Part shown: positions 1 through 36,677 of the stretch, piece after piece
Layout: each line of letters starts with the position of its first letter
How positions within the stretch are numbered: the first letter of the stretch is position 1
Source of the DNA: a virus
Taxonomy: Duplodnaviria; Caudoviricetes
DNA length: 36,677 nucleotides
IMG/VR virus record: IMGVR_UViG_3300034170_000065
Span: 1-36,677 of that record
Direction: 5' to 3' (one strand)
Notes under the pieces: generated by a model
The model's input: the letters and a program-made list of their open reading frames with translations, nothing else
Told to the model about the DNA's origin: nothing
Database searches by the model: none
Made by a program: the position numbers and the translations under genes

Positions 1-10
1 TTGGTGTGTG

Positions 11-50
11 TATAATCTGGTCTATGGTTGAATGTGTATGCCAAAGGAGG
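11..50 (+). promoter_or_regulatory. -10 box (TATAAT, 11-16) and RBS (AAGGAGG, 44-50) of the protelomerase gene
   Basis: Consensus hexamer and SD 8 nt before ATG 59; the -35 would lie outside the window. Confidence 0.6.
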
Positions 51-58
51 CGCGCAAG

Positions 59-1744
59 ATGAAATCTCAAGGCACAAAGAAGGCGGGAAAAGCTGGCCAG
101 GATTCGGTAGCAGCTCAGAAGGTTAAGGCCGATCTGACGGCGAACCTGCGGGAACAAGAGCGCGTCACCTTCGGCAACGTCGGCGGAGCGACTCGCCAGA
201 AAATAGAGCTGGGCGTGATAATCACGGATCTACTGAAAGAGGTAGAGCAGATCGATAACAACGAGGATCTGACCCGCGCGGAGAAAACCAAGCGCCTCGG
301 CAGGCTGGCCCATAAGGTCAGAACAAAGCTGTATGAGGACGGGCGCAAAAAGGAGGAGGACAAGCTCAAGGCAACGACCTATCGCCGCTACCTGACGGAC
401 ATCCGCAAGGCCATCACCGCCAAAAACTGGCGCCATCACTCGATCGAGGAGGCCTGCCGGCGCCTGGCCAAGCGCCACCCTAAATACGCAGATCAGCTCT
501 TGGCCATGGCTAAGATCGAGGACATTACGCCGCTCCGGATCGCCCACCGCGACCTAAAAAACGAGATCCGCCGCGATGGTGATAACGAGGCCTACATGGC
601 CGTGCGTGACATGAAGCTCGACCACGAAATCATGCGCCACCTTGCGTTACCGCCAGTTACCCGTGACCAGCTCGCCGAAAATGCGGCAGACGTACTCGAG
701 CACAAGGCCACCAACACGATCGAGATCAACTACCACTGGCTTGTAAAGACCGCCAGCGAGCTCTTGGCCGCCCAGCAGCTACGCAGCGACGGATCTGCCG
801 CGCCGTTTTACTCCTACCTTGCTCTCGGGATCGCCATTGCCACCGGGCGCCGTGCTGTCGAAGTGCTCAAGCAAGGAAGGTTCAAAAAGGTCGGCGACTT
901 TGAGCTCGAATTCAGCGGCCAGGCCAAGCAGCGCGCCGGCGTCGACTACAGCTCTAGCTATCGGATCTACACCTTGCTCGATGCCGATACCGTGCTCGAT
1001 GCCATCAAGCGCTTGCGAGCAATGCCGGAGGTAATCGACCTGCAGGATAAGGACAACACCGAAATAAACCGGCGCACGGCGAAGACTCTCAACACCTTGA
1101 CCAAGCGCATTTTCAAGAATGACGAGCGGGTTTTTAGGGACTCCCGCGCTATTTGGGCTCGGATCGTTTTTGAATCCCACTTCAAGCGGGACCCGCGCTG
1201 GCTCAAGGTGAACGAGGAGGTTTTCTGGCGTGAGCAGCTTGGCCATGAGGACATGGATACGCAGGAGAGTTACAAGCAGTTCAAGATCGACTATACCGCA
1301 CCGCCAGCCGAGGCCGAGGGCGCGAGCCGTTTTTCAAGTCGCCTCGAGGCACTCGAGGCACTCGATTCGCACCCCAGCATCCAGGGGCGCGAAGCAATGG
1401 AAAAAATTCACTCCTGGGTTAAAGCGACTATCAAGGAAGAGCCGGCGGCGCGGATCATTCAACGAACGATCGCAACGAACGTCGGCAGCTACCGCCCGAT
1501 AATCAAAGAGTACCTCGATGTTGCATCGGAGGCCCTGGCCAGCCCTAGCCGCCCGCTAAGTGCCATTGCCGCCGAAGTGCCGGCTGAGGTGGTGAAGGCT
1601 AAGCCGCACTTGGTTACACATAAAAACGATGATGGTCAGTGGGTTGCAGTGATCAGTGTCAACGGTGTCGAAGTTGCCAGGGCCGAAGACCCGGACCGCA
1701 TGGCCGCCAGCAAAACCGCTTTCGCTATGATTGCGAAGTCCTGA
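59..1744 (+). CDS. telN: Protelomerase (telomere resolvase)
   Basis: Motifs ATGRRAVEV, FSGQAKQR, FRDSRAIWAR, LGHEDMDTQESY carry the R-K-R-H-Y catalytic set of TelN/TelK; start moved to ATG 59 after AAGGAGG. Confidence 0.95.
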   Translation: MKSQGTKKAGKAGQDSVAAQKVKADLTANLREQERVTFGNVGGATRQKIELGVIITDLLKEVEQIDNNEDLTRAEKTKRLGRLAHKVRTKLYEDGRKKEEDKLKATTYRRYLTDIRKAITAKNWRHHSIEEACRRLAKRHPKYADQLLAMAKIEDITPLRIAHRDLKNEIRRDGDNEAYMAVRDMKLDHEIMRHLALPPVTRDQLAENAADVLEHKATNTIEINYHWLVKTASELLAAQQLRSDGSAAPFYSYLALGIAIATGRRAVEVLKQGRFKKVGDFELEFSGQAKQRAGVDYSSSYRIYTLLDADTVLDAIKRLRAMPEVIDLQDKDNTEINRRTAKTLNTLTKRIFKNDERVFRDSRAIWARIVFESHFKRDPRWLKVNEEVFWREQLGHEDMDTQESYKQFKIDYTAPPAEAEGASRFSSRLEALEALDSHPSIQGREAMEKIHSWVKATIKEEPAARIIQRTIATNVGSYRPIIKEYLDVASEALASPSRPLSAIAAEVPAEVVKAKPHLVTHKNDDGQWVAVISVNGVEVARAEDPDRMAASKTAFAMIAKS

Positions 1745-1985
1745 TGTGATGCACGTTCTCTGACGCTTTTGGTGCCGGGGCATACGCCACCGGCACCGAC
1801 TCCCCTACCTGCCCCGCCAGATCGAGCGCCTCTAGCGCTTTCCCCACCTCTTGACGCATCAAATCGTTTACTTCCATAACGCTGGCCAAATCGGCGTTTG
1901 GTCCCGCCTTTGCCATCAACCCTAGTGCCGCTTCAATCCGATGAAGCCGGCGCGCTGCTTGCTCGATGTGTTCCATGTAGTGCAT
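1725..1985 (-). CDS. Small helical orphan protein (86 aa), candidate SOS-induced antirepressor
   Basis: Purine-rich RBS, LexA box 40 nt upstream, position between tel and repA; function inferred. Confidence 0.65.
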   Translation of the reverse strand: MHYMEHIEQAARRLHRIEAALGLMAKAGPNADLASVMEVNDLMRQEVGKALEALDLAGQVGESVPVAYAPAPKASENVHHIRTSQS

Positions 1986-2025
1986 TTGGTAGCCCTTCCC
2001 TATTTCCGTGCTGGCACTTTAACCA

Positions 2026-2041
2026 CTGTATTTCTATACAG
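2026..2041. promoter_or_regulatory. LexA (SOS) box CTGTATTTCTATACAG
   Basis: Exact CTGT-N8-ACAG with AT-rich spacer; palindrome extends to CACTGTAT..ATACAGTG; overlaps a minus-strand TACACT -10-like hexamer. Confidence 0.88.
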
Positions 2042-2048
2042 TGTAATA

Positions 2049-5000
2049 CTAGTGCGCTCCTTGGTGTAGCCGTTGCGCGTAAGCAAGCATGAAGCCGATT
2101 TGCTTCTCGTCTGCCCCGTCCCGAGAGAGGCCAATTGCCACCTCGGGCGCGAGAGCTTCTACCAAAGCAGCAATTGATGCACCGAGAGGATTGAAAGAGC
2201 GACGAGCGGCAGCGTAAATACGATTGCGGACATCAAGGGGATACTTTTCATCTGACGCTATACCCTCACTCTGCAAAGTCTCCCCCTCGACTGCTGGCGC
2301 GGCCTCTAGGCCGGGTTTTGGCTGGTGCGCTGAGCTGCTGTGCTCATGGGTTGTCAGTGAGTGAACGCCGATGGCCGAGCGGTTTGTCACGTACTGCGAC
2401 ATAAACGACCAGTGCTCAGGGTTGATCTGATACAGCACTCGACCGTGGGACTTGCGGTTTTTCACGCCCAGGCCAATTTTGACCAAGATCGACTTAACAA
2501 GCGTGGTCGCACAGCCGCGTTTTCCACCAAATTTGGCCAGTTTCCCCAGCTTGAGCGAGTTGTAGAGCTCTACCGACTCCTGTGAGGTGTGGATGCGGTC
2601 CAAAATTTCGCGGCAGGCGTCGGCTGAGAACTCTCCAGCGCCCGTTATGGGGTCGAGCCCTAGCGTGGTGAAGGTTTCGAGCAGAAACGCCCTTGTGGCC
2701 GTTTTGAAGCGGGTTTTAGACAGGACCACCCGCGCCTTGCGCTGGGCCTTGTCGTAGGCTCTGGCCTGCTCCTCAGTAGATTGCAGCAGTTCCAGGGCGA
2801 TAACCTTCGAAATACCGCGATCGTCGTAAAATGCCACGTCGTCAGGCGTGATCTCAGAAACCCCGAGCTGGTGCTCGATCTGATAGCGGTCCATCTGCGC
2901 CGCTTCCTCCTCGCTGCGCACTTCCATGCGGTCAAGTTTGGAAAATTGCTCATCAGTTGGGGTCTGTACGCTTTCGATCAATTCCATGCGCCGCCCGAAC
3001 ACCAACTGGCCGCCTAGCTTGCGATTTTTGCGGGAGGCCCGTGCGAGCAGCTCGTCGGTGGCCATGCGAACGACCTTGTAGCCGTCCGCGTGCAGCATCA
3101 TCAGTAGGTTGTTGGCGAAATTGTTCTTGGCGCGGTTTTCGCTCGAGGTGCTGGCGAGGAAAAGCTCGTCGAAAGCGGTTTTCTGCCGGCGCAGCAATAT
3201 CTCTGTGGTCGTTTCTTCAAATTCGCAGCTGATGGCATCAGCAGCCAGCCAGCCGCGATAAATCGCCTCGCGGTCTGTTTCGCGCTGGGTGTTTGTGTGG
3301 CCGATACCGATCAGGTAGTTACGGGCTGTGCGATCGCGGCGGAGCATTTGAACAGCATCGCTCGGGCCGATCGTATTGCCGCTGAAAATACCAATGTGGT
3401 GCTGAAAATGCGGGATTGTCATCGACACGCCCGAGGAAATCGCCGGCGAGTAGATCAGCGCGTCATAGTGAACGGCCTCGCCGCACGGATCGGCGAGGAA
3501 CGCGTCGACCGCTGGGTCTGATTTTGAGTCGCGATGAATCAATAGGAGCTTGGTTTCTGGCCGTTTTTCGAGGACAAGGGCCGCGAGCTTTTTGGCGCTT
3601 TCTGCTGAATCGTTGGCCACCAATACGCGGTTGCCGGCGAGGATCAGGTCGAGCGCTTTCTGCCAAACCGTGTCAGTGTCGGAGTGGGTCACTGTGATGT
3701 GGCTCATAGAGCCGGTGACATCGATAATCGTGATCGGGCGGCCTGGTGCTGCCTCCTCGCACAAGCGGATCACGGAATCGTTGGCGTCAGCGTCACAAAG
3801 CAAAACCCGTTTGGCGCTGGCCATGGCCTCGAGTAGCGCGTCCATTACACGAACAGGCGAATCAACCGGGCCTGTAGTGGTGTGGCGGATAACCTGGCTC
3901 GCCTCGTCGATGCACAGTGTGTCGATGGTGGTGAACCAACTACGATCATCACGGTTATAAAAACGGTCCTTGGTCAGTGAGTTAACGCAGCAGGCCAGAT
4001 GGGTTACATCGAGCATTTCAGCAGATGTAACTTGCTGGTAATGCTGGATATTCAAGCGGCTTGCAGCGTCATCGAGCAGGCTGATTCGGTGGGCGATGTA
4101 GGCGGCCCGTGGCGAGTTCTGCATTACCGGAGCGATCAATCCCTCGGTTTTTCGGGAGCCCATGGGCGCCCGGACGATGACAAAACCCTCGAGTGACTCC
4201 ACCAGATCCGCAATGTGGTCAGGCAGCACGGTGCCGCCGTGGCTGGCCACGACGCCAGGCATTTTCAGGTAGCGAACGTTAGGTTTTGCCAGGGCAGCAG
4301 CGGAAAAACCGCGCAGCTCCTGCACCTCGCTCAGTTTCAGCTTGGCCAGCCATACCGCGCGGCGCCTGATCTTGAACGTGGAGAAGTTGAACCCGGGCGG
4401 TAGTTCATCGATCACGCGGTCGATCACCTGCCTGGTGCTGAACTTGATCGGGACGAGCAACATACCGGCGCCGATGGCGTCAAGCGCCGCTTTCTCGGCT
4501 GATAGGCCGCTGATAGAGATCCGCTGTAGGCGGTACTCGAAATAGTCTTTGGCCGACTTGTAGGAGTCACGCGCTCGAAGGGCCTTAGCCATGGCCTTGA
4601 GGCCGAAAAGACAGTGGTAGTCATTCCAGTCGGTAGGGCCTTCGTAGGCCAGGCGGAACTTGTTGAGCTCCTCCTCGCCGAGATCCTCGAAGGATGGCAG
4701 CACGGCCCAATGCTCAAAGTCTCGGTGAATATCCAGGGCGGCCAGGCGCCCGGCGTTGCCGGATCGGGACCATTGGTCATCATCGGCAGCGTTGATAATG
4801 CGCAGCTTTTCATGGCGACGTTTATAGAGCTGGATCACTTTGCGAAGGTTACCGACGCTGAACGTGATAATCACGGCAACTTCATTTGATGCTGAATGCT
4901 CCGCGAGGAAAACGCTTGCGCCTGTGGCGAAGCCTTCGACGGCATACACACGCTTGGCGCCTTCAATGTCGCCAATGATGCAGTGAAGGCCATCCATTTT

Positions 5001-5789
5001 AACGCCGGTGCCCTGGTACTTGCTTCGGTCGTAGATCCGTTGCAGGCCGCCGAAGTCGCCGTCGATATTGAGCATCGGCACAGCAGTGAAAATGCCGTGA
5101 CGATCACGCATACGCTTTAATTGCACGAATTGAGCAATATCGCCGATCTGCTTTCGCTGTAGATAAGGGGCGCTACCGTCCTCGATGCCGAGCAGCTCTA
5201 CCGTGTCGGTGTCTTCGGCCTGGGTGCGTTTGTCGCGCAGGTACTTGAATTCAACGGCGCCGCCCCTGAACCACACTTGTTCGTAGGCATCACGCTCGGC
5301 CTCGGCGCGTGCAAGGATCAGCGCCTCAAGCCGGTCGGCCTCGGCGCGTTTACGGGCGCGCTCCTCGCTCTTGGCCGCCTGGGCCTTTTTCCATTCTTCA
5401 TGCTTGCTGTCGCAAACGAGGCCGCGATCGCGCTCGTACATTTCCAGCAGGGCCGAGAAGCCAGACCAGACGCTCGAGCCTATGGACGCGTTGTTGTTGT
5501 TAAAGGTGAGTTGCGGGAGCTCTTTGCCGTTGTCCAGCTTATAGAGCTGGCCCCACACCATCAGCTTGCCATTCTGCTTTTTGTCGGTCGCGCCGATTTT
5601 TCGGCGGTACTTGGTGCCCTTGCCTACCGAGTAGGTGACGTCATTGCAGATTGAGGCCCAGTCGACGCCGACTTGACTCGCCGTGTCGGCGATCTCGTTA
5701 AAGCAGTAGTCGAGCAACGAATCGGGGTTCGAGTGAAAGCGATCCTCATAGAAGGATTGCAAGCCTGTGGTTTTGTCTAAATCGGTCAT
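2049..5789 (-). CDS. repA: Multifunctional replication protein RepA (Toprim primase + helicase)
   Basis: AVEGFATGAS and ADDD Toprim motifs; APMGSRKT Walker A; CIDEASQ Walker B; YSPAISSGVS; start MTDLDK after AAGGGA. Confidence 0.9.
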   Translation of the reverse strand: MTDLDKTTGLQSFYEDRFHSNPDSLLDYCFNEIADTASQVGVDWASICNDVTYSVGKGTKYRRKIGATDKKQNGKLMVWGQLYKLDNGKELPQLTFNNNNASIGSSVWSGFSALLEMYERDRGLVCDSKHEEWKKAQAAKSEERARKRAEADRLEALILARAEAERDAYEQVWFRGGAVEFKYLRDKRTQAEDTDTVELLGIEDGSAPYLQRKQIGDIAQFVQLKRMRDRHGIFTAVPMLNIDGDFGGLQRIYDRSKYQGTGVKMDGLHCIIGDIEGAKRVYAVEGFATGASVFLAEHSASNEVAVIITFSVGNLRKVIQLYKRRHEKLRIINAADDDQWSRSGNAGRLAALDIHRDFEHWAVLPSFEDLGEEELNKFRLAYEGPTDWNDYHCLFGLKAMAKALRARDSYKSAKDYFEYRLQRISISGLSAEKAALDAIGAGMLLVPIKFSTRQVIDRVIDELPPGFNFSTFKIRRRAVWLAKLKLSEVQELRGFSAAALAKPNVRYLKMPGVVASHGGTVLPDHIADLVESLEGFVIVRAPMGSRKTEGLIAPVMQNSPRAAYIAHRISLLDDAASRLNIQHYQQVTSAEMLDVTHLACCVNSLTKDRFYNRDDRSWFTTIDTLCIDEASQVIRHTTTGPVDSPVRVMDALLEAMASAKRVLLCDADANDSVIRLCEEAAPGRPITIIDVTGSMSHITVTHSDTDTVWQKALDLILAGNRVLVANDSAESAKKLAALVLEKRPETKLLLIHRDSKSDPAVDAFLADPCGEAVHYDALIYSPAISSGVSMTIPHFQHHIGIFSGNTIGPSDAVQMLRRDRTARNYLIGIGHTNTQRETDREAIYRGWLAADAISCEFEETTTEILLRRQKTAFDELFLASTSSENRAKNNFANNLLMMLHADGYKVVRMATDELLARASRKNRKLGGQLVFGRRMELIESVQTPTDEQFSKLDRMEVRSEEEAAQMDRYQIEHQLGVSEITPDDVAFYDDRGISKVIALELLQSTEEQARAYDKAQRKARVVLSKTRFKTATRAFLLETFTTLGLDPITGAGEFSADACREILDRIHTSQESVELYNSLKLGKLAKFGGKRGCATTLVKSILVKIGLGVKNRKSHGRVLYQINPEHWSFMSQYVTNRSAIGVHSLTTHEHSSSAHQPKPGLEAAPAVEGETLQSEGIASDEKYPLDVRNRIYAAARRSFNPLGASIAALVEALAPEVAIGLSRDGADEKQIGFMLAYAQRLHQGAH

Positions 5790-5799
5790 TTCGTCCCTT

Positions 5800-5831
5800 G
5801 CGCAAAAACGCAAAGACGCAAAAACGCTTAT
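5800..5831. repeat. 8-bp tandem array 1 (GCGCAAAA ACGCAAAG ACGCAAAA ACGCTTAT), putative centromere/operator
   Basis: Read directly; 24 nt identical to the parA-proximal array. Confidence 0.8.
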
Positions 5832-5833
5832 GC

Positions 5834-5861
5834 TTGACACCCCAAGCGTCAGGCCTAAACT
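5834..5861 (+). promoter_or_regulatory. Sigma70 promoter TTGACA-N16-TAAACT, antisense to the repA leader
   Basis: Perfect -35 and near-consensus -10. Confidence 0.7.
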
Positions 5862-5867
5862 GATGGC

Positions 5868-6008
5868 GTGTAGCAACACGTCCGCCTTTTCAAGATGCCT
5901 GCCCGCTAAAACAGACAACTCGATATTGCAAGGTTGGATCAGTAAGCCCCTTTGTGGGGAAATTCAAGCAGAAAGGCTGGGGCCGGAAACCCCGGCCTTT
6001 TTGCTTTT
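5868..6008 (+). ncRNA. Predicted ~140-nt countertranscript RNA over the repA leader
   Basis: Bounded by the promoter at 5834-5861 and the hairpin/T tract at 5972-6008; no convincing CDS. Confidence 0.55.
5972..6008 (+). terminator. Intrinsic terminator
   Basis: AAAGGCTGGGG-ccggaaa-CCCCGGCCTTT followed by TTGCTTTT. Confidence 0.65.
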
Positions 6009-6063
6009 GTGCGTCTTGAAAAAGTAAAAAAAACTAGCGGGTTGCCGCCAGTTTATCCATTTT

Positions 6064-6101
6064 CTCTGTATTCAGTGGAAAACTTTTCTCTGTTTATCGA
6101 A
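6064..6101. promoter_or_regulatory. Putative repressor operators upstream of the repA leader (CTCTGTATTCAGTG, CTCTGTTTATCGAA)
   Basis: 14-bp imperfect palindromes matching those at 6792-6893. Confidence 0.5.
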
Positions 6102-6759
6102 TGATGCCCCGGGAGGTCCTCATCACCATGCCTATGACTACCCCAATCGCTCGAAAATTGCCATCAATCTGCTGCACGGGAAACTGCGGATTCAGTGCGC
6201 GCAAATAGTTCTGAGATCCATCCTGAACAAGTTTTTTGAATGTTGGCGCGGTTGGCTCGGCGGTGTACCCGATCACAAAATCGTTGACTTGGGGCTCTTG
6301 GCTTGGGTCGATGAAAATCAGGGCGCCGGTTGGAAAGGCCGGGCCTGCGGGTGCGTGCATCGATTCATCACGGACGCGCAGAAAGAACCCTCGAGGCGTC
6401 TGTGTATCGAGTGGTATTTCCCACGGAGTACCGCTTGGAAGCCTTGATATATCAGGGTTTTGCGCCCATTCGGCGGCCATTTCCCAAGGCACAACCGGCG
6501 CTCTTTTTGAGTGCTCAGACGGTGCCAGGGGCGAATTAGGCGACGCGCTTTCCTCGATCAGCTTGTCGATCGTTGTGCCAAAAGCGGCAGCGATCGCATA
6601 AGCCTTGTCCACCGAAGGGTTTGAATTTTCCTTTTCAATGTCGCTCACGTACCCGGTATAGATCTGTCCGCCCGTCTCATCGCAGAGCCGTTGCATGGAC
6701 CATCCGAGTTCTCGGCGACGCCGCAATACAGCGGGGCCAATCGTTATCTGTTTCTTCAT
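6094..6759 (-). CDS. cI: CI-like repressor (HTH_XRE + S24 peptidase-fold domain)
   Basis: RRRELGWSMQRL..YVSDIEKENSNPS HTH; FFLRVRDESM and TFKKLVQDG S24 motifs; AGGAGG RBS before MKKQ. Confidence 0.92.
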   Translation of the reverse strand: MKKQITIGPAVLRRRRELGWSMQRLCDETGGQIYTGYVSDIEKENSNPSVDKAYAIAAAFGTTIDKLIEESASPNSPLAPSEHSKRAPVVPWEMAAEWAQNPDISRLPSGTPWEIPLDTQTPRGFFLRVRDESMHAPAGPAFPTGALIFIDPSQEPQVNDFVIGYTAEPTAPTFKKLVQDGSQNYLRALNPQFPVQQIDGNFRAIGVVIGMVMRTSRGIIR

Positions 6760-6791
6760 AGCGGCTTGTTCCTCCTGGCGCCTATTGTCCT

Positions 6792-6893
6792 CTCTGAATG
6801 CTGAACGCATCCATTCCGCATGGAGAGATTTTCTTGCGTATTTCACTCTGTATATAGAGAATGTGGGTCAATCCACATTTGCCCCATACAGAG
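6792..6893. promoter_or_regulatory. Immunity region with four putative 14-bp operators (consensus ~CTCTGTATNCAGAG)
   Basis: 6792-6805, 6814-6827, 6846-6859 (CTCTGTATATAGAG) and 6880-6893, between divergent cI and the early operon. Confidence 0.6.
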
Positions 6894-6906
6894 AGGGTTT
6901 TTTGCT

Positions 6907-7527
6907 ATGGCGAATCGCACGGAAAAGGAAGTCTTGCTCTACCAGACTGCGGAATGGTTTAAAAATTCTCCGTGGTCAGTTGAGGCATTCGCCCACGACG
7001 CACTAGCCCCCGCTTTGGCGGCTGCAGGTCTGATAGAGCCGCTTGGCGTGCCTGACGATGGCGCGGAGTACCTGCGCGATCGCAAGGCCTGGGGTCAGCA
7101 GATCTCCCGCATTTTTCACGGCACCAAGCCGTTCCCGCTTGAATGGAAGTGGGTTTGGATTAACAAGGTAGCAGAGCCTTACCGCACGCGGATTCTGACG
7201 GAGTGCCAGGCGCTGGCCGGCTGCATGAATGTGAAGCTACCCGAGATCCGCACCGTTGACGGTGTGCTGTCTGCTCGGGCGCGCATTGGCGCCGTGATGA
7301 TCGAGGTTGGTGAGTTCTTCACCGCTGCGGCTGAGCCTTCTGGCGATGGCCAATACGATCGAGAGGACTGTCAGGTCGCCGCCAAGGAAATGTTGACCAA
7401 GGGCGTCGAGGCCATACAGGCAATTTTGGCAGAGCTGCACGCGGTTGCAGCCGGCACCGGAGTTGATCTGCCAGCCCTGGCGCTTTCGCCGCTGGCGGCG
7501 TTTGCTGGGGGTGCTGGCCGTGACTGA
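6907..7527 (+). CDS. CII/YdaT-like regulatory protein
   Basis: First gene divergent from cI; RKAWGQQISRIFHG..PYR resembles the YdaT/CII helix pattern; GAGAGG RBS. Confidence 0.5.
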   Translation: MANRTEKEVLLYQTAEWFKNSPWSVEAFAHDALAPALAAAGLIEPLGVPDDGAEYLRDRKAWGQQISRIFHGTKPFPLEWKWVWINKVAEPYRTRILTECQALAGCMNVKLPEIRTVDGVLSARARIGAVMIEVGEFFTAAAEPSGDGQYDREDCQVAAKEMLTKGVEAIQAILAELHAVAAGTGVDLPALALSPLAAFAGGAGRD

Positions 7528-7849
7528 TTCAATTTCGGTGCCAGAATCAAAAAAACGCGTTCGTCCGGTTCGTACTGACAAAATCCGCCAGCAGGACGCG
7601 AAGCGCCAGGCAGAGGCCACCAAGCGCAAGCAAGAGCGCGAGAAGGCGCTCGGGATGCGCGTTTTCTCCGGTGAGATCTACCGCAAAACCGACGAGGATC
7701 TCGCCGCCCTGGTTGCGGCCACCGGCTGTGAGGAGATCGAGGTCGTGGCCAACATGATCTCGAGGCTGCGCGAACTGCAAAGCCGTGATCCTCACGCCTT
7801 CGATGTTTTGACCAGTCACAAGCCGTTGCCGGAGGTGTGGCATGGTTGA
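7520..7849 (+). CDS. Basic hypothetical protein, possibly DNA-binding
   Basis: GTG start overlapping the upstream stop; K/R-rich helix. Confidence 0.6.
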   Translation: MTDSISVPESKKRVRPVRTDKIRQQDAKRQAEATKRKQEREKALGMRVFSGEIYRKTDEDLAALVAATGCEEIEVVANMISRLRELQSRDPHAFDVLTSHKPLPEVWHG

Positions 7850-8099
7850 TTGGATGAAACTTTTCGTGCTCTCGCCCCATATTCGCGTGCTGGCCATCAA
7901 CGAGGCGCCAGCCGGTGGCCCCGCTGGCGTCGTTCGCCTTGAGGCCCGCGTTTTTGGTCATAGCGTCGAACGGCAATACGGACACGCGACGCAGGACGAG
8001 GCTGATTTTGAGTTCGGGCGCCTCGACCCCGTGTCTGTCGCTGACTGGCTGCAAAGCGAAGGCGCGAAGCGGGAGGCCGAACATGCCCGACGCATGTGA
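7842..8099 (+). CDS. Hypothetical protein
   Basis: GGAGG RBS; coupled in operon. Confidence 0.65.
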   Translation: MVDWMKLFVLSPHIRVLAINEAPAGGPAGVVRLEARVFGHSVERQYGHATQDEADFEFGRLDPVSVADWLQSEGAKREAEHARRM

Positions 8100-8322
8100 C
8101 TTCATGGTCGATCTACAGCTCGACGCTGCGGATTTGTTCATGGCCAACCGTGTGGCCGCGTCGATGACCATCGCCGCCGGTTCGGCTGATTGCATTGCCT
8201 GCGGCGATCCTATTGCGGCAAGTCGCCTCGAGGCAGCACCTGAGGCTTGCCGCTGCGTTCCCTGCCAAACCCTTTTTGAATTCCACGGGAGCCGCGCGTC
8301 ATGGAAGCCCGTCAAGTATTGA
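8083..8322 (+). CDS. TraR/DksA C4 zinc-finger protein
   Basis: N-terminal DxxD (MPDACD); CIACGDPI..RLEAAPEACRCVPCQ; GGGAGG RBS. Confidence 0.9.
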   Translation: MPDACDFMVDLQLDAADLFMANRVAASMTIAAGSADCIACGDPIAASRLEAAPEACRCVPCQTLFEFHGSRASWKPVKY

Positions 8323-9167
8323 GCCTGGGGCATAAGCCCCACGGCTCGCCCCAGCGCCCCGCCACGCCTGATTTTTTGTTTGTTGAGGTCGATGATCAGC
8401 CTCAGGCGAAAAAAACGCCCCAGGTACGCAACCGCAAGCCACGCCGCAAGTTTGAAGCGCACGAAAGAGGTATGGCCCGCCAGTTGGTGGTTGGCTCATT
8501 CCTCGGGCCTCAGTTCTACAGGGAGGACGACGGCAGCTATGTCGCCCCCTATACCACCGAAACAACCCGCGACGCGTTCCCCCGCCGCTTGCTCGAGGAA
8601 CTGGTCGTTTGCCCGACTGAGGGCGGCCCTGATGGCCGCTTGCCTGCTGACTACGTGGCCGGCCTGGCTCGAGGAACCACCCGCATGATCGCAAGCGAAA
8701 CGCGGCCAAAGAAGAAAGGCGCCATTCCCCTCGGCCCGTTTGCTTTTCAGGATGCCCACGTCGTCAAGGTGGTCGGCAGCATGGCCACGGAATACGGCCA
8801 GTGGCTGCGCTACGGCTATGGCGACTCTAAGGAATGGGCCGATGAGGCCGGGCTCGTTGTCGCGCTGTGGGCTCGCCTCGAGCCGAAGCTCGGAAAAATC
8901 CAGGCAAAGACGCGAAAACTTGTGCAGGCCCTCGCCCACCTCGCCGTGCAGAACTTCCGATCGCTGGTCAATAGCGAGCGCACCGTCCACCCGGCCTGGC
9001 GCTTGCGCGAGCTCCTGGGCGTGTCTGAGTCGAATTGGGATCAGCACTGGGCAAAGCGCTGGCAGCTTTGCGAGGACGAGCTCTGGCTGCTTGATGGCGA
9101 GGCCCTGGCGGATCTGCTGAAACGCTTGGACGGGTACGAGTTCGTTTTGGTCGATCGGGGGCTCTGA
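8301..9167 (+). CDS. Q: Late antiterminator Q-like protein
   Basis: WLRYGYGD and C-terminal HTH LRELLGVSESNWDQHWAKRW; upstream of a promoter-terminator pair and the lysis genes. Confidence 0.75.
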   Translation: MEARQVLSLGHKPHGSPQRPATPDFLFVEVDDQPQAKKTPQVRNRKPRRKFEAHERGMARQLVVGSFLGPQFYREDDGSYVAPYTTETTRDAFPRRLLEELVVCPTEGGPDGRLPADYVAGLARGTTRMIASETRPKKKGAIPLGPFAFQDAHVVKVVGSMATEYGQWLRYGYGDSKEWADEAGLVVALWARLEPKLGKIQAKTRKLVQALAHLAVQNFRSLVNSERTVHPAWRLRELLGVSESNWDQHWAKRWQLCEDELWLLDGEALADLLKRLDGYEFVLVDRGL

Positions 9168-9168
9168 A

Positions 9169-9492
9169 ATGGTCACGCCTGTTACGCTTTGCCGTCACTG
9201 CGGCTCGGAGCCTGTAGAGCGCCACGATACCGCTACCGACCGAACGTTGGTCGCGTGCTCGGGTTGCCGGGCTCGAGGCGCTGCAAGCCTGTCAGTTGGT
9301 TACGCTCGGTCGACCTGGCGACTTGTAAACGACGAGACGCTCCCGGACCACGGCTGCAAGAAATCCGCCCCGCCTCGGTTCTTTCAGCGGGAGGCGCTGT
9401 GGGGTTGGTATTGTGGCGGCTGTAATGAGCAGGAGCCGGGATTCTCAACCCTTGAGGGTGCTGTCGCTGGCTGGATGCGCTCAACTCGATAA
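9169..9492 (+). CDS. Double zinc-ribbon protein, Lar (restriction alleviation)-like
   Basis: CRHCG..CSGC..W and a second HGC..CGGC..AVAGW unit. Confidence 0.55.
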   Translation: MVTPVTLCRHCGSEPVERHDTATDRTLVACSGCRARGAASLSVGYARSTWRLVNDETLPDHGCKKSAPPRFFQREALWGWYCGGCNEQEPGFSTLEGAVAGWMRSTR

Positions 9493-9493
9493 A

Positions 9494-9533
9494 GCGTATT
9501 TGCGCAAAAACGCTTATACGCTTTTGCGTAAAA
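9494..9533. repeat. 8-bp tandem array 2 (GCGTATTT GCGCAAAA ACGCTTAT ACGCTTTT GCGTAAAA)
   Basis: Same RCGY-W4 period as the other arrays. Confidence 0.75.
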
Positions 9534-9545
9534 CCGGAGAAACGT

Positions 9546-9836
9546 ATGAATGTTCCTGAGTTGGAAAATTTTCTAAAGGGCCTGTTGCGCGGGGAATTCT
9601 CTAATCTGACCATATCGTTCAATGAGCACAGCGATTCCCGCCTGACGGCTGAGAAGGCCGTCGAGTATGGCGACTATGATCGCGTGCAGTGGGTGAGCGA
9701 CGAGGAGAAGGTCAGAGCTATCGAGGCGAATAGCGTTTGGATGCTGCAATGGTATCCAGACACGCCCATCGGATCTCATACGATCGCAGCGTCGACTTTG
9801 ACCGCTTGCCTGGATGCTCTACAGGACTTTAAGTGA
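9546..9836 (+). CDS. Hypothetical phage protein
   Basis: GGAG RBS; WMLQWYPDTPIG motif. Confidence 0.75.
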   Translation: MNVPELENFLKGLLRGEFSNLTISFNEHSDSRLTAEKAVEYGDYDRVQWVSDEEKVRAIEANSVWMLQWYPDTPIGSHTIAASTLTACLDALQDFK

Positions 9837-9855
9837 ATAAATATTGTGAAAAGGC

Positions 9856-9884
9856 TTGCAAAAGTAAGGGCAAAAAGCTAAATT
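9856..9884 (+). promoter_or_regulatory. Late promoter (pR'-like) TTGCAA-N17-TAAATT
   Basis: Near-consensus hexamers with 17-nt spacer, immediately followed by a terminator. Confidence 0.72.
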
Positions 9885-9912
9885 ATCCACTCTGACACAA
9901 GACCGTACCAAT

Positions 9913-9936
9913 AAACCCGCAAATAGCGGGTTTTTT
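9913..9936 (+). terminator. tR'-like terminator 1
   Basis: AAACCCGC-aaata-GCGGGTTTTTT. Confidence 0.8.
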
Positions 9937-9957
9937 CGTTTTTGAGTCTTCAATTTG

Positions 9958-9983
9958 AGCCCCGCCCCTGTGCGGGGCTTTTT
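9958..9983 (+). terminator. Terminator 2 before the holin
   Basis: AGCCCCGC-ccctgt-GCGGGGCTTTTT. Confidence 0.75.
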
Positions 9984-10001
9984 CGTTTCTGGAGGCCCTC
10001 A

Positions 10002-10256
10002 ATGGTGGGCAAAGATGTCGTTTCGACAGTAGCGGTCGCGAACGTCTCCGCCGGAGCGGAGGCCGCCAAGCTGGCCCCGCTCGCTGCTGCGTTCACCATC
10101 GGCGGCCTGACCCCGTTCGATCTGGCTTATATCCTCGCCGCCGCTTACTCGGTGATCCTGATCCTGCATTTCGTTGTGGGAAAATGGATCATGCCAGTGT
10201 GGCGAATGCTGCGTGATAAGCGCGCCGCTCGAGGCGCAGCGGGTGGCGGTCAATGA
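10002..10256 (+). CDS. Holin (probable)
   Basis: 84 aa, hydrophobic segments, basic C-terminus, GGAGG RBS, directly before the endolysin. Confidence 0.75.
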   Translation: MVGKDVVSTVAVANVSAGAEAAKLAPLAAAFTIGGLTPFDLAYILAAAYSVILILHFVVGKWIMPVWRMLRDKRAARGAAGGGQ

Positions 10257-10801
10257 CGCTCATTCAGCGGATCATTGCGGCGGTCACGTTGTCGCTGGCT
10301 GCTGCGGGCTTCACCGTCAACGAGACGGGCCTGCCCGCTCCGGTTGAGCGTGCGGCAATCATCGCGGGTTTGATGATCCTCACGCCTGAAATGGAAGGGA
10401 CGGTCTACGAGGCCTACCCCGACACGGGCGGCGTCTGGACGATCTGCACCGGCCATACGAAAGGTGTGCGCCGTGGAGACGTGGCCACCCCTACCGAGTG
10501 CGCCGCGTACTTGCAGGGTGATATGGGCGGAGCGGTCGATTTTGTGATGCGCGCAGTTCCAGGGGCGACGATCTGGCAAAAGATCGCCATGGCCGATTTT
10601 GTCTACAACGTCGGGGCCGCCGCCTTTATTAAGTCGACGATGTACAGGCTGGCGATCGCTGGGCAGTGGGTTCCCGCTGCTGAGCAGTTCCGGCGCTGGA
10701 TGTTTGTCGCGGGCCTCGACTGTCGAATCCCGGCGAACAACTGCCAGGGCATCCCCAAGCGGCGCGAAGTGCAGCGCTCTCTCTTTCTGGTGGGCCAATG
10801 A
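10253..10801 (+). CDS. Endolysin, GH24 lysozyme with SAR-like N-terminus
   Basis: EG..YEAYPDTGGVWTICTGHT (E-8x-D-5x-T triad); FVYNVG; RREVQRSLF. Confidence 0.92.
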   Translation: MTLIQRIIAAVTLSLAAAGFTVNETGLPAPVERAAIIAGLMILTPEMEGTVYEAYPDTGGVWTICTGHTKGVRRGDVATPTECAAYLQGDMGGAVDFVMRAVPGATIWQKIAMADFVYNVGAAAFIKSTMYRLAIAGQWVPAAEQFRRWMFVAGLDCRIPANNCQGIPKRREVQRSLFLVGQ

Positions 10802-11325
10802 AAGTATTCAACATTTGGTTGGTCGGGCTTATCTGCGCGGCGCTGATCTTCTGCACGGGCGCCCTGTTCGGTTCGTGGTACGAGACGCGGGCGGCCAAGA
10901 ACCTCGAGGTAAAGCAGGTGCGCGATGCCTTCGAGCAAGGCATGGCCCTCGGCACGGTGAAAGAGTCCGTGGTTACCGAGTACGTCGACCGCATTGTCAC
11001 GGTTTACAAGACCGGGGCGACCATTACGAAAGAGGTGCCGATTTATGTTTCCAAGGCTGCTGACGCATCCTGTGTGGTTCCTAATGGCTTTGTCCGGTTG
11101 CACGACGCTGGTGCCGCAAGCGTGCCAGTTTCCGGAGGCCCCCGCGTCACTGATGACGCCGGCTCGGGAATTACGCTCTCTACCGTCGCCGAAACCGTCG
11201 TCGACAATTACACCGACTGCCGGGCCAACGCTGAGCAGTTAAGCAAACTTCAAAAGTGGGCGCGTGATTCTCACGGCGTAACGAGTGGAGGTGTGAATGG
11301 CTCGCAAAACGTACCGGGCAAGTGA
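10798..11325 (+). CDS. Rz-like i-spanin
   Basis: N-terminal TM; TEYVDRIVTV..KEVPIYV..CVVPNGFVRLHD. Confidence 0.8.
   Translation: MKVFNIWLVGLICAALIFCTGALFGSWYETRAAKNLEVKQVRDAFEQGMALGTVKESVVTEYVDRIVTVYKTGATITKEVPIYVSKAADASCVVPNGFVRLHDAGAASVPVSGGPRVTDDAGSGITLSTVAETVVDNYTDCRANAEQLSKLQKWARDSHGVTSGGVNGSQNVPGK
11045..11242 (+). CDS. Rz1-like o-spanin lipoprotein embedded in Rz (+1 frame)
   Basis: Signal peptide with lipobox LSG-C, Pro-rich mature part, GAGG RBS. Confidence 0.75.
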   Translation: MFPRLLTHPVWFLMALSGCTTLVPQACQFPEAPASLMTPARELRSLPSPKPSSTITPTAGPTLSS

Positions 11326-11599
11326 GCTGCGGGCAGGGTTGACGGTTTTCGTTTCTTGTTTCGATTGGGCGTCTCGCGCCGGCGTTGGCCGGGTAGAGGT
11401 TCATTTGATCGGCTCGGAGCGTGATCGCATGCCCGCGCCTGGCGAGATCTTTCCCTATCGGGTAAGGCCATCTTGCGCGCGCGCCGGCCTGATTGACGGC
11501 GGCGCCGTATTTTTCAAAACCCGACGCGCCGCACAGCGAGACGCTGATCAGCGTGCAAGGGAATTCAACGCGGCCAGGCGCCGAAATGGAGTTGTGTAG
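11297..11599 (+). CDS. Hypothetical protein
   Basis: GGAGGT RBS; coupled to the next gene. Confidence 0.65.
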   Translation: MARKTYRASELRAGLTVFVSCFDWASRAGVGRVEVHLIGSERDRMPAPGEIFPYRVRPSCARAGLIDGGAVFFKTRRAAQRDADQRAREFNAARRRNGVV

Positions 11600-12027
11600 T
11601 GATTGACCAAGAGCGACGCGTCGAAGCAATTATCGTTGGTGCTGGCCTTACCGCGCCCCGCCTTACGCCGGCCATGATCGATCAGCTTATGGCCGGGGTC
11701 ACCTACTCGACGCACGTTGTGCCTGGCACGACGACTACCGTTGCTTACGCCATTGCGCCGAGCGGGTTCGTGCTCTGCATTGGCGAGAGTGCGTGCGCCA
11801 GCCCGGAGAACTTCAACCCGACGCTCGGCATTGAGATCGCCTTGACCAAGGCGCGAGGCCTGGCTCGGGATAAGTTGTGGGAGCTCGAGGGCTACCGACT
11901 CAAGCAGGCGTTGCATGAGGTCAGCACCGGCAGCGCCACCCAGGCGCTCGAGCAGATCCGCGCCGTGCTGAGCCGTGGCGTGGTGAGCAAGGCCGAGGCC
12001 GTGGCCGCCGAGCGCGACAACGCCTGA
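11599..12027 (+). CDS. Phage Gp49-family (N4 gp49/Sf6 gp66-like) protein
   Basis: APRLTP..GESACASPENFN..IG..A.DKLWELEGY signature. Confidence 0.8.
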   Translation: MIDQERRVEAIIVGAGLTAPRLTPAMIDQLMAGVTYSTHVVPGTTTTVAYAIAPSGFVLCIGESACASPENFNPTLGIEIALTKARGLARDKLWELEGYRLKQALHEVSTGSATQALEQIRAVLSRGVVSKAEAVAAERDNA

Positions 12028-12069
12028 CCCAGCCCGCTACGCACCATCGTGGTGCGTCCTGGTGCTTTT

Positions 12070-12115
12070 GGGTCCTCCCCCCGCCCCCCCGCACCTCACG
12101 GGTCGTAAACTCGCG
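12070..12115 (+). other. Putative cos site: cosQ-like GGGTCCT (12070-12076) and cosN-like CACGGGTCGTAAACTCGCG (12097-12115)
   Basis: Resembles the lambda arrangement GGGTCCT..ACG-GGGCGGCGACCT-CGCG; non-coding gap upstream of terS. Confidence 0.6.
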
Positions 12116-12230
12116 GCCCTCGCGCGAGTCTGGTGTTTTTTTTCAGGTCCTTACTTCCTTACTTGAGGCCCCCGGCTAGCTGCGACCCACTTGACCGTGA
12201 GGCCAGGCGCTGCGGGGCCTCAGCCCATTT

Positions 12231-12298
12231 ACGCATAAGCGCAAAAACGCAAAAACGCAAAGGACTAGAAACGTCTTTGCGCTTTTGCGTTTTTCCGT
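12231..12298. repeat. 8-bp array 3, inverted: four forward units, 12-bp spacer, three reverse units
   Basis: ACGCATAA GCGCAAAA ACGCAAAA ACGCAAAG ... CTTTGCGC TTTTGCGT TTTTCCGT. Confidence 0.8.
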
Positions 12299-12314
12299 TT
12301 TGGTCCTTTCTCCC

Positions 12315-12902
12315 ATGGGCAAGATCATCAGCAAAAAAGAGCTTTCCGATCTGATCGGAAAGTCTGAGCGCTGGATCACGAACCTGATCGACGACGGCCT
12401 GCCTGTGGCCGGCGGCGGAGGGAAGGGCGTCGCGCTACAGATCGACAGCCAGGCGGCGATTGAGTGGCTGATCGCCCAGGCGCTCCGCAAGGAAATAGGC
12501 GATGAGGATGACGAAGACGGCGGCGCCGGTTCGGCCTCGTCTGAGGATCGGATGCTCAAGCGTGCCCGCCGCGAAAAACTGCAGATCGAAATCGACTACG
12601 CCCGGGGCCGCCTTGTGCCGGTCAATGCCGTGGTGTTCTTCCACACCACCATAGCGGCGGTGTTCGCCACGCAGCTTGATTCGGTGGCGAGCCGGCTGGC
12701 CAGTGACTTAGCGGTGATCGATGAGCCTGCCAAAATTCGAGCTCGACTATTTGAAGAAATGCGGCGCATTCGAGCCGCTACTGCCGACCGACTTGAACAA
12801 AGGTCACTTGAGCTCATTGCTCAAGTTGGCCAGCTCCGTAGCGACGGCGGCGACGATGGTGAAGGCTCCGCCCCCGAGGACAGCGGACGAATGGGCGCGT
12901 GA
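12315..12902 (+). CDS. Terminase small subunit (Nu1-like)
   Basis: ISKKELSDLIGKSERWITNLIDDGLP winged HTH; coiled coil; RGRLVPV. Confidence 0.88.
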   Translation: MGKIISKKELSDLIGKSERWITNLIDDGLPVAGGGGKGVALQIDSQAAIEWLIAQALRKEIGDEDDEDGGAGSASSEDRMLKRARREKLQIEIDYARGRLVPVNAVVFFHTTIAAVFATQLDSVASRLASDLAVIDEPAKIRARLFEEMRRIRAATADRLEQRSLELIAQVGQLRSDGGDDGEGSAPEDSGRMGA

Positions 12903-14826
12903 TAACCGCATAATGCCACCATCTGCGCCGATCCCGGGGCCGTTCAACCCGGACACGAACCCCTACATGCGCCCGGTAGCCTGGGCATTTGCGCAGCCCT
13001 GCTTTAGCCGCGTCACCTTTGTGATGGGAACGCAGATGGGTAAGTCGGTCACCATGGAAAACATCTGTGGCCACCGGCTTGACGAAGACCCTACGCCGAT
13101 CATGTATGTCGCACCCACGGCGCCGCTGCTTAAAAGCACGGTCGTTCCTAAGTTCATGGACATGATCAACGGCGCGGCCTCGCTGCTGAAAAAGCTCGAT
13201 GTTGGCCGGTCGACGACATTCGTGAAATGGCTCGCCGGCACAAAGCTCCGCTTTGCCTGGGCGGGCTCGCCGACTGAGTTGGCTGCGGACTCCGCCGGCT
13301 TGATCCTCGTCGACGAGGTTGACCGGATCGTCAACACCAGCGAAGGCGACACCACCGAGATAATCGAGGCCCGAGGCGATGCCTACGTCGACTCGAAAGT
13401 CGGCTACACGGCCACGCCAACCGCCGGCAAGGTCACCAAGCGCCCGCACGAAACCACCGGCCTCTGGCACTGGCAGAAGGGCAAGGCCACTGCAATTCGG
13501 TCCAAGGTCTGGCAGTTGTGGCAGTCCGGAACGCGCCATGAATGGGCGGTCCCGTGCCCTGAGTGCGGGAAGTACTTCATTCCGTGGAGTGACCTTCTGT
13601 GGTGGCCCGGCAAGGGGTCTGCGGAGGAATGCACGCCAGACGATGCCGAACAGCACGCCCGGCTTGTCTGCCCTAACACCGGCTGCATGATCGAGGACAA
13701 GTGGCGGCCCTGGATGAATGCCAGGGGCGTAGCCGTCGCCCCCGGTGAGTCAGTCAGCAAAAAAGGCCAGATCGAAGGCATAGCAGAGACTGCGGGCTTT
13801 ACGCATTACTCGATCTGGATCTCGGGCATGTGCAGCTTCGCGGCAAAAAAATCGTATGGCTTCCTCGCCAAAAAGCTACTCGGCGCCCAAATCTCGGGCG
13901 ATCCGGCGACGTTGCAGGGCGTACTAAACACGGGTTTCGGCGAGTGCTACGCCGAGGCGGGCGACGCGCCGAGCTGGGAGGAGATCAAGGGTATGCGCTA
14001 CGGCTACGCAGAGGGCGAGATCCTGCTCGCGCCTCGCAAGATGTATTGCACGATCGACGTGCAGAAAAACCGCCTCGTCTACGTTATCCGGGCATGGTAC
14101 GTGGGGCTTGCGTCAGCGCTGGTTGAGCATGGCGAGCTGTGGGGCGATACCGATCAGGATGAAGTGTGGGACAGCCTGGGCGATCTGATTGATACGGAAT
14201 ACGCCGGGCACACCATCGATCAAACCGGTATCGATATCGGTTACCGGGACGATCAGGTTTATCGCTTTATCAACGAGCACAAGGGCAAGGCAGTTGCCTT
14301 GCGTGGTCGTGATCGCCTCGACAAGCCCTTCAAAAAAGAGCTCGTCGAAGTCAGCAAGCAGGGCAAGGTTCGTAAGCGCGGTGACGCGCGGTGGGCCTTT
14401 GACTCGCCACTGGCCAAGCGTTGGGTGCATAGCCGTTTTGGCCGGCCCGATACCCGGCCCGGATGGTGGATCGTTCACCAGCAAGTCACCGACGACTACT
14501 GCAAGCAGTTGGTAGGCGAGGAGTGGAGGGAGGCCGAGGGGCGATTTGCCCAGGTCGGCGAAAACCATTACCTCGACTGTGAGGCGATGCAGTACGTCAT
14601 GGCGCTGCGCGACAAGTTGCAGCGCACGAAGGTCGGCGCGCTGACCCTGGCCCAGCTCAAGCAGGCGTTGCGCGGCACGCCAGACGAGCCGCTGCCGTCT
14701 GACCCGGCAGACGCTCAAGCCACCACGGTGGCCAAGCCGGTAGAGGAGTGGGGCAAGGCTTCGCTGGCTCCTGAAAAGGCTCCTCCGGTTAAAAAGCGCT
14801 TCCGCGTCAAGAAAGCCAGCCGGTAA
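12808..14826 (+). CDS. Terminase large subunit (lambda GpA family); start uncertain
   Basis: ADEWA, PGPF..NPY, GTQMGKS Walker A, LILVDEVD Walker B, VPCPECG, IDVQ, NHYLDC. Confidence 0.93.
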   Translation: MSSLLKLASSVATAATMVKAPPPRTADEWARDNRIMPPSAPIPGPFNPDTNPYMRPVAWAFAQPCFSRVTFVMGTQMGKSVTMENICGHRLDEDPTPIMYVAPTAPLLKSTVVPKFMDMINGAASLLKKLDVGRSTTFVKWLAGTKLRFAWAGSPTELAADSAGLILVDEVDRIVNTSEGDTTEIIEARGDAYVDSKVGYTATPTAGKVTKRPHETTGLWHWQKGKATAIRSKVWQLWQSGTRHEWAVPCPECGKYFIPWSDLLWWPGKGSAEECTPDDAEQHARLVCPNTGCMIEDKWRPWMNARGVAVAPGESVSKKGQIEGIAETAGFTHYSIWISGMCSFAAKKSYGFLAKKLLGAQISGDPATLQGVLNTGFGECYAEAGDAPSWEEIKGMRYGYAEGEILLAPRKMYCTIDVQKNRLVYVIRAWYVGLASALVEHGELWGDTDQDEVWDSLGDLIDTEYAGHTIDQTGIDIGYRDDQVYRFINEHKGKAVALRGRDRLDKPFKKELVEVSKQGKVRKRGDARWAFDSPLAKRWVHSRFGRPDTRPGWWIVHQQVTDDYCKQLVGEEWREAEGRFAQVGENHYLDCEAMQYVMALRDKLQRTKVGALTLAQLKQALRGTPDEPLPSDPADAQATTVAKPVEEWGKASLAPEKAPPVKKRFRVKKASR

Positions 14827-14859
14827 GGCGATCGCCTGCCGGCCTATCGGGATGAATCC

Positions 14860-15372
14860 ATGGAACCAATCAACCTACACGCCGGTGATTCCGTCGAGTG
14901 GTCGCGCGTCGTGCCGGCCTACACGTCGGACCTGGGCTGGGCGCTGCACTACGTGCTTAACGGTCCTGAGCGATACGAGATTGCGGCCACTGGTGGCGCG
15001 GCCTACGGCGTGCGCCTTTCGGCTGCTAATACCGCCGGTTGGGCGCCTGGGCTTTACCGCTGGGTGGCCATGGTCGTTAAGGGCGATGAGCGCGTAACGG
15101 TGGATACCGGGACGATTCAAATCGAACCCAATTGGGAGACCGCTTCGCCGGTTGACGTGAGGACTCACGCCGCCCGAATGGTCGCCTTGATCGAGGCGGC
15201 GCTCGAGAAGCGCATCCCGAAGGATCAGCAGAGTTACGAAATAGACGGCCAGCGCCTCGACCGCATCCCGGTCGAGCGCCTCCGTGAGTTGCGTATGCAG
15301 TACCAGCGCGAACTTGGAAGTCAACGCCGCCCAGGCGGCCCCACCGGTCGCAAGATCAGAGCAAGGCTATAG
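14860..15372 (+). CDS. Head completion protein (gpW-like C-terminus with N-terminal extension)
   Basis: QSYEIDGQRLDR..LRELR between terL and portal. Confidence 0.65.
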   Translation: MEPINLHAGDSVEWSRVVPAYTSDLGWALHYVLNGPERYEIAATGGAAYGVRLSAANTAGWAPGLYRWVAMVVKGDERVTVDTGTIQIEPNWETASPVDVRTHAARMVALIEAALEKRIPKDQQSYEIDGQRLDRIPVERLRELRMQYQRELGSQRRPGGPTGRKIRARL

Positions 15373-15374
15373 CC

Positions 15375-16889
15375 ATGAAATTTCTCCAGCGGATGTTTTC
15401 GGCGAACGCTTCACCACCGCCGAGAGCGGAGCGGGTGGAGCCGGAGATCGGAGGCCGGGTAGGAAAGCGCAGTTTTACGGCGGCTCAACGTGGACGGCTG
15501 ACGCATAGCTGGGACATGCGGACCACCAGCGCAGACGCGAATCAGGAAATTTACCGGGACCACCAAACGCTGCGAGCTCGAGCTCGAGAGCAGTCGATCA
15601 ACAGCCCATATGCAAAGCGCTTTTACCGGCTGCTTAAGCAAAACGTGATAGGTGCTTTCGGGATCGCGCTGCAATCAAAGGCGGTGATGGCCAGCGGTAC
15701 GCCCGATAAAAAAATGCGTCGGCTGATCGAAAAAGAATTTAAGAAGTTCTGCAAACACGGTAGCTGTGATGTGACCGGGCAGTACAGCTTTACGACCTTT
15801 ATGAACCTTTGGGTCGAGTGCCTTGCGCGCGATGGCGAGATTATGGTCAGGCTGCTTAGGAACTGGCCAAATCGCTGGGGGTTTGCTTTGCAGATCCTCG
15901 AAATTGACCGGCTCGATTCCGACCTAAACACCCTGCTCGATAACGGCAACATTATCCGAATGGGCGTTGAGCGTGATCGATGGGAGCGCCCGATAGCCTA
16001 TTGGCTGTTGCGCGACCACCCTGGCGATGTTTACCAGCGCGGCGAGGATCGCTATGAGCGAGTGCCTGCCACTGAATTGATTCACACGTTCGAGCCGTGG
16101 CGACCGCACCAAGCGCGTGGGTTTACGTGGACCCATGCCTCGGCTGTTGAGCTGCATCACCTTGACGAATACCGCCACGCGGAGCTGATAAAGTCTGAAA
16201 TGCAGGCGAAAGTCACCGGCCATTACGAGCAGGACGGCGAATGGCTGGAACCGCCAGGGGACGAGGAGGACGGCGGGGAGATCGAGGAGGGCGTCGAGGC
16301 GGGTGTTAGCAAGCTGCTCCCCTACGGGATCAAGTTCAAGCCGCTGCTGAGCAACTCCCCGACTCAGTTCGCACCCTTCACAAAGCAGAGTTTGCGCGGT
16401 ATCGCTGCTGGCTTCGGCCCGAGCTACAACCGCCTTGCTCACGACCTCGAGGGCGTCAGCTTCTCAAGTCTGCGCAGTGGTGAGCTCGACGAGCGCGACT
16501 TCTACAAGTCCACGCAGCAATTCGTCATTAGCTCGCTGCTCGATCGCGTAGGGGCCACTTGGCTGGCCATGTCGCAATTGAAGGGCGCCATTCCTATTCC
16601 GCCACGCAGCTTCGAGCGCTGTTCGGATCTGTGCTGGATACCACGCGGTTGGGATTGGGTGGACCCGCTCAAGGACAGCAAGGCCGCCACCGAGAGCATC
16701 GGCAACAAGACCAAATCGATTGGGTACTACGTCCGCCAGAGCGGCCAAGACCCCGACGATCATTGGGACGAGCTCGAGCGCGAACAAAACGAGCTGCGTC
16801 GGCGGGGCTTGTTGCCTCCGCTCGACGCGGCACCCGCCAAAAAGGAGCCGGTAAGTGCCGAAGAACAAAGCCTCCTCGACGAAGACTGA
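15375..16889 (+). CDS. Portal protein, lambda family
   Basis: LRARAR..NSPYA, GVERDRWERPIAYW, QARG, WDWVDPLKD. Confidence 0.93.
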   Translation: MKFLQRMFSANASPPPRAERVEPEIGGRVGKRSFTAAQRGRLTHSWDMRTTSADANQEIYRDHQTLRARAREQSINSPYAKRFYRLLKQNVIGAFGIALQSKAVMASGTPDKKMRRLIEKEFKKFCKHGSCDVTGQYSFTTFMNLWVECLARDGEIMVRLLRNWPNRWGFALQILEIDRLDSDLNTLLDNGNIIRMGVERDRWERPIAYWLLRDHPGDVYQRGEDRYERVPATELIHTFEPWRPHQARGFTWTHASAVELHHLDEYRHAELIKSEMQAKVTGHYEQDGEWLEPPGDEEDGGEIEEGVEAGVSKLLPYGIKFKPLLSNSPTQFAPFTKQSLRGIAAGFGPSYNRLAHDLEGVSFSSLRSGELDERDFYKSTQQFVISSLLDRVGATWLAMSQLKGAIPIPPRSFERCSDLCWIPRGWDWVDPLKDSKAATESIGNKTKSIGYYVRQSGQDPDDHWDELEREQNELRRRGLLPPLDAAPAKKEPVSAEEQSLLDED

Positions 16890-18753
16890 CCCCAAGTTCG
16901 GACTGCAACGGCAGTTCGAGGGTGAGCCGGTCAGCCGAGCACTTGAGATTGACCTGTCGAGCGTTGACCTCGAGCGCCGCACCGTCGAGGTGGCGATCTC
17001 GAGCGAATACCCGGTTTTCCGGGAGGAGATCGGCGGTATCGAGGTGCTCGACCACTCGCCGAGCTCGATCAATCTCTCGCGAATGAATCGGGCACCTCTG
17101 CTCGACAACCACAACCGAAACGCCCAAATCGGGCGCGTAGAGGCGTGTTGGCTTGGCGACGATGGCCGGTTGCGCGCCCGGGTGCGGTTCTCTAAAAACC
17201 CTGCGGCTGAGCTGATTTGGCTCGACGTGATCGACGACATCAAGGTCAACGTGTCGCTGAGCTATTTGGTGCACATCTTCGTGCCCGAGTACGGCCCGGA
17301 TGGGGCCGAGCGCTACCGCGCAATCAGTTGGGAGCCCTACGAGGTTTCCATCGTTTCCGTCCCGGCTGATCCCACGGTGGGCAAAGGCCGTTCCTTTACT
17401 GAAAAACACATCATTACCGTTCGAGGCCATGAAATGCCCCCTGAAATTGAAGAGCAAGTGCAAGAGCAATCGACCGTGGACGGACAGCGCAGTCTGGCGG
17501 CTGTGCCGCGAGATCCTGTTGCAAACGAGCGTCGCCGTGTCGCGGACATTATGACCCTGGGTGAAACCCACGGTCAGCGCGCGTTGGCCACCGATGCAAT
17601 CAGCCGTGGCTTGACCGTAGAGCAAACCACCGCGGCCATTCTGGCCAACCTCAACCCACAACCTCTGGAGGCTCGCCAGCCCCAGGACAAGGCGCGCGAC
17701 CTGCCAAGTTTCCTCGGCCCCGGCCAGAACATGTCGGAGCTGGGCGTAAAGTCTCAAGAGTTGCAGTCGTACTCGATGATGCGCGCTATCGAGGCGATGG
17801 CAACCGGCAACTGGAAACATGCCGGTTTCGAGCGCTCGATCTCCCTGGCCATTGCCGACGCATCGAAAAAGGAAGCGCGCGGCCTGTTCGTGCCGCACGA
17901 AACCATTTTCCAGCGTCAGCTTGAAAAGAAAACGCCGGGCAAGGGCGGAGTGTTGGTTGATACCGACCTGCGTATCGATCAGTTCGTCGATACGTTGCGC
18001 AACAAGGCCATGATTGGCCGGCTGGGTGCGCGCGTGCTGAGCGGTCTGGTAGGTGATATCGCAATCCCGCGCAAAACCAACGGCACCAACTTCTACTGGC
18101 TGGATGAAGACGAAGAGCCGGATCTGTCCGACTTCGACTTCTCCACGCTGAGCCTGACCCCCAAGACCATCGCCGGCGCGATCGCGGTTACTCGCAAGTT
18201 GCGCAAGCAGTCGAGCATGTCGGTTGAAAACCTGATGCGCCAAGACATGATCGAGGGCATTGCGGTTGCCATCGACGCGGCGCAGTTGAAGGGCACCGGG
18301 TTGAACAATCAGCCTTTGGGCCTGCTCAACCAAATCGGTTTGCCGGGCCTGACCTACGACAGCAAAGTCGATTGGGATCACATCGTCGACATGGAAACCA
18401 TGATCGCCAATTCCAACGCCGACGAGGCTGGCATGGCGTATCTGACCAGTCCTACGCAGCGTGGCGTGGCGAAGAAAACGCAAGTGTTCTCCAATACCGG
18501 CGAACGCCTGTGGGGTGCTGACAACAACGTCAACGGCTACCGCGCCTTTGCTACCAATCAGATGCCGGCTGACGCCTGGCTGCATGGTGACTGGTCGCAG
18601 ATCATCACCGCTCTGTGGGGTGTGCTGGATCTGAACGTCGACAAGTCGACCAAGGCCGGCACTGATGGCTTGGTGCTGCGTATTTTCCAAGACGTTGACA
18701 CCCAGGCTCGCCGCCTCGAGTCCTTTAGCTGCCTCCGCAAGAAGGCGGCTTAA
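16855..18753 (+). CDS. Prohead protease-major capsid fusion (HK97 fold)
   Basis: N-terminal PLLDNHN, VSLSY, WEPYEVSIVSVPADP protease; C-terminal GGVLVDT, IPRKT..YW..E, LTPKT, GDWSQ capsid. Confidence 0.9.
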   Translation: MPKNKASSTKTDPKFGLQRQFEGEPVSRALEIDLSSVDLERRTVEVAISSEYPVFREEIGGIEVLDHSPSSINLSRMNRAPLLDNHNRNAQIGRVEACWLGDDGRLRARVRFSKNPAAELIWLDVIDDIKVNVSLSYLVHIFVPEYGPDGAERYRAISWEPYEVSIVSVPADPTVGKGRSFTEKHIITVRGHEMPPEIEEQVQEQSTVDGQRSLAAVPRDPVANERRRVADIMTLGETHGQRALATDAISRGLTVEQTTAAILANLNPQPLEARQPQDKARDLPSFLGPGQNMSELGVKSQELQSYSMMRAIEAMATGNWKHAGFERSISLAIADASKKEARGLFVPHETIFQRQLEKKTPGKGGVLVDTDLRIDQFVDTLRNKAMIGRLGARVLSGLVGDIAIPRKTNGTNFYWLDEDEEPDLSDFDFSTLSLTPKTIAGAIAVTRKLRKQSSMSVENLMRQDMIEGIAVAIDAAQLKGTGLNNQPLGLLNQIGLPGLTYDSKVDWDHIVDMETMIANSNADEAGMAYLTSPTQRGVAKKTQVFSNTGERLWGADNNVNGYRAFATNQMPADAWLHGDWSQIITALWGVLDLNVDKSTKAGTDGLVLRIFQDVDTQARRLESFSCLRKKAA

Positions 18754-18778
18754 GGCCTGGCGCTGTTGTAACGCTGAT

Positions 18779-18799
18779 GGGGCCTTAGGCCCCTTTTTT
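18779..18799 (+). terminator. Terminator after the capsid gene
   Basis: GGGGCC-tta-GGCCCC-TTTTTT. Confidence 0.75.
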
Positions 18800-18824
18800 A
18801 TTGCGTAAAAACTGAGGTTTCAGC

Positions 18825-19271
18825 ATGGAATTTCTAGCAGTTAGCTATTTGGTGATGCTTTTGCGCGCCGCCTTCCTGGGCGGTGATCACAAGGAAGAGG
18901 GCACGTTGGTCGAGGTTGGCCGAAACGGGCGTAACGCAATGGTTGCCGGCGGCATCGCTCGTGATGCCACCGACGAAGAAATCGCCAAGTTTCGCGGCGG
19001 TTCCAGTGGGGGTGTGACGGATGATCCAGATTTACCTGCGGCGCAAGCCGAACTCTCCTCGCTGGAAGCGCAAAGTAAGACGCTCGAGGGTGAAGTACTC
19101 GCGCTGGGCGTGACCAAGGGCCAGTTGGCCGAGGAAGTGGGTCAACTGCAGAGCTCCAAGCAGGAGCTGACGGGCGAGCTCGAGGCCCTGGAACAAGGCA
19201 AGGCCAAGCTGGTCGAGGAAGTGGCTGAGCTGGAAAAGGCGAAAAAGGCTGCCGCTAAGGCGGGGAAATGA
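18825..19271 (+). CDS. Head-associated protein with C-terminal coiled coil
   Basis: GAGG RBS; follows capsid; heptad repeats. Confidence 0.6.
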   Translation: MEFLAVSYLVMLLRAAFLGGDHKEEGTLVEVGRNGRNAMVAGGIARDATDEEIAKFRGGSSGGVTDDPDLPAAQAELSSLEAQSKTLEGEVLALGVTKGQLAEEVGQLQSSKQELTGELEALEQGKAKLVEEVAELEKAKKAAAKAGK

Positions 19272-19657
19272 TCGGAGACGATGACTTCGATAGCTTTTTC
19301 GACCCTGATGAATTCGGCTGCACTGTTGTCCTGATCGAGCCGGGCCAGGCGCCTCGCTCGGTCAATGGCATGTGGGGTGCGCCGGTGGCCAGCGGGCGTA
19401 TTCAGCGCACCGGCAACGTCAAGACGGCGGCGCAGGTCAAGGCCCGGCCAAATCAGCGGTTTTTGCAGTTGCCAAACGACGAGGTGCCGGCGGATCTGCC
19501 CGGCGCCAAGTTGGTGGCGGATGACGCTGAGTATTCAATCGTTGACGACGAGCCTCTCGGTCGGTTGCGCACGCTGCTGACACTGGTGCCATACGGTGAC
19601 CGCGAGGCCCGTGCCTCAGACGGAAAATCGCATGGCTGGCTTCCAACTAAACCTTGA
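19268..19657 (+). CDS. Head-tail joining protein
   Basis: FFDPDEFG start; synteny. Confidence 0.65.
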   Translation: MIGDDDFDSFFDPDEFGCTVVLIEPGQAPRSVNGMWGAPVASGRIQRTGNVKTAAQVKARPNQRFLQLPNDEVPADLPGAKLVADDAEYSIVDDEPLGRLRTLLTLVPYGDREARASDGKSHGWLPTKP

Positions 19658-20162
19658 TATGTCGGCAGGATTCGCGGCGGTGCCTGAGATCCTTAATCGG
19701 TTGCGTAAGGATCTCGACCTCGCTGCGGCTCGGGCGCTGCGTAAAACGGCCAACTGGCTGCGCACGCACAGCACCCGAGAGATCGCCAAAGAGCTGGGGA
19801 TTGCGCAAAGCCCTTTGCGTCACCGGTACGACGTGTTTACCCGGGCGGCGGGCAAGGAAGTGAAAGTGTGGGTCGGCTTGAAGCCGATCGCCGTTCACTA
19901 CCTGGGCAAGCCTAAGGAAACGTCGACGGGCGTGTCGGTTGGCCATCGGAACTACGAAGACGCATTTATCGCCAATCCGAAAAACGGGGCGTCGATGGTG
20001 TGGGTTCGCAAGGGCCGGGAGCGACTGCCGATCGAGCTGGTTAGAGAGGATTGGGAAGGGCCAGCGCTGAGCGTGCTCGAGCGTTGGGAAAGGCGTGCGC
20101 AAGTGCGGTTCGTTGAGTTGTTTGAACAGGAGGCGCGCCATGTCCTCGAGAGTGCTCGATAA
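19632..20162 (+). CDS. Minor tail / neck protein (gpZ-like)
   Basis: AAARALRKTA..W; RKGRERLPI; basic; synteny. Confidence 0.7.
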   Translation: MAGFQLNLDMSAGFAAVPEILNRLRKDLDLAAARALRKTANWLRTHSTREIAKELGIAQSPLRHRYDVFTRAAGKEVKVWVGLKPIAVHYLGKPKETSTGVSVGHRNYEDAFIANPKNGASMVWVRKGRERLPIELVREDWEGPALSVLERWERRAQVRFVELFEQEARHVLESAR

Positions 20163-20676
20163 GCCGTCTGATCTATTTTTTGCCATTGGTGACGCCATTT
20201 TGGCGGCAGACCTTGGCGTCGACGTAGGGAATTACGACGACTTTTCCGGGGTTGTCGGTGACGCGACGGTATTGATCGAGATCGAGCGCAACGGTTCGGG
20301 CAACCGGGCCAACGATGGCCGCGCCGCTCACGATCTGACGATCTCCCTGCACGGCGTGGTGGCTCGGTGGCGGGCGCACTCGCCGCTTGAGGCCGTCAAC
20401 CTGGCCAGCTTGCTCAAGGATCTCGCCACGGATAACCGCTGGGGCCTGCCGGGCTTGCAGTGCGATATCCCTCGCAACGTTGAGGCGGTGCCGTCGATGT
20501 ACTCCACCGGTGAATCTGGGTACAACGCCTGGGCCGCCACGTTCACGCAGACGATCTACATCGGGCAGCCGCTGCTCGATGACCCTGTTATCTCGCCGGC
20601 TGGGCGTAGTTGGGAGATCGTTGTCGGTACGGGCTCGGGCTTGCCGGAAGGCTTCGAGGAGGTTTTCGATGTTTGA
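20140..20676 (+). CDS. Tail completion/terminator protein (probable)
   Basis: Synteny before gpV; GGAGG RBS; W..TFTQTIYIG. Confidence 0.55.
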   Translation: MSSRVLDKPSDLFFAIGDAILAADLGVDVGNYDDFSGVVGDATVLIEIERNGSGNRANDGRAAHDLTISLHGVVARWRAHSPLEAVNLASLLKDLATDNRWGLPGLQCDIPRNVEAVPSMYSTGESGYNAWAATFTQTIYIGQPLLDDPVISPAGRSWEIVVGTGSGLPEGFEEVFDV

Positions 20677-21280
20677 CGCATTGCTGCGTATGCGGCTCGG
20701 CCCGATCGTCGACATGTTGCTCGAGCTGGAAACAGGCATTGAGGATCTGCGCCGGCGTTCTGATGGGTTTTGTCGGATCGGGGTGTGCAGTGCGGTCGAT
20801 CCGGCGACCAACACTTGCAACGTTTCCCACGGGGATCTGCTGACCCCGGCGATCAAGTTTTTCAACCCGAGTGCCGGCGAGCAGAGCGAATCCCGCATTC
20901 CCTCGGTGGGTGAGCAGTGTTTGTTGCTCAACTACGGCGGCGGCGAAAGCGGCGGGCAGTCGGTCGCGCTGTTCGGTTTGAACACCTCGCAATTCCCCCC
21001 GGCCTCGACGGTGGCCACGCTGACGCGCCGGACCCACAAGGACGGTACGGAAAGCAGTTACGACGATGCAGCGCACGTCCTGAGCTGGAAAAACGGCGAG
21101 ACGGCGTTTAAGGGCTCCCGGGAAGGGGTCGAGCTTTCGGTCGGAGCGGCCAGCTTTTCGATGACCCCCCAGGCTATCGAGCTGAAACTCGGCGAGGTCG
21201 GTTTTCTGATCGATGCGGCGGGCTTCCACTTCCTCGGGCCTCTGGTGGACCACCAAGGGCGCCTTATCAGCAAGGTATAG
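20669..21280 (+). CDS. Baseplate spike gpV
   Basis: RIGVCSAVD, PSVGEQCLLL, DGTESSYD. Confidence 0.88.
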   Translation: MFDALLRMRLGPIVDMLLELETGIEDLRRRSDGFCRIGVCSAVDPATNTCNVSHGDLLTPAIKFFNPSAGEQSESRIPSVGEQCLLLNYGGGESGGQSVALFGLNTSQFPPASTVATLTRRTHKDGTESSYDDAAHVLSWKNGETAFKGSREGVELSVGAASFSMTPQAIELKLGEVGFLIDAAGFHFLGPLVDHQGRLISKV

Positions 21281-21287
21281 GCCTCCC

Positions 21288-21620
21288 ATGATTGGCATCG
21301 ACAGAGATACCGGGGCAGCGGTCGACGACTGGCTGCAATTCGTGCAGCGCGCCACCCGGGCGCTGACTACGCCCATCGGCACCCGGCAAAAGCGTCCGCT
21401 GTATGGCTCGCTGTTGCCGGAACTGCTGGGCAAGACGGTCGGCGACGACTTGTTGATCCTCGCGCAGAGCCATGCGGCAGAGGCGTTCTATAACGAGGCG
21501 AACGGCATCGGCGATTTTGAGCCCGATGTCATCGTCGCCAGTCGCCGAGGTGCCGGGCTGCTGCTGCGGTTCGCCGGCACTTGGAAAAACCGCAAAGAGT
21601 CGTTCGAGGTGGTGACATGA
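21288..21620 (+). CDS. Baseplate wedge gpW/gp25-like
   Basis: MIGIDRDTG..LTTPIGTR..RPLYGS. Confidence 0.88.
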   Translation: MIGIDRDTGAAVDDWLQFVQRATRALTTPIGTRQKRPLYGSLLPELLGKTVGDDLLILAQSHAAEAFYNEANGIGDFEPDVIVASRRGAGLLLRFAGTWKNRKESFEVVT

Positions 21621-22612
21621 GCATGTTGATACCCGGTCAAAATCAGTTGGCCGAGCCGGCAGTCGTCACCGTTGAGGAGTTCGAGGTACTGCTCGCCGAG
21701 TTCAAGGCGTTCGTGATCGATTACGTTGCGGCCCGATCGCCAGAAAACGCGGTAAGGCTGAAAACCAGCCTGGAAAACGAAAGCGAGCTGCTGACCCTGG
21801 CCCTTGAGGCCTTCTGTGTGCGGTTGCAGACGCATGAACGCAAGTACAACGCGCGTATCAAGCAGATGCTCGCGTGGTGGGCTACTGGCAGCAACCTCGA
21901 TGCCCGCCTCGCTGATATGGGCCTCGAGCGTCAACTGCTGGTCGCCGGAGATCTGGCCGCGTTCCCCCCGGTCGAGCCGATCTATGAAAGCGACGACGAC
22001 GCCCGGCTGCGCTACTACCTGGCACCACACGCGCCGGCAGCGGGATCGCGCATGCAGTACCGCCGGGAGGTGCTGACCCTCGGCGAGCGGCCTGTCGTGA
22101 AGGTCGAGCCGCTGAGCTCGGGCGTGGTGTCGGTCACTTACACGTTTGACCCTGACGGCTTCGCCGCCCAGGTGAAGGATGGCAACGGGCGCCGAACGGC
22201 CCCGGGCAGCGTGTTGGTTACGGTGCTCTCGCGTTCGGGCGATGGCACCGCGTCTGCGGATCTGCTCGCGGCGGTTCGCAAGCATTTCGCTCGGGATGAC
22301 GTGAAGCCGGAGACGGATCTTGTCACCGTGCAGAGCGCGCAAATTAAGCACTACAAGATCCGGGTGGTTGCAAAGATCAACGCCGGGCCTGATTCGGGCC
22401 TGACAAAGATCGAGGCTGAAAAACAGTTACAGGCCTATGCCGAATCCTGCCACCACCTCGAGGGCCGTGTAGATCCGAGCTGGATCGATTACACCCTGCA
22501 CGCTGCCGGCGCGGTGCAGCTCGAAATCCTCGAGCCATTGGCCCCTATCGCGACAACGGCCTCTGAGGCCCCGTATTGCACGGGGATAGAGATAGAGGTA
22601 CGCACTTTATGA
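21617..22612 (+). CDS. Baseplate gpJ
   Basis: ATGSNLD..GLER, ESDDD.RLR, AAGS..Y, APYCT. Confidence 0.9.
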   Translation: MSMLIPGQNQLAEPAVVTVEEFEVLLAEFKAFVIDYVAARSPENAVRLKTSLENESELLTLALEAFCVRLQTHERKYNARIKQMLAWWATGSNLDARLADMGLERQLLVAGDLAAFPPVEPIYESDDDARLRYYLAPHAPAAGSRMQYRREVLTLGERPVVKVEPLSSGVVSVTYTFDPDGFAAQVKDGNGRRTAPGSVLVTVLSRSGDGTASADLLAAVRKHFARDDVKPETDLVTVQSAQIKHYKIRVVAKINAGPDSGLTKIEAEKQLQAYAESCHHLEGRVDPSWIDYTLHAAGAVQLEILEPLAPIATTASEAPYCTGIEIEVRTL

Positions 22613-23244
22613 GTGGCGAATCTCCTCGCTACAGCCTTTTGCCGGCCAATAGCTCGGCGCTTGAAAGGGCGCTCGATCTCGGTTTCGGGAATCTGCTGGA
22701 TCGTATCGCGCCGCCTTTTCCGGATCTGATGGACCCACACGCAACGCCGGTTGAATTCCTGCCTTATCTCGGCGCCGATCGTGGCGTCAGCGAGTGGAGT
22801 TCCGAGGCGCCGGAAGCTGAAAAGCGTCTGACTGTTGCCCTGGCCTGGCCGACAAAGCGCCAGGCAGGAACGCGCAAGGCCTTGGAAAGCGCGGTGAAGG
22901 GCTTGCAATTGGTTCCCGATGTCCTGGCTTGGTTTGAGCAGGTTCCGGTCGGTGCTCCCTACAGTTTCACCGTCCGAGCATTTTCGCTGCTGCCGTACAG
23001 CCCGGAAATCGATGCGCGCCTAGATCTACGCCTCGCAGACGCAAAAAGCGAGCGTGACACGCTGTTGGTTTCGGTTGGATTGAGCGCTACCGGCACTCAC
23101 TGCATCGGCGCTGCCACTGTCTGCGGTGAGCTAACTACTGTTTATCCGATCGTCTTCGAGGGGGTTGAGGCGTCCGGAAGCTCTTTCCGGGGCTCGGGCC
23201 TGTACGTCGTCGAGACAACTACTATTTCTCCCCAGGGGTCCTAA
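22609..23244 (+). CDS. Tail protein gpI
   Basis: SLLPANSSALERAL, P.EFLPYL, GT.KAL. Confidence 0.9.
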   Translation: MSGESPRYSLLPANSSALERALDLGFGNLLDRIAPPFPDLMDPHATPVEFLPYLGADRGVSEWSSEAPEAEKRLTVALAWPTKRQAGTRKALESAVKGLQLVPDVLAWFEQVPVGAPYSFTVRAFSLLPYSPEIDARLDLRLADAKSERDTLLVSVGLSATGTHCIGAATVCGELTTVYPIVFEGVEASGSSFRGSGLYVVETTTISPQGS

Positions 23245-25386
23245 ATGGCCGACTATTACACTCTGCTCACGAATGCGGGGATCGCCTACGAAAACGCCTG
23301 CAAGGCAGCGGGGCTACCAATCAAGCTCTCGCAGATCTCAGTGGGTGATGGAAACGGAGCGGTTTACAACCCGGCGGCAACCGCGACGGCTCTAAAGCGT
23401 GAGGTTTGGCGCGGGCCGCTGAATGCGTTGTTCCAGGATGACAAAAATCCTAGCTGGCTGTTGGCTGAGGTGACAATACCGTCTGAGGTTGGCGGTTGGT
23501 ATGTACGCGAGGCGGGGCTTTGGACTGATACGGGCATTCTCTATGCAATCGTCAAATACCCTGAATCGTTCAAGCCGGTGTTGGCGACGTCTGGCTCGGG
23601 GAAAGAGTTTTATATCCGTGCCATTTTCGAGACAAGCAACGCCGCGCAAGTAACACTTCTGATCGATGACACTATCGTCAAGGCTACTCGAGCATGGGTA
23701 GTTAGTTACATCGCAGATGAGTTGGCCAAGCTCGATGGAAAGCAGTCGGTTCGTGTTGCCACTACCGCGAATATTGTTTTGAGTGGTGCACAGCAAATTG
23801 ACAGTGTTGCCGTTGTTGCAGGTGATCGTGTTCTAGTATGCAGGCAAGCAGCGGGTAAGGATAACGGGATTTACGTCGCGGCTAATGGCCCGTGGGTGCG
23901 AGCTGCTGACGCCGGAAACAGCCTGGAGGTGACGCCCGGCTTATTCGTAAGCGTTGAGGCCGGTGCAAGCAATGGCGATAGTGTGTGGCAGTTGGTTACT
24001 GATGCCCCGATTACCCTTGGCACTACGTCGCTGGCCTTTGAGATGATTGTCGGTCGTACTGGGGTAAGTGCAGGAGCCTATCGTATTGTTACGGTGGATA
24101 AGAACGGTAGAGTTATCGCCGGATCGAATCCGACAACCCTGCAAGACTTTGGAATTACCAATGGTTTGATTGTGGGTGTCACATCTGACCAAAGGCCAAG
24201 TTTGTCGGCTGGGACGGTCGGTGGGGATACGGGTAATGGCTCCGGTGGAGCGATTGAAATTCGTGAAGCGTTAATGAATGAAGCCGGCAGCCTGGCTTTC
24301 GATTATGCGCCACGTATTCAATTTCATTGGAAGTCTGTAATTGCCAGGGCGTTGGCCATGGGGGCCACGGGTGGCCTTTACTGGGGAGGCCAGCAGGTTT
24401 GGACTGCTGCTGACTTTGCCCCAGGCTCAAAGGCAGACAAGGCCAATCCGACTTTTACAGGCACAGTCAGTGTCCCGACCCCGGCTCTTGGAAGTAACAA
24501 CAAGCAAGCCGCCAACACCGAATATGTGGCCGCTGCGGTTGCGGCGTTGGTAGATGCTTCGCCTGGTGCCTTGGACACGTTGGCAGAGCTAGCAAGGGCA
24601 TTGGGCAACGACCCAAACTTTGCGACAACGATCACCAACGAACTTACCAAAAGGCTAAAGCCTGGCGACTACGGTGTCGGTGGTAATGCGGTCGATTTTC
24701 CTGATAACAACCTGAGCAATTCGGTAGCGCCGTCTGGTCTCTATCGCACGTTAACGGGTGCGTTGAATGCGCCGCCAGGCGTAACTGTGCAAGGCTCACT
24801 GGTGCGTCAAGAGGTGTGGAATAGCGGTGTTGTTCAGCAGTGGTTCGGTGAGCACATCACCGGCCGCCTGTGGCGCCGAGCCTGCAACTCCGGCGCATGG
24901 TCTCCGTCCTGGGCTGAAATAGTGATGGGTATAGAAGGCGCGGTTGTGGCTTTTGCCATGTCGACGCCGCCCGTTGGCTGGGTTATCTGCAATGGAGCGG
25001 CTCTTTCGCGGACGACCTATGCAGCGCTATTTGCACGTATTGGGACGACTTATGGCGCTGGTGATGGTTCCACAACCTTCAATGTGCCGGATGTTCGAGG
25101 CAAGGTTGTTCGTGCTGCTGACCTTGGTAGCGGTGTCGACCCTGGTCGAGTATTTGGTTCTGATCAGATGGACGCATTTCCGGATCACGGCCATATCAAT
25201 ACGCTCCACACCGCGAATGGTCCTCCGGGCGGAGGTGGCGAGTTTGTTGGGTCTGGAGGTGTGCCGGGCTCAACTCAGGTAAGTGGGCGGGTTTTAGGGG
25301 CTACGCCGTTGTCAGGTGGAACGCTGAGGGTCGCTAACGAAACGCGGATGAAAAACATCGCTTTACTGGTTTGCATTAAATACTGA
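23245..25386 (+). CDS. Tail fibre (P2 gpH-like N-terminus, C-terminal collar domain)
   Basis: YYTLLTNAG..GGWYVRE; SPGALDTLAELARALGNDPNFATT; GWVICNG..SRTTYAALF..TFNVPD; ETRMKNIA. Confidence 0.92.
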   Translation: MADYYTLLTNAGIAYENACKAAGLPIKLSQISVGDGNGAVYNPAATATALKREVWRGPLNALFQDDKNPSWLLAEVTIPSEVGGWYVREAGLWTDTGILYAIVKYPESFKPVLATSGSGKEFYIRAIFETSNAAQVTLLIDDTIVKATRAWVVSYIADELAKLDGKQSVRVATTANIVLSGAQQIDSVAVVAGDRVLVCRQAAGKDNGIYVAANGPWVRAADAGNSLEVTPGLFVSVEAGASNGDSVWQLVTDAPITLGTTSLAFEMIVGRTGVSAGAYRIVTVDKNGRVIAGSNPTTLQDFGITNGLIVGVTSDQRPSLSAGTVGGDTGNGSGGAIEIREALMNEAGSLAFDYAPRIQFHWKSVIARALAMGATGGLYWGGQQVWTAADFAPGSKADKANPTFTGTVSVPTPALGSNNKQAANTEYVAAAVAALVDASPGALDTLAELARALGNDPNFATTITNELTKRLKPGDYGVGGNAVDFPDNNLSNSVAPSGLYRTLTGALNAPPGVTVQGSLVRQEVWNSGVVQQWFGEHITGRLWRRACNSGAWSPSWAEIVMGIEGAVVAFAMSTPPVGWVICNGAALSRTTYAALFARIGTTYGAGDGSTTFNVPDVRGKVVRAADLGSGVDPGRVFGSDQMDAFPDHGHINTLHTANGPPGGGGEFVGSGGVPGSTQVSGRVLGATPLSGGTLRVANETRMKNIALLVCIKY

Positions 25387-25394
25387 GGTTCAAC

Positions 25395-25979
25395 ATGTCG
25401 GACAAACTGGTTATCTATCACGCTGGCGTGACTGGTGAATTCATCGGCTCCGGTTATGCAGATCCTGATCCGATGGATTCCGGCAACTGGCTAATCCCCG
25501 CTCGGGCCTATCGTGAGCAACCGCCTGAGCCAGGGGCGAATCAATCCGTTATTCGCGGCAGTGCCGATTGGGAGCTTGTCGCTGATTATCGCGGCTTGAT
25601 CTACGGCATCGAAAACGGGCTGGCCACCCAGTATGACGAATTGGGGGAGTTGCCTTATGGCTTCACCGCCCAACCTTGTCCTGGGCCAGACTATCAGTGG
25701 GTTGACGGTGAATGGTCGCTCGACGAATCCGCCCAGGCGCGCCGGGAGCAAGACGCGGCGAGGGCATGGCGTGACAGTGAAATCGAGAGCATCAAGTGGT
25801 TGCGAGAGCGCCATCGCGACGAATTGGATCTCGGCATTGCCCATGTATTAACGGATGGTCAGTTCGCGCAGCTTCTTACTTATATGCAGGCTTTGCGCGA
25901 CTGGCCTCAAGTCCTTGATTTTCCGGCCATGGAGAGTCGGCCCGTTGTCCCGAGTTGGATAGCTGAGCAAGCCGAATAG
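25395..25979 (+). CDS. Tail fibre assembly chaperone
   Basis: W..VADYRG; RAWRD..WLRERHRD..Y.QALRDWPQ. Confidence 0.85.
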   Translation: MSDKLVIYHAGVTGEFIGSGYADPDPMDSGNWLIPARAYREQPPEPGANQSVIRGSADWELVADYRGLIYGIENGLATQYDELGELPYGFTAQPCPGPDYQWVDGEWSLDESAQARREQDAARAWRDSEIESIKWLRERHRDELDLGIAHVLTDGQFAQLLTYMQALRDWPQVLDFPAMESRPVVPSWIAEQAE

Positions 25980-26034
25980 CGCCCGTGCTTACGCGGCGTT
26001 TTCTGTGTAACCCCTCCCTCTACTTTAAACATCC

Positions 26035-26055
26035 AGCCGCGTTGCGGCTTTTTTT
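26035..26055 (+). terminator. Terminator after the fibre cassette
   Basis: AGCCGC-gtt-GCGGCT-T6. Confidence 0.6.
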
Positions 26056-26074
26056 GTGCCTGGAGCTACTGAAC

Positions 26075-26284
26075 ATGGCGACCCGTCAAAGTTACACCGT
26101 GCTTATCCCGTTCCCGAAAGGTGGCGGTCATTGGTCCGTAGTCGGCGAAAAGCTCGAGCTGATGGACGTGCAGGCATCCGCCCTGCGCACCGCTGGCCGC
26201 CTTGCGCTGACCAGTGACCTCGAGGCGGTGCAGGCCGCCGAAAAAACTACCAAGGCTAAGGCCGCCAGCGAGGAGGCCAAATAA
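26075..26284 (+). CDS. Small conserved pre-sheath tail protein
   Basis: GGAG RBS; YTVLIPFPKGGGHW; TAATG coupling to the sheath gene. Confidence 0.75.
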   Translation: MATRQSYTVLIPFPKGGGHWSVVGEKLELMDVQASALRTAGRLALTSDLEAVQAAEKTTKAKAASEEAK

Positions 26285-27450
26285 TGGCTGAGGTTCTCAA
26301 TTTCGAGCATAACGGCATCACCATTAACGCCACTGAATCGCCCGAGGCAATGGGTGGTCTTGGCGATAACGTTATCGGCCTGGTGGGCACGGCGCCGAAC
26401 GCGTCTGTGGATCTGCCGCGCAACTCCGCGATCCGTATTAGCAATTTCTCCGGCCAGGCTTTGCTTGATCCGACCGGCGCCGAGGCGGGTTCGCTGTTCC
26501 ATGCGGTCTATCAGATCCTCAAGGTGGTAAAGGTGCCGATCTACGTTGTGATCGTTCCGGAGGGTTTGACGCCTGCCGACACGATCAACAACATCATGGG
26601 CGGCATTGACCCTGCCTCGGGCCAGAAAACCGGCCTAATGGCCCTGTCGGACGTTCCCGAGGATCTGACGATTATCGGCGCCCCGGGTTTTACCGGTACC
26701 AAGGCGATGGCGGGCGAGTTCGCGGCCTTCGGCAAGCGCGTGAAGGCGCGTGTAGTGCTCGATGGCAAGGATGTACCGGTTGCGGGCCAAGTCACCTACA
26801 GCGGCGAGCTGGGCGGCGCTGAGCTCGGGTTTGACCGTTGCCTGGTGATTCACCAAATGCCGGCGGTTTACTCGAAGGCGGCCAAGGGTAACGTGTTTCT
26901 CCCGCCGTCGACCCTGGCCATCGGCGCGCTGGCGGCGGTCAAGCAGTGGGAAAGCCCGGGCAATCAGGTCACCTACGCCGAGGACGTGTCGCGCACGGTG
27001 GAATACAACATCCTCGACAAGTCGACCGAGGGTGATCTGCTCAACCGCTACGGCGTTTGCTACTACGCGCGCACCATCCTCGGCGGGTTCTCGCTGATCG
27101 GTAACCGCTCGATTACCGGCAAGTTCATCAGCTACGTCGGCCTCGAGGACGCCATCAGCCGCAAGCTGGTGAAAGCTGGCCAAAAGGCCATGGCCAAAAA
27201 CCTGACCAAATCGTTCATGGATCAGGAGGTAAAGCGCATTGACGACTGGCTGCAAACGCTGGTCGCCGACGAGACGATCCCGGGCGGCAAGGTCTATCTG
27301 CACCCCGATTTGAACACCGTCGAGAAGTACAAAAACGGGACGTGGTTCATCGTCATTGAATACGGTCGCTACGCGCCAAACGAGCACATGGTTTACCAGC
27401 TCAACGCCAGCGACGCGATTATCGAGCAATTTTTGGAGGACGTTCTCTGA
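26284..27450 (+). CDS. Contractile tail sheath (FI-like)
   Basis: FEHNGI, VIGLVGTAP, IIGAPGF, WESPGN, GNRS. Confidence 0.92.
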   Translation: MAEVLNFEHNGITINATESPEAMGGLGDNVIGLVGTAPNASVDLPRNSAIRISNFSGQALLDPTGAEAGSLFHAVYQILKVVKVPIYVVIVPEGLTPADTINNIMGGIDPASGQKTGLMALSDVPEDLTIIGAPGFTGTKAMAGEFAAFGKRVKARVVLDGKDVPVAGQVTYSGELGGAELGFDRCLVIHQMPAVYSKAAKGNVFLPPSTLAIGALAAVKQWESPGNQVTYAEDVSRTVEYNILDKSTEGDLLNRYGVCYYARTILGGFSLIGNRSITGKFISYVGLEDAISRKLVKAGQKAMAKNLTKSFMDQEVKRIDDWLQTLVADETIPGGKVYLHPDLNTVEKYKNGTWFIVIEYGRYAPNEHMVYQLNASDAIIEQFLEDVL

Positions 27451-27956
27451 TGTTTACTAACCGCGTAAGACAGGCCATTGCGGCCACCCTGCAAGGCCTC
27501 CCGCTGTCCGCCACGGTCGAGGAGTTCGACCCGCCCAAGATCGAATTCGACATGGAAGAAATGCGCGGTGGCCGCTTTATCGCCGAGGAAATGGCGAAGG
27601 GTGGCAAGGTGCTTACCAGTAAGTTGACGCTGCAAGGCGTCGGCTTGCCGATCATGTTGGCCCTGGGCGTAAAGCTCGGCGACGACATCCTGCTCAACGT
27701 CCGCGAGGGTGGTAAGGATCAGGACGGAAACACCTATTTCACCTACCACACCGTGGGCGGCAAGATGAAATCGCTCGAGGAGAAAACCCTCAAGATGGGC
27801 GACAAGCCGGTGACCGTGCTCGAGATCGCCTGTCGCACCTATAACCGCCTGGAAAACGGCGTGCCGGTGATCGACATCGATGTCCGCACGCAAAAGTTTA
27901 TCCTGAACGGCGTAGACATCCTGGGCGATGCCCGTCGCGCCGTGCTGATGCCTTAA
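27450..27956 (+). CDS. Tail tube (FII-like)
   Basis: PPKI..EEMRGG; IDIDV..ILNGVD. Confidence 0.9.
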   Translation: MFTNRVRQAIAATLQGLPLSATVEEFDPPKIEFDMEEMRGGRFIAEEMAKGGKVLTSKLTLQGVGLPIMLALGVKLGDDILLNVREGGKDQDGNTYFTYHTVGGKMKSLEEKTLKMGDKPVTVLEIACRTYNRLENGVPVIDIDVRTQKFILNGVDILGDARRAVLMP

Positions 27957-27983
27957 CCGGTTCTCGGCCCCTCCCTTTTGATC

Positions 27984-28005
27984 GCCGCCTACGGGCGGCT
28001 TTTTT
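27984..28005 (+). terminator. Terminator after the tube gene
   Basis: GCCGCC-tacg-GGCGGC-T6. Confidence 0.7.
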
Positions 28006-28026
28006 GTGCCTGTAAGGAATCTCCCC

Positions 28027-28650
28027 ATGTCTTGGAACCCGCCAGTTCACGCCCTGTTGTGCCCGATCACCGGTGATGACGATCAGCTCATTGAGCAAAT
28101 CCAGCTCAAGCCGCTGTTTTACGCGGAGCAGAAAGCCGCGCTCGCAAAGGCCGGCAGCGATGAAGACGATCAGTTTTTTGAGTTGGCCAAGTTGGCCACC
28201 GGCTTGACTGGCAAGGTGCTGGATCAGCTCAAGCGCCCGGATTACGTGACCATTGCGCAATACGTGCATGAAATGTCGACCCTCCCGGCCTCGTACTTCC
28301 AGGCAAAAGCCGCTGACGACGCGGAGCTCGAGGGCGATTCGCGCGACGAGTCTGCGGGCGCGGAAAATCCTGAGGATCTCGACGAGGTACGGCTGCTGTT
28401 CCCGATCAATGCCGGCGGCGCACACATTGCCTCGCTGACCCTGCAAATGCCGGCGCTGATGGCCACCAAGGCAATGAAAAAGCTCAAGACGCCGAAAGAG
28501 CGCGCCGAGTTCATCACTGCCCATTGCACCGACCTGATGATCCCCGACCTTGCACTGTTGAGCGTTCCTGACTGGACCCAACTGCAGGAGCGTATCGACG
28601 ATTTTTTAAACAAGCCGGCGGCCTTTTTTCGGAACGCGACATCGAAGTAA
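28027..28650 (+). CDS. Tail assembly chaperone (gpE-like, two tandem domains)
   Basis: Between tube and tape measure; two L..PI..L..L..PD[YW] units. Confidence 0.82.
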   Translation: MSWNPPVHALLCPITGDDDQLIEQIQLKPLFYAEQKAALAKAGSDEDDQFFELAKLATGLTGKVLDQLKRPDYVTIAQYVHEMSTLPASYFQAKAADDAELEGDSRDESAGAENPEDLDEVRLLFPINAGGAHIASLTLQMPALMATKAMKKLKTPKERAEFITAHCTDLMIPDLALLSVPDWTQLQERIDDFLNKPAAFFRNATSK

Positions 28651-28772
28651 TTCTCGACGTTGTACCGCTCGTTTACTCGGTGACCGAGGCGGAAATTCTG
28701 GAATGGGATGCCGGTAAGGCGTTGAGGCGCTACGACATAGCGCTCAAGCGTCTCGGGGCTAAAAAGGAGTGA
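28602..28772 (+). CDS. -1 frameshift extension (gpE'-like) of the chaperone
   Basis: Slippery T TTT TTA AAC (28602-28611) and C TTT TTT (28623-28629); -1 frame reads ..SERDIEVILDVVPLVYSVTEAEILEWDAGKALRRYDIALKRLGAKKE*. Confidence 0.75.
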   Translation, partial: FFKQAGGLFSERDIEVILDVVPLVYSVTEAEILEWDAGKALRRYDIALKRLGAKKE

Positions 28773-28778
28773 CGCGGC

Positions 28779-31520
28779 ATGTCTGAGGGCAAATATTCGC
28801 TCAAGCTCGCGGCGGTTGATGCTTACTCGAGCACTTTCGGCGACATGGGCAAGAAGGCCGGAAAGTTGCAGGAGGCGCTCAAAGCGCAGCAGGCGGAGCT
28901 CAAGAAGCTCAATGCCCAGGCCAAGGACATGGCCGGTTTCACGAAGCTCGATGCTGACGTTAAAAAAACCGAGAAGTCGCTCGCCAGCGCTCGCGCTGAG
29001 CAGGCGCGGTTGACCCGTGAGCAGGCCGTGGCCGGCACTCGTGCGGCGGAGTTGGCCACGGCCTACGGCAAGGCGGTGGTGGCCACGAAGGCCCTCGAGG
29101 CCGCGACGGAATCCTCGGCGGTCGACATCGCGTTGGCCAGGGCAGAGCAGAAGCGGCTCGGGCAGGAGCTGGATGCGGTTACGCGCGCATCGAAACGGCT
29201 CGACACGCAGCAGGACCGGGCGACGATAGGGGTTAAGTCTCTGGAGCGCGCCCAGCGCCGCGAGCGTGAGGAACTGATGCGGCTTGGTAAGTCGCTGACG
29301 GATGCCGGCGTCGATACCGGCAAGTTGGCCGTGGAGCAGTTGCGCCTCAAGCGTTCCACGGATTCGGCAAATGCGGCGCTGACTGCGCAGCGGGCAAAGC
29401 TCGATTCGATCAATGCCAAGCAGGGGAAAATCGACGGCAACCGGACGGCCCGTGGCGAGATGCGCGGGCAGATCGTGGAGACAGCCGCCGTGGGCTACCT
29501 GGCGAGTAGGCCTATCAAGCATGCCATGGAGCTCGAGACGGCCATGGCCGACGTGGGCAAGGTTATCGACTTCACCGGTGATCAGCGTCAGCAGATGGCC
29601 TCGGCCAACCTTAAGCTGGCCAGCGATCGGTTGATTGCTTCGGGAGGCATCACCGGCGTGGATCTGGCGCAGATCCAGTACGCGGCGGGCCAGTCGGGCA
29701 TTGGTAACGACAAGAAAACAGCTGACGGGACCGTCGATTCTGCGGCCAAGCAAACCGCCGTGATGGAGTTTACCCGGGACGCGGCGATTATGGCCTCGGC
29801 ATTCGATATTAGCGCCAAGGACGCCGGCGAAACCATGGCGGCCTGGCGTGCGTCCATGGCTCTAAATCGTGGTCAGACGCTCGACCTTGCGGATGCCACG
29901 AACTATCTCGGGAACAACTTCAACGCCACTGCCGCCGACATTTCGGCGGTCGTGAAGCGTTACGGTGCTATTGGTAAGGCGTCGGGCCTTAAACCTGAGG
30001 AGAGCGCCGCGCTTTCTGCGGCTCTTTTGAACCCTGGCACAGAAAAGGAAATCGCCGGTACCGGATTTAAGAACTTCAACGCGGCGCTGACTAAGGGCGA
30101 GAGCGCCACGGCTGGTCAGGATCGTGCGTGGAAATCGTTGGGCCTGGACGCTGTGGATATTGCTGCGCGTATGCAGCAGGACGCCCCCAGCACCATTATG
30201 GAGGTTCTCGAGGCGCTCAAGGATCAGCCAATTGAAGAGCAGAACGCCACGGCGACGACGCTTTTCGGGTCTGAGTCGATTGGCGCAATCATGCCGCTGC
30301 TGCAAAACCTTGGCGAGCTGGACAAGGCTTTCGGGCTGATCAAGGACAAATCGAAATACGCCACGTCTGCCATGGGCGAAAACGCCTCGATGATGCAGGA
30401 GGCCGCCGGGGTGGCCAACACCTCGAAAACCGGTCTGAATGCCTTTGTCGCCAGGCTGACGCGCCTTTCAACGGTTGTCGGCAATGCGATGTTGCCGGCG
30501 CTCAATGCGGTGCTGATCCCTCTTGGCGCGGTCGTTGATGGTTTCAGTTGGTTTGCCGAAACCTTTCCGGGTATCACCGGCACGCTCGCTGTGGCGGCGG
30601 GCGGCCTGGCCGCTCTGAAAATCGGTGCGTTGGGCCTCAAGTTCGCCGGTTTGTTGATCGGGCAGGCGTTCAATAAGGCCGGGCTGGCTCGCGCCAAGCT
30701 GGACGGGACCACGGCCCGCACGGCGATGACGGCGGATCTCGCCGTGGGCCGGCTCAATGCGGCGATGGCTCGTATGGCGTCTGCCGGGAGCCTTGGCGAT
30801 CTCGCCGGGGGCAAGAACAAGCGTCGCCGCCGGCGCCCTGGCGTGAAAACGCCGGGCCTGGGTGGTGCTGCGGCTGAGGTTGGGGATATCGCAGGGAAGG
30901 CGGGGTCAGTCGCCCCGCTGGGCGGCAAGGCCGCCAAGTTGGCTGAGGCCTCCAAGCTAGCCGAGCTCGAAAAGGCGTCCAAGGCCGCAAAGGTTGCCAA
31001 GGTTGCCGGCAAGGCGGTTGCGCCGCTGCTGATCGCAACTGCTGCTGTCGAGGGCATCACCGCCTTGCAGGAGGGTGACGCGCCTGGGGTTGGCTCGGCG
31101 GTTGGCTCGGCGGGTGGTGCGCTGGCTGGGAGCTACGCCGGGGCTGCGATGGGCGCCACGATCGGGACTTTCATTTTCCCGGGCGTGGGCACGGCCATCG
31201 GCGGAGCGCTTGGCGGGCTCGCTGGCAGCATTGCGGGCAGTGAGGCTGGCTCATGGCTCGGGGAGAAGCTTGGCGCCCTAGTGGACCGCCTGAGCTCGCC
31301 GGACGAGGTGAGCAAGGACATTCCGAGCGTCACCAACGCGGATAATCGGCAAATGCAGTTCTCGCCGACTATTCATATCAACGGCGCGGATCAGGCCACC
31401 ACTACAGCGCTGGCCGACACGGTTATGTCGCGTCTTCGCGGGGAGTTCGTGCCCTTGATGATGGCGCCTGACCAGCTCGCCCAGCGGCGCGGCGCTGCTT
31501 TGACAGATGGAGGTGGTTAA
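28779..31520 (+). CDS. Tape measure protein (TP901-family core)
   Basis: 913 aa, Ala-rich; AM.LETAMADV.KV, LADATNYLGNN, LFGSESIGAI. Confidence 0.93.
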   Translation: MSEGKYSLKLAAVDAYSSTFGDMGKKAGKLQEALKAQQAELKKLNAQAKDMAGFTKLDADVKKTEKSLASARAEQARLTREQAVAGTRAAELATAYGKAVVATKALEAATESSAVDIALARAEQKRLGQELDAVTRASKRLDTQQDRATIGVKSLERAQRREREELMRLGKSLTDAGVDTGKLAVEQLRLKRSTDSANAALTAQRAKLDSINAKQGKIDGNRTARGEMRGQIVETAAVGYLASRPIKHAMELETAMADVGKVIDFTGDQRQQMASANLKLASDRLIASGGITGVDLAQIQYAAGQSGIGNDKKTADGTVDSAAKQTAVMEFTRDAAIMASAFDISAKDAGETMAAWRASMALNRGQTLDLADATNYLGNNFNATAADISAVVKRYGAIGKASGLKPEESAALSAALLNPGTEKEIAGTGFKNFNAALTKGESATAGQDRAWKSLGLDAVDIAARMQQDAPSTIMEVLEALKDQPIEEQNATATTLFGSESIGAIMPLLQNLGELDKAFGLIKDKSKYATSAMGENASMMQEAAGVANTSKTGLNAFVARLTRLSTVVGNAMLPALNAVLIPLGAVVDGFSWFAETFPGITGTLAVAAGGLAALKIGALGLKFAGLLIGQAFNKAGLARAKLDGTTARTAMTADLAVGRLNAAMARMASAGSLGDLAGGKNKRRRRRPGVKTPGLGGAAAEVGDIAGKAGSVAPLGGKAAKLAEASKLAELEKASKAAKVAKVAGKAVAPLLIATAAVEGITALQEGDAPGVGSAVGSAGGALAGSYAGAAMGATIGTFIFPGVGTAIGGALGGLAGSIAGSEAGSWLGEKLGALVDRLSSPDEVSKDIPSVTNADNRQMQFSPTIHINGADQATTTALADTVMSRLRGEFVPLMMAPDQLAQRRGAALTDGGG

Positions 31521-31903
31521 TGCGGCAGCAAATGGCGTTGGGTGGGTTCATCTTCGGTTTGTCGCGGAATTTTGCGTATGAGCGCCTCGAGCGCTCGTCG
31601 GATGGTGGCTGGGTGAGCCTGGACATCATCGCGAGCAAGCCTAAGTCGCACCAAACGGGCCAGGGTCTGGAGACGCTGCGGATCAGTGGCAAGGCGATGT
31701 ATGCCCCGGCTACCGATCGGCTCAATGAGTTGCGTGAGCTGCAAGCGCGCCGCGTGCCCTTCCCGTTGGTCGACGGCGTTGGCCGTAATTGGGGCCGCTG
31801 GCGAATCGACAAGGTGACCGAGCAGCAGAGTTTCATTATCGACGACGGGACGCCGATGGTCACCGAGTGGACGGTCGAATTGCAGGAGTTCGTCAATGCG
31901 TAG
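31520..31903 (+). CDS. Tail protein gpU
   Basis: MALGGFIF..; LVDGVG..WG.W.I. Confidence 0.88.
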   Translation: MRQQMALGGFIFGLSRNFAYERLERSSDGGWVSLDIIASKPKSHQTGQGLETLRISGKAMYAPATDRLNELRELQARRVPFPLVDGVGRNWGRWRIDKVTEQQSFIIDDGTPMVTEWTVELQEFVNA

Positions 31904-32108
31904 GGCTCGAAGCGTCGCCGGCGACACGGCAAACCTGTTGCTGTACCGCGAGCAGGGGCGATCTGACGACGCGGCGGAGGAGGCGCTCTGGCGACTGAAT
32001 CCGACGCTCGCTGAGTTCGGCCCGGCCCTGCCTGCGGGTGTGTGGGTGATATTGCCCGAGCTGGAGCCGCGACCAAGTGTCGCCGCGCCGGTGTCGGCCT
32101 GGGATTGA
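31896..32108 (+). CDS. Tail protein gpX
   Basis: GDT..LLYR..NP.LA..G..LPAG..LP..WD. Confidence 0.9.
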   Translation: MRRARSVAGDTANLLLYREQGRSDDAAEEALWRLNPTLAEFGPALPAGVWVILPELEPRPSVAAPVSAWD

Positions 32109-32117
32109 GGGGGATTT

Positions 32118-33134
32118 ATGTCACTTGGATTTACGCCGGTAGTGGAGATCTACGGGGCCAATGCCGCCTTGCTCAATGAGCGCCTGATCGATTGGGAGCA
32201 CACCGACGCGGCGGGTATTGAGTCGGATACGCTCAAGTTGACGGTGGACATCGAGGGCCTCGAGGGGCTCCCGAGCGTCGACGGTAAAATCGGGCTGCGC
32301 GTGGGCTACTTGGAGTCGGGGCTCGTCGACAAGGGCGAATTTGTCATCACCCGGCGCACGCCTAACCTGTTCCCCATGCGGTTGTTGATCGTGGCCACGG
32401 CGGCGCCGTTCAAGGTCAAGGACGAGACGGGGTTTAAGGCTCGCCGATCGGCCAGTTATGGGCCGACCACGCTGGGCGCTCTGTTCCGTGGAATTGCGAC
32501 AAAGCACGGTTTCTCGCCGCGCGTGGCGCCTGAGCTGGCCATGATCAAGATCGCGCACATCGATCAGTCGAATGAGACTGACATGGGGTTTCTGACCCGG
32601 ATCGTGCGGGATCACGACGCGGTGACCAAGCAGGTCAACGATCTGTGGGTATTGGCCAGGCGCGGGCAAACCAAGTCGCTGTCGGGGCAGATCCTCGCGG
32701 ACGTGCCTCTCTCGGTGACGAATGACAACCGCCCCGGCGATCGCGCTTTCATCATGGCCAGCATTGACGATGACAGCCGGGTGAAGTTTCGCGGCTGCAA
32801 AACCACCTGGTGGGACGGCGCTGCGGGCAAAGAGTGCATCGTCGAGACGGGTTCGGAGCCGTTCAAGAAGGTGCGCCAGCGCTATCAGGGCGAGGCCGAG
32901 GCGATCGCCGCCGGCGAAGGTGAGTCGCGGCGCATGGAGCGCGAGGCGGTCAAGTTGCGCGTTGACTGCCCCGGGAATCCGGCCTTGGCCGCCGAGGGCC
33001 TGATCGTGCTCGATGGGACCTGGCCAAGCTTCATGCAAGGGCGCTGGTCAGTCGACAAGGTGACCGCCAGCGGCAGTCGGCAGCAGAGTTACCGCTGCAC
33101 GGTCGAGGCGAGCTATCCAGACGGTAAGAAGTGA
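32118..33134 (+). CDS. Baseplate hub gpD (late control D family)
   Basis: D.AGIESD.L, GY..GLVDKG.F, HIDQSNETDMGFLTR. Confidence 0.9.
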   Translation: MSLGFTPVVEIYGANAALLNERLIDWEHTDAAGIESDTLKLTVDIEGLEGLPSVDGKIGLRVGYLESGLVDKGEFVITRRTPNLFPMRLLIVATAAPFKVKDETGFKARRSASYGPTTLGALFRGIATKHGFSPRVAPELAMIKIAHIDQSNETDMGFLTRIVRDHDAVTKQVNDLWVLARRGQTKSLSGQILADVPLSVTNDNRPGDRAFIMASIDDDSRVKFRGCKTTWWDGAAGKECIVETGSEPFKKVRQRYQGEAEAIAAGEGESRRMEREAVKLRVDCPGNPALAAEGLIVLDGTWPSFMQGRWSVDKVTASGSRQQSYRCTVEASYPDGKK

Positions 33135-33174
33135 AAAAGCCCCCACTGCCTCGCGGCGGTGGGGGCTTTTTTTT
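33134..33174. terminator. Bidirectional terminator between the late operon and the right arm
   Basis: AAAAAGCCCCCACTGCC-tcgc-GGCGGTGGGGGC-T8. Confidence 0.88.
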
Positions 33175-33185
33175 GTGCCTGCGAT

Positions 33186-33527
33186 TTAGAGGCGGGCAGC
33201 GATCGCGGCGGGCACCTGCACGCTCGCCTTGTCGTCGGCGTAGAGAGCGGCGCCGCCCCGATTGGGGAGGGTGGCCAGGCGCACGGCGCGGATCTGCGCC
33301 TCGCTGTTGGCCGCCAGCCATGCGTTGCCCTGTTTGAGCCAGATGCTCCCGCCGGCGCCGTACTTGCACGTCGCCCACTGCGCGCCCTCGAGCTTTTTCA
33401 GCGAGCAGGACGCCTCGACGCCAGCATTGCGGTGCGCCTCCTCGAGCTGCCAGGCCGGGTACTTGATGTAGGTCGTCAGGGCGGCCACTGCCACGATGGC
33501 CAGAATGATCTTGTTCGTTCGCGTCAC
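33186..33527 (-). CDS. Membrane-anchored/exported small protein (moron candidate)
   Basis: GAGGAGG RBS + GTG; hydrophobic KIILAIVAVAALTT; two Cys. Confidence 0.7.
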   Translation of the reverse strand: MTRTNKIILAIVAVAALTTYIKYPAWQLEEAHRNAGVEASCSLKKLEGAQWATCKYGAGGSIWLKQGNAWLAANSEAQIRAVRLATLPNRGGAALYADDKASVQVPAAIAARL

Positions 33528-33563
33528 TGCGCGTTCCTCCTCGGTGAAGGTTCGCACGGTAAC

Positions 33564-33589
33564 AAAAAAGCCCGCCGAGTGGCGGGCTT
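33564..33589 (-). terminator. Terminator ending the par operon
   Basis: Minus strand AAGCCCGCC-actc-GGCGGGC-T6. Confidence 0.78.
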
Positions 33590-33604
33590 GTGGGGCGGGC
33601 TACA

Positions 33605-33904
33605 TTACTCGGCCAGGATCTTGCCGGCAGGGCTTAGGCGGAATTCGCCAGGTTTGAGGCTTGAGTCCTCGACGATTTTGAGGCCGCAAAAATGGTCGGC
33701 TGGGTCGGCGAGCCACTCACTGAGCCAGGTATGCAGCAGCACGGCATGGCTTCGCTGTAGCTCTGCGGTCAGGGCAATGGTGTCGTGGCCCTCTTGGACC
33801 TCGATGCGCACAACTCTTTCCGGATAAATGGCCGAGGGGGCGATCGTTATGCTGTAGCCAGGGCCTGGCAGCGTAATGTCGAGTTTCGGTTTGCTTCGGC
33901 TCAC
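33605..33904 (-). CDS. Hypothetical protein
   Basis: GTGA coupling; AAGGAG RBS. Confidence 0.7.
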   Translation of the reverse strand: MSRSKPKLDITLPGPGYSITIAPSAIYPERVVRIEVQEGHDTIALTAELQRSHAVLLHTWLSEWLADPADHFCGLKIVEDSSLKPGEFRLSPAGKILAE

Positions 33905-34299
33905 TGTGCTATCTCCTTGAGTTCAACTTCGTCAAAGGACGGGCTCTGCGCTTGGGCGGAAAGAATCCTAATGCCAAGCCAGCCGTGCGGAGTGCCGTCC
34001 TCACCGCCGTAGCCTTCGTTGTCGCGGATTTTTTTGGACCACTCGCCCGCGACCCAGCCGCCCGAGAATTGAGCGCCGAGGTCGCCGAGCATGTGATAAA
34101 TGGCATTAACCCCAAAGGAACGAATGGCGGCGCGCACAGCGTCGCCGTCCTCGTCTTCAATCTGATCGTCGGCGCCAGTCCAGAAGCGCAGGTGTTCTTC
34201 GGCGCGTTCCGGCGTGAGCTTTTCGTGGTCGACCTCGAGCGTAATTTCAAAGCGGTCGCCAAACGTCTCGCTTACTTTGTAAGTCTTGATAGTGCTCAT
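33901..34299 (-). CDS. DUF2528-like phage protein
   Basis: K.YKV..ITLEVDH..LT.ERA..FW.G pattern (recalled, unverified). Confidence 0.6.
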   Translation of the reverse strand: MSTIKTYKVSETFGDRFEITLEVDHEKLTPERAEEHLRFWTGADDQIEDEDGDAVRAAIRSFGVNAIYHMLGDLGAQFSGGWVAGEWSKKIRDNEGYGGEDGTPHGWLGIRILSAQAQSPSFDEVELKEIAQ

Positions 34300-34302
34300 T
34301 GG

Positions 34303-34632
34303 TCACTGTCCTTTGAATGGGCGGGAGACGGCGGCGGTCATCAGGGCTTTGCCTTCGCGGATCTCGATAGATCCAAGCGCGTGGCGCCCTTCTCCAGAGA
34401 TCCCGGCTTGCATCGGCATGGTGAGCATCACAATTCGGCCTATCAGGGCGCAGAGAGCGTCCTGATCCATTTCCGCGCAAAGGTCATCGGCGAATTCCAT
34501 CACCTCGTCCCAGATGTCGTCGCCTTTTTCTTCTCGGGCGGCGAACTTCTCAGGGTAGGCGGCGACCATCACCTCGAAAAGCTCAAGGTCTTCGAGTGGG
34601 CGTGCATTGGTTACCATTTGTTGGTTATTCAT
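34303..34632 (-). CDS. Acidic hypothetical protein
   Basis: ATGA coupling; AAGGA RBS. Confidence 0.7.
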   Translation of the reverse strand: MNNQQMVTNARPLEDLELFEVMVAAYPEKFAAREEKGDDIWDEVMEFADDLCAEMDQDALCALIGRIVMLTMPMQAGISGEGRHALGSIEIREGKALMTAAVSRPFKGQ

Positions 34633-34793
34633 TTTTTTTCAGTCCTTTGCGATGGTTGGTCGTGTTGTTGCCACTCGTTGCGCAGGTTGCGCGCCACGCG
34701 GGCGATGAAAAGTGATGCGCGAAAAGCCCAAAGCGCGGCGGCGAACAGTAGTGCGCAGGCGATCTCGAGGCCGCTTGATGATTCTCGGCTCAT
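34629..34793 (-). CDS. 54-aa single-TM microprotein (not in the ORF track)
   Basis: MSRESSSGLEIACALLFAAALWAFRASLFIARVARNLRNEWQQHDQPSQRTEKK; ATGA overlaps at both ends; GGAGG RBS. Confidence 0.7.
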   Translation of the reverse strand: MSRESSSGLEIACALLFAAALWAFRASLFIARVARNLRNEWQQHDQPSQRTEKK

Positions 34794-35179
34794 TGTGCAG
34801 ATCCTCCCGGCAGGGTGGGGGCGCCGTCAATTTCCTGTTGCAGCCAGGCCAGCAGCTCGCCGCGAAGGTGCGCGTTCTTGCTGGTGGGCATGCGCCCCGG
34901 GATTGCGTTGACATACTCGGAAAGGTTGCGAAACTGCGCGCGGCAGATCCCGAGGCGGTGGGTGAGCAGGTTGTGCTCGATCTCGGCGTCGCCGATCGCA
35001 TCGAACAGCGGCTGCATGATCTGATTGGCCAGGGTGACCACTTCGACGATGTGCGGATCTACCGTGGCGACGTTGCCGAGGTAGTGGTCGATCATTCGCG
35101 TACCTGCGTAGTTGAGCTGTAGGCGCAGGGCGAGGGCCTGGGCGGCGTGCTCGAGGGCGTGTGCTTGGTTGATAGCCAT
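34790..35179 (-). CDS. Hypothetical protein
   Basis: AGGAGG RBS; start MAINQ; TAATG coupling. Confidence 0.72.
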   Translation of the reverse strand: MAINQAHALEHAAQALALRLQLNYAGTRMIDHYLGNVATVDPHIVEVVTLANQIMQPLFDAIGDAEIEHNLLTHRLGICRAQFRNLSEYVNAIPGRMPTSKNAHLRGELLAWLQQEIDGAPTLPGGSAQ

Positions 35180-35331
35180 TATTTGGCCCTCCTGAGGAGC
35201 GCCATCAAGGCCTCGGCCACGCATGGCGCCGCCAGCTCGCCGGCGAATTCGCCGAGCTGGGCGCGGTGCACCGGGTTAGACAGTTCGTTTATCGGTAAGG
35301 CGAGCAGCGTGATATAGTCCTTCTTGGACAT
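35179..35331 (-). CDS. 50-aa microprotein (not in the ORF track)
   Basis: MSKKDYITLLALPINELSNPVHRAQLGEFAGELAAPCVAEALMALLRRAK; GAGAGGT RBS; stop overlaps the next ATG. Confidence 0.68.
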   Translation of the reverse strand: MSKKDYITLLALPINELSNPVHRAQLGEFAGELAAPCVAEALMALLRRAK

Positions 35332-35404
35332 GATTGCACCTCTCAACAGGGTTTTGGTTATGTCTGCGCTCGGTCACGGTTGCCGCCGTGGCCGGGCACT
35401 TCTT

Positions 35405-35713
35405 TTACTGCGGCAGGTTCTTGATGCGCCTGCGCAGCTCCTCGACATCGGTAGCCTTGAAACGCCCCTCTCCGCTTTCGTACTTCTCGAAAAGGTCGTC
35501 GAAGGCCTCGACGATGAAGTCTTTCAGCGCAACACTTTCCGCGCTCATGTTCTTGAGTTCTTGCAGGCCCCGGGCGTAGCGGGGGTGGCCGTTGAAATAC
35601 ACTCGCTCAGTTTTCGCCCCGCCGAGGGCTTCGATCGCGCGCACGTCATTCGCGCGTAGCGGAGGGGTCGCCGGCGCGCCAAACAGGGCGTCTTTGTTTA
35701 CCTTTCTGGTCAT
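35405..35713 (-). CDS. Centromere-binding protein, type Ib (ParG-like ribbon-helix-helix)
   Basis: Coupled to parA; flexible N-terminus, then TERVYFN (strand), PRYARGLQELK (helix), LKDFIVEAFDDLF (helix). Confidence 0.7.
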   Translation of the reverse strand: MTRKVNKDALFGAPATPPLRANDVRAIEALGGAKTERVYFNGHPRYARGLQELKNMSAESVALKDFIVEAFDDLFEKYESGEGRFKATDVEELRRRIKNLPQ

Positions 35714-36369
35714 TTCAATAGCTCCAGTACTTCAAGTGTGATCGCCTCGATCTCTATCCGCGCTTTATCGGTTGGCGGCAGATCCATGACGCTTAGGCCT
35801 TGGGCAACGCCTTGCGCGTAGGCTTGGCGGTGTACGGTTTGGCCCGCGAACACGTAGAAGCCCGTGGCGTCTAGCTGCTCTCTGATGCCGCGCTCGAGGA
35901 GGGTGTTGGGAATTGCTCGGCTGACGAGTAGCGAGCCCTTGGGTTGGCCGCCGCTGATCTCCTGGCGCTCCCTGATGACGTTGAGCGTCGCTTCGCACGC
36001 CCACAAGTCGTATGCGCTAGGCTGCACTGGCACGATAACGAGGTCGGCCACTTTGATGGCTGCGGCAGTCAGCACGTCGGTTTGCGGCAGGCCGTCGATG
36101 ATAACCACGTCATAGCGGCTCGACAGGCTTGGCAGATCGCGCGCAAGGTTCTTGCCCATGGAGATTACGGGGATAGCTCCCGGGTCTGACTCGCCGTCCT
36201 CGGCCTGGGCTCTGCGGGCCGTCCATCTTGTAGATGAGCTCTGCGGGTCGTGGTCGAGCAGCAGAACCTTGAGGCCATGCTTTACGCTAAGGCAGCTTGA
36301 TAGATTGGTAGCGATGGTGGTTTTGCCTACGCCTCCCTTTTCATTCTCTATCGCGACAACTTTTGCCAT
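35710..36369 (-). CDS. parA: ParA partition ATPase (short type Ib/ParF-like, 219 aa)
   Basis: KGGVGKTT, LLDHDPQ, YDVVIIDG, ADLVIVPVQPS; AGGAG RBS. Confidence 0.95.
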   Translation of the reverse strand: MAKVVAIENEKGGVGKTTIATNLSSCLSVKHGLKVLLLDHDPQSSSTRWTARRAQAEDGESDPGAIPVISMGKNLARDLPSLSSRYDVVIIDGLPQTDVLTAAAIKVADLVIVPVQPSAYDLWACEATLNVIRERQEISGGQPKGSLLVSRAIPNTLLERGIREQLDATGFYVFAGQTVHRQAYAQGVAQGLSVMDLPPTDKARIEIEAITLEVLELLK

Positions 36370-36405
36370 TGCTTGGTGCTCCTGGGTTTGTCGGGTTGTG
36401 CTCGC

Positions 36406-36434
36406 ATCATATGCGCAAAAACGCAAAGACGCAA
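36406..36434 (-). promoter_or_regulatory. parA promoter TTGCGT-N17-TATGAT embedded in the repeat array
   Basis: Hexamers at 36429-36434 and 36406-36411, 17-nt spacer. Confidence 0.65.
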
Positions 36435-36460
36435 ATACGTAAAAACGCATAAACGCAAAT
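36413..36460. repeat. 8-bp tandem array 4 (six units), parS/operator
   Basis: GCGCAAAA ACGCAAAG ACGCAAAT ACGTAAAA ACGCATAA ACGCAAAT. Confidence 0.85.
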
Positions 36461-36475
36461 ATCTTAGGCGCTGAC

Positions 36476-36505
36476 AAAATAAACAGTGCCGCCCGCGAGG
36501 GCGGT
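36476..36505 (-). terminator. Hairpin CCGCCC-N4-GGGCGG with a T-rich tail on the minus strand
   Basis: Minus strand ..CCGCCC-TCGC-GGGCGG-CACTGTTTATTTT; a plus-strand role is not excluded. Confidence 0.45.
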
Positions 36506-36677
36506 GTCCTTTCTCGCTTTGCCTTTAGTCCAGTTATTGCTAGGGATTTCTGCACGCTTAGGGGTGCTGATCCTTTCGTGTATAGCCGATCCTTTCTGGC
36601 ATTCCATCCTCACTGGTCTTTCTTGGCTACTCCCTATGGTTTCGTGCCAATCCTCTGCCTAACCCATTAATAATGGT

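Follow-up and report, generated by a model that had tools for sequence, protein, structure and literature searches.

A candidate LexA-gated, Qtip-like antirepressor gene between tel and repA in HAP-1-like linear phage-plasmids

Small genes lying between repA and tel, or near the par genes, of linear plasmid-like phages are known as parts of a regulatory switch. In the TF-smORF module of Silpe et al. (2023), a divergent phage transcription factor activates a small open reading frame (ORF); expression of the small ORF is independent of SOS, and the partner cI is autoproteolytic (PMC10432266). In Vibrio phage VP882, the small protein is Qtip (gp55), which is characterized by binding to the N-terminal domain of cI and by localization to the cell poles. 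There, S130 and K172 carry out the cut in cI, which falls between A91 and G92; the G92D replacement blocks cleavage, and mutation of Qtip D13 abolishes the inactivation of cI. Qtip was described in the same preprint as having no close homologs (bioRxiv 2019.12.16.877910). The 274 loci surveyed by Silpe et al. include Halomonas phage phiHAP-1 and Vibrio phage MAR. Repressors that are not proteolytic were left aside in that survey, and autoproteolysis was called from predicted catalytic sites; in its text, "LexA" appears once, in a reference (PMC10432266). HAP-1-like phages are said to have neither VqmA-Qtip nor any other TF-smORF module (PMC12802170), and "LexA" is absent from the main text and three searched supplements of that source.

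A second group of small regulators is gated by LexA. For N15 AntC, 186 Tum, and GfoA/GftA of the Gifsy phages, LexA controls a small protein that acts against a non-cleavable repressor (PMC3121763). In systems of the AntC/Tum/GftA type, a LexA operator lies over the promoter of the small gene, and the locus described here has what appears to be a matching arrangement. The likeness is one of logic; unlike the repressors in those systems, the repressor here retains an S24 domain, apparently one in decay. AntC does not appear to sit between tel and repA, since the tel-repA slot of N15 contains no LexA box.

The DNA analyzed here (the window) is a virus record of 36.7 kb (36,677 nucleotides), 96% complete by CheckV, with a GC content of 59.6%. 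It encodes a protelomerase, a RepA primase-helicase, an XRE-S24 repressor, a cII-like gene, Q, an endolysin, and ParA. Among deposited phages, its protelomerase is nearest to those of phiHAP-1 (54.5%) and VP882 (49.1%); named relatives at 55-68% are found in Pseudomonas, Stutzerimonas, and Halomonas assemblies. By these features, the window is a HAP-1-like linear phage-plasmid. A telRL palindrome was sought at its ends and not found, and no lexA gene is encoded within the 36.7 kb. A short ORF with a four-cysteine motif was spotted by eye directly before Q (window ~8092-8322, plus strand); VP882 and phiHAP-1 carry a DksA/TraR-like gene at the corresponding position.

Here, tel (32-1744, plus strand) converges on the primase-helicase gene repA (2049-5918, minus strand, with its stop codon at 2049-2051 and its true start uncertain). 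The initial annotation, made from the sequence alone, held that one gene lies between the two and that the phage transcription factor is missing. Both statements stand. The 304-bp slot contains a small ORF alone, the only conserved gene there, in the same place as the small ORF of a TF-smORF module; where that module has a divergent transcription factor, the window has a candidate LexA box instead. The ORF (1725-1985, minus strand) encodes 86 amino acids from an ATG start, shares 20 nt with the end of tel, stop codon included, and has a Shine-Dalgarno-like GGGAAGG (1994-2000, minus strand) 8 nt before the ATG. AlphaFold2 models its product, the candidate antirepressor, as two helices (residues 3-30 and 33-60) that form a hairpin, followed by a low-confidence, unstructured tail.

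This small ORF is, on the pattern of its substitutions, a real protein-coding gene under purifying selection. Compared with its homolog in the related locus L005, the part that encodes the helical core differs at 13 synonymous sites and at 0 non-synonymous ones. Of 15 pairs compared within the family, 14 have a dN/dS of at most 0.34; the exception rests on one synonymous change.

The protein had been called a helical orphan. Helical it is predicted to be, but the second word does not survive. Pfam and PHROGs scans leave the window protein unmatched, yet profile searches find a family. A search with the single sequence returns 5 relatives; a profile built from 28 slot ORFs returns 63 matches, and 26 among 50%-identity representatives, of which 3 long proteins were treated as false. 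Loci were gathered by protelomerase similarity, independent of the small gene. This gave 126 loci with tel, of which 121 reach repA, representing 91 distinct slots. A family ORF, called at 36 bits or more, is found in 74 of these 91, phiHAP-1 ORF35 included; these scores are not all independent, because the profile was built partly from the same ORFs. Across the family, the fold pattern is conserved at 10-40% identity. In most loci, the small ORF overlaps the tel stop by ~20-50 nt.

The member from phiHAP-1 (ORF35, HAPgp35) is recorded as a "hypothetical protein", with no function given. It sits in the same slot, scores 74.8 bits (with near-identical copies in the profile), and is ~16-18% identical to the window protein; a LexA box lies 27 nt upstream of it, and its partner CI is without Ala-Gly. 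Two contigs deserve separate mention, as does an oddity of assembly. The loci L059 and L062 are HAP-1-like phage contigs within assemblies labelled Spirulina subsalsa and Specibacter, probably through contamination or mis-binning. A single contig gives its locus twice, in opposite orientations (L022/L023), as expected if assembly ran through a hairpin end.

Searches beyond the family returned little. Across 48 family members, Pfam and PHROGs give scattered helical matches, with no family consistent. Foldseek, run with the small protein against viral models and the PDB, finds nothing at E <= 0.001, and the best hit of the family profile among PDB sequences (E 0.018) is a designed helical protein. 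Helical hairpins match easily by chance. In the ESM Atlas, where every match falls below 0.9, the window protein and Qtip both list a "Derepression protein" (PF25738) cluster; PF25738 is absent from the Pfam scan results. Kinship with P4 epsilon was considered and rejected: it scores 1.5-2.9 bits, other P4 segments score higher, and there is no real similarity.

A CTGT-N8-ACAG box 40 nt upstream of the small ORF had been noted, and it is present. This candidate LexA (SOS) box, CTGTATTTCTATACAG, occupies 2026-2041; 40 nt separate it from the ATG, and the repA stop lies 7 nt away on its other side. No second CTGT-N8-ACAG occurs in the window, and the small ORF is the only LexA-boxed gene in the 36.7 kb. 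The box matches 16 of 20 positions in the E. coli-type LexA consensus. A single box in a window of this size is not above chance, as shuffled windows have a mean of 0.33 and at least one is found in 27 of 100 shuffles. Its significance comes from position and conservation.

Whether homologs keep the box had been posed as a question. Almost without exception, they do. A box, defined as a CTG-N10-CAG that agrees with the LexA consensus at 12 or more of 20 positions, is found in 73 of 74 family slots; the 74th, L033, has a frameshift in tel, and its box was seen in a separate pass. Outside the slots, 2 boxes are found in 808,055 bases, one of them identical to the slot box of L022 and probably a duplicated copy. 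In the relatives, the box abuts or overlaps the repA stop. Four sequencing runs, available as contigs and silent on expression, list no variant inside the box. LexA is encoded in 4 of 4 host genomes of relatives. In the 3 Pseudomonas-type hosts, two CTG-N10-CAG boxes stand immediately before the host's own lexA; in the Halomonas host, no box is found at the same threshold within 1.5 kb of lexA.

The box had also been said to overlap a TACACT -10 hexamer. The overlap is there, since the candidate hexamer (2040-2045, minus strand) shares 2 nt with the box, but the promoter itself is not evident: a sigma-70 scan ahead of the small ORF gives no full promoter and no -35. TACACT is partly dictated by the LexA consensus itself. 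The "A" of the -10 is, however, kept on the ORF-facing side in 56 of 58 distinct upstream regions, with T at the mirror position in 2 of 58. This asymmetry fits a promoter facing the small ORF.

The presumed target of the antirepressor is the CI repressor (6094-6759, minus strand), whose 221 amino acids comprise, by domain matches, an XRE helix-turn-helix and an S24 domain, the type to which the VP882 partner CI also belongs. VP882 cI has been shown to cleave itself; the window CI is without Ala-Gly, though its Ser and Lys are kept. Specifically, it has Ala95-Ala96 at the position of Ala91-Gly92 in VP882 cI, and it retains Ser133 and Lys175. The pattern is that of the family. Ala-Gly at the aligned site is found in 0 of 62 readable family CIs (L041, frameshifted, was dropped, and 11 loci had no CI call). 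Both the catalytic Ser and Lys are kept in 15 of the 62, the window among them, and 47 have lost one or the other. At the Gly of the G-x-S motif, all 62 have Asp; Gly stands there in all 9 Ala-Gly repressors found in the 15 non-family loci. The CI of phiHAP-1 has Ala-Ala at the cleavage site, with Arg replacing the catalytic Lys, and the CI of locus L024 has an Ala-Gly one residue off register, with Thr in place of the catalytic Ser. A search of listings turned up no usable published data on the tolerance of LexA Gly85.

From these alignments, the family CI looks like a protease released from selection, and the window CI is predicted to be unable to cut itself. Residual cleavage may nevertheless occur in the window CI, which retains Ser133 and Lys175 and in which the change to Ala-Ala is mild. 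HMP1, a close relative of phiHAP-1 (92% ANI), is mitomycin-inducible (PMC9170930). A quick tree of tel with 90 rows has a single well-supported branch between the family and 16 rows outside it; MAR sits on a long branch that is unreliable. As all family loci fall on one side of that single branch, the box and the loss of Ala-Gly amount to roughly one evolutionary event, and not to 62.

Candidate operators for CI are seen in the window. Two imperfect palindromes of the CTCTGTAT type lie at 6844-6878, between cI and the divergent cII-like gene, with a geometry unlike that of the SOS box. A related CTCTGTAT-type palindrome is seen at 6064-6101, upstream of repA, and ATGTGGGTCAATCCACAT, conserved in relatives, is another candidate repressor operator. 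The candidate operators in the window contain CTGTAT.

The initial annotation described the antirepressor as apparently unrelated to Qtip. Here, the balance of evidence has moved the other way, on a weak profile match. Qtip occupies the same slot and strand, abuts the tel stop, is similar in size, and is likewise a predicted helical hairpin. Against a 101-sequence family profile, it scores 10.7 bits, which is weak, and P0085, its one full-length relative, also scores 10.7 bits. Qtip's score was reached by 0 of 2000 plain shuffles and by 3 of 2000 that preserve heptads; reversed Qtip scores 1.2. Qtip ranks first among 526 six-frame segments of VP882 (9.6 vs 4.4 bits), as the slot ORF does among 226 segments of the MAR stretch (10.4 vs 3.8 bits). 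In the other direction, a profile made from two Qtip sequences gives a best family score of 11.2 bits, compared with 5.2 for reversed controls. Qtip D13 aligns with Glu8 of the window protein, and all 48 of 48 members have D or E in this column; in the same register, the column of Qtip L28 is L or M in 47 of 48.

Other comparisons are less favorable. Alignment of the family with Qtip by hhalign gives probabilities of 1.4% and 14%. When the profile is broadened with outgroup ORFs, Qtip falls to 5.6 bits (70 of 1000 shuffles), while P0085 stays at 0 of 1000. Qtip is absent from the 26 family-profile matches among 50%-identity representatives, and no relic LexA box was found upstream of VP882 qtip. 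Weighing these sequence comparisons together, we lean modestly towards shared ancestry for the small-ORF family and Qtip. The first ESM Atlas match for Qtip is "putative Gp31". In N15, gp31 (L004 14873-15103, minus strand), which we take to be the antirepressor AntA, also sits in the tel-repA slot. It scores 4.6 bits against the family (21 of 400 shuffles), reaching 7.6 bits (1 of 400) with the broadened profile only; kinship suggested by such scores is a lead at most.

Slots outside the family vary. In MAR (L066), an unannotated 74-amino acid ORF (9560-9784, minus strand) has a 17/20 LexA box at 9831-9846, 46 nt upstream, and an adjacent divergent XRE regulator; the MAR repressor keeps Ala-Gly, Ser, and Lys, and the 74-amino acid protein is identical in the Vibrio phages VP58.5 and VHML. 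The MAR module is a candidate intermediate between LexA-only and TF-driven modules. It also implies that the box does not require a dead repressor, because in MAR the cleavage site is complete although box and similar ORF are both present. In the loci L085 (1752-1994, minus strand) and L125 (1741-1983, minus strand), a small helical ORF adjoins tel next to a divergent XRE-like gene, without a LexA box; both loci are candidates for new TF-smORF modules. L126 has an 81-amino acid ORF (1978-2223, minus strand) with a 16/20 LexA box at 2377, ~150 nt upstream, in a distant tel clade with a transposase-like gene in the slot. In L047 (9603-10692) and L044 (2006-2672), a membrane-type ORF of 172-173 amino acids lies beside a short ORF with a GG-x-DKTDPP motif, present twice in L047. 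These two slots are possibly a peptide-signaling module; their route of induction is unexplained, since they have no LexA box and their repressors are without Ala-Gly. On the family profile, the slot ORF of L085 reaches 15.0 bits; for L125, L126, and L047 the values range from -0.6 to 3.2. Finally, the slot of L043 (1801-2827) holds a resolvase-like fragment together with an XRE gene; its box is weak (13/20), and the repressor is without Ala-Gly.

The small gene of the window is thus likely, on this comparative evidence, to be a LexA-gated, Qtip-like antirepressor that inactivates the phage CI. In the lysogen, LexA would be bound to the box over the -10 region, and the small gene would be off. 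Upon DNA damage, RecA-triggered cleavage of LexA would allow the small gene to be transcribed. The box in this way predicts SOS-dependent expression, where TF-smORF expression is SOS-independent. The small protein would then bind the N-terminal DNA-binding domain of CI through the acidic residue aligned with Qtip Asp13, a step suggested by position and weak kinship. With CI inactivated, the early promoters, repA, and the Q-dependent lytic genes would be derepressed. Read-through from repA might, speculatively, add positive feedback; such read-through is possible because a promoter and terminator scan found no terminator between repA and the small gene. A complex prediction that paired 71 residues from the N-terminal domain of CI with the 64-residue core of the small protein, both as alignments, gave a score of 0.02 (mark, 0.32) and is uninformative either way. 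Arg15 of CI, invariant in 48 of 48 and matching R11 of VP882, was considered and set aside; it is probably a general residue of the XRE fold.

Four competing readings were weighed. That the sensor is host LexA, as had been supposed, gains support from a box kept across the clade while CI operators vary, and from boxes of the same type before Pseudomonas-type lexA genes; host LexA very probably controls the small gene. The palindrome could instead be an operator for the phage's own CI, as the CTGTAT in the candidate CI operators would suggest. Those sites are, however, differently spaced, and they vary among relatives even though identity between the CI DNA-binding domains is 35-100%; the slot box, by contrast, retains CTG-N10-CAG and resembles the host lexA boxes. 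CI is therefore an unlikely ligand for the box, and we give this reading almost no weight. Alternatively, the box might act mainly through transcription, by a LexA-gated antisense RNA running into tel or a roadblock at the end of repA, with the protein secondary. The overlap of the ORF with the tel stop in most loci, the missing terminator, and a box that abuts or overlaps the repA stop would all suit such an arrangement; strong purifying selection on the protein, and a fold pattern that outlasts most of its sequence identity, make it very improbable.

A more serious competitor accepts SOS induction and gives the protein another task, directed at a host target or at TelN/RepA, for example growth arrest or a switch to lytic replication. 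The small gene does lie between tel and repA, its contact with CI is a prediction, the resemblance to Qtip is weak, and VP882 has separate small growth-arrest proteins (bioRxiv 2026.07.27.740977). Against this, the small gene is the sole LexA-boxed gene in 36.7 kb and CI is without its cleavage site, which leaves no other evident route from damage to CI, and the acidic residue essential in Qtip is conserved. We consider the competitor unlikely. It is somewhat less likely still that CI continues to cut itself, at Ala-Ala or a nearby bond, and that the small protein merely speeds or sharpens induction as a second route. Ser133 and Lys175 are, after all, kept here, as both residues are in 15 of 62 family CIs, and MAR couples a boxed ORF with a complete cleavage site; but Ser or Lys is lost in 47 of 62, Asp replaces the G-x-S Gly in all 62, and G92D blocks cleavage of VP882 cI (bioRxiv 2019.12.16.877910). 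The antirepressor reading is strengthened because the partner CI lacks Ala-Gly and because of the weak kinship with Qtip, and we regard an antirepressor role for the small protein as probable.

SOS control of an antirepressor is, of course, textbook logic, which limits surprise. The regulatory logic was already known; the small-ORF family and its link to Qtip are new as far as the literature found. No published description of a LexA-boxed gene in the tel-repA slot was found in the searched, mainly open-access literature, and the family itself is unnamed and was not found described in print.

A broader history may be offered tentatively, at a little less than even confidence. Qtip may belong, as a single branch, to an old family of two-helix antirepressors that became fixed between tel and repA in telomere phages, both marine ones and those of Pseudomonas, and in which the inputs alone change. 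In the HAP-1-like phages, the input would be a LexA box only, and their CI would then have lost self-cleavage. In MAR (Vhmlvirus), the LexA box would be joined by an XRE factor, alongside a CI that can still be cleaved, and VP882 would have captured a quorum-sensing receptor. On this view, phage quorum sensing began when the promoter of an antirepressor under SOS control was rewired.

If the proposal is true, it explains how DNA damage induces linear phage-plasmids of Pseudomonas, Stutzerimonas, and Halomonas whose repressor protease is degenerate. A CI with intact Ser and Lys may, in that case, still be non-cleavable, which bears on screens that use catalytic residues alone. The family would, in turn, provide dozens of natural antirepressor-repressor pairs with which to map the Qtip-type interface, and a testable origin for phage quorum-sensing switches.
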